From Candidatus Saccharimonadota bacterium (lineage in GTDB: Bacteria > Patescibacteriota > Saccharimonadia > CAILAD01 > BJGX01), in the NCBI GenBank assembly GCA_016191105.1, contig JACPPH010000004.1:65230-129229 (forward strand): DNA of 64,000 bases. Reading direction: 5' to 3'. The notes under the pieces were generated by a model that was given only the letters and a program-made list of their open reading frames with translations, was not told the origin of the DNA and did not search any database. Positions 1 through 64,000 of this stretch are shown in pieces; the first letter of the stretch is position 1, and each line of letters begins with the position of its first letter. The position numbers were made by a program, and so were the translations under genes.

Positions 1-20
1 TTCTTATTAACGAGTTAACC

Positions 21-1223
21 ATGCAAAACGACCACGACAATACTTTTCCTTTGCCTAATTCTGGCGGTGCCGATGCTCAGCAAGCAGTGCCGGGTAATGA
101 CTGGCAGAATCAACAGCCAGCCGCTCCCCAGCCGGCGATTGATAATTCTGCGGCCGCTCAGCCAGCACCAGCCGCACCTGAGGTTAATACTCAGCAGCCT
201 GCCGATGTGCCTGCGCCCGGGCAAGTAATAGCCGACCTAGAAGCCCATCAGCTGGCTAGTGCCGATTACTCTGGCGGGGTGGCTCCTAATCCAGCCGCTC
301 CTCAGCCCCTTGGCGTACCGGCTGAGACAGCTCAACAGCCAGCACCTCAAGCTCCGGCTGCCAATACACTTGATCTTTCGAATCAACAGCAAGCAGCCCC
401 GTCATTATCGCCCGAACAACCAGCTGTACCACCGGCAGCCGAACCACCAGCTGCTACCAACCAATATGGCATTACACCCGCTCAGCCCGTGTTAGCTCAG
501 GTGCCTGGTGGAACAGAACCTGTGACAGCCGCGGCTATGCCACCAGGAGCCGAAGTAGCGCCGTCTGGGTTGCCAACTGATCTTAACGATGCCATGCTAG
601 ACCCCAACCTTATGGCAGCTACGGCACCCAAGCCTAAGTTTAGTCCGCTCAAACTAGTTTTAATAATCGCCGGAGTCGTAATCGGGCTATTCGTGCTGCT
701 TAGCTTAATCGTTTACATTACCGGGCGAACCGCCCGCAAGCCAGCCATTGAGCTAAACGATGCAACTTCAACTGGCAGCCAAAGTTCCAGCTCTTCGAAC
801 GAGGCGGTAATGCCCGCCGGCTTTGTTAAGATCGATAAAGATTGTTACAGTTTTGGAGCTTACCAAACCAACACTATCCCAAGCGGTGGCGCTTGCAACT
901 TTAGCGCTACCGAGGGTGGCTACAAAGTAGCTGTCAATCCGATAACCGACAGCTACGATAACCTAGATGTGTTTACCAACAGTGTTAAATCTAGTCTGAG
1001 CTCGCCAAGTGTGAGCAGCCTGATGCTAGATGGCATGAATGCCTCCAAGATTGTCTATAGCCAAAATGGCAACAACCAGGTTAAGTACTTGGTGTTGGTA
1101 AATGGCAAGAACTACAAATTCAACGATAAGGCTGTAACTGGCTTTACTATCGACATGGACTACACTACTCCCAATGCTCAAAATAATGCCAACAATTTGG
1201 TTAACACCTGGCGCTGGAAGTAG
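21..1223 (+). CDS. Membrane-anchored protein; the N-terminal half is a Pro/Ala/Gln-rich low-complexity region, followed by one TM helix (LKLVLIIAGVVIGLFVLLSLIVYI) and a C-terminal globular domain
   Basis: Long ORF with a clear hydrophobic helix mid-protein; composition is typical of disordered surface proteins. No motif recognised. Confidence 0.5.
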   Translation: MQNDHDNTFPLPNSGGADAQQAVPGNDWQNQQPAAPQPAIDNSAAAQPAPAAPEVNTQQPADVPAPGQVIADLEAHQLASADYSGGVAPNPAAPQPLGVPAETAQQPAPQAPAANTLDLSNQQQAAPSLSPEQPAVPPAAEPPAATNQYGITPAQPVLAQVPGGTEPVTAAAMPPGAEVAPSGLPTDLNDAMLDPNLMAATAPKPKFSPLKLVLIIAGVVIGLFVLLSLIVYITGRTARKPAIELNDATSTGSQSSSSSNEAVMPAGFVKIDKDCYSFGAYQTNTIPSGGACNFSATEGGYKVAVNPITDSYDNLDVFTNSVKSSLSSPSVSSLMLDGMNASKIVYSQNGNNQVKYLVLVNGKNYKFNDKAVTGFTIDMDYTTPNAQNNANNLVNTWRWK

Positions 1224-1383
1224 CCAAGCTTAAGAGCTAATTAGCCCTTGCCATAAGCATTTATTAGTGATACCATAAGGAATCTTTACCCAACTGCAGG
1301 ATCAGCAACGGAGCTGAGTAGGGGCAGAGGGTGAGGGTAGATGTACCCCTTTACATTCATCTACACCGAAGAGGAGGATTTCG

Positions 1384-1680
1384 GTGAAACGAGAGAGAGT
1401 ATTCAACGAAGCTGCACACGAACTGGTGTGCAGTGAGGCGGATCTTCGGATCCAAGAATGGCTCGATGGGAGGTCGCGGCGACAGCGACAAGTCGAACGT
1501 GACCCGGGCCTGAACGTACAGCTCACTGTCGAGGTGTACGGCGTGCTCAGGCGGAACTATCTGGTGGGCCAAGGCGTTGCGATCAGCGACACCCAGCTTG
1601 CTCGGTGCTTCCGACGCGCCAAGACACTCTCACACGAGACATTCGACCTCGTTCCTTCGACCGTGCTTGTGCACGCCTGA
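1384..1680 (+). CDS. Hypothetical protein, first ORF of high-GC island A
   Basis: GTG start 9 nt after a GAGGAGG Shine-Dalgarno. High-GC codon usage contrasts with the flanking genes. Confidence 0.4.
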   Translation: MKRERVFNEAAHELVCSEADLRIQEWLDGRSRRQRQVERDPGLNVQLTVEVYGVLRRNYLVGQGVAISDTQLARCFRRAKTLSHETFDLVPSTVLVHA

Positions 1681-1696
1681 GCGGGGGGAGGACGAC

Positions 1697-2263
1697 TTGA
1701 AGACGAGGATAGCAGACCTGAAGCAACTCGCCGTCGAGGCGACTGCCAAGGTCACATCATCACCCGCGGTCAGGAAGGCTCTTGAGGAGCAGTTGCTCGA
1801 GGAGCTGAAGCAGAGGATCGGACGTCGTTCGTTGACGACGGCTCGATCGGAAGCGGCGATCAAAGAGGTTCTCGATCAAGACCGCCTGCTCAGCATGGCG
1901 GCGTGGGCCTTCGTCCAGCTACCAGAACTGGAGCAGAGTCGGGAGGTGGCGCTCAAGGCGCTCAACCTGCTGAGTCAGCCCCACTTCGACGTGCTGCCCG
2001 AACAGCTCAACGACACGATTGAACTCGCCGACTTCTACACCCGCAACGCAACTCGAGTTGTCACGGCCGGTCCGAGGCAGGTGCTCGAAGGTGCGTCGAG
2101 GGCGCTCAAGATGGACGGGCGCTTCGTGGCGCGGCTACTCCAGTCAGGAGTACAGCTGCGTGACACAACGCCAACCTTCAGCAGAGCTCTGCGAACCCGG
2201 GAGGCGCTGCCAGGTGAGATCGGGAGCGTTCGAACGGTTCCGAGGGTGATGCAGCCCGCATAG
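1697..2263 (+). CDS. Hypothetical protein, second ORF of island A; probable TTG start coupled to the upstream stop
   Basis: The TGA of the upstream ORF is followed directly by GGGGGGAGGACGAC-TTG in frame with the 228-aa ORF. The ORF ends just before two consecutive perfect hairpins. Confidence 0.35.
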   Translation: MKTRIADLKQLAVEATAKVTSSPAVRKALEEQLLEELKQRIGRRSLTTARSEAAIKEVLDQDRLLSMAAWAFVQLPELEQSREVALKALNLLSQPHFDVLPEQLNDTIELADFYTRNATRVVTAGPRQVLEGASRALKMDGRFVARLLQSGVQLRDTTPTFSRALRTREALPGEIGSVRTVPRVMQPA

Positions 2264-2290
2264 GCTGAACTTCGCGGCAACAAAGGGGGC

Positions 2291-2355
2291 TCCGGGCCGG
2301 GGTGAGCGATCACTCCGGCCCGGACGGGCGACCACCAAACAGGTGGTCGTTTTCA
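2291..2355 (+). terminator. Tandem hairpins closing island A (tccgggccgg...ccggcccgga, then cgaccacc-aaaca-ggtggtcg-TTTTC)
   Basis: Perfect 10-bp and 8-bp stems; the second is followed by a T-run. Confidence 0.5.
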
Positions 2356-2412
2356 GTTATTATCCAAAACTTGTTTGCATTTTATACGGCTTTGGTGGGT
2401 ATAATAGATTCT

Positions 2413-4164
2413 ATGAACGAGGTCGAAGAGGTAAAAAACAGACTCGATATTGTTGAGGTAATCGGCAGCTACGTGCCGCTCAAGCAAACCGGCCGTAACT
2501 TTAAGGGCTTGAGTCCATTTAAATCCGAGAAAACCCCTAGCTTTATTGTTAGCCCCGAAAAGAGCATTTGGCACGACTTTAGTAGCGATCAAGGCGGCGA
2601 TGTAATTAGCTTTGTTATGCTCATGGAGGGGCTGGAGTTTCGCGACGCTCTGGAGATGCTGGCTCGCCGGGCTGGGGTGACTCTAAAACTGCGCTCGGCT
2701 GCTCAAGCCCGCAATGTTGGCAAAAAAGCCAGGCTGTACGAGGCCTTAGAGCTGGCCATGAAATATTATCACCTTTGCCTGTCACGTAATGAGCATGCCC
2801 GCAGTTATTTTGTGAAAGAAAGAGGCCTTGGTGCCGCAACATTAAAACAATACAAACTAGGCTATAGCCCAGACAGCTGGGATTCTTTGACAAACTTTTT
2901 GGTCAAGCGAGGATTCACTAACGGCGAACTTAAGGAGGCTGGCTTGGTTAGCAGCAAAGCTGGCGGCAAATCTGTATTTGATAGCTTTCGTGGCCGCGTC
3001 ATGTTTCCGGTCTTCGATAGCCAGGGTAGAGTGGTTGGCTTTAGCGCCCGTTTGCTAGGAGAGGCCAAGGCAGCCAAGTACATAAACACACCGCAAACGC
3101 TGGTTTACGATAAATCGACGGCAATTTATGGCCTATACCAGGCCAAAGAATCGATCCGTAACACCGATAGCGTGGTAATTGTAGAGGGTAATGTCGATGT
3201 GCTAGCGCTCGCTAATGCCGGCTATGGCAATGCGGTGGCCAGCAGCGGCACCGCTCTAACTACGCAGCAGCTCAAAACGCTATCTTATCTAACCCACAAT
3301 GTGTACATTTGCTTCGATAGCGATAGTGCTGGGATAGCGGCCACTCAAAGGACGATTGAGTTGGCTCAAGGTATGGATATTCGTTTGCGGGTGATTGAGC
3401 TCAAAGGGGCCAAAGACCCCGACGAGCTAGTGAGTAAGAACAAACAAGCTTGGGCCGAGGCCGTGCAGAAAGCTCTGTACGCACCCGACTATTTGCTCAA
3501 GTGGGCCAAAGCTAACTTTAACTACAAAACCGCACTAGGTAAAAAACAGCTGGCCAAGTTTTTGTTGCCTATGCTTGGTGGTTTTGAAGACGAGGTGGAG
3601 CGTGATCACTACATAAAAACTATTGCCCAAACCCTAGACGTTGGTGAAAATTCGCTGCGGGAACAGCTCAATAAGACCAACAGCGACCCTAAACAGCCCA
3701 AAGCCCAGGTGGGACAAAACACACCCCAGCCAATTCGTGAGCGAAAGCTAACCAGACAAGAAAAGTTGGAGCGAGAGTTGGCTGAGCTTTTGTTGGCTAG
3801 GCCAGAAACCCGTGAAGTCTTAATCGACATAGAGCCTACCAAAATTACTGAGTTGTTTCGGCCTTACTTTGAGGCATTAATTAAAAAACCGAAGCTAACC
3901 AGCGCCGATCTCGAGAAGCAATTGCAAGATAGGGCAAATTATGGTAAAATTCTGATGTTACGGGGAGAACAAACGTATTCCGATCTGTCGGAACATGACG
4001 TAAGGGTTGAAGCCCATTCCCAAGTGTTACGCTTGCAGAATTTACAAACACAACTTAATAAGCGGTCATTGAGCAAGGCTCTAGCCGAAGCTGAAGCCGC
4101 CCACGATCAAACCAAAGCCCAAAAGATCTTAAAGAAATACCAAGCCTTACTCAACGAAGAGTAG
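2413..4164 (+). CDS. dnaG: DNA primase
   Basis: N-terminal zinc-binding region, TOPRIM region (EGNVDVLAL, FDSDSAG), ~580 aa. The start is taken at MNEVEE, ~10 nt after a TATAAT, so the mRNA may be leaderless. Confidence 0.9.
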   Translation: MNEVEEVKNRLDIVEVIGSYVPLKQTGRNFKGLSPFKSEKTPSFIVSPEKSIWHDFSSDQGGDVISFVMLMEGLEFRDALEMLARRAGVTLKLRSAAQARNVGKKARLYEALELAMKYYHLCLSRNEHARSYFVKERGLGAATLKQYKLGYSPDSWDSLTNFLVKRGFTNGELKEAGLVSSKAGGKSVFDSFRGRVMFPVFDSQGRVVGFSARLLGEAKAAKYINTPQTLVYDKSTAIYGLYQAKESIRNTDSVVIVEGNVDVLALANAGYGNAVASSGTALTTQQLKTLSYLTHNVYICFDSDSAGIAATQRTIELAQGMDIRLRVIELKGAKDPDELVSKNKQAWAEAVQKALYAPDYLLKWAKANFNYKTALGKKQLAKFLLPMLGGFEDEVERDHYIKTIAQTLDVGENSLREQLNKTNSDPKQPKAQVGQNTPQPIRERKLTRQEKLERELAELLLARPETREVLIDIEPTKITELFRPYFEALIKKPKLTSADLEKQLQDRANYGKILMLRGEQTYSDLSEHDVRVEAHSQVLRLQNLQTQLNKRSLSKALAEAEAAHDQTKAQKILKKYQALLNEE

Positions 4165-4235
4165 TTTATTAATTTGTCTTAATAATCCACATTTAAGCCT
4201 GGGAGTTTGAAACTAATTATTTGAAAGGAGTACCC

Positions 4236-5432
4236 ATGCCTCAAAAAGCCACGAGAGCTACTAAGCTTAAGGCCAACAAAAAACCTACATCCAAACCTGT
4301 GCCAAAAAAAGCACCAGCCAAAAGGCCAGCAGCCAAGAAGGCCGTTGACGACGAGGTTACAAAAGAACTGTCGCCCGAGGTAGAAAGCCTGCTTGCAAAA
4401 GGCCGCGAGCAGGGGTTTGTTACCCAACAAGAAATTATGGCTACTGTGCCCGATGCCGAGGAGCATGTCGATGCTCTCGATGATCTGTACTCGCTGTTGA
4501 TCGATCAGGGAATCGAAATTACCGATCAAAAAGACAAGCTTATCTGGGCTACCGAACCCGACGAGGACATCGAGAATGCCACTAGTGATGATTATATAAA
4601 AGATATTGCCGACGACTCAGTGCGGCTTTATCTGCGCGAGATTGGCAAGATCCCACTAATTTCGGCCGAAGAAGAGGTTGGGTTAGCCAAACGGATCGAA
4701 AAAGGCGATAAATCGGCCAAAGACGCCTTGGCCGAAGCCAACTTGCGTTTGGTGGTTAGTATTGCCAAAAAATACATTGGTCGCGGGCTCGATCTGTTAG
4801 ATCTTATAGAAGAGGGTAATACTGGCTTGTTGCGGGCAGTTGAAAAGTTCGACTACACCAAGGGCTTTAAGTTTAGCACCTATGCTACTTGGTGGATTCG
4901 CCAAGCTATAACCCGTGCCATTGCCGACCAGGCCCGGGTGATTCGCATACCGGTCCACATGGTCGAAACGATCAATAAACTTATTCGAACTCAGCGTCGA
5001 CTTACTCAAGAGCTGGGTCGCGAGCCGTTGCCCGAAGAAATCGGTACCGAAATGGAAATCGACGTTGAAAAGGTCAACCACATTCTAAAGATCTCTCAAG
5101 ACACCACCAGCTTAGATGCCACCGTAGGTGAGGACGAAGATAGCTCTTTGGGTGACTTTATTCAAGACGAAGACACCGTGAGCCCCGAAGAGGCTGCAAC
5201 TTATGAGTTGCTCAAAGAACATATCGATGACACCTTAGGTTTGCTTACGCCGCGTGAACAAAAGATTCTACGCATGCGCTTTGGGCTCGAAGACGGTCGC
5301 AGCCACACGCTTGAGGAAGTAGGCCAAGAATTTGGTGTCACTCGCGAGCGCATTCGCCAAATAGAAGCCAAAGCTTTAACCAAGCTGCGTAAACACAAAG
5401 ACAGCAAACGACTCAAAGACTACATAAGCTAA
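4236..5432 (+). CDS. rpoD: RNA polymerase primary sigma factor (sigma-70)
   Basis: Regions 1.2, 2 ([17 protein letters not shown]), 3 and 4 ([24 protein letters not shown]) are present. An AAAGGAG Shine-Dalgarno lies upstream. Confidence 0.92.
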
Positions 5433-5473
5433 CACGGAGTGTCGCCCTGAGCATAGTCGAAGGATCTGTATCT

Positions 5474-5501
5474 AAAAAGACCCTCGTATGAGGGTCTTTT
5501 T
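5474..5501. terminator. Bidirectional rho-independent terminator (aaaaagaccctc-gtat-gagggtcttttt)
   Basis: Perfect stem flanked by A-run and T-run, between convergent rpoD and the GNAT gene. Confidence 0.7.
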
Positions 5502-5549
5502 AGATCGGCAAAACCATAAGTTGCTCGGGATCTTTTTCGCCGGGTACGT

Positions 5550-6014
5550 TCATGACCTGTCGCTTTTCGAGCCAGCCTTCTCGAGCACATGCATGGAGCG
5601 AGCGTTATGAATGCTTGGACTAGCCACTATGAATTTAACATCGTGATATTTCTCTAACACCACATCCTTGGTAAACTTTATGGCTATCGCTGGCCCAAGG
5701 CCTTTGCCCAGATAACTTTCGTTGCCAATAAACCAATCCATACCTACGCTATCATTGAGTTTCACAGCTTCTGCATAATCCTTATAATCTTTAACCCAAT
5801 AAGATTGGGTCATACCAATGGGTGTATTATCTGCCACCACCACAAAGCAGCTTGTTGCACTTTTGCCTTCAACTCTAGGTCCGTATTTTTCTTCAATTGC
5901 TTCTGGTGTTGACGGCTCATGCCACCATTTTTTCACTTCGGGTGCATTCAGCCACACAGGAAACCAATCGAAATCAGCTCGAGATAAAGGACGAAAACTT
6001 ATCTTGGTATTCAT
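5550..6014 (-). CDS. GNAT-family N-acetyltransferase, AAC(6')-Ib-like
   Basis: Blocks WWHEP, IGMTQSYWV, DWFIGNESYLGKGLG and ASPSIHNARSMHVLEKAG resemble aminoglycoside 6'-N-acetyltransferase type Ib. Confidence 0.7.
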   Translation of the reverse strand: MNTKISFRPLSRADFDWFPVWLNAPEVKKWWHEPSTPEAIEEKYGPRVEGKSATSCFVVVADNTPIGMTQSYWVKDYKDYAEAVKLNDSVGMDWFIGNESYLGKGLGPAIAIKFTKDVVLEKYHDVKFIVASPSIHNARSMHVLEKAGSKSDRS

Positions 6015-6397
6015 TGATTACTAGCAGGGAGACCTTCTGGATTGGGATTTGGTGGGCGATCTGGCAGGCGTCCACGCTGCCGATCGGCCTGTTCTTGCCT
6101 TTGTCGCGCTGCTGCCAGCTTAGCGCGCGCATCGGCCTTAAGTGTTTCTCTATCAACGGCTTTATTAGTTGTGTCGTTGGCCACAGCTTCGGGATCTTGA
6201 GCCTTGCCTTGCTGGATAGCCTGCTCACTAGGTACTCTCTCGGGTCTCGCTGCAGCTTCCTGAGCTTGTCTAATATTCAACAGATCATTTTTCAGGCGCT
6301 GCTCTTTGGCATCGGGAGTTAACTGATTGCGAGCAGCTGCGCTGGCTTTCTCTGCAGTGTTCGTTTCAAATAAATTGGCTTGAGCTGGATCGTTCAT
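6011..6397 (-). CDS. Hypothetical charged/low-complexity protein
   Basis: ORF whose stop overlaps the downstream start (ATGA). No motif recognised. Confidence 0.35.
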   Translation of the reverse strand: MNDPAQANLFETNTAEKASAAARNQLTPDAKEQRLKNDLLNIRQAQEAAARPERVPSEQAIQQGKAQDPEAVANDTTNKAVDRETLKADARAKLAAARQRQEQADRQRGRLPDRPPNPNPEGLPASNQ

Positions 6398-6453
6398 ACC
6401 ATAATTAAAGCATATGCTATCTGATTATGCTATCCATCGGGTATAATAACTAC

Positions 6454-9237
6454 ATGTCCAAGCGCCCTAAATTTGTAATTTTCGATGGCCATGCCCTGGT
6501 GCATCGTGGCTATCACGCCATTCCGTATTTAACCACCAAAGATGGTACCCCCACCAACGCCGTGTTTGGCTTTGCTACTATGATGCTTTTGGCGCTGCGC
6601 GAGCTCAAGCCCGACTATGTGGCTGTAGCTTGGGATGCGCCAGGGCCCACATTCCGCCACAAACAGTTCAAAGACTACAAAGGCACCCGACAAAAGGCCG
6701 ACCAGGAGCTATACGACCAACTGCCGATTACCAAGGATCTAATTGAGGCCTTTAACATTCCGCTAATCGAGCAGGTTGGCTACGAGGCCGATGACATTAT
6801 TGGTAGCCTGGCCGAAAAGTACCGGGCGCAAGCCGATGTAGTGATTGTAACTGGTGACATGGATGAATTGCAGCTGGTGAGTGATCGCGTGAGTGTTTAT
6901 ACCATGCGCAAGGGCTTTACCGACACTGTGATTTTCGATCCCAAAATGGTGCATGAAAAATATGGTGTTACACCAGAAGAATTCGTGGTCTACAAAGCTC
7001 TCAAGGGTGATAGCAGCGACAACATTCCTGGTGTGGCCGGCATTGGCGATAAAACCGCCACCGAGCTAGTAGCCAAGTATCAATCACTCGATAACATATA
7101 CAAAAATCTCGACAATATTAGGCCAGCTGTAGTCAAAAAGCTCGAGGCCGGGCGGGAAAGCGCCTATTTGAGCCTAGATTTATCACGAATTGTGCGCGAT
7201 ATGAAGCTCGACTTTGATCTTAAGAGGGCGACAACTCACGACTTTGACCGCCAGAAGGTCTACGACCTATTCCAAAAGCTAGAGTTTAAGAGCTTGCTGG
7301 CTAAATTGCCGACACCGCCAGGTGGCAAGGGCTTGGTAGAAACCGAAACCAACAGCGAAAAGCTCGAGCGTTCACACTTGGTAAGTGCTAATTACAAGAT
7401 TGTGCAAACTGAGGCAGATTTAAAAAAATTAGTCGAGCTGCTTTCTAAAGCCAAAGTTATTTCGTTTGATACAGAGACCACCGATACCGATGTAATTAAG
7501 GCCGACTTGGTAGGCCTAAGCTTTGCGGTGCACGAGGGCGAGGCTTACTATGTGCCAGTTGGACATGTACAGACCAAGCCAGACGACATAGACTTTGTGC
7601 TTATGGCCCAAGATGCTCCAGTCGATCTGGCCGGTGGGCAATTGCCTTTGGAGCTGGTAATAAAAGCTCTCAAACCGATCTTGGAAGACCCCAAAATTGG
7701 CAAAGTTGGGCACAATATTAAGTACGACTACCAGATTATGAATCGAGCTGGCGTTAAGCTAACCCCGATTGTGTTCGACACTATGGTGGCGGCTTTTCTA
7801 ATCAACCCAATTGGGCGAGCTCAGAGCCTGACCGAGCTAGCCTATAGTGACCTAGGTATTCGCATGATCGAAATTACTGAGCTAATCGGCTCCAAGGGCA
7901 AAAACCAGCTCCACTTTGGCCAAACCGATGTCTCGCAGGCTGGCCAGTACGCTGCCGAAGACGCCGATATTGCGCTTCGTTTGTACCACAAGCTGCAAGC
8001 CGATCTTAAAAAGCTTGGTAAACTAACCGAGGTAGCTAAGACCTTCGAGTGGCCGCTTATTGAAGTGCTGGGCGATATGGAACTTACGGGCGTGACCCTC
8101 AACGTTAAGTTCTTGGCCAAATTTGCCAAACAAATTGATGGCGATATCGACAAATGCCAGAAAGCCATCTGGAAGTTGGCAGGGCAGCCGTTCAACATCA
8201 ATAGTCCTGGCCAACTTCAAGAGATTTTATTTAACACGCTCAAGATCGAAACCGCAGGACTCAAGAAGACCAAGACCGGCTATTCTACGGCAGCTAGCGA
8301 GCTCGAAAAACTGCGTGGCGTACACGATATTATTGAACATTTATTCGAGTATCGTGAACTAACTAAGCTTAAGAGCACCTATGTCGATGCCTTGCCTAAC
8401 GCTGTAGCCAAAGACGGCAAAATCCACACTAGCTACAACCAGACCATTGCCCAAACCGGCCGGCTTAATAGCACCAATCCCAACCTGCAAAATATCCCGG
8501 TTCGCACCGTCTTAGGTCGTGAAATCCGCAAGGCCTTTGTGGCCGATGAGGGCAATGTGTTGGTAAGTGCCGACTACAATCAGATAGAGCTGCGCTTGGC
8601 GGCCGCTCTAGCCGACGATAAGCCAATGATCAAGACCTTTCGTGAGCACCTGGATATTCACACCGCCACAGCAGCCGAGATGTTTGGTATTAAACCCGAA
8701 GAGGTAACTCCACAGCAACGTTATGGCGCCAAAACCATCAACTTTGGCGTGCTGTACGGCATGAGCCCGCACGGCTTGAGCGTGGCCGCCAAGCTAGATT
8801 ACGATCAAGCCAAGGAGTTTATAGACCGCTACTTTAACCTACGTAAAGGCGTGGCCGACTATATTGAAAGGATAAAGAAGTTGGCTCACAGACAACAGTT
8901 TACCGAAACCTATTTTGGTCGGCGCCGGCCCTGCCCCGATGTTAAGTCGAATAACTTTGTTATCCGCAGTGCCGCCGAGCGCGCAGCCGTGAACATGCCC
9001 TTGCAGGGTACGGCGGCCGATATGATTAAGCTGGCCATGATACGGATCCACAAAGTTTTACCCAACGGTGCCGGTATAATCTTACAGATTCACGACGAAT
9101 TGATAGTAGAATGCAAAAAATCTCAGGCCAAAGAGGTGGGCGAGATTATGAGTAAAGAAATGATAGGAGTGCACAAATTTGCGGTACCAATTGAGGTTGG
9201 GTTAAAGGTCGGCACCAGCTGGGGAGAGCTAGAGTGA
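6454..9237 (+). CDS. polA: DNA polymerase I (5'-3' exonuclease, 3'-5' exonuclease and polymerase domains)
   Basis: ~930 aa; FEN-like N-terminus, pol A motifs (DYSQIELR-like SADYNQIELR, KTINFGVLYG, QIHDELIVE). ATG lies 10 nt after a TATAAT. Confidence 0.93.
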   Translation: MSKRPKFVIFDGHALVHRGYHAIPYLTTKDGTPTNAVFGFATMMLLALRELKPDYVAVAWDAPGPTFRHKQFKDYKGTRQKADQELYDQLPITKDLIEAFNIPLIEQVGYEADDIIGSLAEKYRAQADVVIVTGDMDELQLVSDRVSVYTMRKGFTDTVIFDPKMVHEKYGVTPEEFVVYKALKGDSSDNIPGVAGIGDKTATELVAKYQSLDNIYKNLDNIRPAVVKKLEAGRESAYLSLDLSRIVRDMKLDFDLKRATTHDFDRQKVYDLFQKLEFKSLLAKLPTPPGGKGLVETETNSEKLERSHLVSANYKIVQTEADLKKLVELLSKAKVISFDTETTDTDVIKADLVGLSFAVHEGEAYYVPVGHVQTKPDDIDFVLMAQDAPVDLAGGQLPLELVIKALKPILEDPKIGKVGHNIKYDYQIMNRAGVKLTPIVFDTMVAAFLINPIGRAQSLTELAYSDLGIRMIEITELIGSKGKNQLHFGQTDVSQAGQYAAEDADIALRLYHKLQADLKKLGKLTEVAKTFEWPLIEVLGDMELTGVTLNVKFLAKFAKQIDGDIDKCQKAIWKLAGQPFNINSPGQLQEILFNTLKIETAGLKKTKTGYSTAASELEKLRGVHDIIEHLFEYRELTKLKSTYVDALPNAVAKDGKIHTSYNQTIAQTGRLNSTNPNLQNIPVRTVLGREIRKAFVADEGNVLVSADYNQIELRLAAALADDKPMIKTFREHLDIHTATAAEMFGIKPEEVTPQQRYGAKTINFGVLYGMSPHGLSVAAKLDYDQAKEFIDRYFNLRKGVADYIERIKKLAHRQQFTETYFGRRRPCPDVKSNNFVIRSAAERAAVNMPLQGTAADMIKLAMIRIHKVLPNGAGIILQIHDELIVECKKSQAKEVGEIMSKEMIGVHKFAVPIEVGLKVGTSWGELE

Positions 9238-9665
9238 ACAATGTAAACTTACGGGTTGCTGCCAAGGCTGTAATTGCATACAAAAACAAGGTATTGGTGG
9301 TGCGCGAGGGCGGCAAATATGAAGATGGCAACAATATTGGCCAGTATGGCCTGGTGGGCGGCAGAATAGAACCCGACGAGTCGTTTTACGATGCTCTGGA
9401 CCGTGAGATCTTAGAGGAGACGGGGCTTAAGGTTAAGACTACTAAGCCACTACAAGTAGGTGAGTGGTGGCCAGAGATCAAGGGCGTTAAAAACCACATT
9501 GTGGCTGTATTCATGATCTGTGAAGCCAAGACAGATAGGGTTGTGTTAAGCGATGAGCACGATGATTTTAAGTGGGTTAATCTGAACGAAATACAAAAGC
9601 TGCCGGTCATGGAACCAGATAGATCAGTTGCTATTGAGTTTTTAAGCTCTCTCCCAAAAACCTGA
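9234..9665 (+). CDS. NUDIX hydrolase
   Basis: NUDIX box GGRIEPDESFYDALDREILEETGL. The C-terminal codons LPKT* fall inside the shared island left-end motif. Confidence 0.8.
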   Translation: MNNVNLRVAAKAVIAYKNKVLVVREGGKYEDGNNIGQYGLVGGRIEPDESFYDALDREILEETGLKVKTTKPLQVGEWWPEIKGVKNHIVAVFMICEAKTDRVVLSDEHDDFKWVNLNEIQKLPVMEPDRSVAIEFLSSLPKT

Positions 9666-9730
9666 CATTGTCATCTCGAGCGTAGTCGAGAGATCTCGGA
9701 TCTTAGGGAGAGCGACAATCACGGAGGTTG
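9651..9730. repeat. Left-end junction motif of island B (ctcccaaaaacctRa ... gatcttNgggagaNcgacaaYc)
   Basis: Homologous to 13071-13116. Contains the inverted repeat ctctccc/gggagag. Confidence 0.55.
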
Positions 9731-9741
9731 GCGAAAGCACT

Positions 9742-9960
9742 CTACCGAGCCAGAGGTGGCTCTTCGTGAACACCTCCTTGAGGGTATGGTCGTGGTGAGG
9801 GTGGTTGGGCGGTGCAGCGGTCGAGCAGTACTACGAATACGCTGGCGATGAGGCCTAAGCATATGAGTAGCCAAAAGCCCTTCCATATGCCCCGAAGCAT
9901 GTCTCCAAGGCAGCCCATGTCAGTAGTGGCAGTTGGGGTCGTCGTAGACCACGTTGCCAT
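9742..9960 (-). CDS. Small membrane protein, island B
   Basis: 72 aa with a hydrophobic helix. Its ATG abuts the TAA of the upstream 57-aa ORF. Confidence 0.35.
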   Translation of the reverse strand: MATWSTTTPTATTDMGCLGDMLRGIWKGFWLLICLGLIASVFVVLLDRCTAQPPSPRPYPQGGVHEEPPLAR

Positions 9961-10134
9961 TTACGACTTGGCTAGAGGAGTAGTCGCCTTGCACTCCTTA
10001 ACGCGCTGACGAGCTCCAAGCATCGCCAGAACCATCAGTATTGCACCGATGGTTAAGAAGATGATGATCAAGATTCTGAGTCGCCTGCGATAGATCGCGT
10101 TTAACTCAGCTTCATTATGGGCATGCGCCTCCAT
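9961..10134 (-). CDS. 57-aa single-TM protein (MEAHAHNEAELNAIYRRRLRILIIIFLTIGAILMVLAMLGARQRVKE...), island B
   Basis: Not in the supplied ORF table because it is under 60 aa. GAAGGAG Shine-Dalgarno 7 nt upstream. Homologous to the 48-aa ORF at 13180-13326 (shared AI-RRRL plus an Ile-run TM). Confidence 0.35.
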   Translation of the reverse strand: MEAHAHNEAELNAIYRRRLRILIIIFLTIGAILMVLAMLGARQRVKECKATTPLAKS

Positions 10135-10185
10135 GAATCACTCCTTCTTGGTGATTGTCGGGTTGCGGGATATCGAACTGACATC

Positions 10186-10231
10186 CTCCCAAACAATTTA
10201 ACACGTTAAACTGTTTGGGAGAACGACAACC
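10186..10231. repeat. 17-bp inverted repeat (ctcccaaacaatttaac / gttaaactgtttgggag) followed by aacgacaacc; internal copy of the island junction motif
   Basis: Seen directly. The same tttgggagaacgacaacc string occurs at 13098-13116. Confidence 0.6.
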
Positions 10232-10274
10232 ATACTTTGCATTGCGCTCCCTCCGGGCAGGTGCCGGAATTGTG

Positions 10275-10823
10275 CTACATGCTTGGGCAACGCGGGGGAC
10301 AGCGACCGGGCTCACAACAGCCTTGGTCAGGGTCTTGACTCGCATCTTTGCCAGCAGGCCGGCAGTTGGTACTGTCGCAGGCTCCTGGCTCGGGCACTGA
10401 TCCTGGCGGGACCGTGCCCCGATCAGATACTCCAGGAACCGTGGCGGGTGGGATGCAGGGAGGCGTGGGGTCTTGGATGCAGTAGCGCGGTGGCACCACA
10501 TCGCAGTTGCCTCGTGCCTCGCATACCACCGCCGGGTTGTTGAACACGCTCGAGCATTTGCTACCAGGATCCAGCTTCCTTGGATCGCCCTCGGTCATAG
10601 GCGGGCAGCCTCGCACATCCGGGATGGTGCCACCGAAGTGGGGGGAAACCACTGTCGTCTTCGATGGCGGGCACGGGTCGTTGGGCCCGTAGAACACCAC
10701 ATTGCCGCTGACCTGATCGGGCGGGCAGATGGTCTTGGTAGGGGCGCTGTCGTTCGGACCGGCCTGGCCGGTGCAAGAGGCGGCAGCCAGGATGAACGGG
10801 ATGAGTATCGGTAGGCGCTTCAT
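10275..10823 (-). CDS. Cys/Pro-rich lipoprotein (signal MKRLPILIPFILAAASC)
   Basis: Lipobox-like LAAASC, about 20 Cys and many Pro. An AAAGGGG Shine-Dalgarno precedes the ATG at 10823. High GC. Confidence 0.5.
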   Translation of the reverse strand: MKRLPILIPFILAAASCTGQAGPNDSAPTKTICPPDQVSGNVVFYGPNDPCPPSKTTVVSPHFGGTIPDVRGCPPMTEGDPRKLDPGSKCSSVFNNPAVVCEARGNCDVVPPRYCIQDPTPPCIPPATVPGVSDRGTVPPGSVPEPGACDSTNCRPAGKDASQDPDQGCCEPGRCPPRCPSM

Positions 10824-10956
10824 GTGAGCACCCCTTTCGTGAGTAGTATGGTTGTCGATTGTAAAGGTAGAGGAATGCTCCTCCCCTAAACACTCATTCG
10901 CTGGAGAGCGAATTAAGTACTTGGGGGAGGCCCCATCCACCTTTCGGTGGAAAGGA

Positions 10957-11499
10957 CTACCCTGGAATTTGTGGTGGACCGACTACTTCGTCGTAGGTGT
11001 CGGGCGTGAGCCAGGGCTCCACGATGATGACGCCGCCGGTGTTGCGGTGTCGAGCCAAGTTCATGATCGCAACTTCCAGCTGTTCGGTATCACGCATGTA
11101 GCCGATCGAGCTGAACAGGCATGTCACCACATCGAAGAACGACGGGTTGCGGTCAAGGAAGCCCGGGGTACTCAAGCTGAAGGTGAGCATGTCGGCACAG
11201 ATCAAGTTGACCTCTGGCAGGCGCTTGCGAGCCATCTCGAGCTGTTGGGGAGACAGGTCAATGCCGACCACCTTGCTGAACCAGGCGGCGAGATGCTGCA
11301 GGTGCAGGCCAGTGCCGCAGGCCACGTCGAGCAAGCTCATGTCACGAGGGTGCTTGCCGGTCCTTTGCTCGGCGATTTCGAGCACTCGGCTGGCCTCGAC
11401 GCTGTAGTCCTTGAGGCTCTCATAGAGAGTGTCGTACCAGACCGCCGAGTGGGTGTAGGCAGTCATGTCTTCGGTTGTATCCATATTGGTGTTGGTCAT
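10957..11499 (-). CDS. Class I SAM-dependent methyltransferase
   Basis: Motif I LDVACGTGLH. An acidic loop and motif IV-like region follow. High GC. GGAG Shine-Dalgarno. Confidence 0.7.
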   Translation of the reverse strand: MTNTNMDTTEDMTAYTHSAVWYDTLYESLKDYSVEASRVLEIAEQRTGKHPRDMSLLDVACGTGLHLQHLAAWFSKVVGIDLSPQQLEMARKRLPEVNLICADMLTFSLSTPGFLDRNPSFFDVVTCLFSSIGYMRDTEQLEVAIMNLARHRNTGGVIIVEPWLTPDTYDEVVGPPQIPG

Positions 11500-11551
11500 G
11501 TCAAAACTCCAGGGATCGGGTTGCTAGCCTATGCCAGCAACGTGTAGCAAG

Positions 11552-11580
11552 ATATTATAATAAAAGCTATATAAAGTCAA
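11552..11580 (-). promoter_or_regulatory. Sigma70-type promoter for the leftward island B operon (TTGACT-N17-TAATAT), overlapping a divergent TTGACT on the plus strand
   Basis: Read on the minus strand. Homologous to the island C promoter (TTGACWTWMTATAGCTYTT). Confidence 0.45.
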
Positions 11581-11640
11581 TAGTCTTGACTGGTTCGTTG
11601 TACAGCTAAAAGTAAAGCCCATTTCAGGTATAATGTTGCT

Positions 11641-12522
11641 ATGCCAGAGCTACCAGAGGTCGAAACAGTTCGAACAGGATTACAGCAGTTCTTGGTGGGC
11701 CAGACCATCCAAGCGGTGGCTTTTGATTGGCTTAAAAGCTTCCCAAACGACAAAAACCAAGTTGATAAATTCGTAATAAAAGCTGAAATTACATCTGTAA
11801 AGCGCCGCGCCAAGGTGTTATTGCTCGATTTAAACACAGGCTACACACTCATGGTGCATCTCAAAATGACCGGCCAGATGGTGTATCGGCCCAAAGAGGG
11901 TGAGGGCTTTGGTGGTGGGCATCCGTCAGATAGCCTAATAAGTAAATTACCAGATAAATCTACCCGAGTAACTTTTACGCTAAACCGCGGCAAGTTGTTT
12001 TTTAACGACCAGCGTAAATTTGGCTGGATTAAACTAAAAAAGACCGCCGATCTAGTTAGTGACGAGTTTTTGAGCAAACTTGGCCCAGAACCACTCGAGG
12101 ATAGCTACACATTTGAACAGTTTAAGGCTGCAATACAAAGAAGGCAAAAAACCAGCATAAAAGCTGCCATTTTAGATCAGACAGTTCTGGCCGGGGTGGG
12201 TAATATTTATGCCGATGAGAGCCTATTTGCAGCCCGAATTCACCCAGCCACCCTGGTGAAAGATGTTAGCAGCATAAAGTTAAAGCGGCTCTACAATGCC
12301 ATTCGCGAAGTCATGAACTTAAGCATTCGCTTAGGTGGCAGTAGCGATCGCAATTATGTCGATGCTCAAGGAAAAAAGGGTAGTTACCTTAAATTCGCCA
12401 AGGTTTTCAGAAGAGATGGGCAAGAATGCCCGGAATGTGGGGGCAAGATTGTAAAAATTCGTGTGGCTGGCCGCGGCACGCACATTTGCCCCAAATGCCA
12501 GAAATTGCCGAGGAAAAGGTGA
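11641..12522 (+). CDS. mutM: Formamidopyrimidine-DNA glycosylase
   Basis: N-terminal MPELPEVE, H2TH region, C-terminal zinc finger CPECGGK...CPKCQ. Confidence 0.92.
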   Translation: MPELPEVETVRTGLQQFLVGQTIQAVAFDWLKSFPNDKNQVDKFVIKAEITSVKRRAKVLLLDLNTGYTLMVHLKMTGQMVYRPKEGEGFGGGHPSDSLISKLPDKSTRVTFTLNRGKLFFNDQRKFGWIKLKKTADLVSDEFLSKLGPEPLEDSYTFEQFKAAIQRRQKTSIKAAILDQTVLAGVGNIYADESLFAARIHPATLVKDVSSIKLKRLYNAIREVMNLSIRLGGSSDRNYVDAQGKKGSYLKFAKVFRRDGQECPECGGKIVKIRVAGRGTHICPKCQKLPRKR

Positions 12523-13085
12523 GGTATTACTTCGGTGGCGCCAACGGCAGTGGTAAATCTACGTTAGTGTCGAGAATAGTAAAGCAAAAACAAGAGTTCA
12601 TACCTTTTAAAGGCGCCACCGAACTCATGGAGGCCTTGGGCATACCTGGTGATTACGACAAGCTTAGGGCTATGGATCACTCAGTAACTACCGCCGCGTT
12701 TGGAAAGCTGGTTCAGGAGCAATCAAAAAAACACCGAAACCTAATAATCGACGCACACTACATGAACCTTAAACACGGTAAGTTTTATCCGGTTTGGGGC
12801 GACTGGCTTAGCTCGGTTGATGCTCTGGTGTTGGTAGAAGCACCTGCCAGCGCTATATTGGAGCGAATAGAACTCGATCCAAGTAAAGACAGGGCTCTGT
12901 TCCCGGCCGGGGCTACAGAAAAGCAAAAACTGAGCCTACTAAAAGCTTTGATCAGCACCAGCAAAGATGTGTTTTTGGACTGCGCAAACCAATACAACAA
13001 AAAGAGCTTGATTATTGAAAATACCGACCCAACTAAAGCTCTAGATAAGTTTATTAAATTTGATTTTAATCTCCCAAAAACCTAA
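12495..13085 (+). CDS. P-loop NTPase (Walker A GGANGSGKST), function unclear
   Basis: The start is placed at MPEIAEE, so it overlaps the fpg 3' end. The C-terminal codons NLPKT* lie in the shared island left-end motif. Confidence 0.55.
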   Translation: MPEIAEEKVRYYFGGANGSGKSTLVSRIVKQKQEFIPFKGATELMEALGIPGDYDKLRAMDHSVTTAAFGKLVQEQSKKHRNLIIDAHYMNLKHGKFYPVWGDWLSSVDALVLVEAPASAILERIELDPSKDRALFPAGATEKQKLSLLKALISTSKDVFLDCANQYNKKSLIIENTDPTKALDKFIKFDFNLPKT

Positions 13086-13116
13086 ATTATTTTAGATCTT
13101 TGGGAGAACGACAACC
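13071..13116. repeat. Left-end junction motif of island C (ctcccaaaaacctaa ... gatctttgggagaacgacaacc)
   Basis: Homologous to 9651-9730. Inverted repeat ctcccaaa/tttgggag. Confidence 0.55.
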
Positions 13117-13179
13117 TTCGTCGAAACACCCCCGGCGACGCACTATGGAAGTGCGTATCTTATGGTGCCGGTATGTTGA

Positions 13180-13326
13180 CTATCCGGTGACCCGCTTCTT
13201 CGCGAGTTTGATGACGAACTCGAGAAGCAGGGCGCCGGAGAGGGCGAGGCCGAACGTGGAGACGATGATGATTATGTACTCATCGCTCTCATTCAGCCTC
13301 CGGCGAATCGCACGAACGGGGTTCAT
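13180..13326 (-). CDS. 48-aa single-TM protein (MNPVRAIRRRLNESDEYIIIIVSTFGLALSGALLLEFVIKLAKKRVTG), island C
   Basis: Under 60 aa. A GTGAGGTG Shine-Dalgarno overlaps the stop of the upstream ORF. Homologous to the 9961-10134 ORF. Confidence 0.35.
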   Translation of the reverse strand: MNPVRAIRRRLNESDEYIIIIVSTFGLALSGALLLEFVIKLAKKRVTG

Positions 13327-13335
13327 CGAATCACC

Positions 13336-13641
13336 TCACTTGTGGTAGTTGCGGTGAGGGTTGACAGCAGCGATGAACGGGACGGCGACTGCGGCCAAGA
13401 GCGCCACAATCAGGCCCATCACACGGTCACGTACCTCGAACTGCTGATCGAGTGCCACGTAGGCACCGAGCACGATCGAAGCGACAGAGAGAACGAGAAG
13501 GCCGTAGCACCAGATAATGCGATTGCCAACTTCATCTGTGTCCATCGTGTCGAGGATTCGTGCGCGAATCCTCTGGCTGGTGGCGTCGTCGAGCTCTGGT
13601 CCTCCGCTGCGGAAATCCCGCAGGGGATCCAAATCATCCAT
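13336..13641 (-). CDS. 101-aa membrane protein, island C
   Basis: Two hydrophobic segments. GGAGG Shine-Dalgarno. High GC. Confidence 0.4.
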   Translation of the reverse strand: MDDLDPLRDFRSGGPELDDATSQRIRARILDTMDTDEVGNRIIWCYGLLVLSVASIVLGAYVALDQQFEVRDRVMGLIVALLAAVAVPFIAAVNPHRNYHK

Positions 13642-13729
13642 GGGTTGACCTCCAGGGTCGTGGAATGGTTGTCATTTGGTTGTCGAAGGTCGCTCTGGGC
13701 GGTTGCCCAAAGGACCAGCGAACCTGAAC

Positions 13730-13758
13730 ATAGTACCATAAGAGCTATAGTATGTCAA
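13730..13758 (-). promoter_or_regulatory. Sigma70-type promoter for island C (TTGACA-N17-TACTAT)
   Basis: Read on the minus strand. Shares tatagct spacer sequence with the island B promoter. Confidence 0.45.
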
Positions 13759-13787
13759 GGCGCGCGTTTTAAGCTATAATTAAGGCT

Positions 13788-14720
13788 ATGATTTTCTACT
13801 TTTATGGTGACAACAGTTTTGCCATGCGCCAGCAGATTGAGGCCATTCGAGCCCGATACAGCAAAAAAGCTGGTGGTGAGCTGGAGTTAGAACGCTTGGA
13901 TATGGCAGAGGCCAAGGCCGAAGACCTATTGGATTCGCTGGGTGTTATGCCCATGTTTGCAACTAGTCGATTGGTGATTGCATACAATTTTTCTGCAAAC
14001 CCTACATTGCTCGAAAAGTTTCAAGACGTGGTGGAGGCTGCGGTGGAGCCGACCATTTTGGTGATTGGCGACTCCAAACCCGACAAGCGTTCGCGAGCTT
14101 TTAAAGCGTTATCTAAATTGCCGCAGGCCAAAGAATTTACGGCCATTACACCTGGAGAACTGCAAACTTGGGCCCGGCTTACCGCCAAAAAACTAGGTGC
14201 CGAACTCGATGCGCGCACAGCTAGTTTGCTAATTGAGCGGGTCGGGCATGATCAATGGCAGCTGCACCAAGAGCTCCAAAAACTGGCTAGTTATAACAGC
14301 AAAATCACTCCCGGGTCGATCGATGAGTTGGTAGTGCCGAATCATGAACAAACAATTTTTCAACTCATAGATGCCGTGGCTCAGCACAAAACCGCCAGAG
14401 CACTAGAATTGTACAAGCGCTTGAGCCTAGATGGTGTGGCCGATCAGCAAGTTTTGGCAATGCTGAACTGGCAATATCGAAACTTGGTGATCGCCAAAGA
14501 CAACCAAGGCGGCGAGTTGGCTTGGGCGCGCGACTTTGGCATAGCACCATTTGCGGCCAACAAAGCCGTTGGCCAAGCTCGAGAGCTCGAAATGACTGAC
14601 CTGCGAACGGCCTACGCCCAGATTGTGTCGGCAGATTTTGCCATTAAAACCGGCGCCAAACCATCGGCCCTGGCGCTCGAACAGCTGCTGGTTGAGCTTA
14701 GCTTAGCCGAACAACCCTAA
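13788..14720 (+). CDS. holA: DNA polymerase III delta subunit
   Basis: Size and N-terminal block (FYFYGDNSFAMRQQIEAIRARY) resemble HolA. Replication-gene context. Confidence 0.65.
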   Translation: MIFYFYGDNSFAMRQQIEAIRARYSKKAGGELELERLDMAEAKAEDLLDSLGVMPMFATSRLVIAYNFSANPTLLEKFQDVVEAAVEPTILVIGDSKPDKRSRAFKALSKLPQAKEFTAITPGELQTWARLTAKKLGAELDARTASLLIERVGHDQWQLHQELQKLASYNSKITPGSIDELVVPNHEQTIFQLIDAVAQHKTARALELYKRLSLDGVADQQVLAMLNWQYRNLVIAKDNQGGELAWARDFGIAPFAANKAVGQARELEMTDLRTAYAQIVSADFAIKTGAKPSALALEQLLVELSLAEQP

Positions 14721-14797
14721 AGCTTGTAATTTTTGATTTTGCAGGTATGATTAGCTGGTAATATTCACGTGTCACAACCTTTAAGGAGGTGAGAGCG

Positions 14798-15034
14798 GTG
14801 AGTGAATGGCGTACCAAATATGAGGATCCGACGACCAAGGGCTACCAGCTTCATTTCCTCGGTGAGGAAGGGGATGGGTGGACAGTCATCGAGATGCACA
14901 ATGGCACGAACGCCTGTGTCCCTGGTGGCAGGTGCGACGATCTCTGGCTCGAGTTCGACACGTCTGAGGGGGCGCTAGATCGAGCCAAGCTGGCAGTTCA
15001 GCAAGCAAGACAAGCTCAGGAGGCGGAATCATGA
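14798..15034 (+). CDS. Hypothetical protein, island D ORF1
   Basis: GTG start 8 nt after AAGGAGG. An extended -10 promoter (TGGTAATAT) lies upstream. High GC. Confidence 0.35.
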   Translation: MSEWRTKYEDPTTKGYQLHFLGEEGDGWTVIEMHNGTNACVPGGRCDDLWLEFDTSEGALDRAKLAVQQARQAQEAES

Positions 15035-15258
15035 TTTTGTTTGGATGGCGCACCGAAAGGATCGATAAGGCCGGGATGTGGTTGCACACCAAACCTGGCG
15101 TGGGTCGTGTCGAAGAGAACTACAACGGCACCGGCTGTTATCCAATCAGTGCTACTGGCGGGCCCCTACTGCCGCCAGGTGAGAAGTTGACCGGTGCGTT
15201 TGCTCTGTTGCGCGCCAAGCATATGGTTGAGACCAACGTCAATCAGTTTTACGGCTGA
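15031..15258 (+). CDS. Hypothetical protein, island D ORF2
   Basis: ATGA overlap with ORF1. AGGAGG lies inside the upstream coding sequence. Confidence 0.35.
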   Translation: MILFGWRTERIDKAGMWLHTKPGVGRVEENYNGTGCYPISATGGPLLPPGEKLTGAFALLRAKHMVETNVNQFYG

Positions 15259-15276
15259 GCCGCCACAGTGGCATTT

Positions 15277-15319
15277 AAGCCCGAAGGAAGGAGCTTTCCC
15301 TCGGGCTTCTTCTATTTTT
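15277..15319 (+). terminator. Rho-independent terminator of island D (aagcccga...tcgggctt + T-run)
   Basis: Stem-loop followed by cttctattttt. Confidence 0.6.
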
Positions 15320-15495
15320 AGTAAAAATTTTTAGGCTTTTGAATCTAGCGAGCATTTTCGTATGCTACAATTAATTTGAAATTGGTGGCCAACCTTTAGG
15401 AGGGTGGGCCATCACCGAACCCAAAACAAAAGGAGGTTGCGTAGGGATTACTGGCAAGCGGGAAAGCTGCTTTTAGAGAAAGCAGAGGTGACGGC

Positions 15496-15747
15496 ATGGC
15501 AACATTCGCAATCGAACGAAAGCAAGAAGAGGGCTTCGGGGTTTCGACCCTGACTGTGCTAAAGAGCGGCAGGCCATGGGCACGCATTACCTCGCTGGTG
15601 AGCGGGGAAGTGTGCAGCGTGTTCATTCCGCCAGACTCCGAGACCATGGTCAACGACAAGCCACTCCGGGAGCAGGAGGCCATTGACCTGGCCAAGGCCT
15701 TCAAGTATCCCCGGCAGAAGAAGCGGAAACAGCCAAAGGCGGCGTAA
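15496..15747 (+). CDS. Hypothetical basic protein, island E
   Basis: GAGGTGA Shine-Dalgarno. A promoter TTGAAT...TGCTACAAT (extended -10) sits ~140 nt upstream. High GC. Confidence 0.35.
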   Translation: MATFAIERKQEEGFGVSTLTVLKSGRPWARITSLVSGEVCSVFIPPDSETMVNDKPLREQEAIDLAKAFKYPRQKKRKQPKAA

Positions 15748-15820
15748 CGCATCTCTTCGTTGGCGGACATAAGCGGGTCTGAGGGTGTGGTCCTCTCGGA
15801 CCCACTCTCATTTATAATCA

Positions 15821-15851
15821 AAAACCACTCATGCTTACTCGAGTGGTTTTT
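15821..15851. terminator. Bidirectional terminator (aaaaccactc-N10-gagtggtttt) between island E and rpsT
   Basis: Perfect 10-bp stem with A-run and T-run flanks. Confidence 0.7.
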
Positions 15852-15858
15852 GAGTAAT

Positions 15859-16257
15859 TTACTTGTTTGGTTTAGCGGCTGGCTTCTTAGCCGGGGCTTT
15901 TTTGGCAGTTGTTTTAGCTGCCGGTTTCTTAGCGGTTGCTTTTTTGGCGCCAGGCTTGCCTGTCCGCTGTCCAGCGGATTCGGTGCCGAAGGGCTTGGCA
16001 GCAGCGGCATTGTAAGCCTTAGTTAGGCGAGACTTACGGCGGGCAGCTGTGCCCTTATGGAGCACGCCCTTCTTAACGGCTCGGTCTACCTCGGCAATGG
16101 CAGCAATCAGAGCTTTGCTGTCTTTAGGGCTACCGCTCAAGATTTCGGTGCGCACGACCTTGAATTTCTTCTTTACCGCAACCTTAACCGCCACATTGCG
16201 CTGGTTGCGCTTTTTGGCTTGGCGGTCACGTTTGATTGCTGATTTGATAATAGGCAT
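15859..16257 (-). CDS. rpsT: 30S ribosomal protein S20 with a Lys/Ala-rich C-terminal extension
   Basis: N-terminus MPIIKSAIKRDRQAKKRNQRN is typical of S20. Confidence 0.85.
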   Translation of the reverse strand: MPIIKSAIKRDRQAKKRNQRNVAVKVAVKKKFKVVRTEILSGSPKDSKALIAAIAEVDRAVKKGVLHKGTAARRKSRLTKAYNAAAAKPFGTESAGQRTGKPGAKKATAKKPAAKTTAKKAPAKKPAAKPNK

Positions 16258-16729
16258 AGCGCTCAGTATACCGCATTAAGGCCCATCTGTAAAGAACCGC
16301 GTAGTGGCAAGTGCAAGTATAGAATGCTACTAAGCTTTTGTGCGTCTAGTGCTGGCGGGGAGAGGTGGGGCTAGCGCTCAGTTGAACTCCTCCAAACCAC
16401 CGGCAAAAGTCGAACCACACAACTGCCTGCCCTCTTTGCTTCCGTGGATCGGGAGATGACCCAGGGATAGAGGGGTCCGCATATCAGACGGCCAACAAGG
16501 AGGTGATCCATGACTCGCAATCGTGGATCCACCACTGCTGTCATCTCTTCCGCACAGGAGATCGGCTTCTAGGCCAGCGCCTACTGAAGTCGCAAGACAG
16601 TAATACCAACGGGCATAGCCGCTGCGGTGAACGCCCTGACCGCATCCATCGAGCGCTCAACCATCGCCTGCGTTGAGTGCTTATCACGACGAACTCGAGT
16701 GCCGCACCCCAGCTCTCGAACGGGACTAC

Positions 16730-16766
16730 GCCCCCGGCCGTAAGGCCGGGGGCTACCCATTTTTGT
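16730..16766 (+). terminator. Strong rho-independent terminator (gcccccggcc-gtaa-ggccgggggc + ttttt) closing high-GC segment G
   Basis: 10-bp GC stem plus T-run. Confidence 0.65.
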
Positions 16767-16801
16767 TGAAAATTTTTGACACTCTGGCTTATAATAAAAC
16801 C

Positions 16802-17221
16802 ATGAATCTAGAGCTTGCAGCTCAACTACAAAACATCAGCCTAACCGACAAACAGGCTAGAGTTTACATTGCATCTCTATCTTTGGGGCCAAACAGTGCC
16901 CAAAACATTGCCAAAGCAGCAGATGTAAATCGGGCCACCACCTATGTAATCATTGAAGAACTTATGGGTATGGGCCTTGTGACGCAGAGCGAAAAGAGCA
17001 AGCGCACGGTATTTGTAGCCGCACCACCAAGTGCAATCAAACAGTACCTCGAAGATGTCAAAACAGATTTACAGAATAAGATTGACGAACTAGAGAAGCT
17101 ACAGCCACAACTTGAAAAGTTGTCTACCCCAACGGATCTAGAGCACCTAAAGAGACAAATCATCCAGAGTCTTAACCAGGCTGAGATTGAACGGCTGATA
17201 GCAGAACTCCAGAAGTCCTAA
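16802..17221 (+). CDS. TrmB-like wHTH transcriptional regulator
   Basis: N-terminal HTH LTDKQARVYIASLSLGPNSAQNIAKAADVNRATTYVIIEELMGMGLV and a coiled-coil C-terminus. The start is 10 nt after a TATAAT. Confidence 0.6.
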   Translation: MNLELAAQLQNISLTDKQARVYIASLSLGPNSAQNIAKAADVNRATTYVIIEELMGMGLVTQSEKSKRTVFVAAPPSAIKQYLEDVKTDLQNKIDELEKLQPQLEKLSTPTDLEHLKRQIIQSLNQAEIERLIAELQKS

Positions 17222-17325
17222 GGCAGGCACAAGAGTCACCAAAGAGCTTGACAAAAGTACTTACGTTTGGTATAATTGCACATTGTCTAAATTAGAACCG
17301 TTAAATCAGTTCCAACCAAATCATT

Positions 17326-18429
17326 ATGCAAAACGAATTAACTCCCAAACAACAGGTTACAGAGCTAATCCGCCAGGCCAACAACATATTGTTGGTTACG
17401 GGTCGTGAGCCCAATACCGACCAGTTAAGCTCGGTGGTGGCCATGCAGACTGTTTTAACCCGCCTGGGCAAACAAGCCGAGGTGATTATCTCTGATCAAC
17501 TCCCCAAGAGTGCCGAGCTATTCCACACCGACATTATCAGTCGAGATCTAACTGGTATTCGCGACTTTATCATTAAGCTGCGTATGGGTAAAACCGAGGT
17601 AGAAAAGCTTAAATACCAGGTTAGCGACGATAGCCTAGATATTATAATTACGCCTCACAACGGCAATTTTAGTGCCAAGGACGCCACTTTTGACTATGGT
17701 AGTTTTCAGTTCGACCTAGTAATTGCTATGGGTGTTCCGCAAATCAACAAGCTCGATAAGATTTTGGAACAAAACCCAACCATATTCGACGGTTTGCATC
17801 TGTTAAACATCGACTATCATCGCATTAACGAGAACTACGGTAGTGTGAACCTGGTAGATACGGCTGCTAGCTCGACTGCCGAAATGCTTATTTCGGTGTT
17901 CGAATCACTAGGCCAAGGTATGGTTGACGAATACGTGGCTACTGCTATTTTGGCCGGCATTATGAGCGCAACCAGTAATTTTACAGCACCTTCGACCACT
18001 GCCAAAGCTATGACCATGGCGGCTCAAATGGTAGCCGCTGGTGGTAAACAACAAGAGGTGGTGCGCGTGTTAAAGGGTGGTAAAGCCCGCAGTGATAATC
18101 GCGATAACAACGACAAATCAGGTAGCAACAAGTCTGTACAAGAGGCTAAGCCAACAGATATGAATGCCAAGGGCGAGACTAAGCCATTCGCCAATCCGCA
18201 TGCCGATCCACAGCCAGAGACTAAGGACATTCCAAGCGACAAGCCGTTAAAGCAACCCAAAACTGAAGCCGCGCCAGAAGTGCCAGCTGCCCAGCCATCA
18301 GGTGAGGCCAAGACGACTTCGGTTGAACAAAAACCTGAACCTGCCAAGGTGCAAGAACAACAAAATGGTTCAGCTAATCCTCAGGTCGATGAGCACAACG
18401 CCCCAATAGCTATCAGCCCCTTAGCTTAA
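17326..18429 (+). CDS. DHH/DHHA1-family protein (NrnA-like) with degenerate catalytic motifs and a disordered C-terminal tail
   Basis: Overall NrnA-like layout, but the DHH motif reads DYHR. Long Lys/Pro/Glu-rich C-terminus. Confidence 0.55.
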   Translation: MQNELTPKQQVTELIRQANNILLVTGREPNTDQLSSVVAMQTVLTRLGKQAEVIISDQLPKSAELFHTDIISRDLTGIRDFIIKLRMGKTEVEKLKYQVSDDSLDIIITPHNGNFSAKDATFDYGSFQFDLVIAMGVPQINKLDKILEQNPTIFDGLHLLNIDYHRINENYGSVNLVDTAASSTAEMLISVFESLGQGMVDEYVATAILAGIMSATSNFTAPSTTAKAMTMAAQMVAAGGKQQEVVRVLKGGKARSDNRDNNDKSGSNKSVQEAKPTDMNAKGETKPFANPHADPQPETKDIPSDKPLKQPKTEAAPEVPAAQPSGEAKTTSVEQKPEPAKVQEQQNGSANPQVDEHNAPIAISPLA

Positions 18430-18455
18430 TCTGTTCTCCAATCCGACATTCTCCC

Positions 18456-18845
18456 GGCCGTTGCGGCGATCAGCAAGCAAGATAACAAAATACACTCTTG
18501 TTGCGAGAATTTGGTGTCTACCAAACCGCACAGCAACAGGAAAGTATTTTGCTGTAGAGCGCTGCTTTATCGTAAGCACAGGCCAAAGACTTTTGCTATC
18601 TTTTGGTCTTTCAAAAGATAGTTGCCCGAAGGGTAAAACCCTTTGAATCTTGCGCTGTCCGCACCGGACTTCTTTGTAGCGGAAAGTTGCCAAAGCTTCT
18701 GGCATGGGCTCAATCAAGTAGTATTCAGATAGATTTAACTTCGGGTTCTGCGGAACTCTCCGCTGGCACGCGGATCAAACAGTCCTCGCTTGCAGCACTT
18801 CGAGCTGCGCAAAGCTACGTCCAGCTGTTCGAATGCCAGACACGG
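18456..18845 (+). ncRNA. Copy 1 of a repeated structured non-coding element (5' domain plus 3' domain)
   Basis: Conserved against 22580-22968 and 37478-37675. Hairpin gctatcttttg-N6-caaaagatag and hairpin aaggg-taaaa-ccctt. Strand uncertain. Confidence 0.45.
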
Positions 18846-18863
18846 GGGGCAGACCAGATAGCG

Positions 18864-18893
18864 CTTGACAAGAGCCTAACTTTATAGTATACT
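18864..18893 (+). promoter_or_regulatory. Sigma70 promoter TTGACA-N17-TATACT upstream of island F
   Basis: Consensus -35 and good -10 with 17-nt spacing. Confidence 0.5.
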
Positions 18894-19042
18894 CTACAGA
18901 TTCAATCTTCGCTGTTCGCTAGTCAGCGAAAGCGAATTGTTGAACGCTCCTTGCTATTGCCTGCATTCTTGCGGGCAATCTGATGAGAAATTTTGAAATC
19001 TAAATAGTCAGCCCACCACAACTTCGCCCTTAGGAGGCAATC

Positions 19043-19456
19043 ATGGGTATCAACTATGCTGTCAGCGATCTGGGTGATGCCGACGGGTTGGCCGGAGAAC
19101 CGATCGATCAGCGCGCACTCGATCTAGCCGAGGCGCTCGAGATGTTCGTCGGCCTCACACATGATGCGGGTGCGAACTTCACGGTTCAGATCACCCTCGT
19201 CGACGAGACCAAGGTGGTCGTCTACTACACCCACTACCTGGGTTTGGTACCGTCGTCCAACCCGGAGAGGCTGTACAACAGCAGCAACTACGGGTTCTTC
19301 TACGCGTTCGAGAAGGATCCCGAGGATCATCTCGACACCTTCGACCAGTTCCTGTTCACCGTGGGGTGCATCGTCAAGGCGGCGCCCTGGATCTGCACCG
19401 AGCGGGTGCTGCGCCGCATCGTCGCCGGCGACGATGCTGGCCAACCAGCAGCATGA
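19043..19456 (+). CDS. Hypothetical acidic protein F1 (island F)
   Basis: AGGAGG Shine-Dalgarno 6 nt upstream. High GC. Confidence 0.4.
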   Translation: MGINYAVSDLGDADGLAGEPIDQRALDLAEALEMFVGLTHDAGANFTVQITLVDETKVVVYYTHYLGLVPSSNPERLYNSSNYGFFYAFEKDPEDHLDTFDQFLFTVGCIVKAAPWICTERVLRRIVAGDDAGQPAA

Positions 19457-19570
19457 TCATCGTTGTGGTGGAATGTGGGGGCCCTTCGGGGCCCCTGCCA
19501 CCACCAGGCTGACTATTTAGATATTCTCGTTAGCTTGCCCGTAAGGAACTGCAAACGATTGGAGATAATC

Positions 19571-19717
19571 ATGGATAAGAATGCGCAGATCATCAAGCTG
19601 GGGGTCTACTCCGAGCTCAACCTGACCTACGCCACCCGCAACGTCTGGTTCGACGACATCCTCATCGGCCATGTGCCGGCGGAGGATCTCGTGGAGCCCG
19701 AAGAGATCAGCAGCTGA
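19571..19717 (+). CDS. 48-aa hypothetical protein F2
   Basis: GGAG Shine-Dalgarno. Trimmed from the 84-aa table ORF to the internal ATG that has an RBS. Confidence 0.3.
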   Translation: MDKNAQIIKLGVYSELNLTYATRNVWFDDILIGHVPAEDLVEPEEISS

Positions 19718-19795
19718 ACCCCCAACGCAGGCAACAACGAAGCAAGGAGCTCCCGAGAACCGTTCTCCGCCAGCCGGCGGAACGCGGTGCTCGGG

Positions 19796-19849
19796 CCAGC
19801 TCCCGAGTTCTGATCCGCTGTCCAACGGAATTCAGGATTCAGGAGCTGG
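19796..19849 (+). repeat. 54-nt imperfect palindrome (ccagctcc...ggagctgg), copy 1, downstream of F2
   Basis: Near-identical copy at 20341-20394 downstream of F3. Confidence 0.6.
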
Positions 19850-19887
19850 AGTGTTACTCTAGCAAAAGTTCCTTGCAGTATCCGTAA

Positions 19888-19908
19888 CTTGTAGCAGTAT
19901 GCTACAAG
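19888..19908. promoter_or_regulatory. Perfect palindrome cttgtagca-gta-tgctacaag (operator-like) overlapping an extended -10 TGCTACAAG upstream of F3
   Basis: Seen directly. 9-bp arms. Confidence 0.45.
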
Positions 19909-19929
19909 TTCAATCGATTGGAGTGACTC

Positions 19930-20295
19930 ATGGAAGTGAAACACGAGAGAGGCGTCGTCGTGGCGTTCTATCCCGGGAGCGATTCCGGTGTTCTCGGCGT
20001 CTACGACGACAGGCTCATGCTGACCGACGAGGAGATCCTGTTCCATCTCGGTGATGGAACGATGATCAAGATCATCGATGACGACGCTGTCTTCGGTGAG
20101 CCGTTCGGCGATGACCAGAGCCCAGATGCGTCGTTGTTGCGGTGCCCCCGGGTTGGAGAGCTCGTCGTCTTCGAGAGGACCGAGCAGGACGGCGAGAACG
20201 TGAAGGCACGGCCATGGACGTACGGCTTCCTCTACGACAACTTCACGGGGGACATGAGGCCACCCTCCGGGGTGAGCAAGCGGCAGCCTGCCTGA
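19930..20295 (+). CDS. Hypothetical acidic protein F3
   Basis: GGAG Shine-Dalgarno. High GC. Asp/Glu-rich. Confidence 0.4.
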   Translation: MEVKHERGVVVAFYPGSDSGVLGVYDDRLMLTDEEILFHLGDGTMIKIIDDDAVFGEPFGDDQSPDASLLRCPRVGELVVFERTEQDGENVKARPWTYGFLYDNFTGDMRPPSGVSKRQPA

Positions 20296-20340
20296 AGCCC
20301 AACCCCAACAAGCAAGGAGCAACGGGCCGACTAGTTCGGC

Positions 20341-20394
20341 CCAGCTCCCGAGTTCTGATCCGCTATCCAGCGGAATTCAGGATTCAGGAGCTGG
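20341..20394 (+). repeat. 54-nt imperfect palindrome, copy 2
   Basis: See 19796-19849. Confidence 0.6.
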
Positions 20395-20494
20395 AACGCT
20401 TTAGTTCGAGCAAATCGCTCTTTGTTTTTGCAATACCTGGCCACGAGGTTCGTGGCAAGCAACCGACGGAAACAGACTACGAAAGGAAACCGTC

Positions 20495-21106
20495 ATGACA
20501 ACACACCTCTCCGAAGAGGCCCGCAAGATGATCGAGGACTTCACCACCGCCACCGTGAGCGCGTGGATGGATGCTGGCATCATCAAGACCAACTCCTGGG
20601 GCGTATGGCTCGAGGCCGACGACCCCAACGGCGACTTCGAGAACGCCGTCGATCACCGGTTCGGCTTCGACCACCCCGAGGGCAAGCACGACGCCGAGTG
20701 GTACATCGCCAACGCCAAGGGCAAGTGCGAAGCCTGCTTCGCCACCGGCAAGGACAGCCACGAGGCTGTTCGAACCTGGCAAGGCATGCTCAACGGCGTG
20801 GACGGCATCTTCCCTTGGGGCGGCGCGATCATCGACACCGACTATGGAATCTGCGTCGGCGTCAGCGGCTTCCGCGAGGACGAAGATCTGATGGTGGCCC
20901 GTGCCATCCGCAACTTCATCGTCATGCTGTTGGATCGCAAGGGGCAGAACTACATCGACGAGACCCGCGCACGCGGCAAGGACGATGCCCCCGATCCCAG
21001 CGACAGGTTCACCAGGGCCTCGAAGCCCGACGACTACGAGGACTTCGGCGAGGGTCCGATCGGCCGGGAGTTTTCGAAGACCACCCATCCGAACCTGACC
21101 ACCTAG
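20495..21106 (+). CDS. Hypothetical acidic protein F4 (203 aa)
   Basis: AAAGGAAA Shine-Dalgarno. High GC. Followed by the perfect hairpin gagcatccgcc-tca-ggcggatgctc (21129-21153). Confidence 0.45.
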   Translation: MTTHLSEEARKMIEDFTTATVSAWMDAGIIKTNSWGVWLEADDPNGDFENAVDHRFGFDHPEGKHDAEWYIANAKGKCEACFATGKDSHEAVRTWQGMLNGVDGIFPWGGAIIDTDYGICVGVSGFREDEDLMVARAIRNFIVMLLDRKGQNYIDETRARGKDDAPDPSDRFTRASKPDDYEDFGEGPIGREFSKTTHPNLTT

Positions 21107-21236
21107 TCGACAAGCAATGCAAAGAGCCGAGCATCCGCCTCAGGCGGATGCTCACAGCTCTCAAGCTAATCAGTTATGATTGGTTTAAGAGCTGAATCCA
21201 TAAGTCATTCTGAACTTGTTGCAGAATCTCAAAATT

Positions 21237-21530
21237 ATGAGCAAACAATATTACGTATACCTGCTGACTAATAAGACAAATCAAGTTTTGTATACTGGTG
21301 TAACTAGTGATTTAGTCAGACGAGTTAATGAACACAAAAATCATCTCGTTGAGGGGTACTCTGATAAATACAATGTAGATAAACTTGTATACTTTGAAGT
21401 GCTTGACGATCCCGAAAATGCAATTAAAAGGGAGAAGCAAATAAAAAATTGGCATAGAGACTGGAAGCTAAGCCAAATAAAGAAAAGTAATCCCAATATG
21501 AAGGACTTGTATGAGAAGATCCTGAAATAA
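21237..21530 (+). CDS. GIY-YIG nuclease family protein
   Basis: YVYLL...LYTGVT...RRVNEHK motifs. 8 nt upstream of truB. Confidence 0.8.
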   Translation: MSKQYYVYLLTNKTNQVLYTGVTSDLVRRVNEHKNHLVEGYSDKYNVDKLVYFEVLDDPENAIKREKQIKNWHRDWKLSQIKKSNPNMKDLYEKILK

Positions 21531-21537
21531 ATTCAGG

Positions 21538-22185
21538 ATGACAAGAACTATGCAAATAAAAGAAGGCATTCTACTCATAAACAAACCGCGCGGGCGGAGT
21601 AGTTTTAGTATGGTTGCCCAAGTGCGTCGAATTAGTGGTGTCAAACGGGTTGGCCATGCCGGCACCCTCGACCCGGAGGCCGAAGGCCTGCTGATAGTAC
21701 TAGTGGGTAAGGAGTACACCAAAAAGTCAGATAGCTTTCTTAAACTCGATAAAACTTATGAATTCACTATCAGGTTGGGCCAATCTAGCACAACAGGAGA
21801 TAAGGAAGGCGAGAAAACAGCTATCTCGAGCGATAAACCAACCGAAAAGGCCATTTTGAACGTTTTACAGGGCCTGCAGGGCGAGCTTAAGCAGGTTCCG
21901 CCTATTTATAGCGCTATCAAAGTAAACGGCCAGCGGGCCTATAAATTGGCCGCCAAGGGCCAAAAACCGGATTTAGAAGCTCGTGAGATAACCATTTACA
22001 GCTTAGAATTGCTCGATTACACCTATCCACAGCTAAAACTACGTGCCGAGGTTAGTAGTGGTACATATATACGGGTATTAGGTGAAACTATTGGGATGCA
22101 GCTTGGAACCGGGGCCTATTGCACCGAGATTATTCGTACCAAAATTGGCAAATATGACCTGAAAAATGCTATTATCTTAGATTAA
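21538..22185 (+). CDS. truB: tRNA pseudouridine(55) synthase
   Basis: Catalytic GHAGTLDPEAEGLL motif. Size fits TruB. Confidence 0.9.
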   Translation: MTRTMQIKEGILLINKPRGRSSFSMVAQVRRISGVKRVGHAGTLDPEAEGLLIVLVGKEYTKKSDSFLKLDKTYEFTIRLGQSSTTGDKEGEKTAISSDKPTEKAILNVLQGLQGELKQVPPIYSAIKVNGQRAYKLAAKGQKPDLEAREITIYSLELLDYTYPQLKLRAEVSSGTYIRVLGETIGMQLGTGAYCTEIIRTKIGKYDLKNAIILD

Positions 22186-22199
22186 TTTTTCCATCTACC

Positions 22200-22557
22200 T
22201 CCTAGTCATTCCCGCGTAGGCGGGAATCTAAACAATTTCTTGGTACAAGTCATTCCATTCGGGATTAGAAGATTCTATTTTGCGAATCTTCCAAGATCGA
22301 TTCCACTTCTTCATCTGGTTCTCTCTGACAATTGCCTCGTTGATATCGTCATATTGAGCGAACCAAACGAGCTTAGTAACGTTGTACTTTTTGGTGAACC
22401 CAGCTACTAAGTGATTTTTATGCTCGTAAACTCGTTTAGCCAGATTACTGGTAACACCAATATATAGAGTTCCATTGCGATCACTTGCCAATATATAAAC
22501 ATACCCAACTTTCATGAGCAGATATTATACTGGATTCCCGCCTATAAGCGGGAATGA
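22200..22557. mobile_element. Hairpin-flanked mini-element carrying a GIY-YIG gene
   Basis: Near-identical palindromic hairpins (stem ATTCCCGC/GCGGGAAT) at 22203-22224 and 22531-22555 bracket the gene. Confidence 0.4.
22228..22515 (-). CDS. GIY-YIG nuclease family protein (paralog of 21237-21530, ~55% identical)
   Basis: GYVYIL...LYIGVT...KRVYEHK. Confidence 0.8.
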   Translation of the reverse strand: MKVGYVYILASDRNGTLYIGVTSNLAKRVYEHKNHLVAGFTKKYNVTKLVWFAQYDDINEAIVRENQMKKWNRSWKIRKIESSNPEWNDLYQEIV

Positions 22558-22579
22558 CGGGTAGAGGGTGTTGTTCAAC

Positions 22580-22968
22580 GGCCGTTGCTACGATCAGCAA
22601 GCGAAGCCGCCAAGCAACGCTCCTGATTGCGAGAATTCGCTGGCTAGCGAACCGCACAGCAACAGGAAGTTGCGACTGGCTAAGTACTGCTAGATCGTAA
22701 GCACAGGCCAAACGGTTTTGCTATCTTTTGCCAAGACAAAAGATAGTTGCCCGAAGGGTAAAAACCCTTCAAACCTATGGCTTTAAGCAGCCGGCACTTC
22801 TTTGAGACCCAAAGAAGCAAAGCCTCCGACATGGGCTCACACCTGGTGGCTGCTTGCTCGCTCGCAAGCTGAAGCTGCGGAACTCGTCCGCCAGCTGGCG
22901 ACTCAGACAGTCCTCGCTTGCAGCGTTTCGTGCTTAGCATGCTGTGTCCAGCTGTTCGAATGTCGGCA
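22580..22968 (+). ncRNA. Copy 2 of the repeated structured non-coding element
   Basis: Aligns with copies 1 and 3. Carries the ttcgc/gcgaa hairpin where the other copies have tttgg/ccaaa (a compensatory change). Confidence 0.45.
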
Positions 22969-23029
22969 AGAAGGCTAATACCTTTGGGGGCTTGATTAAT
23001 TACCTGAAATCTGCTAATATTTAAAGTCT

Positions 23030-23296
23030 ATGATAGCTCAAACCACCAAGAAAAAGCTCATAAAAGACTACTCAACCCACGGCAAAGACACTGGTTCGGC
23101 CGAGGTTCAGATTGCTCTTTTTACCACCAAGATCAACGAGCTAACCAGCCATCTTAAGACCCACAAAAAAGATAATCACTCCAGGCGCGGATTGCTAGCT
23201 ATGGTAAGCAAACGCCGACGCCTGCTGGATTACTTGCAAAAGAAGAGTCCTGATCGATACTCAAAGCTCATCAAAAAACTGAAACTTCGCCGCTAG
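23030..23296 (+). CDS. rpsO: 30S ribosomal protein S15
   Basis: Typical S15 sequence ([35 protein letters not shown]). Confidence 0.9.
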
Positions 23297-23596
23297 TCGA
23301 CGAGTTTATTTGACAAGCTTCAGCGTTGCAATTTCCGTTGCTCGCTACACGTAGGCTTACTACGCTTTGCTGCACTACTCAATTGCGCCTTGAATCTTGT
23401 ACAAATATTCCTCGTCTTAAGGATTGCAGGCCTTCCAATTTAGCAATTTTGTGCTATATTGTAAGCGTACATTAAGTAACACATTTACTCTGCCGGTTAG
23501 TGATAGGATTAAGTGATCATCGCCTAAAAAACGATACTGATCAATTGCTTCTAGCACTAACTTAACAAAACCAGCGCAGAGTATATTAGGAGATAC

Positions 23597-25738
23597 ATGG
23601 ATATAATTCATCCATTTGGGGGTAAACAGGTAGAACTCGAAACCGAGTTTGCCGGCAAAAAACTAAAAATGACTACAGGCGACATGGCTTTTCGGGCCGA
23701 TGGCGAAGTTCGGGTTGCATATGGCGACACCGTGGTGTTGGCCACAGCTGTGGTAGCACCCGAGGTCAAAGCTGACACCGACTTCTTTCCGCTATTAATC
23801 GATTACGAGGAGCGGCTCTACGCCAGCGGTAAAATCAGCGGCAGTCGATTCATGAAGCGCGAAGGCCGACCGAGCGATCAGGCGGTGCTGACCTCACGAC
23901 TAATTGATCGACCATTGCGCCCACTCTTTCCCAAAGGTTACCGTAACGACGTGCAAGTTGTGGTAACGGTCTTGAGTGCTGATCTCGAGCACGAACCAGA
24001 TGTTATTGCTATAATTGCTGCCAGTACAGCACTAATGCTAACCGGCGCACCTTTTGATGGTCCGGTGGGTGCAGCTCGGATTGGTTTAATCGATGATAAG
24101 CTGGTGGCCAACCCAACTACCACCGAGCAAGAAGCTAGCAAGCTAAACCTGACAGTTGCTGGCACCAAAGATGCCGTGATGATGGTAGAGGCCAGTGCCA
24201 ACGAGGTGAGCGAAAAGACTCTGGTCGAAGCCCTGGAGCTAGCCGTTAAAACCTGGCAGCCGGTGATTAAGGCTCAGCAAGAGCTGGTGGAAAAACTCAA
24301 GGTTGAACCACGTGAATACCAGCTCTTTACCCCGAGCGAAGAAGCCCAGACCAAAATCGCAGAATTTCTAAAAGACCGCCTGGGCGAGACCATTCGCAAC
24401 GAAAATAAGCAAATGCGCCACGAAGCCTTGCAGACGCTCGAAGCCGAAGTCTTAAACGAATTTGGCACGCTCTCCGATGAGCTCAAGCCAGATAGCAAAG
24501 AACGCTTTGGTCACCCAGATGTATTGGCTGCATTCGAAAAGATTATTGATCGCGAGATTCGTCGCTCGATCTTAGAAGAGGGCAAGCGACCCGATAACCG
24601 TAAGACCACTGAGATCCGACCAATCAGCGGGCAAGTTGGCCTACTGCCACGCACCCATGGAAGTGCCGTGTTTACTCGTGGCACCACCCAAGCCTTAACC
24701 CTAACCACACTTGGGTCGACCTCGGCTGCACAGCTAATCGACACCATGGAAGAAGATCGCGAAAAACGCTACATACACCACTACAACTTTCCGCCGTTTA
24801 GCACTGGCGAGGCTAGACCCATGCGCTCAACAGGGCGCCGCGAGGTTGGCCACGGCTACCTGGCTGAACGAGCTTTGCTGCCAGTTATTCCAGTAGTCGA
24901 AGATTTTCCCTATACCATTCGAGTGGTTTCAGAAATGCTTAGTAGCGCTGGCTCAACCTCGATGGCTAGTGTTTGTGGCAGCACCATGAGCCTCATGGAT
25001 GCTGGTGTGCCAATCAGTAAACCGGTTAGCGGCATAGCCATGGGCCTAATGATTGATCACGACAATCCTAAAAAGTATGTAATCTTGAGCGACCTTCAAG
25101 ACGCCGAAGACTTTGCTGGTGACATGGACTTTAAGGTAGCTGGCACCGATGCTGGCATTACGGCGCTACAGATGGACATTAAAGTAAAGGGCATTACTCT
25201 AGAAATCATGAGCGCTGCCCTCAAGCAGGCCAGCCAGGGCCGAGCTCACATACTATCGAAGATGCTTGAGGTAATTGCTGAGCCCCGAGCCGAAACCAGC
25301 CAATATGCGCCACGCATTACCAAACTGCAGATTAGCCCAGATAAAATTCGCGAGGTGATTGGCAAAGGCGGTGAGACTATTCAAAAGATTATTGCCGAAA
25401 CCGGTGTGGAGATCGACATCGAAGACTCTGGTCTAGTAATGATTGCCAGTACCGACCAAAAAGCTGCCAAGGCCGCTACCGAATGGATTGAATCGATCGT
25501 GGTGGAGCCCGAGATTGGCAAGGTTTACGACGGCACTGTAGTTAAGGTCTTAGATTTCGGCGCTTTTGTAGAGATCTTGCCCGGCAAAGAGGGCATGGTG
25601 CACATTTCTCAAATCCGTGACGAGCGAGTTGAGGACATTCACAAGGAGCTCAAAGAGGGTGATAAAGTAACAGTTAAGTTACTCGAAATAGATTCTCAAG
25701 GACGACTCAACCTGTCTATAAAGGCTGCTAAAAAATAG
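23597..25738 (+). CDS. pnp: Polyribonucleotide nucleotidyltransferase (PNPase)
   Basis: Two RNase PH domains, KH and S1 domains. ~300-nt structured leader upstream. Confidence 0.95.
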   Translation: MDIIHPFGGKQVELETEFAGKKLKMTTGDMAFRADGEVRVAYGDTVVLATAVVAPEVKADTDFFPLLIDYEERLYASGKISGSRFMKREGRPSDQAVLTSRLIDRPLRPLFPKGYRNDVQVVVTVLSADLEHEPDVIAIIAASTALMLTGAPFDGPVGAARIGLIDDKLVANPTTTEQEASKLNLTVAGTKDAVMMVEASANEVSEKTLVEALELAVKTWQPVIKAQQELVEKLKVEPREYQLFTPSEEAQTKIAEFLKDRLGETIRNENKQMRHEALQTLEAEVLNEFGTLSDELKPDSKERFGHPDVLAAFEKIIDREIRRSILEEGKRPDNRKTTEIRPISGQVGLLPRTHGSAVFTRGTTQALTLTTLGSTSAAQLIDTMEEDREKRYIHHYNFPPFSTGEARPMRSTGRREVGHGYLAERALLPVIPVVEDFPYTIRVVSEMLSSAGSTSMASVCGSTMSLMDAGVPISKPVSGIAMGLMIDHDNPKKYVILSDLQDAEDFAGDMDFKVAGTDAGITALQMDIKVKGITLEIMSAALKQASQGRAHILSKMLEVIAEPRAETSQYAPRITKLQISPDKIREVIGKGGETIQKIIAETGVEIDIEDSGLVMIASTDQKAAKAATEWIESIVVEPEIGKVYDGTVVKVLDFGAFVEILPGKEGMVHISQIRDERVEDIHKELKEGDKVTVKLLEIDSQGRLNLSIKAAKK

Positions 25739-25790
25739 CTGCCCAAGTTCGTGTTCGCAGACTGCTGCGGGCGTCACTGGGGCAACTCGT

Positions 25791-26372
25791 ATGACCAAAG
25801 CTGAAAAACAGGCCAAATTAGACGAAATTGCCAAACCGATCTTGGATCGCAGCCTTGAGCTTGAGATCGCCAAGTCTTGTCTTAACCCGGTGCCGGGTGA
25901 GGGTAACCCAGCTGCCGAGATTATGTTTGTGGGCGAGGCGCCAGGCGCCGAAGAAGACAAGCAGAGCCGGCCATTCGTGGGGGCCAGCGGTAAGTTTCTA
26001 GAGAGCATGCTCGAAACAATTGATCGCAGCCGGCAAGACGTATTTATAACCAACATTGTAAAGTTCCGACCACCCAACAACCGCGATCCCTCCCGCGAAG
26101 AAATCCAAGCTTGCCTGCCGTACCTACTAGCTCAAATTAAAGTCATCGACCCCAAACTAATCGTGTTTCTGGGCCGCCACTCTATGAACGTATTTTTTCC
26201 GGAGCTGCGGATAAGCCAAGCTCATGGCCAGCCAGTTAAGCGTTCTGGGCGGGTGTTCTTGCCGCTTTATCACCCTGCGGCCGCACTCTATAACGGTTCC
26301 ATGCGCGCTATTTTGCAAGAAGATTTTGGCCGCATTCCAGCGATCTTACGCAAAGTTGAACAACAAAGCTGA
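25791..26372 (+). CDS. Uracil-DNA glycosylase, family 4
   Basis: GEAPGAEEDKQSRPFVGASGKFL and C-terminal HPAAAL motifs. Confidence 0.8.
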   Translation: MTKAEKQAKLDEIAKPILDRSLELEIAKSCLNPVPGEGNPAAEIMFVGEAPGAEEDKQSRPFVGASGKFLESMLETIDRSRQDVFITNIVKFRPPNNRDPSREEIQACLPYLLAQIKVIDPKLIVFLGRHSMNVFFPELRISQAHGQPVKRSGRVFLPLYHPAAALYNGSMRAILQEDFGRIPAILRKVEQQS

Positions 26373-26517
26373 CATAAAAGTGTCATCCTGAGCGAAGCCG
26401 AATTAGTAAACATTCGACCCCGGTCAAGATGACAATAAAGTCATACTCTAAACAATTAAACATGCTCACTGACATGTTGAGCAACAGATAGAAAGGAGCT
26501 TTAAAAAGCTTATAACT

Positions 26518-28596
26518 ATGAAAGAAGACAAACTAAAAAGCCGTCCGTTGACGGCTCAAGATTTGGGAGCCGCTACACAAGCTAAGGCTAAGAAGCCAAC
26601 AGCGTCTGCCAGCTCACCAAACAAACGAACACAAAATAATAACACTAAACCCGCCCAGAACAGGTCGAACAATTCGAGCAAACCAAGCAACCACCCTCGC
26701 GGCGGTAAGACCCAAAACGACAACCGACCAAACGATGGCGGCAAGCCAAATGGCAACCGACCCAATGGTGGTGGTAAACCACGCTCTGGCGGCGGTGGTG
26801 GTCAACGCCGGCGTTTCGACAAACGTCCTAGTGAGTACATGACCGGTACTTTTAACAAACTCGATCAAAGCAAGACCGCAGCCAAGGCGGTGGGGCTATC
26901 TAGGGCCGATGCCGGTAAGCTCAAAATCATTCCTTTGGGTGGTTTGGGCCAAATCGGCAAGAACGTTATGGCCTTAGAGTACGAAAATGACATGATTGTA
27001 ATGGATCTAGGCTTTATGTTCCCCGGCCCCGAACTACCTGGAATTGATTACATTATTCCTGATATTAGCTACCTCGAGGAGCGCAAGCACAAGATCCGTG
27101 GGCACTTTATTACCCATGCTCACTTAGACCACATAGGCGGCATTCCATTTATGTTGCCCAAGATGCCGGCGCCAATTTATGGTGCCAAATTCACTGTAAA
27201 GTTTATTGAGCGCCAACTAGAGGAGTATAAGCTGCCATTTAAGCCCGAGATGCATATTGTCGATCAAGATAACGGCCAGAAGATCCAAGCTGGTGTCTTT
27301 AGTATTGAATTTGTGCGAGTTAATCACTCCATTCCCGATGCCTGCGCCCTTGTGATCCGCACCCCGGCCGGCACCATCTTTAACACTGGTGACTGGCGGT
27401 TCGACCCCGATCCATACGACGGCAAGCCAACTGATCTAGCCAGGCTCAAGCAGATTGGCGATGAAGGTATATTACTATTGATGTGCGACTCCACCAGCTG
27501 TGAAACCATGGGTCGAAGCCCACGTGAGCAAGAAATTACCGAGACCCTCGATGAGATCTTTGCCCGCAATTACAACAAGCGGGTGATTATATCGTCGTTT
27601 TCATCACAGATTAGCCGTATGCAAATGATTATAGATGCTGTTGCCCGAGCTAAGCGCAAGATGGTGATTACTGGTCGCAGCATGCTCAGCAATGTCGAGC
27701 TAGCTGTAAAGATGGGCTACATTAAGATCCCGGCCAACACCATAATTCGTTCCCAAGACGTCAACAAATATCAAGATGGACAGGTAGCGATCTTGGCTAC
27801 CGGCTCGCAGGGTGAGGAGTTTGCAGTGCTAAACCGCATGGGTCGAGGTGAGGTCAAAGACATTAAGATTCGCAAAAACGATGTCGTGGTCTTGAGTTCG
27901 TCGATTATTCCAGGCAACGAAAAACCAATTTGGGGCATGATCGATAACATTTTGCGTTGGGGGCCGTATGTATACAGCAACGATCTGCGTCGCTTTGACG
28001 ATCTAGATATTATGCATATTTCTGGCCACGCCTACTACGAAGAGGTGGAGCAGATGATTAAGCTGATTCGACCTAAATACTATCTGCCAATTCACGGTGA
28101 GTTGCACCACTTGGTGCACAACAAACAGATCTGTATTCGCAGCAAAGTGGTATCAGAAGACAAGATTTTTGTAATCGAGAACGGCCAAACTCTAGTGGCC
28201 GAAAAGGGTACCGTTAAGTTGGGAGCTAAGATACCCGTGCCAGACGTGCTGATCGATGGCGCAGGTATTGGCGACGTTCAAGAGATTGTACTCAAGGACC
28301 GTATAGCCATGTCCGAAGAAGGCGTGTTTACGGTGATTGCCACGGTGCAACGCAAAACCGGCAAACTGCTCACCAGCCCCGATATTATTAGCCGCGGCTT
28401 CATCTACATGAAAGATAACGAAGAGCTAGTTAACGGTGCCCGCCAGATCGTTAAAAATATCTTCGCGGGTCGACAAGGCAATGTGCCGCCTAGCTCACCA
28501 ATTATCAAAACTCGTATTCGCGACGAAGTCAGCAACTATCTCTATAAGGTAACCAAGCGCAACCCGATTGTATTACCAGTGGTGATAGAGGTTTAA
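26518..28596 (+). CDS. rnj: Ribonuclease J (metallo-beta-lactamase/beta-CASP) with an N-terminal Arg/Gly/Asn-rich disordered extension
   Basis: HxHxDH motif (HAHLDHIGG), beta-CASP region, ~550-aa core after a ~130-aa low-complexity N-terminus. Confidence 0.9.
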   Translation: MKEDKLKSRPLTAQDLGAATQAKAKKPTASASSPNKRTQNNNTKPAQNRSNNSSKPSNHPRGGKTQNDNRPNDGGKPNGNRPNGGGKPRSGGGGGQRRRFDKRPSEYMTGTFNKLDQSKTAAKAVGLSRADAGKLKIIPLGGLGQIGKNVMALEYENDMIVMDLGFMFPGPELPGIDYIIPDISYLEERKHKIRGHFITHAHLDHIGGIPFMLPKMPAPIYGAKFTVKFIERQLEEYKLPFKPEMHIVDQDNGQKIQAGVFSIEFVRVNHSIPDACALVIRTPAGTIFNTGDWRFDPDPYDGKPTDLARLKQIGDEGILLLMCDSTSCETMGRSPREQEITETLDEIFARNYNKRVIISSFSSQISRMQMIIDAVARAKRKMVITGRSMLSNVELAVKMGYIKIPANTIIRSQDVNKYQDGQVAILATGSQGEEFAVLNRMGRGEVKDIKIRKNDVVVLSSSIIPGNEKPIWGMIDNILRWGPYVYSNDLRRFDDLDIMHISGHAYYEEVEQMIKLIRPKYYLPIHGELHHLVHNKQICIRSKVVSEDKIFVIENGQTLVAEKGTVKLGAKIPVPDVLIDGAGIGDVQEIVLKDRIAMSEEGVFTVIATVQRKTGKLLTSPDIISRGFIYMKDNEELVNGARQIVKNIFAGRQGNVPPSSPIIKTRIRDEVSNYLYKVTKRNPIVLPVVIEV

Positions 28597-29276
28597 TCTA
28601 AGGGTCGTACCCTTAGATTAAACCTCGCCTGGGTCAATGGCCAGTTCGTGCTTAATCTTATCGAGCTCATCTCGTGTCGGCTTGTATTCATCCACGAACT
28701 CGAGATAGTCTTGGTTCTCGAAAAGGTTTAAGATCCGATGGGGAAGTAACCAATCTGAGCTACATAGACCGGTATAATATGACAAGCTTGACCACTGCCA
28801 GTGCTGGTAGTCGTTGGGATTAAGATGAATATAGCGCGATATGTGGAGCAAATAACTGTCCGAGCTAATTCTAGAAGCCCGGTAACGTTGTTGAAAAACT
28901 GGCCCAATCCGTTTATAGCGATCGTTGAAATACATACCATAGGCCACACCAACGCTTTTCATTAATAACTTCATGGCATCAACGGTCTGTTGATACAGAA
29001 GGAGATGAAAATGATTAGGCATCAAGCAAAATGCCAAAAGCTCTACGGTGCCAAAGTATGTGGGGTATTGTACGCCAGCCGAATTTTTTGCTGGGGTACT
29101 GCTCAAATAGCGCTTTAGAAGCCCCACAAACACAGCATAATCTCTATCATCATTGAAAATGACTTGACGATTCACCCCACGATTATAGACGTGGTAAAAA
29201 CTCTGAGGAGCGTATTGTTTGTAAATATTCCTACCAGGCATGACGCTCATTCTAAGGGTACGACCCTTAGAATACA
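28591..29276 (-). mobile_element. IS200/IS605-family insertion sequence (tnpA only) with subterminal hairpins at both ends
   Basis: Right end has the palindrome gtttaatctaagggtcgtacccttagattaaac directly after the rnj stop. Left end has the hairpin attctaagggtacgacccttagaat at 29249-29273. Confidence 0.7.
28618..29250 (-). CDS. tnpA: IS200-like Y1 (HUH) transposase TnpA / REP-associated tyrosine transposase-like
   Basis: HFHLLL (HuH) motif, conserved Y in YKRIGPVFQQRY, and N-terminus MPGRNIYKQYAPQSFYHVYNRG. The 310-aa table ORF is trimmed to the start after the left-end hairpin. Confidence 0.75.
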   Translation of the reverse strand: MSVMPGRNIYKQYAPQSFYHVYNRGVNRQVIFNDDRDYAVFVGLLKRYLSSTPAKNSAGVQYPTYFGTVELLAFCLMPNHFHLLLYQQTVDAMKLLMKSVGVAYGMYFNDRYKRIGPVFQQRYRASRISSDSYLLHISRYIHLNPNDYQHWQWSSLSYYTGLCSSDWLLPHRILNLFENQDYLEFVDEYKPTRDELDKIKHELAIDPGEV

Positions 29277-29476
29277 AGCATGATAGTTTTGGTTGAGAAT
29301 AATAGGTGTTCTCTAGCCAATAATTAGCCGGCGCGGCTTGACAAGCCATATTAGTTATGGTAAGTTCCAATTGACAGGAAGGCCAAAATCTAGCCTTCGT
29401 GCCGTAGCTTGCAGGTTGATAGAAGGGAGTTAGCACTGACGAGATAGCGACAAAAGCGAAACGAAAGGACGATCCC

Positions 29477-29680
29477 ATGGAGGTTAACTGGAGAAACACC
29501 AGCGGAAGCCGCCGCGAACACGACAGGGTTGCCAGTCTGAGTACCGACAAGATCGAGGGGCGACTGTCCCGACTTCACAGCCCCGACGGGCGTAGGTCAC
29601 CGTACGGCATTACAACTGCCGACGAAGAAGAGGCGCTCCTGTCTGAGCTCGACGCTCGCAGGTACCCCAACGTCGAGTGA
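29477..29680 (+). CDS. Hypothetical 67-aa protein in small high-GC island J
   Basis: High-GC ORF between the IS and the ABC transporter. Followed by terminator gggcagctc-aacgac-gagctgccc-TTTGCGTTTT (29743-29776). Confidence 0.3.
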   Translation: MEVNWRNTSGSRREHDRVASLSTDKIEGRLSRLHSPDGRRSPYGITTADEEEALLSELDARRYPNVE

Positions 29681-29774
29681 CACAAACCCTCACACCAACA
29701 CCAACCTCAAAAAGCAAAAAAGGCGATCAATGACGATCGCTTGGGCAGCTCAACGACGAGCTGCCCTTTGCGTT

Positions 29775-31532
29775 TTAGAGCTCGATTTTACCCGTGGCCG
29801 ACTGCATATCGAATAGCTTTTTGTACAAGCCATCATTTTTCATGAGTTCTTCATGGGTACCACGCTCTTCTATTTTGCCCTTCTCGAGCACCAAAATCTC
29901 ATCGGCGTGCCGCACAGTACTCAGGCGGTGGGCGATTATGAGCGCCATCCGACCCCTCATAAGCTTTTTAAGACCATCTTGAACTAGTCGCTCACTTTCG
30001 CTATCCAATGCACTGGTAGCCTCGTCTAGGATTACTAGCTGTGGGTCTTTAAGTATAGCCCTGGCAATGGCCACTCGCTGCTTCTGTCCACCACTAAGCT
30101 TTATGCCGCGTTCGCCGACTAGCGTGTCGTAGCCACTTGGTAATTCAGATATAAATTCTTTGGCATGGGCTTGTTCAGCCGCTGTATAAATAGCTTCTTT
30201 CTTTGCGTGTGGGTTACCAATTGCCAGATTATCTTTCAGCGATGTGTTGAATAGGGTTACGTCTTGCATGACCATGCCCATATGTTTTCGGATTGATTCT
30301 TGGGTAAAGCTATCAATATTGCCACCATTTATTTCTATCTGGCCAGAGGTAGGTTCATAGAACCGAAGCAGCAATTTGGTAATCGTACTCTTACCAACGC
30401 CCGATGGGCCGACTAAGGCTACAGTTTTTCCAGGAGCAATAGAGAAGTTTAGATTCTTAACGGCACCCTTCTTGCCCTTTTTGTAGTCGAAACTAACATT
30501 TTTGAACTCGATGGAATCTAGGCTCTCTAGGTCTTTGGCATTGGCTTTGTCTTCTAGGGTTGGCTTGGTTTCAAATATATCCATTAGTCGACTCACATTT
30601 ACCTCAATACGGACATTGTTGTCGAAGAACCGACCAACACTTAGGGCAACACCACTTAGCTGAAGAAGATATAGTGCCACTAGAGCTACATCGCCCGGGC
30701 TATAGGCTTTGTGCAAGGCGCCAAAACCGACAATAATAATACTAATACTCATGCCAACATTGAATATGATGTCTCTAAAGAATATGTGGCGAGCCCATAT
30801 TGTTAGATACGTCTTATATTTACCCTCAGCCCTAGTGAGTTCTCGCTCATATTTTTGGTACTGCGATCCGGCCGCATTAAAAGATTTAATTACGCCGAAT
30901 TGAGAAAAAGTCTCTAACAAAATCCCACTGGCTTCTTCCTCGGCTTTTCTACCGGCCTTTTGCAGGTGTCTGGTTTTCTTTGCATTACGGATAAAGAGTA
31001 GTGTTTGAGCCGAAATGGCTAGTAGCATTACACCCACAATCGGCGGTGAGACGAAAAAGATAAACAAGAGATTGATAACGGTTTGGCTAACTCCTCCCAA
31101 TAAACCCCAGCTAAAGTTCCCAATCCAACTGATAATACCGTTAACACCGGAGATTATCTTGTTAGAAAGTGCCCCGCTCTTTTCCTGCTCAAAAAAGTCT
31201 AGTGAAAGAGATGACAGTTTTTGAAAAACCTGTCTACCAAGTATTTTCTCGAGCCGATAGTACAATCCTTCGTTTACTCTCCATTGGACAGTCTCGAAGA
31301 AACTAGAAAAAACACTTATTAATATCAGTAAAATGCCTAAAAATATTAATGCCTGGAGGGTGGAGACATTCGGCGCAAGACCAGATAGGCCAGCAACTCG
31401 ATTTATTATTAACTTAAGAACCTGTGGACGCAGAGCGTTGAGAATAGATGCAATAACACTTAAAGTAATCAGCACTGCCATGTAGCGCCGTAAATAAGGG
31501 ATTAGCTTCAGTCCTTTTCGGATGTTTTTCAT
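29775..31532 (-). CDS. ABC transporter, fused permease/ATP-binding exporter (MsbA-like)
   Basis: Six TM segments in the N-terminus, Walker A GPSGVGKST, signature LSGGQKQR, Walker B ILDEATSALD. Confidence 0.88.
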   Translation of the reverse strand: MKNIRKGLKLIPYLRRYMAVLITLSVIASILNALRPQVLKLIINRVAGLSGLAPNVSTLQALIFLGILLILISVFSSFFETVQWRVNEGLYYRLEKILGRQVFQKLSSLSLDFFEQEKSGALSNKIISGVNGIISWIGNFSWGLLGGVSQTVINLLFIFFVSPPIVGVMLLAISAQTLLFIRNAKKTRHLQKAGRKAEEEASGILLETFSQFGVIKSFNAAGSQYQKYERELTRAEGKYKTYLTIWARHIFFRDIIFNVGMSISIIIVGFGALHKAYSPGDVALVALYLLQLSGVALSVGRFFDNNVRIEVNVSRLMDIFETKPTLEDKANAKDLESLDSIEFKNVSFDYKKGKKGAVKNLNFSIAPGKTVALVGPSGVGKSTITKLLLRFYEPTSGQIEINGGNIDSFTQESIRKHMGMVMQDVTLFNTSLKDNLAIGNPHAKKEAIYTAAEQAHAKEFISELPSGYDTLVGERGIKLSGGQKQRVAIARAILKDPQLVILDEATSALDSESERLVQDGLKKLMRGRMALIIAHRLSTVRHADEILVLEKGKIEERGTHEELMKNDGLYKKLFDMQSATGKIEL

Positions 31533-31809
31533 AAGAGGTTTATTGTATCTGGAAAACTAATATTTGACAAGGCTATTTTTTATGTTTTGGTTGTGCTATA
31601 ATAGACAGCAACAAGTACAGTTTTGTTGTTCGAGGCTAGTGCCAACAACTACAACAAGCCAAAGTTCTCATTTCATTCGAACCATAGGGCCTAAAACCAC
31701 TAGCATTATTTAGCCAAGTGTGGTATAATATACATCATGCTCAAGTAATTGAGTATTTTAATCAGGTTAGTATCTGTTACGTCAGCGACCAGGAGGGTAT
31801 AATAGCGCT

Positions 31810-33969
31810 ATGGTGCGAAAGAAGCACAAAAAGAAACCAGCTAAGCTCCAAAAAGGCAAAAAGCTTAACAAAAAAGAGCAGCAAGAAAAGGCTGAAGCTC
31901 AAGCTGAGCTTAAGCGCTCGATAGTACGCGAGATAGTTGCCATTATTTTGATTGCTTTGGCAGTCTTTTTACTGCTGGCCAGCTTTGGTTTGGCGGCCAC
32001 TGCAGGCGCTTGGATTCTGGGAGCTATTAAGGTGGTGATTGGCTTAAGTGCCTATGTCTTGCCGCTCACATTATTATTGACGGCCTGGGTGCTGTTCTTG
32101 CCCGAAAAGTATCAGCTCAGGGGCTATAACATATTGGGTCAAATGGCGTTTTATGTGTTTTTGAGTAGCATATTTGCCTTTATATTTAAATCGAACAGTC
32201 CGGACATAACTGTTTTGGCCAACCAGGGTGGCTTGGTGGGCTATGGTTTGTACGCGCTAATGTCACCAGTGCTAAACCAGTGGGTGGCGATCTTTATCCT
32301 CAGCGCATTATTAACTATCAGCATTGTGATTGCCGCTAATGCCCGACTCAAGGACATAATTATCAAGACTTTGTCGCTATTTGGCTTGCGTCGCAAGGAT
32401 GGCGAAGATGGCAACGAAGAAACCGAACCAAAATTCCAAATTAATACCAAACTACCCATAAAGGGCACGATTGGCAACGAAGACCAAGACCAGCCCAAAG
32501 AGAAAGAGGAGGCCTTAACTGGTGCGCTTGACAAAGACTGGAAATACCCAAGCTTGGATTTACTAGAAGAGGGTGGTAGCAAGGCCGACGCCGGCGACGT
32601 TAAGGCCAATGCCAAGCTTATACAAGACACCTTGGCTCACTTTGGTATCGATGTATCGATGGCCGATGTAAATATTGGCCCCACGGTTGCTCAATACAGT
32701 CTTAAGCCACCAACCGGTGTTAAGTTGAACAAGATTACTACCCTAGACCGAGACCTAGCCCTAGCCCTAGCTCAGCACCCAATCCGCATTGAGGCACCAA
32801 TTCCAGGCAAGAGCTTGGTCGGCATAGAGGTTCCAAACAAGAAGGTGGCCATGGTGCGCCTGCGCGACATTTTGGCTAGCAAAGATATGGATCAATACAA
32901 GTCCAGACTGGATTTTGTGTTGGGTCGTGATGTATCGGGCGAGATTGTGGTGGCCGATCTCAACAAGATGCCACACTTGCTGATAGCTGGTGCTACCGGC
33001 GCCGGTAAGAGCGTTACCATAAGTGCGCTAATTGCCAGCCTGCTGTATCGCAATAGTCCGAGTGAGCTTAAGCTCATATTGGTCGACCCTAAGCGCGTCG
33101 AGATGACCCCTTACAACGATATCCCGCACTTATTAACACCGGTAATAACTGAGCCCGATAAAACTATCAGCTCACTCAAGTGGGCGGTTGCCGAGATGGA
33201 GCGCCGTTATAAATTATTCTCAGAAACCGCCAACAAGAACATCTCTGAATACAACTCTAGTAATCGTGAAGATGCCATGCCATTCATTGTAATTTTAATT
33301 GATGAGTTGGCCGACCTAATGATGGTGGCTGCCAAAGAGGTTGAGGGTTTGATTGTGCGCTTGGCTCAGATGGGCCGGGCGGCTGGTATGCACTTGGTGC
33401 TGGCCACCCAGCGCCCGGATGTCAATGTGATTACGGGTATAATTAAGGCCAACATACCAAGCCGAATTGCTTTGCGCACCGCCAGCCAGATAGACTCACG
33501 CACCATTCTAGACCAAGCTGGAGCCGAGAAGCTGATTGGCAATGGTGACATGTTGTTTGTGAATGCCGAACTCACTAAGCCTAAGCGTATTCAAGGCGTC
33601 TATATAGCCAATAAAGAAACTGAGAATCTAGCCAAATTCTTACGCGAACAGCGAGCTGCTGAATACAACGAAGAGGTGACTGCTCAAGCTGTAAAGATGC
33701 CGGGTAGCCCTGGCAGCCTAGAGAGTGCCGATGATGACATGTTTGAGCAGGCCGCAGAGGTGGTGATACAGAATAGCAAGGCCAGCGCTAGCTTATTGCA
33801 GCGACGCCTGAGGGTAGGGTATGCCCGTGCCGCTCGGCTAATAGACTTACTTGAAGAACGGGGTGTTGTTGGTCCACCCGATGGCGCTAGGCCACGCGAA
33901 GTTTTGGTTTCAGATATTTCTGATCTTATGGGCGGAAGCTTGGGCGGAGGCGAGGAACAGCCTAAGTGA
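31810..33969 (+). CDS. ftsK: DNA translocase FtsK
   Basis: N-terminal TM segments, motor domain (GATGAGKSV, Walker B VILIDELADL), C-terminal gamma wHTH. Confidence 0.9.
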   Translation: MVRKKHKKKPAKLQKGKKLNKKEQQEKAEAQAELKRSIVREIVAIILIALAVFLLLASFGLAATAGAWILGAIKVVIGLSAYVLPLTLLLTAWVLFLPEKYQLRGYNILGQMAFYVFLSSIFAFIFKSNSPDITVLANQGGLVGYGLYALMSPVLNQWVAIFILSALLTISIVIAANARLKDIIIKTLSLFGLRRKDGEDGNEETEPKFQINTKLPIKGTIGNEDQDQPKEKEEALTGALDKDWKYPSLDLLEEGGSKADAGDVKANAKLIQDTLAHFGIDVSMADVNIGPTVAQYSLKPPTGVKLNKITTLDRDLALALAQHPIRIEAPIPGKSLVGIEVPNKKVAMVRLRDILASKDMDQYKSRLDFVLGRDVSGEIVVADLNKMPHLLIAGATGAGKSVTISALIASLLYRNSPSELKLILVDPKRVEMTPYNDIPHLLTPVITEPDKTISSLKWAVAEMERRYKLFSETANKNISEYNSSNREDAMPFIVILIDELADLMMVAAKEVEGLIVRLAQMGRAAGMHLVLATQRPDVNVITGIIKANIPSRIALRTASQIDSRTILDQAGAEKLIGNGDMLFVNAELTKPKRIQGVYIANKETENLAKFLREQRAAEYNEEVTAQAVKMPGSPGSLESADDDMFEQAAEVVIQNSKASASLLQRRLRVGYARAARLIDLLEERGVVGPPDGARPREVLVSDISDLMGGSLGGGEEQPK

Positions 33970-35009
33970 GCGATGAACAGCTTAAAGAATCGGCGAAAGG
34001 CACCGACTCGCCGGCCAAGATTTCATTACATGTGGCTTTGCCGGAGCTACTGCAAAAACGCCGCAATGAGCTGGGCTATAGCTTAAAAGACGTCGAAAAA
34101 GCCATAAATGTTCGCGAGATTTACCTGGGTCAAATTGAAGCCGGTGATTACGACAAACTACCCGACGATGTCTACGCCAAGGGATACGTTAAAAACTATG
34201 CTGACTACTTAGGATTCGATACTAAGCCGATCATGCAGCTTTACACAAATGAACGTGTGGCTCACAAACAAGCCTCGGCCGACTCGCATAGCCGGCAAAA
34301 GTCATCGGGCTTTAACCTTAAGCCAATTGGTAGCGGGGCGGTTGTAGTTACTCCCAAGGCCATCGCTATACTGATAGGCGTGGCTACCTTTGTTATTGCT
34401 GCTGGCTATATATTGTGGCAGTTTGTGCTATTGGCGGCGCCACCCAAGATTAACCTAAATTCACAGATCCCAGGCACGGTTAACACCAGCTATATAATTG
34501 TCAGTGGCCAGATCGATGCTGGCAGTGATTTATTTATCAATAGCTCGCCGGTTCAAATTAGCCCCGACGGTAGCTTCTCGGAACGTATTGCGGTTGAGGA
34601 TGGTGATAACACCATAACTCTGATGGCGCGCAACAAGCTGGGTAAAACCAGCACTATGTCGAAAAATATTGTGGCTCGCCTGCCAAACTCAGCCAACGCC
34701 GATCTCGCGAGTCAGTTACCAGCCAACCCAGTCGACGGGGTGCAGATTGTTATAAAGGTAAATAAGCAAGCCACCTGGATTGTGGCTAAGGCTGACGGGC
34801 AAGATGCTTTTCACGGCACCATGCTACCGGGCTCCCAGCAGCTTATAAAAGCCAAGCAGAGCATAACTCTTACTACCGGTAATGGCGGCGCCACCAGTGT
34901 GGTTATCACCAACTCATCGGTAGCCCGCAAGAACCTTGGCCAACTTGGCAGAGATGGTGAGGCCAAGATTGATTTAACATTTAACAAAGACACCCAGTTT
35001 AGCCAGTAG
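33966..35009 (+). CDS. RodZ-like cytoskeleton protein (HTH, TM, DUF4115-like C-terminus)
   Basis: N-terminal Cro/C1-type HTH, one TM helix, beta-rich C-terminal domain. Confidence 0.6.
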   Translation: MSDEQLKESAKGTDSPAKISLHVALPELLQKRRNELGYSLKDVEKAINVREIYLGQIEAGDYDKLPDDVYAKGYVKNYADYLGFDTKPIMQLYTNERVAHKQASADSHSRQKSSGFNLKPIGSGAVVVTPKAIAILIGVATFVIAAGYILWQFVLLAAPPKINLNSQIPGTVNTSYIIVSGQIDAGSDLFINSSPVQISPDGSFSERIAVEDGDNTITLMARNKLGKTSTMSKNIVARLPNSANADLASQLPANPVDGVQIVIKVNKQATWIVAKADGQDAFHGTMLPGSQQLIKAKQSITLTTGNGGATSVVITNSSVARKNLGQLGRDGEAKIDLTFNKDTQFSQ

Positions 35010-35079
35010 TGCTTTACAGTATAGTTTTGAGCTGGTTAAATACCAATTAGGCTTTGTTCGTCGAAAACCTGGAGGAACC

Positions 35080-35400
35080 ATGGACAACAGCACTGCATCA
35101 GACCGGGTCCGTAGCTCGAGAGACCAACTGGTCAGATATCTTGAGGAACTTGGTGGCTATTCGGAGCAGCAACTAATCCAACTGATTGGGACCTGTGGAA
35201 CCAATCACCAACATCGAGCTAGCTGTGATAGGCACTTCTATCTGATCAAGCACCTCATCCACTGGCTTAAGTTTGGGCCCGTCTGGGTTCGAATCGACAG
35301 CCCGACCGGCCTAAGGTTCGCGCTGCCCGGGCCGAAGTACGAGATGTCGTGGTGGCAGATGGACTGGCCCGAGGGCATTCGGGTTTACTGCGAGGGCTAG
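35080..35400 (+). CDS. Hypothetical protein, high-GC island H
   Basis: GGAGG Shine-Dalgarno 5 nt upstream. Followed by a perfect 13-bp hairpin gcgtccgctgggg-aa-ccccagcggacgc (35413-35440). Confidence 0.35.
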   Translation: MDNSTASDRVRSSRDQLVRYLEELGGYSEQQLIQLIGTCGTNHQHRASCDRHFYLIKHLIHWLKFGPVWVRIDSPTGLRFALPGPKYEMSWWQMDWPEGIRVYCEG

Positions 35401-35594
35401 ACGTGCAAGGCCGCGTCCGCTGGGGAACCCCAGCGGACGCAGGCATGTTATTTACAGTGTAATATTTTTGCTTTACGCCCTCATTCAAACCTGATTAAAT
35501 AAGAGTACTAAAAATTTGCGAGAAAAAGTGTTGACATGTACGTTTCTTGTTCGGTACACTATCATTGAACATAATACGAACAAGGAGAAAGCCA

Positions 35595-36671
35595 ATGCCA
35601 ACAGCAACACCAGTAAAACAAGAAGGAAAGACCGAAATTATGGACAAGCCAAAAGCCAGTAGGAGTAGCTCAGATTCAGTCAGCAGCTCGGAACGAAAAT
35701 CTCGAATTAAAGCTGTAGATCTGGCTGTTGAACAAATCGAGCGCCAATTTGGCAAAGGCTCAATCATGAAGTTGGGTGAGGGGATGCAGGTTGCGGTTGA
35801 GACAATCCCAACTGGCAGCTTATCACTAGACCTTGCCTTGGGGGGAGGCATACCGCAGGGTCGAATTGTAGAAATTTATGGTCCAGAATCGAGCGGTAAA
35901 ACCACGTTGGCCTTGCACTCTGTTGCTGAGGTTCAAAACAGGGGTGGCTTGGCAGCTTTTATCGATGCCGAACATGCCTTGGATCCTGAATATGCCGCCA
36001 AAATCGGCGTTAATCTAGACGACTTATTAATATCGCAACCCGACACGGGCGAACAGGCCTTGGAGATTTGTGAGACCTTAGTGCGTTCTAGTGCTGTCGA
36101 CGTGGTAGTGGTTGACTCTGTCGCAGCCCTAGTGCCACGAGCCGAAATAGAGGGCGAGATGGGCGACAGCCACATGGGCTTACAGGCTCGTTTAATGAGC
36201 CAAGCTTTGCGCAAACTTACTGGTGTTATCGCCAAATCTAACACCACCGTTATCTTCATCAACCAGCTACGCATGAAGATTGGTGTGATGTTTGGTAATC
36301 CAGAGGTAACAGCTGGCGGTAATGCTCTTAAGTACTACTCGTCGGTGCGTCTCGACATTCGTCGTACAGAGCAAATTAAAGATGGTGATAACATTATTGG
36401 TAACCATGTAAAAGTAAAGGTTGTTAAGAATAAGATTGCTGCGCCATTTAGAATTGCCGAGTTTGATATTATGTACAACCAAGGCATTAGCAAGGCCGGC
36501 GACATGGTAGATCTAGCCGTCAAACACGGCTTAGTCGAAAAGGCCGGTGCCTGGTATGCCTACAAGGGTGAGAAGATTGGCCAGGGCCGTGAAGCTGCCA
36601 AGCAGTTTTTGAGCGACAATCCCAAAGTTATGAAAGAACTCGAGAAAGAGATCCGCTCTCAAGCAACTTAG
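35595..36671 (+). CDS. recA: Recombinase A
   Basis: Walker [11 protein letters not shown]1/L2 loops. AAGGAG Shine-Dalgarno 6 nt before the ATG chosen at MPTATPV. Confidence 0.95.
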
Positions 36672-36700
36672 AGCCAGTATTTAGCCACCTGCGAGTTGTT

Positions 36701-37315
36701 ATGCCTACTGTCACCGACATTACTCAACAAAAAAAACGTACTCAACTCTACAATATCTTTGTAGACGGTGCGTTTTTTTGTTCGCTTAGCGATCTACAAC
36801 TTAGTTTATCTGGCATTGGCATAGGGGACGAAGTTGAGCCAGATAAGCTAGCCGAGCTCAAACACTCTTCATTGTATTCTAAAACCTATGACCGAGCCTT
36901 GTATTACATAAGTTTTCGGCCACGTAGTACACACGAAGTACGCAAATACTTACAAGAGAAAATTGAAGATAGTGATCAAATAGAGCCTGTAGTTCAAAAA
37001 CTTTCTGAGCAACAATTGCTAGACGATCAGCAGTTTGCTCGCAACTGGATAGAAAACCGCAACCTGCTCAAGCCTCGTTCAAAACGACAATTGCAGCAAG
37101 AACTGCGACAAAAGGGTGTAGGCAGTGAGATCATTGAAGCTGTTTTGGCTGAGCAAAACCACGATCAAGAACTACAAAACATTCAAAAACTAATTGCTAA
37201 AAAAAGAAAAGCCAGCCGCAAGACTGATGATATGACTCTTATTTCGCACATGAGCGCACGCGGCTTTCGCTACGCCGACATCAAAGCCGTACTAGGGGCC
37301 GAGAGTGCCGGCTAG
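36701..37315 (+). CDS. recX: Regulatory protein RecX
   Basis: Position right after recA; repeated helical RecX-like modules. Confidence 0.75.
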   Translation: MPTVTDITQQKKRTQLYNIFVDGAFFCSLSDLQLSLSGIGIGDEVEPDKLAELKHSSLYSKTYDRALYYISFRPRSTHEVRKYLQEKIEDSDQIEPVVQKLSEQQLLDDQQFARNWIENRNLLKPRSKRQLQQELRQKGVGSEIIEAVLAEQNHDQELQNIQKLIAKKRKASRKTDDMTLISHMSARGFRYADIKAVLGAESAG

Positions 37316-37477
37316 CTACGCTTGAGTACGAATCTAAAAATCACGGCCGCCAGTACAACCCACAAAGCAATTACAACCACTTCACACTCCTCATTGCTAG
37401 GTATTATATTTGTTAAGCTATAATACTTCAATAGAAAAAACTTTTGTTTTTACAATCTCTGACACTCGATCTTCTTC

Positions 37478-37675
37478 GGCCGTTGCCAACGATCGGCAAG
37501 CGAAGCCATTAAGCAACGCTCTTGTTTGCGAGAATTTGGTTGTTACCAAACCGCGCTAGCCTCCAAGAAGTTTCGACTGGCTGAGCACTGCTAGACTGTA
37601 AGCATAGGCCAGGCGGTTTTGCTATCTTTTGCCAAGACAAAAGATAGTCGCCCGAAAGGGTGAAAGAATTTCAGC
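37478..37675 (+). ncRNA. Copy 3 (5' domain only) of the repeated structured non-coding element
   Basis: Aligns with copies 1 and 2 up to the gctatcttttg...caaaagatag hairpin. Confidence 0.4.
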
Positions 37676-38225
37676 TTTTGGCCGGCAACACGCTTGGGCT
37701 AGTTTTTTGCAGTTTTATGGTGCTGTCTTTAACTACAATGGTTTTGTTATCATCTTTTACATCGACAACCATATTACGATCAATAATATGAGAGGCGTAA
37801 AAAAACTGCCAAATAGAACGTGATTTTAAGTAAAGCTTAGTTGCTGTGAAATCATTAGTGCTTAAGCTAAAGTCGTTAACCCGGCCTAGTTTTTTGCTGC
37901 TTTGGGTAACTACATTGGCACCACACAACAAAAAAGGCTGCTTTATATATGGCTTGAGTCGCACTAAATCCTCGTCTTCGGCTAGATCATTTGCAGATTC
38001 TATAATTAGTTTATTGTTATCGACCAGCTTTATGTCGTGCGGCAATAGGTAGCGTGGCCTAAATTTGGTCTGCAAATGAACTTGTAACATAACGATTTTA
38101 AAGTCATCGGGGTTAACAATGAGTTTTTGCACCCGACCCAGAATACCACCGTCCTGCACGCTAAAAACAGGCAGTTGAATAATATGACTAGCTAAGTGTG
38201 GCATGCTTACAGTATACCTGGCCAA
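37671..38225 (-). CDS. PRC-barrel domain protein (two tandem PRC barrels)
   Basis: Two repeats with PRC-like beta-barrel sequence features (VQDGGILGRVQKLIVNPDD; GANVVTQSSKKLGRVNDFSLS). Confidence 0.55.
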   Translation of the reverse strand: MARYTVSMPHLASHIIQLPVFSVQDGGILGRVQKLIVNPDDFKIVMLQVHLQTKFRPRYLLPHDIKLVDNNKLIIESANDLAEDEDLVRLKPYIKQPFLLCGANVVTQSSKKLGRVNDFSLSTNDFTATKLYLKSRSIWQFFYASHIIDRNMVVDVKDDNKTIVVKDSTIKLQKTSPSVLPAKS

Positions 38226-38369
38226 CTATTTCTTTTCGAACTCTTGCGCTATCTCAAGGTAACAGCAACGCAAATGTGAAACTTCTTTACCGTGTTATTT
38301 GAATCTGGTGGGCTAAACAAAATCGCACCAAACTCGGTTAACTCCTTGCCGCACTTGTCGCAAACCGGC

Positions 38370-38792
38370 TTAATTGCCATCGTTATTTACCATATCTAAG
38401 TTTAGATTTTCATCTAAGCTAATGCCACTGAGCTTATTTATACCAACGATCGCTATAGTCGGCTGCAGCAGCTTTATCAAGGCTAATATGTTGACCTCGT
38501 GCGAAACTATTAAAGCTTGACCGTTAGCCGGCAGTTGACCGAGCAGCTTTTTGGCCAAATCTAACAAACTTTTGGCGCCGGCTGGGTCGGACGACAGCAT
38601 TAACACCGGCTCGATGGCTGGTTTTTGGCCGGTCAAAAGCCCGGCCGTAGTTTGTGTGCGTTTGGCCGGAGAGGCTACCACAATATCAAAATGGGGGAGC
38701 TTTTGCGCCAACTCCTTACAAGCACCAACACCTTGCGGTGTGAGCTCATCGCCCTCACGATCGGCATGCCGCAGTATTATTACTCGTTTCAT
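38370..38792 (-). CDS. Histidine phosphatase (SixA/PGAM family)
   Basis: N-terminal RHADRE motif, ~140 aa. Confidence 0.65.
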   Translation of the reverse strand: MKRVIILRHADREGDELTPQGVGACKELAQKLPHFDIVVASPAKRTQTTAGLLTGQKPAIEPVLMLSSDPAGAKSLLDLAKKLLGQLPANGQALIVSHEVNILALIKLLQPTIAIVGINKLSGISLDENLNLDMVNNDGN

Positions 38793-39358
38793 AGCGCTTT
38801 TATAATGACATTAGCCATCTTGCTGGTGGGCCATTCTCCGTTGACAACAATGTCTGCCAGTTTGCTTTGTGGCTGAACATAGTTTCTGTGTCCGGGGATT
38901 AGCCTTTTATTGATGTACTCAGGCAGATCCCACCGGCTAACACCGTCTGATCTGTCAAGCCTTCGTTGAACAATCTGCTCTTCTGGCAAATCAATAAACA
39001 CTTTTTTGTCAAAGAGCTTTACAGCGGCCGGATCGTAGAAGATTAAAAAGCCTTCTATAAAAGTGAATTTATTTGGATCAAGCTGTTTACTGGTTACCCC
39101 AGAGGCAGTGCTCTCCCTAGATTTGGTCCGCAGATGTATAGTCTTTCCTTGCCTTAGACTTTTTAGGTCGGTTATAAATTCATCGTAACGATAGAGAGAG
39201 GGATTTTCCCAATCTTCAACAACTTCTGGTAAGTTTTCTTCACCAACGAAGTAATCATCAAACGACAGGCCGGAGAATTCATCGCCGAGTCGCTTTTGAA
39301 TTTCTTCAATTAGTGTAGTTTTGCCACTACAGCTGCCACCAGCAATTCCGATAATCAT
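38789..39358 (-). CDS. Uridine kinase-like P-loop nucleoside kinase
   Basis: N-terminal IIGIAGGSCSGKTTL Walker A. Udk-like length. Confidence 0.65.
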   Translation of the reverse strand: MIIGIAGGSCSGKTTLIEEIQKRLGDEFSGLSFDDYFVGEENLPEVVEDWENPSLYRYDEFITDLKSLRQGKTIHLRTKSRESTASGVTSKQLDPNKFTFIEGFLIFYDPAAVKLFDKKVFIDLPEEQIVQRRLDRSDGVSRWDLPEYINKRLIPGHRNYVQPQSKLADIVVNGEWPTSKMANVIIKAL

Positions 39359-39918
39359 TTGCCTAGTTTCTGTTTTAGCACTCTTAGCAACTCTGGAAAT
39401 TCTTTTTTATCCTTGTCATAACCAAAGTGTCCTTGATCACTAAACTCGTGATATTCAGAGCCGAGTCTGTCTTTTATGAATCTAGCTTCTTCGATCGGTA
39501 TCCAAGGGTCGTCGGTAGAGGCGAATACTACAGCCCACTTTTGATTATCTTTAATTGCTTTCCAGCCCCAAGGCTGATCAAAGTAGCCACTCTTCTTCTC
39601 GGTCTCATCGCCCAGATCGGTGTAGTAGCCACCAACTAATATTGATCCTAACAGCTTGCTGTTTTCGGCATACTTCAGAGCCGCTATTGCTCCAGTTGAA
39701 TGACCAACTAGTATGGTATTTTCATCTGCACTAAGCTTATCTTTTAAATATGGAATCCAGTATTTAGCTCTGCCCAGTTCAGAATCAGGCATATCTGGGG
39801 CTAAGCATTTAACATTTAGCTTTTCTAGCTCGCCTTTAAGCCATGGCAGCCAATTGTCTGAGCCTTTGCCGCCACCATTGCCGTGCAGCAGAATCACTTT
39901 TACGTCTTTCATGTTCAC
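39355..39918 (-). CDS. Alpha/beta hydrolase (YdeN/RBBP9-like serine hydrolase)
   Basis: GHSTG nucleophile elbow. ~190 aa. Confidence 0.65.
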   Translation of the reverse strand: MNMKDVKVILLHGNGGGKGSDNWLPWLKGELEKLNVKCLAPDMPDSELGRAKYWIPYLKDKLSADENTILVGHSTGAIAALKYAENSKLLGSILVGGYYTDLGDETEKKSGYFDQPWGWKAIKDNQKWAVVFASTDDPWIPIEEARFIKDRLGSEYHEFSDQGHFGYDKDKKEFPELLRVLKQKLGK

Positions 39919-40045
39919 AATTATACCAAACCTGGTGATACAATAAAATTATGGAAATAAGATTGGCCGACAGCTCAGACACAAAACAACTAGGTGAAAT
40001 GCGTTGGGATTTTCAGATCGAAGAGCCAACTGAAACTGTTTCTAG

Positions 40046-40128
40046 TGGTAAAAACCCTTAGGGGCGTATTGTTTGTAAATGTTCCTACCAGGCATGAAGC
40101 CCATTCTAAGGGTACGACCCTTAGAATA
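40046..40128 (-). mobile_element. Solo left-end remnant of the IS200/IS605-like element (includes the first ~17 codons of tnpA and the LE hairpin)
   Basis: ~85% identical to 29181-29276. The reading frame is broken after MGFMPGRNIYKQYAPKGFYH*. Confidence 0.6.
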
Positions 40129-40457
40129 CAAATTGGTTCGGCGCAATTGTAGCGCTTGGATTGGTGTACATACCACCGTACCAAACTACAGGCTACTCAC
40201 CTTGCTGTTGGGGCATAGGGTGATTTAGTATATGACATAGGTGTCTTGTCTCCCTGTTTATTAGTCATTTACAAGTCTGATAGACACCCGTTTTTGTTGC
40301 TAAGCTAGTGAACCCATTACAGTAGTGTTGACCCGGACCTGATTACCAAGTATAATTACATGGTTTTAAAAGCTAATTGACCTTTTTACTAAAGCATAAA
40401 TACAAACAGACTTTAGTGAAGCTCGCAACAAGCGAGGGATCCAAAGAAAGGAAATAA

Positions 40458-40850
40458 ATGAGACAATACGAAGTAGCAATTTTGCTACACCCCGATCTAG
40501 AGATCGACATAGAGTCGGCCACCTCTAAGATCGAAAAGATCCTGACTGCCAATGGTGGCAAGATCGTAAAAAAAGACAACTGGGGCAAGCGTAAGCTAGC
40601 CTATAAGATCAAAAAACAGGAGTGGGGAATTTATGTGTTCTACACTGTAGAACTACCGACCGAGGCTCCACAAAAGATCACCAACACCCTGCGAATTACC
40701 GAAGAGGTAATGCGCTATCTTGTGGTAAGTTTAGAGCGAATTCGCTACGTAAATAAGCCAACCGAGGGTGCTAAAAAAGAAGCTCCCAAGGATAAAACCG
40801 AAAAGGCTGCGGCTGAAGAAGGCGAAAAAGAAGAGAAAGGGGAAGAGTAA
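40458..40850 (+). CDS. rpsF: 30S ribosomal protein S6 (acidic C-terminal tail)
   Basis: MRQYEVAILLHPDL is a typical S6 N-terminus. A stem-loop (gctcgc-aacaa-gcgagg) sits in the leader. Confidence 0.9.
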   Translation: MRQYEVAILLHPDLEIDIESATSKIEKILTANGGKIVKKDNWGKRKLAYKIKKQEWGIYVFYTVELPTEAPQKITNTLRITEEVMRYLVVSLERIRYVNKPTEGAKKEAPKDKTEKAAAEEGEKEEKGEE

Positions 40851-41329
40851 TGGCCAAAGATTTTAACCAAGCAATTGTAATGGGCAATTTAACCCGTGAC
40901 CCGGAACTGCGCACCACACCGAGCGGACAATCTGTCGCTAGTTTTGCTGTAGCCACCAACCGTAGTTGGCAAGACCCCAGCGGTGAACGTAAAGATGCTG
41001 TGGAGTATCACGACATTGTAGCCTGGGGTAAATTAGGTGAACTGGCTAGCAGCTACCTACAAAAGGGCCGCAAAGTGCTGGTAGTAGGCCGCTTGCAAAC
41101 CCGCAGCTGGGAAGGCAACGACGGTGTTAAGCGCCAAAAAACTGAGATTGTTGCAACTGATATCAACTTTGTGGATCGCATGAACGCTGGTGGCGACGCC
41201 GGTAGCGATGCTGGTTTTAACCAAGACCCAGATGCTCAAGCACCAGCAAAACCAGCTACCAAAAAAGACGGCGTAAAAATCGAAGACATGGGTGACGGCG
41301 ATATTAACCTAGACGACATTCCGTTTTAA
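40850..41329 (+). CDS. ssb: Single-stranded DNA-binding protein
   Basis: OB-fold N-terminus; C-terminal acidic tail DDIPF. Confidence 0.9.
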   Translation: MAKDFNQAIVMGNLTRDPELRTTPSGQSVASFAVATNRSWQDPSGERKDAVEYHDIVAWGKLGELASSYLQKGRKVLVVGRLQTRSWEGNDGVKRQKTEIVATDINFVDRMNAGGDAGSDAGFNQDPDAQAPAKPATKKDGVKIEDMGDGDINLDDIPF

Positions 41330-41335
41330 GGACTT

Positions 41336-41557
41336 ATGATGGCAGAATTCTACAAAAGCAAGCAAAATAAGTTTTACGCCGAAAAGCTCGAATACATCGA
41401 CTACAAAGATGTTAAGACTTTGCAGCGCTATCTAAATAGTGTTGGCAAAATCGAAGGTCGCAAGCGCACTGGTGCTAGCATGAAGCACCAACGACAGTTG
41501 GCAAAAGCACTCAAGCGGGCAAGACATATGGCTCTTTTACCGTTCGTGGTACGCTAG
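41336..41557 (+). CDS. rpsR: 30S ribosomal protein S18
   Basis: Typical S18 sequence in the rpsF-ssb-rpsR arrangement. Confidence 0.9.
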
Positions 41558-41636
41558 CATGCATACTGTTCGAACAGAGTGAGAACTATAGTTCTCGGCA
41601 AGCCTCGAACAATAAAGCTTACGGAGACAATTTACT

Positions 41637-42197
41637 ATGTATGGCCCAACTGACCTACGAAAAGAAACCTTAATTGAACTCGATGGCGCGCCCTACCGGG
41701 TGGTTGAATATGCTCAAAAACAGATGGGCCGCGGTGGTTCGACCGTTAACACTAAGATCAAAAATCTCATTACTGGCCAGGTTTTGGATCGCACATTCAA
41801 GAATGATGAACGCGTTAAACCAGCAGAAATCGATCACAAAACCGTACAGTATTTGTACCGCAGCGGTGATAAATTGAACTTTATGGATATGAGCAGTTAC
41901 GAAACGCTTGAGATTGAACAACAAATTGACTCTAATATCCCCAAGTACTTAAATGAAGGCTCAGAAATAGAAGCCCTGATTTTCAACGGCCAAACCATTG
42001 GTTTTGATTGGCCCAAGAACGTAGTGCTCAAAGTTGTATCAGCTCCAGGTGGTGATAAAGGCAATAGCGCCAGCGCCACCACCAAAGAGGTGGAGTTAGA
42101 AACAGGGCTAAAAGTACAGGCTCCACAGTTTATAAGGGTTGGTGACACGGTAAAAGTCGACACCCGCACTGGTCAATACCTAGAGCGCGCTAAATAG
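41637..42197 (+). CDS. efp: Elongation factor P
   Basis: 186 aa; KPGKG-like loop region (GRGGSTVNTKIKNLITGQ) and three OB domains. Confidence 0.9.
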   Translation: MYGPTDLRKETLIELDGAPYRVVEYAQKQMGRGGSTVNTKIKNLITGQVLDRTFKNDERVKPAEIDHKTVQYLYRSGDKLNFMDMSSYETLEIEQQIDSNIPKYLNEGSEIEALIFNGQTIGFDWPKNVVLKVVSAPGGDKGNSASATTKEVELETGLKVQAPQFIRVGDTVKVDTRTGQYLERAK

Positions 42198-42199
42198 TC

Positions 42200-42928
42200 T
42201 TATACGGCCGGCAAAAAACCAGCCCTACTCCAGTTCCACAATACGGGGTGCATCTGCACAGGCGTAACGTCACTGTCTTTCAATAGCTCCCTCCATGCCG
42301 CAATTACTTCCTCTTGATTTGCACCCTCTGGCACCAAGCCAAGCTCAATACTCGACTGGATTATGTGTGTATCTGGAATAATCGAAATCTCATACGGGTT
42401 TAACCACTTAACGTCTGTGTATTGCGAAAGTATGTATGGCCAATAGTTTGAGAGTTTTGGGCCAGACAGGTATGGAAATGATTTCTTCTTAGTAACTTGA
42501 AGTATTTCTAGAAGTTTCAAAATATCATTTTGTGCTTGCCCAATTATCATTCTTGGGTCATCATCGAACTCGCCGTGAAGAGTTGCGGCAATCGTGGTCC
42601 AAATGAGAGTGTGCTTGTTAGGCTGGAGCGCAAGTCGATGCTTGCCTAGGTCAGCCTGAATTTTTTTGTAAGTAGTTTTTGCTAACTTCTCGGGGAAATA
42701 TAGATAATTAGTGGTTGGATCATCCCAGGTAGCGAGGGCCGACTTCCACATCGCAGGACTATTGCGCTGAAAGTTAATGCAGGCAGGAAGGGTAAAGTAT
42801 AGGTAGTTTTCTCGACTCCCACGACCCAACCTGGGATTAACCTCATGCTGGGCCAGAGTAGGGATGTCTCCTTCGGTATAATGCTGTAGAAGCCTCTTAA
42901 CTCGTTTTAGTTGCTCAGCAGCATCCAT
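42200..42928 (-). CDS. Hypothetical protein (242 aa)
   Basis: ORF only. No confident motif. Confidence 0.4.
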   Translation of the reverse strand: MDAAEQLKRVKRLLQHYTEGDIPTLAQHEVNPRLGRGSRENYLYFTLPACINFQRNSPAMWKSALATWDDPTTNYLYFPEKLAKTTYKKIQADLGKHRLALQPNKHTLIWTTIAATLHGEFDDDPRMIIGQAQNDILKLLEILQVTKKKSFPYLSGPKLSNYWPYILSQYTDVKWLNPYEISIIPDTHIIQSSIELGLVPEGANQEEVIAAWRELLKDSDVTPVQMHPVLWNWSRAGFLPAV

Positions 42929-44014
42929 TTAACTATGCCTAATTACTACAATATCACCATCTTGCATGGTGTAGTCCTTGCCTTCTAAACGGACTTTGCC
43001 AGATTCCTTGGCGCCGGCCCAACCACGGCCAGCCACAAAATCTTCATAGGTTACAACCTCGGCTTTAATAAAGTTTTTCTCGAAATCACCATGAATTACT
43101 CCAGCCGCCTGTGGCGCCGTGTAGCCAGCTCGCATAACCCAACCACGGGTTTCTTTGGGCCCAGTGGTAAAGAATGTTTCGAAGCCTAGAGTTTGGTAGC
43201 CGAGACGAATTAGGCTTTCTAGGCCCGACTCGGTTTGACCTAAACCGGCGAGCAGTTCTTTGGCTTCAATTTCTGATAAATCTTGCAGTTCAGCTTCAAC
43301 CTTGGCACACAAAAACACTGCAGGGCAGGGGCTAACAATTGCTTCCAGCTCTTTTTTGAGTTGCTCGTTACCAAGTTGTGTTTCATCTAAATTAAAGACG
43401 ATTATGAATGGCTTGGCGGTTAAAAGCTGCATGTCGTGTAAATCATGCATTTCTTCAGCAGACAAGAATGATCCGGCGAGCTTAGCTTCATCTAACCCGG
43501 CCTTAGTTTTTTCGAGTAAGGCCTTGAGTGGTGCCAGCTTTGGGTCGGCTTTGAGCTCGGACTTTATTCGCTCTAGGCGACTTTCGACAGTAGTCAAATC
43601 TGCCAAAATTAACTCAGCATTTATAGTTTCGATGTCAGCCTTAGGGTCAGTCTTATTTTCGACATGAGTTATTAGAGGGTCTTCAAAAGCTCTCACAACC
43701 TGCACAATGGCGTTGCATTCTCGTATATGGCTTAAGAATTTGTTGCCCAGGCCTTCACCCCGGCTGGCGCCACTAACAATGCCAGCGATGTCTACAAACG
43801 TACAGCTAGCAGGAATAGTTTGGGCTGAGCTTGAAATCTCGGCTAGCTTTTGCAAACGCGTATCTGGCACATTAACCACGCCTACGTTCGGCTCAATAGT
43901 GGCAAAAGGGTAGTTCGCGGCCAATACTTGGTTTTTGGTGAGGGCATTAAAGAGAGTGGATTTACCCACATTGGGCAGGCCCACAATGCCAATCGAAAGA
44001 CTCATAAGTTGCAA
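42929..44014 (-). CDS. ychF: Ribosome-binding ATPase YchF
   Basis: G1 GLPNVGKST, TGS-like C-terminus, 361 aa. Confidence 0.9.
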   Translation of the reverse strand: MQLMSLSIGIVGLPNVGKSTLFNALTKNQVLAANYPFATIEPNVGVVNVPDTRLQKLAEISSSAQTIPASCTFVDIAGIVSGASRGEGLGNKFLSHIRECNAIVQVVRAFEDPLITHVENKTDPKADIETINAELILADLTTVESRLERIKSELKADPKLAPLKALLEKTKAGLDEAKLAGSFLSAEEMHDLHDMQLLTAKPFIIVFNLDETQLGNEQLKKELEAIVSPCPAVFLCAKVEAELQDLSEIEAKELLAGLGQTESGLESLIRLGYQTLGFETFFTTGPKETRGWVMRAGYTAPQAAGVIHGDFEKNFIKAEVVTYEDFVAGRGWAGAKESGKVRLEGKDYTMQDGDIVVIRHS

Positions 44015-44190
44015 TTATAACAAATTAACAGGCATAATTCCAGATACAGCAGTCGACAAATAGCATACAAATATGTTATTATCTATTTCTCTTTGTTCCT
44101 ACTAGATCGGGGGATGCGTATGAAGAAGACGCTATTGTTAGTGGGTGCTTCAGTTGTGATCATGACTGGTGGTGTGGCAGCCGCCAGTTC
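43985..44190 (+). repeat. Copy A of a ~210-bp duplicated module (ychF 5' end, promoter, RBS, signal-peptide codons)
   Basis: Nearly identical to 45955-46170. Confidence 0.8.
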
Positions 44191-44374
44191 AAGTCTCGAT
44201 GCAAATACTGATATCGCAAAAGTCTTTCTCTTTAAAATTCTACCAAAAAAGATAGTGGATGATGACGATCGATGGCCAGAGTTGAAAGAAGCAGTGGATG
44301 CTTTAAGTCCATTAATAATTGGTTTGTATGATGTTTATATGAATGAGTTTGACAAATATCATTTGGCAACTTAA
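44120..44374 (+). CDS. Small secreted protein (signal peptide MKKTLLLVGASVVIMTGGVAAASS) with an AT-rich payload
   Basis: Start placed at the MKKT ATG after GGGGGATGCGT. Shares the first 27 residues with the 46101-46712 protein. Confidence 0.4.
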   Translation: MKKTLLLVGASVVIMTGGVAAASSSLDANTDIAKVFLFKILPKKIVDDDDRWPELKEAVDALSPLIIGLYDVYMNEFDKYHLAT

Positions 44375-44645
44375 AGAAAGTCTAATAATGAATCCTCTAG
44401 ATAACTTAGAAGAAAAACGACATGATCAGTTTAATATACAAACAAATCAGCTACTTGGTCAGATTGAAGAGTACCTTGTTAATGAAGGTGTAGAGCAGTA
44501 TGAACCTCGCTATACTAGTATCCGCAAAAAACCAAATGCAAAGATGCTAGGAATATGCCTAACGAGCAAGTGTTGGAATTAATAAACCAGTTGCGAGAAT
44601 TGGCTTGCTTTTTATACGATCGTTACCAAGCTAGTAAGCTAAAAA

Positions 44646-45692
44646 CTAGGTAGTCTCGGTTCGATCTACCATAAACTTTACTGCTTCGTTCATATTGATC
44701 GGAACTATCTCGATATCGGGATGCTTGGCGTGAAAAACTCTAAATATCTCATCAGAAAAAGCTTGTCCAACGGTTGGGACATGCTTAAAGTCTAAGATTA
44801 TACGCCTAAACTTATTTAGACCAGCTAGCAGACGCCTTGCTTGCGAACGAGAAACATATATTGTCCGCATAGTGTAAAGCTTAATTTTGATTTCTGTTTG
44901 GTCGAAAGCTGGCTCCTCAGGGTCTACTTGGTAATTAGAGAATACACTACTTAAGTGTAACTTTGTTTTTACATTTATATTAAACATAACTTCAGTTCCT
45001 CGGAGATCTGGCTTAGATTCCTCCACAAAAACATCCTGAATTCTATTATCTATTCTTAATTTGTAACCAAAACTTTCCAGAGTAAATAAATCTCCAATCT
45101 TTGATGTAAAGAATATGCCTTCTCCAGAATGAGCCTTGGGAGCAGTAGTTGTTTTTCCTTTCAATAAGTCTTGTATCGCCTCAATCTCAGACTTTAAGTT
45201 TCTTTTCTTCATTACATTGCGAAAAACACCTATACCAAAGTCACGTACAACAAACGTAAGAATATCTTTTTCCTGGCTAATTTCAATCTCAATATACTTA
45301 GTTTTCGAGTGCTCAATAGCATTATTTAGCATTTCTGAAAATGCATAAGCAAAAATGCTCTGTACATTTTCTAGGAGATTATTTAAGAATGGTTTTTCTT
45401 TTTTAATCCCATCTAGTACTTCGTATTCTTCCAGCTCTTTATTCACCAGTCTTTTTTTAATTCGTTTGCCCAATGCATCGGCATACTGAGGAAGCGCATA
45501 GACCGACCACCTGCCACTTCCTTCTCTTACTAGAGTACCGTCTTTAACCATGCTATTCACGACTGTACTTACATAAGATCTCGCATAGGGTTTTTGTGTA
45601 TGTTCGCGCAACGCTTTAATGACATCAACTGTCTTAAATTGCTTCTTCTCCCTGGCTATTTTTAAAATGGTTTCTTTAATCATAATGCTCAT
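44646..45692 (-). CDS. wHTH, GHKL-type ATPase (HATPase_c), STAS-like three-domain protein
   Basis: N-box EMLNNAIEHS, G1 VRDFGIGV, G2-like HSGEGIFF, C-terminal STAS/DUF4325-like region. Located in an AT-rich island. Confidence 0.65.
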   Translation of the reverse strand: MSIMIKETILKIAREKKQFKTVDVIKALREHTQKPYARSYVSTVVNSMVKDGTLVREGSGRWSVYALPQYADALGKRIKKRLVNKELEEYEVLDGIKKEKPFLNNLLENVQSIFAYAFSEMLNNAIEHSKTKYIEIEISQEKDILTFVVRDFGIGVFRNVMKKRNLKSEIEAIQDLLKGKTTTAPKAHSGEGIFFTSKIGDLFTLESFGYKLRIDNRIQDVFVEESKPDLRGTEVMFNINVKTKLHLSSVFSNYQVDPEEPAFDQTEIKIKLYTMRTIYVSRSQARRLLAGLNKFRRIILDFKHVPTVGQAFSDEIFRVFHAKHPDIEIVPINMNEAVKFMVDRTETT

Positions 45693-45719
45693 CTTAATTT
45701 ATATGTTAGGTACTATATC

Positions 45720-45835
45720 ACTCTATGTCAGGCTGTATGTCAAGTACTTTATAATTCTATGTTATATTATCTGTTAAACACTAGTTTTATGGCTATGTTA
45801 GTAAGTAAAAGTGCTATGTAAGATTCTATGTCAAG
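45720..45835. repeat. Array of six CTATGT(C/T)A direct repeats upstream of the GHKL-ATPase gene
   Basis: Copies at 45723, 45734 (GTATGT), 45757, 45792, 45813 and 45826. Confidence 0.6.
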
Positions 45836-45954
45836 TTTTAGTTAGATAAATGACTATATCAATTAAAGGAGTATTTTTTAATAAATTCGTTGGAATATCC
45901 ACGCTTACCTTGATCGGGGAGTGGCATCTTGAATGTCAGCTTGAATGGTATGGT

Positions 45955-46170
45955 TACAGCCTGACTATGCCAATCGAAAGACTCATAAGTTGCAATTATA
46001 ACAAATTAACAGGCATAATTCCAGATACAGCAGTTGACAGATAGCATACAAATATGTTATTATCTATTTCTCTTTGTTCCTACTAGATCGGGGGATGCGT
46101 ATGAAGAAGACGCTATTGTTAGTGGGTGCTGCAGCTGTGATCATGACTGGTGGTGTGGCAGCCGCCAGTT
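45955..46170 (+). repeat. Copy B of the duplicated promoter/signal-peptide module
   Basis: See 43985-44190. Confidence 0.8.
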
Positions 46171-46712
46171 CGCAGGTTCCATACCCGCAGCCGCCAGACT
46201 TCCCAACGCCGCTCGGCTGCTACGACACCACCCAAGGGCCCGATGGGCCTCAAGTGGGGTCTACCTGGGTGGCAACCATCACCACATCGCCAGCTCAACC
46301 GCCTTTCGATACCCACATCACCGTCGTGGCGGGCCAGGGGTACTGGCTGATGCAGGTCAGGGGCGGTTGGTTCAACCCGGATCAGACGGCTGGTGGCTTC
46401 GTCTGGAACAACCCGGATGGCTTCAACAACACCACGTACGAAACCAACGGCTATGGTGCTGGTTTCGGGGTGGTGGCTGTGGCTTGTCCATGGCCGTGCC
46501 TGGGGGCGCCACCATTGCCCACCACCAGCACGTTGCCAGAGCCGTACTGCGCGGCTCCGCCAACCACGCACCTGAGCTTGCCGTCGGCATCGGTCAGTCT
46601 GGCCACTACCAGCACGACCACCACCACAGTGAGCTTAGCCAGCACCGAATCATCCACCACAGCTCAGCCGGCCACGCAGGCCGTGGTGGCAACGCCACGC
46701 TTTACCGGCTGA
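46101..46712 (+). CDS. Chimeric secreted protein: low-GC signal peptide fused at ~46170 to a high-GC Pro/Thr/Gly-rich payload
   Basis: The composition switch coincides exactly with the end of the duplicated module. A perfect terminator hairpin lies at 46725-46770. Confidence 0.5.
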   Translation: MKKTLLLVGAAAVIMTGGVAAASSQVPYPQPPDFPTPLGCYDTTQGPDGPQVGSTWVATITTSPAQPPFDTHITVVAGQGYWLMQVRGGWFNPDQTAGGFVWNNPDGFNNTTYETNGYGAGFGVVAVACPWPCLGAPPLPTTSTLPEPYCAAPPTTHLSLPSASVSLATTSTTTTTVSLASTESSTTAQPATQAVVATPRFTG

Positions 46713-46820
46713 AGCACCATATTGCTCCACGGGAAGGGGGTTTGCCCCTTCCCGTGGAGCCGTTTTGTTTATTGACTTGTTATCTTCAGCCGATCGCCTA
46801 TAATAAAAAGCGTAACTATT

Positions 46821-47333
46821 ATGGGTGAAATTTCTAAATCCCACAGCGAGGTAGAGAAGAAAAAATCTACAAACAAAAAATTTTTGATTGTAGTAATCGT
46901 TTTAATTTTGCTTGTATTGCTGACTGCACTTGGCGGCTGGTATTGGTATACGCAAAATAAAAACCAAGCTTCTGGGCAAGGCTGTTCTAGCACAGCCAGT
47001 AAAAGTCTATTGCAGCAAGCTATTAGTGATATCGGCAATGGCCAAGGCTTAAAGCCCCTAGCAGACAAGATTACCCAGCTCAAAAATTTCCAGAATGATC
47101 CGAACTGCGTGTACATACTTGTGGCCTACTATAGCCAGAATAACGATGCCGCCAATACCCAGAAATACGCTCAAATACTGCATAGTTTTCCGTCAAATAA
47201 ACAGCCCTCAGATTTATTAGTAAAAAGCACCAACGATAAATTACAGGCATTAAAATCTAATATCGACTTTTTGATAAATTTTAACACTCAGTCTGTCAAG
47301 AATTTTGTTGGCACAGGGACTCCGCAGAAATGA
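46821..47333 (+). CDS. Single-pass membrane protein (170 aa)
   Basis: One TM helix (FLIVVIVLILLVLLTALGGWYWY). Stop overlaps the start of the downstream gene. Confidence 0.5.
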   Translation: MGEISKSHSEVEKKKSTNKKFLIVVIVLILLVLLTALGGWYWYTQNKNQASGQGCSSTASKSLLQQAISDIGNGQGLKPLADKITQLKNFQNDPNCVYILVAYYSQNNDAANTQKYAQILHSFPSNKQPSDLLVKSTNDKLQALKSNIDFLINFNTQSVKNFVGTGTPQK

Positions 47334-49735
47334 GTAGATTTAAACAGATATTAATATCGGGGATTGCGGTTTTGGCTACAACCAGTCTTGTATGGCTTTC
47401 ACAATCTGCCAGTGCTCATGCCGCAACCTACACAACGGCCAATCTTAACCAGGTGCCCTGGAGCATTTCTTTCCCGAATTTATTCACAAAGTTTAATGGA
47501 CGATGCTCCGACAACAACGATCCTGCGAATCCAAGATACTATGGGGTTGGCCAATGGTCGTGGCTTTCCACTCGAAACGATAATAATTTCTCTCAAACGT
47601 CGCTTACGGCCACCGCCGGCCAAACCGTTGATTTATACATTGTTTATGGTAATATTTACTGCGAATCTGGCACCGGCGTTATCGGTACCTGGAACTATAT
47701 TAGCAGCTCTTCGGTAGACAATAATGCTACGCTTAACGGCGTGCCCACCAACCCGATCTTTACCAACTATACAGACTCCTACGATGGCTCAACCTTTGCT
47801 ATAACTGCTGTGCCAATTACTATAACCATACCCAAAGATGCCCCGGTTGGAAATAATACCTATACTGTGTCATACAATGCCCAGAGGATTAACCTTTTTG
47901 ATAATGGCACACCAAATACTTGCGTAGGTAGTGGTGATCCTCCACCAAAACCAAATCCGCCTAATGATCCAAATAGCGCCTCCTCGTATGGTGATTGCCA
48001 GCTTGCCATTTCAAACTTATCTATCAATGTTAATGTAACGGCTACACCGAGGGGAAACCTAAGCGCCTCTTGCACTCCGCCTGGAGTAACAGGCAAAGCC
48101 ACCGATCCGGCTCAACCCAATAAGCCCATTAATGTTGATCTTTATTACGACAGCCGTGACGATAGTAAGTTGGTGAATACTGTGGCCTACAACCGTGTTA
48201 CGACCGATAGTAACGGCAATTTTTCTACCGGCATACCAGATATATATTTAGATGGGCGCGACCATAAGGTTTACGCTTATGCAATAGGCAAAAACCAAAA
48301 TGCTGAACTGAGTGGCAGCCCGGCATCATTTAAGTGTCCGGTAGCGCCACAGTTCCGCCCATGGCTGCAGACCAAGAACGGCGACGTAACTGCAACTGGC
48401 AGTATAACTGGGCAAGACTTCTTTAGGCCGGGCAGTCGAAACAACTATGATTACGCCGAGGCCACTATCTATACGGCCAACGGTGCGGCTGGTACTCAGA
48501 CATTTACAGCCGCTGGCTCCAGCGCTGTTGTACCGCGAGACGGCTCGTTGAACCCACCAGGCAGTAAGTTTTCTAGAGTATTGACCGAAAATGGCTCCCA
48601 GGCTGTGGTAGAGGACTACACTGGCGTGCTGTCTGGTGTTAGCGCCTATGTGGGTGGTGAAAATTACTTTGATCCTCAGCGCAAGAACGACAATCCAGCA
48701 CCCCACTACAAACTATCTGTAGTAAACAAAATCACTGGCAAACAAGTAGCCAGCACCGAAGGCTATGCCGCAAACTTTCAGTACATTAATGCCAGGGTGA
48801 CCGAAAACATGGCCGATGCCAGCAAGGCTATTTCTGGCAGCTATAAGATAACCATAACGTTCGACAACGACGCTTATGGCGATCTGGCCAATAACCCAAC
48901 GGCCGACCGCAATCTGTTAGTTGATCAGATTAAGGTATATGGCAATAGTGTTAGCGGTCCGGAGGCTTCTTATGTTCGCGCGTCGCAAAAAGTGAACGGC
49001 AACAATCCGTCGGCTAACTTTTGCAGTCTAAACTTTTACTACCTCAGTGCATTAGTAGATAACGGTGACTTTTCGTGTCGTGCAGCTGGCACATTGGGCT
49101 ATGTCTTTGGTGACAACCTTAACAACAGTTTTAGCCAGATTACAAACGCTGCGTCTCAAGCTTGGTCGAATGCTCAGAGTAACCCCAAGCTATTTTGTGC
49201 CACCACCAGCTTGCCGCTAAATTGCGACCCCAGTAAATCCGAGATTGTTCAGCTAACCGGCGACAGCGTAATTAACGGCCTAACTATTCCGCCGGGTAGG
49301 CATACCATTTGGGTAAAAGGTGGTTCACTTAGAATAGCTGGCAATATTGTGCCCGCGGTAGCTAACAATCGGCTACCGCAAGAGCAGCCGGTGTTGGGCA
49401 TAATAGTGGATAGTGGCGACGTAAATGTTGCACCTGGGGTTACCCAGGTAAACGCCATGGTGTATGCTGCTGGCAAGTTTAACACCTGCACTGGTTACCC
49501 GTCGGTAGCTTGCGCCAAACAACTGACTGTTAATGGTCAGATTATAACTGCCAATGGTTATACCTTTGGGCGGAACTATTTTGATCGATACTCCTCCAAT
49601 CAAAACCCCGCCGAACTGTTTGTGCTTAATCCACTTGGTGTTAGTTTTGCGCCCCCGGGTTTTGATAAAAATTCTTGGAATCTAGATAGCCAGCTTAACT
49701 ACGGCAGCTTAGAATTACAGCCCAGATTACGATAG
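47330..49735 (+). CDS. Large secreted Asn/Gly/Thr-rich protein (801 aa), candidate surface adhesin or pilus-associated protein
   Basis: Sec signal peptide (ILISGIAVLATTSLVWLSQSASAHA). Sits directly upstream of the pil cluster. Confidence 0.55.
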   Translation: MSRFKQILISGIAVLATTSLVWLSQSASAHAATYTTANLNQVPWSISFPNLFTKFNGRCSDNNDPANPRYYGVGQWSWLSTRNDNNFSQTSLTATAGQTVDLYIVYGNIYCESGTGVIGTWNYISSSSVDNNATLNGVPTNPIFTNYTDSYDGSTFAITAVPITITIPKDAPVGNNTYTVSYNAQRINLFDNGTPNTCVGSGDPPPKPNPPNDPNSASSYGDCQLAISNLSINVNVTATPRGNLSASCTPPGVTGKATDPAQPNKPINVDLYYDSRDDSKLVNTVAYNRVTTDSNGNFSTGIPDIYLDGRDHKVYAYAIGKNQNAELSGSPASFKCPVAPQFRPWLQTKNGDVTATGSITGQDFFRPGSRNNYDYAEATIYTANGAAGTQTFTAAGSSAVVPRDGSLNPPGSKFSRVLTENGSQAVVEDYTGVLSGVSAYVGGENYFDPQRKNDNPAPHYKLSVVNKITGKQVASTEGYAANFQYINARVTENMADASKAISGSYKITITFDNDAYGDLANNPTADRNLLVDQIKVYGNSVSGPEASYVRASQKVNGNNPSANFCSLNFYYLSALVDNGDFSCRAAGTLGYVFGDNLNNSFSQITNAASQAWSNAQSNPKLFCATTSLPLNCDPSKSEIVQLTGDSVINGLTIPPGRHTIWVKGGSLRIAGNIVPAVANNRLPQEQPVLGIIVDSGDVNVAPGVTQVNAMVYAAGKFNTCTGYPSVACAKQLTVNGQIITANGYTFGRNYFDRYSSNQNPAELFVLNPLGVSFAPPGFDKNSWNLDSQLNYGSLELQPRLR

Positions 49736-49788
49736 CAAAGGCAAAAAACTTTATTACCGCATAGTTCTTATGCTAAAATAGCACTATT

Positions 49789-50832
49789 ATGGCGTTATTT
49801 ACTCCAGATGAGAATTATTTTGGTTTAGATCTGGGAACAAACAGTATTAAACTAGCTCAAGTCCGCGAGCTGCATGGTAGCCCAAGCCTAATTACTTATG
49901 GCGATATCGAAGTGCCAGCTAATTTATTGGCATCTGATTCCGATGTCGATCAACAGCGGGTGGCAGATTTGGTAAAGCAGCTGGCCGAAGATGCTAAGGT
50001 AACCACCAAAAATGTTGTTGCGGCCTTGCCCGGCGGTACTTCTTATACTGCCATTGTTCAAGTGCCCAAGCTAAATCACGATGAGCTTGCCCAGAGCATA
50101 AAATTCCAAGCCGACAAGTACATACCAATGGCTATTGATCAGGTCAAATTGGATTGGGCAGTGGTCGGCGATGTGCCCAACAGTGCCGACCAAGAAGTTT
50201 TGTTGGTGGCTGCCCCCAATAATGTTGCCGAAAAGTATCTTAATATTGTTCAAAAGGCTGGCTTAGAACTAATGGCGCTCGAGATCAACTCGATAGCCGA
50301 AGCTCGTTCGCTCATAAACCGTAAAACACCAGATGTTTGTGCCATGATTCTCGACATTGGTGTGAATGCTACAGATTTGGCGATTGTAGATCACCAGGCA
50401 CCACGCTTAGTCCGATCTATAAGTGTTGGTTCGTTGGCTATGCAGCGAGTTGTTGGCCAGAATTTAGGTTTAGACAAGGTTCAGGCCGATCAGTTCTTGA
50501 AGAAATTTGGCTTAATGCAAGACAAGCTCGAGGGTCAAATATATAGAACTCTAAAGCCGTTGATGGACAACTTGGTTGAGGAGATTAAAAAGTCGACTGC
50601 GTTCTTTCGCGAAAAGAACCCCAGCACTAAGCTTGAAAAAATAGTCTTAACCGGAGGTACGTCGGCTCTGCCAGAGCTGCCAATGTATCTAGCCAATGCT
50701 ACTGGTATGACTGTAGAAATCGGCAATCCCTGGCAGAATGTTAGTTACCCTAGTGAAATCCAGTCATCTTTGGCGAGCTTATCACTTAATTATGCTACCG
50801 CTATTGGGCTTGCGCTTAGGAATTTTGGCTAA
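49789..50832 (+). CDS. pilM: Type IV pilus assembly protein PilM
   Basis: Actin-like ATPase fold; N-terminus FGLDLGTNSIKLAQV. Confidence 0.85.
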   Translation: MALFTPDENYFGLDLGTNSIKLAQVRELHGSPSLITYGDIEVPANLLASDSDVDQQRVADLVKQLAEDAKVTTKNVVAALPGGTSYTAIVQVPKLNHDELAQSIKFQADKYIPMAIDQVKLDWAVVGDVPNSADQEVLLVAAPNNVAEKYLNIVQKAGLELMALEINSIAEARSLINRKTPDVCAMILDIGVNATDLAIVDHQAPRLVRSISVGSLAMQRVVGQNLGLDKVQADQFLKKFGLMQDKLEGQIYRTLKPLMDNLVEEIKKSTAFFREKNPSTKLEKIVLTGGTSALPELPMYLANATGMTVEIGNPWQNVSYPSEIQSSLASLSLNYATAIGLALRNFG

Positions 50833-51437
50833 TGAGCGTTTTAGTAAACCTACTGCCAGAAGCTCGCATATTAAAGCTAAAAGCTGTGTCGCAGCGTCGA
50901 TTTATGACAACTTTAACTATTGTGGTCGGAGTAGTTGTTGGTACTATTTTGATAACTTTGTTGCTGCTGCTGGGCTACACCTTTTCGACCCAAAAGCTTA
51001 ATCAGGCAAAAATCAGTAGCTTGCAGAGTGATGTCGACAAATCTAAAGATCTTGAACAGAAAGCCTCGACTCTTCAGGAGCATCTGGCATCTTTCGCGCA
51101 ATTACAGGGCAGCCGGTTGTATGTTAGTGAAATATTTAGAAATCTAAGTAATGTGGTTCCGAGTGGCGTAAGTGTTACTAGCTTCGAGATAAGCGATGCC
51201 TATGTAATTACAATCTCAGGTACAGCAGCAAATTATGCCCAGGTAGCAACCTTTGCCCAGACCCTTAAAGATTACAATGTAAACTACAAGCCTCAACAAG
51301 GATTAGACAGAAAGGCTCTTTTTTCGGAAGTAAATATTACAACTGTTAGCAAGGAGTCTGGTAGTGAAAAGGTGAACTTTACCATGAGCTTTAAGGTCGA
51401 CCCAACAATATTTAAGAAAGCTGGGGGTGGCCAGTAA
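50832..51437 (+). CDS. pilN: Type IV pilus assembly protein PilN
   Basis: Single TM helix plus a coiled-coil periplasmic domain, downstream of pilM. Confidence 0.7.
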   Translation: MSVLVNLLPEARILKLKAVSQRRFMTTLTIVVGVVVGTILITLLLLLGYTFSTQKLNQAKISSLQSDVDKSKDLEQKASTLQEHLASFAQLQGSRLYVSEIFRNLSNVVPSGVSVTSFEISDAYVITISGTAANYAQVATFAQTLKDYNVNYKPQQGLDRKALFSEVNITTVSKESGSEKVNFTMSFKVDPTIFKKAGGGQ

Positions 51438-52147
51438 TGGCGGTAGATATACCCAAAACTAAGCCAGCCAAGAAAGCGCCAATCCAAACTCCAAAGACAG
51501 ACACTTCGCTAGCCGAGAAGAAAACAAATCAACGTTTTATGATTTGGATGGGATTATTAATTGGTGCTATCGTACTGGTGGGTGGCTACCTTATATATCG
51601 GCTAGGCTCGGCCTATGTTACTCAAGCTAACAAAATTAAAGCTCAGGATATGTTGATTTCGGCTCTTGATCAGAAACAAAAGAATTTAAATGAACTCAAG
51701 CCAAATTATGCGACTATTATCGCCAAAGGCAGCAACGGTGTTTCTGACTCAGACCTAATCTTGCGCGCTCTACCCACAGACAACAACTATCAAGGTCTGA
51801 TCGCAATGACCGAGAAGATGGCTCAAGAAAGCGGCGTAAAGGTTACCTCTGTTTCTCAGGGTGGAGAAACTGGCAACGCTAGCGGTACAGACACCACCAA
51901 TGCCCCAACAGCTGACCAACCAGCTAGTGGCTCCTCGCCGCAGCCATTTACCTTTACGGTTGGACTAGAGGGAACTTACCAGGGAATATTGGAATTTTTG
52001 TCGAAAACCCAACAGGCATCTAGGGTTATGAATTTCTCTAGCATGACAATTACAGGCGGCACCGGCAATACTATTCAGGCCAATATAACCATGCAAACCT
52101 ATATGCAGCCAGCAGCTAATATTGAACCAACCACGAGGCCGCTCTAG
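51437..52147 (+). CDS. pilO: Type IV pilus assembly protein PilO-like
   Basis: Bitopic membrane protein in the pilMNO position. Confidence 0.55.
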   Translation: MAVDIPKTKPAKKAPIQTPKTDTSLAEKKTNQRFMIWMGLLIGAIVLVGGYLIYRLGSAYVTQANKIKAQDMLISALDQKQKNLNELKPNYATIIAKGSNGVSDSDLILRALPTDNNYQGLIAMTEKMAQESGVKVTSVSQGGETGNASGTDTTNAPTADQPASGSSPQPFTFTVGLEGTYQGILEFLSKTQQASRVMNFSSMTITGGTGNTIQANITMQTYMQPAANIEPTTRPL

Positions 52148-52155
52148 TGCAAGGT

Positions 52156-52395
52156 ATGAAGAAAAAAGACATAATTACACTAATAATTGCAGTAGTTATA
52201 TTCATTATTGCCCTGGCTTTGTTGTATCGCTACATTGTGCCGCCACCCAAGAACAGCGGTGTTATGGTTGAGGTTCCACACCCGGTAGAGCCGACATTTA
52301 ATCAGGGGCAGTTAAATACCCTCAAAAAAGATACCACTGACTTCACTCAAGATTTGACACCAAAAGGTTCGAGTAATCAGCCGTTAATCCAATAG
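52156..52395 (+). CDS. Small membrane protein in the pilus operon
   Basis: One TM helix. Start placed at the internal ATG (MKKKD). Confidence 0.4.
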   Translation: MKKKDIITLIIAVVIFIIALALLYRYIVPPPKNSGVMVEVPHPVEPTFNQGQLNTLKKDTTDFTQDLTPKGSSNQPLIQ

Positions 52396-52410
52396 GGGTC
52401 TAAAAAACAT

Positions 52411-54204
52411 ATGCTCTCGAACGAGACAGAACGCAAGATAGAAGAGCTGGTTACGGCTGGCAAATATGTTACCCGGGACCGGCTTGATCAAATAAAGCTG
52501 GATGCTGCAAAATCTGGTAAAGGCTTGATTCAGCGGCTAGTGGAATTAAGGCTACTTACTGATGAGCAGGCCACCATGTTGGTGGCCCAGGCTTCTGGCA
52601 TTCCCTATGTAGATCTATCCAAGATATCTATACCCGATAATGTATTGGCTCTGATACCACGCGATTCGGCCGAGGCTAATGCCGTGGTAGCCTTTGGGCT
52701 AAAAGACGGCAAGCTAGATGTTGCCATGGTTGATCCCGAAAACTTGCAGACCATAGATTTTATATCGCGTAAAACCGGCTACCCGGTGAGCGCCTATATG
52801 GCCACCAAACCGCAAATAGAAAGCTGGATTAGGCGCTACACGAGTGACTTGGGACAGGAGGTGTCGGAGGCTCTTGGTAATGAGCCAGGGCCAGAGGCCA
52901 ACCTGCAAAATGAGGCCGCCAAGAAGTTCGATGCCAAAGACTCCAAGAAACTAGCAACAATCGTGCAAGACGCACCCATTACCAGGGCGCTTAATACAAT
53001 ATTGGAATACGCTATAAATGCTCATGCTTCAGATATTCACATTGAACCACGCGAAAAAGATTTAAAGATCCGCTTTCGTATAGATGGGATTTTGCGCGAA
53101 GTTATGAGTCTGCCCAAATCGACCGAACCAGCTCTCATATCGCGAATAAAAATATTGTCCAATTTAAAAATCGATGAGCATCGCATACCCCAAGATGGCC
53201 AGGCCGAATTTCGTAAAGGCGGCAAAGAAGTTGATATGCGTATTGCGATTGCGCCGATTAGTTTTGGCGAGCAGGTAGTTATTCGCTTGCTCGATAAGAC
53301 CGATTCACTGCTAAAACTAGAGGGTCTGGGCTTTAAGGGTCGGTCTTTTAGGATGATTAAACGGGGTATTGAGCGCCCGCACGGCATGATACTCTCAACT
53401 GGCCCGACCGGATCTGGCAAGTCGACCACACTATATGCTGTAATCCAGGAGATCAAATCAGAAAAAATTAACATTGTAACGCTCGAAGACCCAGTTGAAT
53501 ACCATGTAGCTGGGGTTAACCAAATGCAGGTTAACAATGCCGTCGGGCTAACTTTTGCTAATGGTCTGCGTTCAATTTTGCGCCAAGATCCAAACGTAAT
53601 TATGGTAGGTGAAATTCGTGACCACGAAACAGCCGACTTGGCTGTACAATCGGCTCTAACGGGTCACCTGGTGCTGTCTACATTGCACACCAACTCAGCC
53701 GCCGGTGTTTTGCCAAGGCTTCTGGATATGGGCATAGAGCCATATTTGATAGCGTCGACAGTTAATACGGTAATTGGCCAGCGCTTGGTGCGAAAGATCT
53801 GCAACAAATGCCGCAAGGCCTATCAAGCCTCGCCAGCAGCCGTACAGCTGATAAACAAGATACTAGGGCCGCTTTTGCCACAAGATCAGGCTCAACAGCT
53901 TAAATTAGCCGGCGACCTGGGCTATGAGCATTTGCCAATGCACAGTCAAACCGCTTATACTTTATACAAGGGCGAAGGCTGTACCGAATGCCAAGACGGC
54001 TACAAAGGCCGCACTGGCATTTATGAGGTTTTTGAAATTAATCAGAGCATTGAACACCTCTTGCTAAATCGGGCCACCACAGTTGAAATTCAAAAACAGG
54101 CGGTCAAAGACGGCATGGTAACCATGCAGCAAGATGGCTTACTAAAAGCTCTAAGCGGTGCTACAACACTAGAAGAAGTTGCCAGGGTCGCAACTGACCA
54201 TTAA
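52411..54204 (+). CDS. pilB: Type IV pilus extension ATPase PilB/GspE
   Basis: Walker A GPTGSGKSTT; tetracysteine motif CNKC...CTEC. Confidence 0.92.
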   Translation: MLSNETERKIEELVTAGKYVTRDRLDQIKLDAAKSGKGLIQRLVELRLLTDEQATMLVAQASGIPYVDLSKISIPDNVLALIPRDSAEANAVVAFGLKDGKLDVAMVDPENLQTIDFISRKTGYPVSAYMATKPQIESWIRRYTSDLGQEVSEALGNEPGPEANLQNEAAKKFDAKDSKKLATIVQDAPITRALNTILEYAINAHASDIHIEPREKDLKIRFRIDGILREVMSLPKSTEPALISRIKILSNLKIDEHRIPQDGQAEFRKGGKEVDMRIAIAPISFGEQVVIRLLDKTDSLLKLEGLGFKGRSFRMIKRGIERPHGMILSTGPTGSGKSTTLYAVIQEIKSEKINIVTLEDPVEYHVAGVNQMQVNNAVGLTFANGLRSILRQDPNVIMVGEIRDHETADLAVQSALTGHLVLSTLHTNSAAGVLPRLLDMGIEPYLIASTVNTVIGQRLVRKICNKCRKAYQASPAAVQLINKILGPLLPQDQAQQLKLAGDLGYEHLPMHSQTAYTLYKGEGCTECQDGYKGRTGIYEVFEINQSIEHLLLNRATTVEIQKQAVKDGMVTMQQDGLLKALSGATTLEEVARVATDH

Positions 54205-54219
54205 ATCAAAAAGGAGATT

Positions 54220-55290
54220 ATGGAGACCAAAACCATAAAAATCGAGCCACTCTTAGATGAAGTTATACGCCGTAATGGCTCAGATATACACTTGCAAGTT
54301 GGTTTACCACCAGTGCTGCGTATCGATGGGGCTCTAAAGCCGATTGCTGATACCCCGAATCTCACCGAAAAAGATGTCGAGGCTTTGGTTTATTCACTGG
54401 TCGACGAACAACAGAAGAACACAATAGTTCAGGAGAAAGAGTTAGATTTTTCATTTGCTTATGGCGATGTTGCTCGGTTTCGCGTAAATGCTTTTCATGA
54501 AAAAGGGTTTTTAGCAGCAGCGCTGCGTCTAATACCTACCAAGATTCGTACTTTGGCCGAACTCGGTTTACCCAAGGTGCTGTCTGATTTTACCAAACTC
54601 CCGCGTGGCTTGGTGCTTTCAACCGGCCCGACTGGATCTGGCAAGTCGACTACCCAAGCGGCCATGATTGACATGATTAACGCCAACCAGCGTCAGCACA
54701 TTATAACCATCGAAGACCCAATTGAGTATCAGCATCACCACAAGAGCTCAATTGTGGTTCAGCGTGAGGTTCACTTTGATACCGATAGTTTTGGTGCAGC
54801 TTTGCGCTCAGCCTTGCGCGAAGATCCCGATGTGGTGTTAATTGGTGAAATGCGTGATCTAGAAACAATCGCCACCGCGATTACGGTGGCCGAGACTGGG
54901 CACCTGGTGCTAGCAACCTTGCACACCAACGGCGCCGCTCAGTCAATTGATCGTATGATCGATGTGTTTCCGCCCCACCAGCAACAGCAAATTCGGATTC
55001 AACTTTCAAGCGTTCTTCAGGGCATAGTTAGCCAGCGCCTTATACCTATGATAGGTGGCGGTCGAATTGCCGCCGCCGAAGTCTTGGTGGTTACGCCGGC
55101 GGTGCGCAACATAGTTCGCGAGGCCAAAACTCACCAGCTCGACGCCGTAATCCAGACCGGCGCCGAGTACGGCATGCAATCTATGGACAAAACGCTTGTA
55201 GGGCTTATTCACGAGGGTAAAATTAGCTACGAGGAAGCTCGCAACTACGCCTTCGACGCTCAAGAATTTGAACGGCTAATGAGAAAGTAG
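54220..55290 (+). CDS. pilT: Type IV pilus retraction ATPase PilT
   Basis: Walker A GPTGSGKSTT, AIRNLIRE-like motif (AVRNIVREAK), ~356 aa. Confidence 0.9.
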   Translation: METKTIKIEPLLDEVIRRNGSDIHLQVGLPPVLRIDGALKPIADTPNLTEKDVEALVYSLVDEQQKNTIVQEKELDFSFAYGDVARFRVNAFHEKGFLAAALRLIPTKIRTLAELGLPKVLSDFTKLPRGLVLSTGPTGSGKSTTQAAMIDMINANQRQHIITIEDPIEYQHHHKSSIVVQREVHFDTDSFGAALRSALREDPDVVLIGEMRDLETIATAITVAETGHLVLATLHTNGAAQSIDRMIDVFPPHQQQQIRIQLSSVLQGIVSQRLIPMIGGGRIAAAEVLVVTPAVRNIVREAKTHQLDAVIQTGAEYGMQSMDKTLVGLIHEGKISYEEARNYAFDAQEFERLMRK

Positions 55291-55306
55291 CTAGGGAACC
55301 AAAGCG

Positions 55307-56557
55307 GTGGTAGATTACATATACACGGCCAAAGATAAGTCGACCGATAAGGTTATGAGGGGTAAAATCCAGGCCGATAATGAGCTGGCGGCAGCCGATA
55401 TACTGGGCAAGAAAGGTCTTTACCCGATCAAAATTGAGCCGGCCGCAGAGGGTGGTTTTAGCAAAGAAATCAAAATTGGCAGCGGTGTAAGTGGCAAAGA
55501 TAGGGTTATTTTTACCCGGCAGCTGGCGACTTTGGTTAAGGCCGGCTTGCCGATCACTCAGGCTCTCAATACTGCAATCGAGCAAATTACCAACAAAACC
55601 TTTCATGCCATGCTCGAGAAGATCGCTGCCTCGGTGGAGGGCGGTACTAGCTTAGCCAATTCATTTGCCCAGCACCCCGAGACTTTTAACCATGTTTACG
55701 TAAGCCTGGTGCATGCTGGCGAAGAGTCGGGCACGCTCGACGACGCCCTAGAGCGCCTGGCCGATCAGCAAGAAAAAGAGCAGCAGATAATATCGAAGGT
55801 TCGCGGGGCTCTAATTTACCCTGCGTTGGTACTAGCTGTAATTGTAGTTGTACTGGTATTTATGTTGGTATCGGTTTTGCCACAGATAGCCAGTTTGTAC
55901 AAAGACCTGGGCAAAGACCTACCCATATTAACCAAGATCACCTTTGCGACATCAGAATTTTTGGTGCGTTACTGGTGGCTAACCTTAATAGTACTTATTG
56001 CGATAGTATTTGGCTTGCGAGCCTACTTTAGAACCCCACAAGGACGCCGTAACTGGGACAGATTTAAGCTCAATGCTCCAGTCTTTGGCGGTCTGTTCAA
56101 AAAGGTTTATATGGCCCGCTTTGCTCGCACTATGGCCAGTTTGGTTAACAGCGGTGTGCCCATACTCGAAGCGCTTAATATTTCCTCTGAGGCTGTGAAC
56201 AATGTAATTCTAAAGGCCGAGATCGATGAGGCAACCCTAAAAGTTAGAAGTGGTAAGGCTTTAAGTTCGGCTCTTATGGACAAAGAGCATTTTCTTAAGC
56301 TGGTGCCACAGATGATCAAGGTGGGCGAGCAATCTGGTACCTTGGGGGCTATGCTCGACAAGGTCGCCAGCTTTTATGAAGACGAAGTGGATCAGACGGT
56401 GAAAAACCTGTCGACAACTATTGAGCCAGTTATGATGATCATACTCGGCCTATTGGTGGGCGTTATAATAGTGGCCATTCTTTACCCGGTTTATAGCTTA
56501 GTAGGTGGCGGCATTAACCTTAACCCATCTGCCGGAGCTCCAACAGTTCAGCAATAG
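55307..56557 (+). CDS. pilC: Type IV pilus platform protein PilC/GspF
   Basis: Two GspF domains; three TM regions. Confidence 0.9.
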   Translation: MVDYIYTAKDKSTDKVMRGKIQADNELAAADILGKKGLYPIKIEPAAEGGFSKEIKIGSGVSGKDRVIFTRQLATLVKAGLPITQALNTAIEQITNKTFHAMLEKIAASVEGGTSLANSFAQHPETFNHVYVSLVHAGEESGTLDDALERLADQQEKEQQIISKVRGALIYPALVLAVIVVVLVFMLVSVLPQIASLYKDLGKDLPILTKITFATSEFLVRYWWLTLIVLIAIVFGLRAYFRTPQGRRNWDRFKLNAPVFGGLFKKVYMARFARTMASLVNSGVPILEALNISSEAVNNVILKAEIDEATLKVRSGKALSSALMDKEHFLKLVPQMIKVGEQSGTLGAMLDKVASFYEDEVDQTVKNLSTTIEPVMMIILGLLVGVIIVAILYPVYSLVGGGINLNPSAGAPTVQQ

Positions 56558-56669
56558 TACGTTTACGGGTTCTTGACGTCATTATGCTTATGCTTCACAA
56601 TTAAGTTTGCAGATCAAATCACGTGATTGATTTGCCAACAAAATACATTCGAAAGGAGGTGCAAACAAA

Positions 56670-57095
56670 ATGACAAAAGCCAAAAAAGGTTTTACATTGA
56701 TCGAAATCGTGATTGTGCTAGCTATCGCCGCTTTGATTTTAGTTATCGTATTCTTAGCAGTTGCTGGCGCTAACCGGGCACAACGTGATAACCAGCGCAA
56801 GGCCGATGCGGGTCGCGTACTAGCAGCAGCTCAGCAGTATGCAGGCAACAATAGTGGTAATAACCCGACCAGCACGGATTTTATTGGCACTTACAAGGCG
56901 CCTACAACAGGACCGGGGAACACTGCCTATAATGCAGCATTTGGAACTGGCGCAGCCAGCTCATCCAGGCTAATGGTTGTCGGGCCAGGCACCTGCGGAG
57001 CAAATGGTGCCATCCAGGCGCTCGCTGCTGGCCAGGCTGGATTTGCCGTATCTGTATATCAAGAAAACGGTGGGGCAGCTTGTGTTCAGACATAG
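56670..57095 (+). CDS. pilA: Type IV major pilin
   Basis: Class III signal KKG|FTLIEIVIVLAIAALILVIV with Glu at +5. A 12-bp palindrome aatcacgtgatt sits in the promoter region. Confidence 0.85.
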   Translation: MTKAKKGFTLIEIVIVLAIAALILVIVFLAVAGANRAQRDNQRKADAGRVLAAAQQYAGNNSGNNPTSTDFIGTYKAPTTGPGNTAYNAAFGTGAASSSRLMVVGPGTCGANGAIQALAAGQAGFAVSVYQENGGAACVQT

Positions 57096-57175
57096 TAACA
57101 CGATGGTTACGCTAAAAAGACCCGGAAGGGTCTTTTTAGATTGCTCTTATACAGCGATTTATACATAATAAGCAT

Positions 57176-57952
57176 ATGCTAACTTACATTATTCTATTTG
57201 GCTTGCTAGGGCTCGTTTTGGGCAGTTTTGTAAATGCCTGGTTGTACCGAACTCACGAGCACAAAAGCATTGTTAAGGGCCGTTCTGAGTGCCCACACTG
57301 CCACAAACAGATTGCTTGGTACGATAATATACCAGTTTTGAGCTACCTCTTGCTCAAGGCCAAGTGCCGATATTGCCATAAACTAATTTCAGCTCAATAT
57401 CCGCTGGTCGAGGCAGCCACGGGTATCTTGTTTGCGTCTTTGTGGCTGTATTTTAGGCCTACTACCGAAGTCGGCTGGTATGAGTTATTGCTATGGCTAC
57501 TGGTAACAGTCTTTATGGCGGCGGCATTTGTGTACGATCTGCGCTACATGATACTGCCCGATCGGTTTATGTTGCCAGCGCTAAGTTTTGCGCTTATATA
57601 TGTGTTCTTTTTAACCATAAAAGTTGATCAGGTTGCAGTTTGGCGGCTGGTAGATGCTGCCGTGTTTGCTGGTATTTACTTCTTGGTGTGGCTGTTCTCA
57701 AAAGGCAAGTGGATAGGCGATGGCGATATTCGCCTAGCGGCTATTATTGGCTTAATGCTTAGCTTACCGCAATTACTAATCGGCGTTTTTGCCGGTTATT
57801 TGATAGGTTCGGCTATAGGCATGTATTTGCTAGTAAGTGGCCGAGCCAAGCGGGGCAGTGTAATTGCTCTGGGTCCGTTTCTGATTGTTGGGCTGTACAT
57901 AGGCTTGTTTTGGGGCCAGCAGATTGCCAACTGGTACTTACAGCTCATATAA
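57176..57952 (+). CDS. pilD: Prepilin peptidase (A24)
   Basis: Zinc-finger N-terminus (CPHC...CRYC), polytopic, catalytic Asp residues. Confidence 0.85.
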   Translation: MLTYIILFGLLGLVLGSFVNAWLYRTHEHKSIVKGRSECPHCHKQIAWYDNIPVLSYLLLKAKCRYCHKLISAQYPLVEAATGILFASLWLYFRPTTEVGWYELLLWLLVTVFMAAAFVYDLRYMILPDRFMLPALSFALIYVFFLTIKVDQVAVWRLVDAAVFAGIYFLVWLFSKGKWIGDGDIRLAAIIGLMLSLPQLLIGVFAGYLIGSAIGMYLLVSGRAKRGSVIALGPFLIVGLYIGLFWGQQIANWYLQLI

Positions 57953-57982
57953 TCAGAGCATAAGTGGTATAATTATCGGGTA

Positions 57983-58741
57983 ATGAAGCTTACGAGTAAA
58001 ACAAAATGCTCCGGTATGAGTTTGATCGAGGTTGTGATGGTTTTGGCCATCTCGGCGCTATTAATTACCATTGCTTTTGCAACTTTTGGCCAACGCCGAG
58101 GGGTGGCTGTAGACGACGAAGTCAATCAAATCGTAGCTCAGATCAATAAAATTCGAAACGAGGCTCAAAAGGGCAGTGGCCCCCCATCTGATAGCCCGGC
58201 ATTAACGGCTGGTGAAACTTTGTTTGGCCAGGCCATTGAATTTGATGCCCGCTGCTCAAGTAACGGCGGTAACTCCTGTATGCACATTTATAGGCTCAAG
58301 CGCGGATTTAGTACTATTTCCAATCAGCCTACCAATCAAATAAGTCCTTACGAGTCCTCGACAGATATACCTGTTACAGAGAATTTACTTTTTCAATTAG
58401 CCACCAAAAGCGGCTGTAACAACCAGTTTTACCTAGGCTACAAGCAACCTGGTAGCAGCAAGTTTTGCGACCCTTCTTTGTTTATGGGGGCCAGTCAGGC
58501 TAATCCGATGATAGTAATCGAAACCGGCTCTGGCAGAATGTCTTTCTTTAGCACCGGCCAAGCCCAAGGGTTTAATCCTAGTAAAGCCGCAAATCTAAAT
58601 AACTATACTGCTGACCGCCAGGGTGTACTACGATTGCCGATTTACCAAAAGCAAGGCGGAACCCCGGCGTCTTCGCAATACAAATATAACATCGATATTA
58701 ACCTAGCTGGCGGCAACGAAATCACAACTACAAAGCTATGA
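57983..58741 (+). CDS. Minor pilin / pseudopilin (G|MSLIEVV)
   Basis: Class III prepilin N-terminus. Confidence 0.7.
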   Translation: MKLTSKTKCSGMSLIEVVMVLAISALLITIAFATFGQRRGVAVDDEVNQIVAQINKIRNEAQKGSGPPSDSPALTAGETLFGQAIEFDARCSSNGGNSCMHIYRLKRGFSTISNQPTNQISPYESSTDIPVTENLLFQLATKSGCNNQFYLGYKQPGSSKFCDPSLFMGASQANPMIVIETGSGRMSFFSTGQAQGFNPSKAANLNNYTADRQGVLRLPIYQKQGGTPASSQYKYNIDINLAGGNEITTTKL

Positions 58742-59304
58742 CCAAGCTGAATTTAAAAACGTCAAAAGGCGATACCCTTATAGAAGTGCTGTTTGCATTT
58801 GCCATATTGGGCGCGTTAATTGGCCTAGCGTTTACTGGCATAATTAGTGCTCACAAAACAGCTGTTTCGGCCTTGCAGCGAACCCAGGCATTGGAGACCG
58901 CTCAGTACCAAGCTGAGGGCTTAAAGATGTATAGAGCATCGTTGCCTTGGGATGATAACCAAGGCACGCCAAGTTTTTTGGGCACAGTACTTAGCTCAGG
59001 GAGCGAGCAGCCCTTTTGCATGGCTACCACAAGTGGTGCAACCACTAATTGGAAGGTTCAGTCGGGCGATCTCTCGCCCTGCTGGTCAACTAGCATAAAT
59101 AAAGCCTTGAATTCACTGCCCGCTCCACCGGCTGGCGATAAGGTTGAGATAAAAGCTAAGTGTATACAGGGCATAGCTCAAACCGTTTTGCCCAGCTGCG
59201 CTAATGCCAACGCTATGCAGGCCACGATTACCGTTAGTTGGACCGACACCAGTGGTGTGCAAAGTAGTGTAAAAAACGTTGTGGTGGTAACCAGAAGCCA
59301 ATGA
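58738..59304 (+). CDS. Minor pilin / pseudopilin (G|DTLIEVL)
   Basis: Class III prepilin N-terminus. Overlapping stop and start with the upstream gene. Confidence 0.7.
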   Translation: MTKLNLKTSKGDTLIEVLFAFAILGALIGLAFTGIISAHKTAVSALQRTQALETAQYQAEGLKMYRASLPWDDNQGTPSFLGTVLSSGSEQPFCMATTSGATTNWKVQSGDLSPCWSTSINKALNSLPAPPAGDKVEIKAKCIQGIAQTVLPSCANANAMQATITVSWTDTSGVQSSVKNVVVVTRSQ

Positions 59305-59939
59305 GCAAGCCCAGCCAAAAAACCAATAATCGTGGCTTTACTTTGGTTGAATTGATATTTGCAACTGTACTAATTGGCATAATGGTAACGCTGGCCATGC
59401 AGACATTTATTGCCCTAATGCGCTTTTACACCTGGTCGCGCTACACGCAGGCCAATCAGGCTGCGGCTCGACAAACTCTAGATGATCTAACGCGCAGGAT
59501 TTCTAATAATGTAATTAGCACAACTGGCGGCGTTGGCCCTGACTCTATCTGTGTTGTCACCAACACAGGGGGCTCGCCCAAATCTACGCTGTATTTATTG
59601 GATCCAGCAGCCCATAGAATAATTGAGCGAGGTGACTATGCCACAAGTGGCTGCAAGGTGAACTTTCTAGACTACCCGAGCAAACCAGATATCTATATAT
59701 CACCAGCCAACGAAAAAATAAGCAAGCTAACATTTAACATAACCCGTGGCTCGGTTAGTGCCCCGGCCCAACCGCCCTACAACAAGGTGGGTGGTGTAGT
59801 TATTAACCTCACCATGCTAAATGTGCTCGACAGCAAAGATCCTATAACAGGAGAAGTAAAGGGATGCCAGCCAGCTGCCACTTTTTGCTCTACAGCAACT
59901 ATGACCACGGCCGTACAGGCTCAGAACGGGCTTAAGTAA
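59301..59939 (+). CDS. Minor pilin / pseudopilin (G|FTLVELI)
   Basis: Class III prepilin N-terminus. Confidence 0.7.
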   Translation: MSKPSQKTNNRGFTLVELIFATVLIGIMVTLAMQTFIALMRFYTWSRYTQANQAAARQTLDDLTRRISNNVISTTGGVGPDSICVVTNTGGSPKSTLYLLDPAAHRIIERGDYATSGCKVNFLDYPSKPDIYISPANEKISKLTFNITRGSVSAPAQPPYNKVGGVVINLTMLNVLDSKDPITGEVKGCQPAATFCSTATMTTAVQAQNGLK

Positions 59940-59954
59940 TATGATACAATTAGC

Positions 59955-61094
59955 ATGACCATTAAGAGAAAAAGATTGATTAGCAAACCAAAATTTAGTC
60001 TCAAAGAACTTTCGAAGCAGCGCGGCGTTACATCTCTATTGGTGGTGGTGGCCTTATCGCTGATCTTTATTGTAATGGTTTCGGGGTTAACTATTATTGC
60101 TATTCGCGAACAACAACAGGCCTCAACTACAGATCTAAGTAACCGTGCCTTACAAGCTGCCCAATCGGCAATTCGTGATGCCGCCCAGAAGCTGGTCGAC
60201 GCACCAAACGAAGAATATCCAAACTGTGACGGCACCGGTGCCAGCAACTTGCCTCTAGGTACCAACATCGACAATCTAATTAGGCCGCCATTGGATTTGG
60301 GTAGCAACATTACTATAGTCTGCCGCACAGTTGCCAGAACTACCGAGGTTGTAAAGGCGCCAATTGGCCAGGATAGTAGTCTACAGATCAATGCTTTTCA
60401 GCCAGCTGGCGCAAACCCTACCAAGCTAGATATTCAGTGGGACATCTCGACAGTCAAGGCGCCGGCGGCATACAACCCTAGGCCGCCGTTTCAGAATAAG
60501 CAGTTTTACATACCCAGCGATGCCTACAACTTTGCGGCTGCGCTGGAGCTAACTATTGTGTATTGGCCACGAGTTGACAACAATGGCACGGTGCCAAGTT
60601 TAAGCCAGGTGAAGACTGTTTCTACGCTGGTGCTGCCTGATCAATTCGACAAATCAACCTTGCGCCCAAGGTTTTCAGCGGCCAACCCCGACTACATTAT
60701 TGGCTCAATCTGTGACAATGGAGTCACATCGCCGTATCGTTGCAGCTTAAAAAGCAGTGATGGTGAAAAGCTTAACTTATCGAGGGTGATTGGCGCCGAT
60801 GCTGCCACATACAACATTATTCTAAAAATCGAGCCTCGTTATGCCAACACCGATGTTATGGTTCAGTTCTTTACCGATTCTGGTGGCAAAGTTAAGGTTC
60901 AGAGCGATCAAGCCACAATCGATGTCACAGCTCAGGCTGGCAACGTTTATCGCCGCCTAACTGCTACCAAACCGATTGGTAACAGCGCCGCAATAGATAG
61001 TGTTTTGCTTACCAATGGTAAGATCTGTAAGAATTTGGCCGTTGATGATAATAATGACTCAATTGGTACTAACAACTGTGGCGGGTCAGAGTAG
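59955..61094 (+). CDS. Pilus-associated membrane-anchored protein (PilX-like, lacks Glu+5)
   Basis: N-terminal hydrophobic anchor and a large C-terminal domain, at the end of the pilin operon. Confidence 0.5.
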   Translation: MTIKRKRLISKPKFSLKELSKQRGVTSLLVVVALSLIFIVMVSGLTIIAIREQQQASTTDLSNRALQAAQSAIRDAAQKLVDAPNEEYPNCDGTGASNLPLGTNIDNLIRPPLDLGSNITIVCRTVARTTEVVKAPIGQDSSLQINAFQPAGANPTKLDIQWDISTVKAPAAYNPRPPFQNKQFYIPSDAYNFAAALELTIVYWPRVDNNGTVPSLSQVKTVSTLVLPDQFDKSTLRPRFSAANPDYIIGSICDNGVTSPYRCSLKSSDGEKLNLSRVIGADAATYNIILKIEPRYANTDVMVQFFTDSGGKVKVQSDQATIDVTAQAGNVYRRLTATKPIGNSAAIDSVLLTNGKICKNLAVDDNNDSIGTNNCGGSE

Positions 61095-62006
61095 CTATTT
61101 GTTGCCGGAGTGAAACTGTTGGTGGGTTTTGCGCAACTGAGGATCGGTTACGTGGGTATAGACCTGCGTGGTAGCAATATTGGCATGGCCCAGCAGGCTC
61201 TGTACGCTACGCAGATCGGCGCCATTGCTCAATAAATCAGTTGCAAAGCTGTGTCGTAATGTGTGGGGCGTAACGTGCTTGGTGATGCCGGCTTGCTTGG
61301 CGTAGCGCTCCACCAAGCGCTGCACACTGCGCACACTGAGCCTAGTGTATTCACCGCTCTCGAGCTCGGATTTACTGCCTGAATAGTGAATGAATAGCGG
61401 CTCAAATCCGTCTTTTCGAGCCTCTAGGTAAGTTTTAATGGCTTTGTTGGCGGTTTGACTGACATAAACTGGCCTATCCTTTTGACCCTTGCCTCGCACC
61501 GAGAACTCGCCGCGGCCTAAGTGAACATCTTTGCGGTTTAAGCCAACCAGCTCCGATACGCGCAGTCCGGTGGAGAATAGTAGCTCTATAATCGCCCGAT
61601 CGCGCAGACCGGTGAGCTCAGTAGTATCAATCGTTTCTAGCAATCTACCAATCTCTTCTTCGTTCAAAAAGCTAACCTGGGGGCGTTTGGCCTGAGCTAA
61701 CTCAATTTTGTCGGCCGGCAGGCTGTTGATATCGCGTCTGGCCAAGTACTTTAGAAACGAACGCAGGGCAATCAGATGATAATTTTGGGTAACCCGAGAG
61801 ATACCTCGGCCATCTTCACCTTTATAGCGGTTGAGCCATTGGCGCCACTTACTTACGGTGTCAACGCTGATTTTGCTAACTTTTAGGTCGTTGGTAAATT
61901 CTAAAAACCGATTGAGGTAAAGCGAATAGTTTTCGATGGTTTTGAGACTCCGACCACGCTCAACCTCGAGATAGTCCAAGAAATCACTCATATACTGCGA
62001 GAACAT
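61095..62006 (-). CDS. xerD: Tyrosine recombinase XerC/XerD
   Basis: R...HxxR...Y catalytic residues ([24 protein letters not shown]). Confidence 0.85.
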
Positions 62007-62087
62007 AGCTTTAGCGTAAGCTTAAAAGTCCAGACATGCAAGTCTATTGAAGCAAGCTGGGTTTCCAGGTATAATCGAGGGCTAATC

Positions 62088-63926
62088 ATGAGCAAAATAA
62101 AACAAGAATACGATGTTGTGGTGGTTGGGGCTGGCCATGCTGGCTGTGAGGCTGCCATTGCCGCGGCCAAACTAGGCGCCCGAACACTTTTGGTGTCTAA
62201 AGACCTTAATAAGGTTGCAACCCTACCCTGCAACCCATCAGTTGGCGGTCCAGGCAAAGGGCACTTGGTGCGTGAGATAGATGCGCTGGGGGGCATAATG
62301 GCAAAAGTGGTCGATGCTAGCGCCATTCAAATTAAAGAGCTCAACACCAGCAAAGGCCCCGCCGTACGGGCTTACCGCGCCCAGCTCGACAAGACTCTTT
62401 ATAACCAGAACATGCTAGCCGAGCTAGAGTCGGCTCTAAACCTTAATTTGCTTGAAGATGAAGTTAAGGCTGTAGAATCTAAAGGTGCTAAGATCCAGGC
62501 GGTGGTGACAAGCCAAAACGGACCTATTAAGGCCAGCTCGGTAGTTATCTGTGGCGGCACCTTTTTAAACGGCGAGATTATCTTGGGCGATAAAGTAGTC
62601 AAAAAAGGCGGCCGTATGGACGAAGACTCATCGGTCGGCTTAACCGATTCGCTAATAGCGCTCGGACTCAAGCACGGCCGGCTCAAAACCGGCACGCCGC
62701 CGCGCATTCATCGTAACAGCATAGACTATTCCAAATTAGCGCTGGCACCTGGTAGCCCGGGTAAAATCAGTTTTTCGACTCCCGAGCGTGAACTTATGCC
62801 AATGGGCCAGCAAGAAACTTGTTATCTGACCTACACCAACCCCGAAACTCACCAACTGATTCTCGACAATTTTGCCGAATCAGGCAATGTATCGGGTTTG
62901 ATTACCGAAACCGGACCGCGTAGCTGTCCCAGCCTCGATCTAAAAGTTAAAAACTTTCCCCACAAACAGCGCCACCCAATATTTATCGAGCCAGAGGGTC
63001 GACCAAGCGATCCAAAATGTGGCCAGCGCATGTACTTGCAAGGTTGTAGTACGGCCTTTAGCTCCGGATGGCAAGAAAGAATCTTCCGTACTATAAAGGG
63101 GTTAGAGAGGGCGGAATTCCTAAGCTATGGTTACGCCGTACGCTACGATTTCTTTTTGCCCCACCAGCTTAAGAACACGCTCGAAACCAAGGTTTGTAAC
63201 GGACTTTACTTGGCTGGCCAAATGAACGGCACCACTGGCTATGAGGAGGCTGCCGCTCAAGGCCTGATAGCTGGCATAAATGCTGCTCTAAGGCTGCAAA
63301 ACAAACCCGAATTTATACTCGACCGGGCTGAGGCTTACATTGGAGTGTTAATCGAAGATTTGGTTACCAAGGTGCATGTTGAGCCCTACAGAATGTTTAC
63401 CAGCCGTGCTGAGTACCGGCTATTACTACGCAACGACAACGCCGATGCCCGCTTGAGCCAAAAGGGCTATGAGCTAGGTCTAATTAGCAAAAACCGCTTC
63501 GATGCCGTAAAAGTTAGACAGGTCCAGATAGAACTGGCCATATTAGGGCTCAAAAAGGCCAAGCGAAAGGCTGGCGGCAAAACTATAAGCGCCTATGAAT
63601 ATTTGCGTCGGCCCCAGATCACATTGGCAGAAACTATGAGCCAATTTGGAGTTAGTGTAGCCGATGCGATTGCCTATAATGTCGAAGTTGAAGTTAAATA
63701 CCAAGGGTACTTCGATAAACAGCGGCGCGAAGCTACAAAATTGCAAGCTCAGCAAGCCTTTAAGTTGCCAAAACTGGATTATTCTAGCATCAAGGGCTTA
63801 CGCAATGAGGCCAAAGCCCGATTAGCGGAGGTGCAACCTACATCACTAGCCCAAGCTTCGTTGATCCAAGGGGTAACCCCGGCCGACCTAAGTATTGTAA
63901 TGGTTATGGCTCACCGACAGCATTGA
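62088..63926 (+). CDS. mnmG: tRNA uridine 5-carboxymethylaminomethyl modification enzyme MnmG (GidA)
   Basis: FAD-binding [31 protein letters not shown] block, ~610 aa. Confidence 0.92.
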
Positions 63927-64000
63927 GCCAATGCGATGCGCTAATTCTCAAGGCCACACGGGCGTGCTAAACTAAGTGTAAGACCGTAACTCTTCAAGGA

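Follow-up and report, generated by a model that had tools for sequence, protein, structure and literature searches.

A probable horizontally acquired single-gene cassette of Patescibacteria, encoding a winged helix-GHKL-STAS-like protein behind its own predicted operator array

The Patescibacteria (CPR), whose genomes are very small, encode few recognisable regulators and have hardly been studied genetically. An AT-rich island found within a window of 64,000 nucleotides (the whole stretch of DNA that was analysed) from a Candidatus Saccharimonadota bacterium is rather probably a horizontally acquired, moron-like cassette of these bacteria, carrying one gene together with its own control region, self-repressed and built around a partner-switching-like module. 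The encoded protein belongs to a large, uniform and uncharacterised family, which now comes with a precise cis-element: sites reading AGTT[G/T]ACAAT, or clade variants thereof, that are spaced 11-12 and 21-22 nt apart over the -35 and -10 elements. Were the reading correct, this would be the first partner-switching-like GHKL/STAS pair tethered to DNA in one polypeptide.

The island occupies positions 44191..45956, where the GC content (profiled over 44000-45999) is 0.32-0.38, against about 0.45 on its left side and 0.55-0.64 over 46000-46799 on its right, and the AT-richness claimed by the sequence-only reading is thus confirmed. It is bracketed by a direct repeat of 215 nt, of which copy A (43976..44190) and copy B (45957..46171) are 96% identical by repeat search (205-208 nt and 98% by blastn), which bears out its proposed position between the two copies of a duplicated module. 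Copy A holds the true 5' end of ychF (minus strand), the intergenic promoter region between ychF and the secreted-protein gene, as well as a duplicated signal-peptide start, which has become the beginning of a chimeric ORF of 93 aa. Copy B is made up of a dead 5' fragment of ychF of 20-29 nt (about 45957-45985), the duplicated promoter region and the true start of the GC-rich secreted-protein gene. The cassette would have entered between ychF and the secreted-protein gene, and, with 215 nt of host sequence now present on both sides, the two neighbouring genes and their promoters are intact.

That the island is itself an insertion is supported by this repeat, by ychF loci that lack the island and by similarity between genomes that is confined to the cassette. 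The family gene is absent from the five closest ychF loci retrieved (L084-L088, YchF 64-68% identical) and from all 80 related ychF loci; in the two of the five read in detail, ychF is directly followed by a large ORF of 877-882 aa, and in three of them pilM lies about 2.7-2.8 kb from ychF in a compact stretch. The relatives found in a metagenome scan with YchF are at most 68% identical, which makes them usable for synteny and not as the true pre-insertion site. Among the matches to the exact YchF or to the exact 170-aa neighbour there was no empty-site allele; these were only contigs 100% identical to the window (sample SRR12113392), which end within the repeat copies.

Between genomes that share the cassette, nucleotide identity of 78-84% is limited to a stretch that begins about 50-60 nt before the ATG and ends about 1-35 nt beyond the stop codon, and the flanks are unrelated, even by tblastx. 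The conserved unit is the array plus the ORF, about 1.1 kb. Of 71 family genes, 11 have tight flanking direct repeats, compared with none of 102 control ORFs, and such repeats are about tenfold enriched at the family gene over other genes. They are 21-215 nt long and consist of ordinary host sequence (gene ends, promoters, terminators), for which reason they were rejected as integron attC sites. The junction of the ychF fragment with the island is also found at L002, a locus whose cassette differs from that of the window by 11% at the nucleotide level, so that the 96-98% identity of the repeat copies requires gene conversion or later recombination. Clustering of the neighbours at 81 loci revealed no conserved neighbour or partner gene. 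Taken with the cassette-only similarity, the bracketing repeats and the ychF loci without the gene, this points to a horizontally moving, moron-like cassette, and a clean case of a single gene moving between CPR genomes. Like a phage moron, the unit is a promoter plus an ORF lodged between unrelated genes, deviates in composition and has distant homologues on viral contigs; unlike one, it resides mostly in CPR chromosomes between housekeeping genes and has no copies in cultured phages.

The gene of the island (44646..45692, minus strand) encodes 348 aa, or 345 aa from its probable true start at the second ATG, 45683, where homologues begin. It is the only ORF of the island with family support. 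The earlier division of its product into a winged helix, a histidine-kinase-type ATPase and a STAS-like domain is upheld by Pfam, by an AF2 model (pLDDT 81.9 over the whole protein) and by Foldseek. The central domain (aa ~89-255, 44928..45428, minus strand) is a GHKL (Bergerat-fold) ATPase by its N-box, G1 and G2 motifs and by its fold. Over aa 115-203 it matches the Pfam families HATPase_c_2 (E 1e-6, 29.2 bits, cut-off 27.4) and HATPase_c (E 8.5e-6, 26.6 bits, cut-off 26.4). It retains the N-box E120xxxN124AxxH128 (EMLNNAIEHS), the G1 box D151xGxG155 (DFGIG) and the lid/G2 region KGKTTT...HSGEG192, with E120, N124, H128, D151, G153, G155, G190 and G192 invariant among 25 homologues. Its best Foldseek match in the PDB is SpoIIAB (1til_E, target-normalised TM 0.73), and further matches are the RsbV/RsbW complex 6m36, the sigma-F/anti-sigma complex 8jzt, GyrB and DesK.

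The C-terminal, STAS-like domain (aa 265-348, 44649..44900, minus strand) belongs to PF14213 (DUF4325), matched at aa 284-339 (E 2.5e-13, 50 bits against a gathering cut-off of 23) and present in all close homologues. Its motifs SRSQARR and VPxxGQAFxDE are invariant among the 25 homologues, and Foldseek matches it to the STAS protein RsbS (6jhk_B) with probability 1.0 over 86 columns. While this likeness to RsbS holds at the level of the fold, the DSSG phospho-acceptor motif of SpoIIAA/RsbV is absent and the equivalent segment reads VPT[IV]GQAF. Moreover, an hhalign comparison of the family with SpoIIAA (the SpoIIAA sequence being entered by hand) left the STAS-like domain unaligned, and for these two reasons phospho-control is speculative; T307, within VPT[IV]GQAF, is by its position in the secondary structure of the model a candidate phospho-acceptor.

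The N-terminal domain (aa 1-75, 45468..45692, minus strand) may tentatively be called a winged helix-turn-helix on the strength of weak profile matches, to Penicillinase_R (Pfam, E 5e-4) and to the N-terminus of AbiEi (PADLOC, E 8e-5, aa 4-105), and of the AF2 model, which has three helices followed by two strands as a beta hairpin (pLDDT 81-94). The putative recognition helix spans aa 38-50, ARSYVSTVVNSMV.

A combination of this kind had been likened to partner-switching or anti-sigma-like regulators. The likeness to SpoIIAB/SpoIIAA and RsbW/RsbV stands as regards the folds and the intact ATP-binding motifs (ExxxNAxxH, DxGxG, GxG), but the classical operon does not, since the gene has neither a sigma factor nor a separate antagonist gene beside it. 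Across the 81 loci no cognate sigma factor or separate STAS antagonist is a conserved neighbour, and the 25 families that the 142 immediate neighbours match most often include neither sigma nor STAS families. In contrast to SpoIIAB and RsbW, the kinase-like and STAS-like parts are fused here with a predicted DNA-binding domain in one chain, and no phosphatase is linked. Within a single polypeptide, a GHKL kinase is also joined to a STAS antagonist domain in Rv1364c of M. tuberculosis, whose antagonist domain is autophosphorylated (PMC7693655). Rv1364c fuses a sensor, a PP2C phosphatase, the GHKL kinase and the anti-sigma antagonist, has PAS domains and interacts with SigF. It is without a DNA-binding domain, whereas the island protein has the predicted winged helix and a probable operator array, and no phosphatase.

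The family is large, with more than 7000 homologues in one search and at least 853 clusters at 50% identity (E<=1e-30), nearly all of 335-358 aa and mostly from Patescibacteria; species-level genomes with the gene number at least 574, and its distribution is sporadic. It is under strong purifying selection, as is seen in the comparison of the window with the 96% identical copy at L002 (dN/dS 0.033, dS 0.52). The exact protein of the window is not on record in public assemblies, and the literature mentions DUF4325 only three times, each time incidentally, and PF14213 not at all.

Upstream of the gene lie eight same-strand sites T[GAT]ACATAG, one of them degenerate (TAACAGAT), which together form a probable operator (45701..45833, minus strand). 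In the orientation of the gene their 5' bases are at 45833, 45821, 45800, 45776 (the degenerate site), 45764, 45742, 45730 and 45708, and the successive spacings of 12, 21, 24, 12, 22, 12 and 22 nt are phased, alternating between about 12 and about 22. Six evenly spaced CTATGT(C/T)A repeats had been described; the repeats are real, but they alternate in spacing and number eight, with the exact CTATGTYA at only 4 sites within 45723-45833. For the relaxed form TATGT[CTA]A the count in 45693-45850 is 7, where its frequency in the rest of the window predicts about 0.025 (Poisson P ~1e-15); in the remaining 3 kb of island sequence, both strands taken together, it is found a single time. There is no second cluster of it within the 64-kb window, whose sole array is the gene's own; an autoregulator controlling only itself would bring no obvious benefit.

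Arrays of 3-10 same-strand sites with the canonical spacing are present at 69 of 79 homologue loci, as opposed to 5 of 236 control segments, and the spacings have modes at 11-12 nt (97 cases) and 21-22 nt (81 cases). All copies of the site within one locus share the same clade-specific motif, which is AGTT[G/T]ACAAT in most loci and ACATAG in the clade of the window. Variant motifs are found at L005 (CCTTACAAG), L011 (TAACACTA) and L057 (GTTTACGG), loci in which the recognition helix differs as well; across loci no simple code relating recognition helix to motif was found. The window and L002 agree at about 93% of positions in the array region, compared with 62% at synonymous sites, and the pattern of sites is kept even in homologues on viral contigs that are only 33-36% identical.

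The sites overlap promoter-like elements. A consensus scan places a sigma-70-like promoter within the last two sites (45703..45731, minus strand; CTGACA, 17 nt, TAACAT), and a perfect TTGACA falls within the site at 45742. Across the family, TTGACA predominates in the site that precedes the 21/22-nt gap and TTTACAAT in the one that follows, with TTGACA upstream and TACAAT downstream of the gap, and in most loci the array ends at most about 45 nt from the ATG, overlapping the promoter hexamers. Of the two roles first suggested for the repeats, that of an operator is supported by the conservation of the array across the family. The array is probably an autoregulatory operator and not an iteron, and the modelled winged-helix fold, the arrays shared among homologues and the promoter overlap are features expected of a winged-helix autoregulator; the gene's own protein is predicted to bind the sites.

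How such a cassette might work can be pictured by analogy. Winged-helix activators of the OmpR/PhoB type bind direct repeats head-to-tail on one face of the DNA. The same-strand repeats of the island, about one helical turn (11-12 nt) apart, likewise imply head-to-tail units: the N-terminal winged helix would bind the phased sites, those 11-12 nt apart taking a pair of units and the pairs recurring every 33-34 nt on one DNA face. In contrast to OmpR/PhoB, the island protein is without a receiver domain, and control would run through the GHKL/STAS part and not through aspartate phosphorylation. Its sites overlap the -35-like and -10-like elements of the gene, so that the protein, once bound, would repress its own gene. 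Together with the STAS-like domain fused to it, the SpoIIAB-like ATPase could constitute an internal partner-switching-like module, with oligomerisation and DNA binding governed by the binding of ATP or by phosphorylation of the STAS-like domain; the module may also engage a host or phage partner.

An extension of this picture, compatible with it, is that the cassette is a defence moron, one gene serving for anti-phage protection or exclusion, whose protein is held repressed on its own promoter until, upon infection, the GHKL/STAS part hits a phage or host target, perhaps sequestering a sigma-like factor as SpoIIAB does. We consider this unlikely. Sporadic distribution and horizontal movement would suit such a role, as would the 48 distant homologues on IMG/VR viral contigs, of which the two inspected, L165 and L179, adjoin ORFs resembling phage structural genes (translations read by eye). 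Some loci adjoin Fic, NYN, SocA_Panacea or AAA_15/21 genes, and the winged helix recalls AbiEi-type winged-helix antitoxins and autorepressors in its weak N-terminal similarity and its likely autoregulatory role. However, the match to AbiEi ends at aa 105, and both the AbiEi C-terminal domain and the AbiEii nucleotidyltransferase partner of this type IV toxin-antitoxin/abortive infection system are absent. No model of PADLOC-DB v2 matches the ATPase/STAS part, the only hit being to the generic DNA-binding domain. Most of the 142 immediate neighbours are housekeeping genes and only about 6 are of conflict type, and enrichment in defence islands was not seen; tblastn against 50,697 cultured phage records and against PLSDB plasmids gave no match. 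The suggested link with defence-associated ATPases was not found.

It is improbable that the gene is a conventional, vertically inherited regulator whose AT-richness and flanking repeat arose by local duplication unrelated to mobility. The strong purifying selection and the presence in hundreds of species-level genomes are what such a regulator would show, and L067 and L071 do hold the family gene in syntenic position. Against this stand the restriction of similarity to the cassette where flanks are unrelated, the related ychF loci without the gene, the deviant composition of the island and the enrichment of flanking repeats at this gene.

No more probable is the proposal that the array and ORF form a minimal (~1.1 kb) selfish element spreading among CPR lineages and viruses, with the protein promoting integration or acting as an addiction or exclusion device; if true, it would be a new kind of mobile unit without a classical recombinase. 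A stricter version, in which the array serves as a transposon end for the protein, which would bind it, promote insertion and produce long, variable target duplications, we hold to be very improbable. In its favour are the minimal conserved unit, the specificity of the flanking repeats for the family gene and a weak excess of same-strand sites within 100 nt after the stop (11 of 69 loci, where a background-rate estimate expects about 2). IS1549 and IS1634 provide a precedent with long, variable flanking duplications of 8-514 bp (PMC2266710), and the cassette resembles them in its flanking direct repeats, which vary in length from tens to hundreds of bp. Unlike these elements it lacks both a DDE transposase and terminal inverted repeats. 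Nuclease, HUH and recombinase domains are also missing from the protein, no transposase or recombinase gene is present, and no conserved feature downstream of the stop that would define a right end was seen across the loci. Furthermore, the same kind of long repeat accompanies unrelated single-gene insertions, of NYN at L067, for which L071 shows the empty site, and of Fic at L055. At L055, 16 of the 20 mismatches between the duplicate and the real gene end fall at third codon positions, so that the duplicate came from a functional orthologue and not from staggered-cut fill-in. This points to homology-based or gene-end-targeted integration, and the orthologue-derived repeat, one clear case, hints at homology-anchored gene gain in CPR.

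Phased direct repeats are familiar from iterons and from parC of plasmid R1. That the repeats here, phased at multiples of about 11 nt, are the iterons or centromere of an integrated replicon or partition system is nonetheless scarcely credible, because no Rep, ParA or ParM gene occurs in the island or at the 81 loci and the array lies over the promoter of the gene itself, in most loci close to the ATG; PLSDB offers no plasmid match.

Two minor features complete the island, in which neither an Rfam match (the leader included) nor a tRNA was detected. The leader between the ychF fragment and the array (45834..45956, minus strand) is mostly kept in the alignment with L002, by eye more so than synonymous sites. 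Within the island, a small, decayed convergent gene (44343..44651, plus strand) consists of an ORF of 79 aa (44343-44582) and a frameshifted tail of 33 codons (44553-44651), MPNEQVLELINQLRELACFLYDRYQASKLKTR, which in an unscored, by-eye match resembles the C-terminus of an intact 53-aa ORF at L002 (1685-1846, minus strand).

The AT-rich island at 44191-45956, between ychF and a GC-rich secreted-protein gene, houses a GHKL ATPase gene (44646-45692 on the minus strand; 348 aa, with homologues beginning at the second ATG, 45683). The whole family of this gene shares a strictly phased, promoter-embedded array of sites and, as read from sequence comparisons, gene and array together form a discrete, horizontally moving cassette of about 1.1 kb with long flanking repeats. 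This is what the present analysis adds to the sequence-only reading, which is confirmed as a whole in its GC dip, its ORF with three domains, the upstream repeats and the flanking duplication. GC content is 0.32-0.38 over about 44000-46000, against about 0.45 on the left side and 0.55-0.64 at 46000-46799, and two copies of a direct repeat (43976-44190 and 45957-46171; 215 nt, 96-98% identical) bracket the island.

The earlier assignment of the protein to partner-switching-like regulators is largely right. Pfam gives a DUF4325 (PF14213), STAS-like match at aa 284-339 (E 2.5e-13) and HATPase_c_2 and HATPase_c at aa 115-203, both slightly over the curated cut-offs; N-terminal winged-helix matches are weak (Penicillinase_R, E 5e-4), and the sole PADLOC match is to an AbiEi-type N-terminus (E 8e-5), a likeness limited to the winged helix. 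The AlphaFold2 model (pLDDT 81.9) has three parts, namely a winged helix of three helices and a beta hairpin (aa 1-75), an alpha/beta ATPase domain with a disordered lid (aa ~89-255) and a beta-alpha-beta-alpha-beta-alpha C-terminal domain (aa 265-348). A PDB sequence search yielded nothing useful; by Foldseek the top PDB match is SpoIIAB (1til_E, target TM 0.73), the RsbV/RsbW complex and a sigma-F/anti-sigma complex are also among the matches, and the C-terminal domain matches the STAS protein RsbS (probability 1.0, 86 columns). Aligned, 25 homologues show no variation in the ATP-binding residues E120xxxN124AxxH128, D151xGxG155 and G190xG192, nor in SRSQARR and VPxxGQAFxDE of the STAS-like domain. 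In the literature searched, DUF4325 comes up in three papers only, always in passing, and PF14213 in none.

This is a large, uniform family: one search returned more than 7000 homologue hits, typically about 60% identical, and a profile search (E<=1e-30) gave 853 clusters at 50% identity, nearly all of them full-length proteins of 335-358 aa. The gene is present in at least 574 species-level genomes, and among the 80 that were listed most bear Patescibacteria/CPR labels; certain MAG labels ('Gammaproteobacteria', for example) probably reflect errors in binning or labelling, and doubtful labels were not relied on. Compared with a 96%-identical copy on contig L002, the gene has a dN/dS of 0.033 (dS 0.52) and is therefore functional and constrained.

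The repeats upstream of the gene, initially described as six evenly spaced copies of CTATGT(C/T)A, are real, but they comprise eight sites whose spacing is phased and uneven. Strict CTATGTYA has only 4 occurrences upstream of the gene; the relaxed TATGT[CTA]A has 7 copies within 158 nt, where about 0.025 would be expected (P ~1e-15), and a single one in the 3 kb of island sequence that remain, and a search for further arrays found the enrichment confined to this one, with no second cluster in the 64-kb window. In gene orientation the sites, T[GAT]ACATAG with one copy degenerate, have their 5' bases at 45833, 45821, 45800, 45776, 45764, 45742, 45730 and 45708, giving spacings of 12, 21, 24, 12, 22, 12 and 22 nt. 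Many TAACATAG copies also stand upstream of a 75%-identical homologue with other neighbour genes (L001). When the 200 nt upstream of homologues at 79 loci were surveyed for the most repeated 8-mer, at least three same-strand copies with canonical spacing were found at 69 loci, as opposed to 5 of 236 control segments of the same loci. Spacings cluster sharply at 11-12 nt (97 cases) and at 21-22 nt (81 cases), and many loci have sites near -52, -41, -19 and -8 relative to the ATG; several 33-36%-identical homologues on viral contigs retain TTGACAAT-like sites at 12 and 21-22-nt spacing.

The pooled site consensus is aGTT[G/T]ACAATta. One variant is common to all copies of a locus and variants differ by clade (ACATAG in the window's clade, CCTTACAAG in L005, TAACACTA in L011, GTTTACGG in L057), a concerted change that is expected from a locus-specific binding protein and not from sigma-factor hexamers alone. 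The putative recognition helix also varies in variant-motif clades (e.g. ARSYVST instead of SRQY), and no simple code linking helix and motif was found. Moreover, promoter hexamers lie inside the sites: about 70% of the sites that precede a 21/22-nt gap are TTGACA and about 78% of those that follow it are TTTACAAT, which yields TACAAT after a 17-18-nt spacer, and in the window a consensus scan places CTGACA, 17 nt and TAACAT across the last two sites. These hexamers and the survey largely bear out the operator option in the original reading of the repeats (iteron or operator). Window and L002 agree at about 93% of positions in the array region but at only 62% of synonymous sites. The ~120-nt segment from the array to a dead ychF fragment (45834-45956) is mostly conserved between the two, above that synonymous-site identity; it matches no Rfam family and contains no conserved ORF. 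An iteron or partition locus was considered for the array and rejected.

In the working that we infer for the GHKL protein, in DNA binding, repression and ATP or phospho-control alike, the winged helix probably occupies the sites as head-to-tail pairs, the units of a pair one helical turn apart and bound pairs recurring every three helical turns. Bound protein would occlude the embedded promoter, and the gene would thereby repress itself. Since all ATP-binding residues are kept and the lid of the SpoIIAB-like domain is the most conserved stretch of the protein, the predicted binding or turnover of ATP almost certainly belongs to its function. The STAS-like domain probably serves as partner to the SpoIIAB-like domain within the same chain, and the two would together gate oligomerisation or DNA binding; the analogy is with SpoIIAB-SpoIIAA and with Rv1364c, whose fused kinase phosphorylates the antagonist domain of its own chain (PMC7693655). 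The protein would work like a partner-switching pair, although its locus differs from a partner-switching operon in being without a sigma factor, a separate antagonist and a DSSG motif. Output beyond self-control could be the sequestration of a host or phage factor or binding at other genomic sites.

Clustering of all ORFs within about 4 kb at 81 loci revealed no conserved neighbour gene. The 142 immediate neighbours are mostly housekeeping genes (DNA polymerases, enolase, ClpP, RuvB, ABC transporters), and conflict genes among them are few (three Fic, a few restriction or helicase proteins). For three pairs of loci from different assemblies (L061/L062, L075/L079, L034/L041), nucleotide identity of 78-84% is confined to the cassette, from about -50 to -60 before the ATG to ~1-35 nt beyond the stop, and the flanks are unrelated even with tblastx. 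Viral contigs of IMG/VR carry a further 48 homologues that are more remote (32-42% identity; one of them a domain-only match), and the two examined both adjoin ORFs that resemble phage structural genes, as judged from their translations; tblastn gave no cultured phage or PLSDB plasmid match. At L212-L219 (protein P0101, CPR2 bacterium) the gene sits among SocA_Panacea, AAA_15/AAA_21 ATPase and RhuM genes, a conflict-type neighbourhood unlike most other loci. Among the contigs L220-L226, which carry the homologue P0013, those from five sequencing runs share one starting point, at identical sequence 263 nt before the gene, and four contigs measure just 1.26-1.44 kb, about the size of the cassette; such ends are consistent with either repeated sequence or presence/absence polymorphism where the cassette ends. 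L220 has a tRNA-like 3' end upstream.

Within 400 nt upstream and 300 nt downstream of the gene, a flanking direct repeat was found at 11 of 71 family genes and 0 of 102 other ORFs, and wider spans raised this to about 25 of 80 loci (21-215 nt, 83-100% identity); in L039 a perfect 28-nt repeat restarts directly after the stop codon. The repeats are ordinary host sequence, different at each locus: L075 has what looks like a terminator hairpin, L055 a duplicate of a gene's 3' end, and the window a promoter region together with gene starts. Insertions of unrelated genes behave alike in two cases. A ~1.0-kb insertion in L067 (5060-6353), with a single NYN-domain gene, has 134-nt direct repeats (92-93% identical) on both sides, and the syntenic L071 (5057-5236) has one copy and no insertion; L071 is therefore a true empty site, and the two are a genuine filled/empty pair for long-repeat insertion in CPR. 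In L055 (3740-6580) the 3' end of an rfbB-like (dTDP-glucose dehydratase) neighbour gene is present three times, the copies separating the DUF4325 cassette, a Fic-like gene cassette (HPFSDGNGR motif) and the real gene end. The dead copy differs from the real end without gaps and with 16 of 20 mismatches at third codon positions, and so was once part of a functional orthologue. This favours homology-anchored integration at a conserved neighbouring gene, in which a single crossover would bring in donor DNA bearing a fragment of a gene along with the cassette. A recombinase that targets gene ends and has escaped notice would be equally compatible, whereas a staggered cut by the cassette's own protein fits poorly with a dead copy derived from an orthologue. 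On any of these routes the repeat duplication leaves both neighbouring genes intact, which in gene-dense genomes may, we infer, explain the survival of such insertions.

The suggestion that the island is itself an insertion also holds in large part, given its flanking repeat, the cassette-only similarity and the ychF loci of relatives, 0 of 80 of which carry the family gene; an insertion sequence was rejected as its identity. YchF is 64-68% identical in the five closest of the loci retrieved (L084-L088), and no true empty allele of the window's locus was found. Four of the five have ssb-rpsR-efp beside ychF, three have a pilM-ychF distance of 2.7-2.8 kb against 5.8 kb in the window, and in two read in detail ychF faces a single 877-882-aa ORF across 44-73 nt. 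L002 aligns to window 44608-46007 with 88.7% identity, and the alignment takes in the dead 20-nt ychF fragment as well as the junction; L002 is without the GC-rich 212-aa gene and has outer flanks different from the window's. The near-identity of the repeat copies, set against a junction common to the 11%-diverged L002 cassette, points to gene conversion or later recombination. Contigs of SRR12113392 identical to the window end within the two repeat copies, as expected for a repeat of this length.

A small convergent gene faces the GHKL gene: it is intact in L002 (1685-1846, minus strand; 53 aa, C-terminus ...LELVCNLQELANFLFDRYQVSKIKTK), frameshifted in the window (44343-44651, plus strand), and belongs to no Pfam family. 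Within 46074-46760, the 212-aa secreted-protein gene, with a GC content of 0.62-0.64 against about 0.44 for the genome, is followed by a perfect 16-bp-stem terminator (46724-46760); the gene has no tblastn match in the relatives' ychF loci and probably entered this same intergenic spot as foreign DNA in a second, independent insertion. In L053, from a Paceibacterota MAG, the cassette again directly precedes ychF, at about 40 nt from the stop codon of the family gene, and the two share an orientation as they do in the window, which may be coincidence or a target preference. Three further direct-repeat pairs in the window, at 18455-18835 and 22579-22962 (390 nt, 73%), 19791-19850 and 20336-20395 (60 nt, 95%), and 53376-53429 and 54600-54653 (54 nt, 83%), may mark other insertions or duplicated genes.
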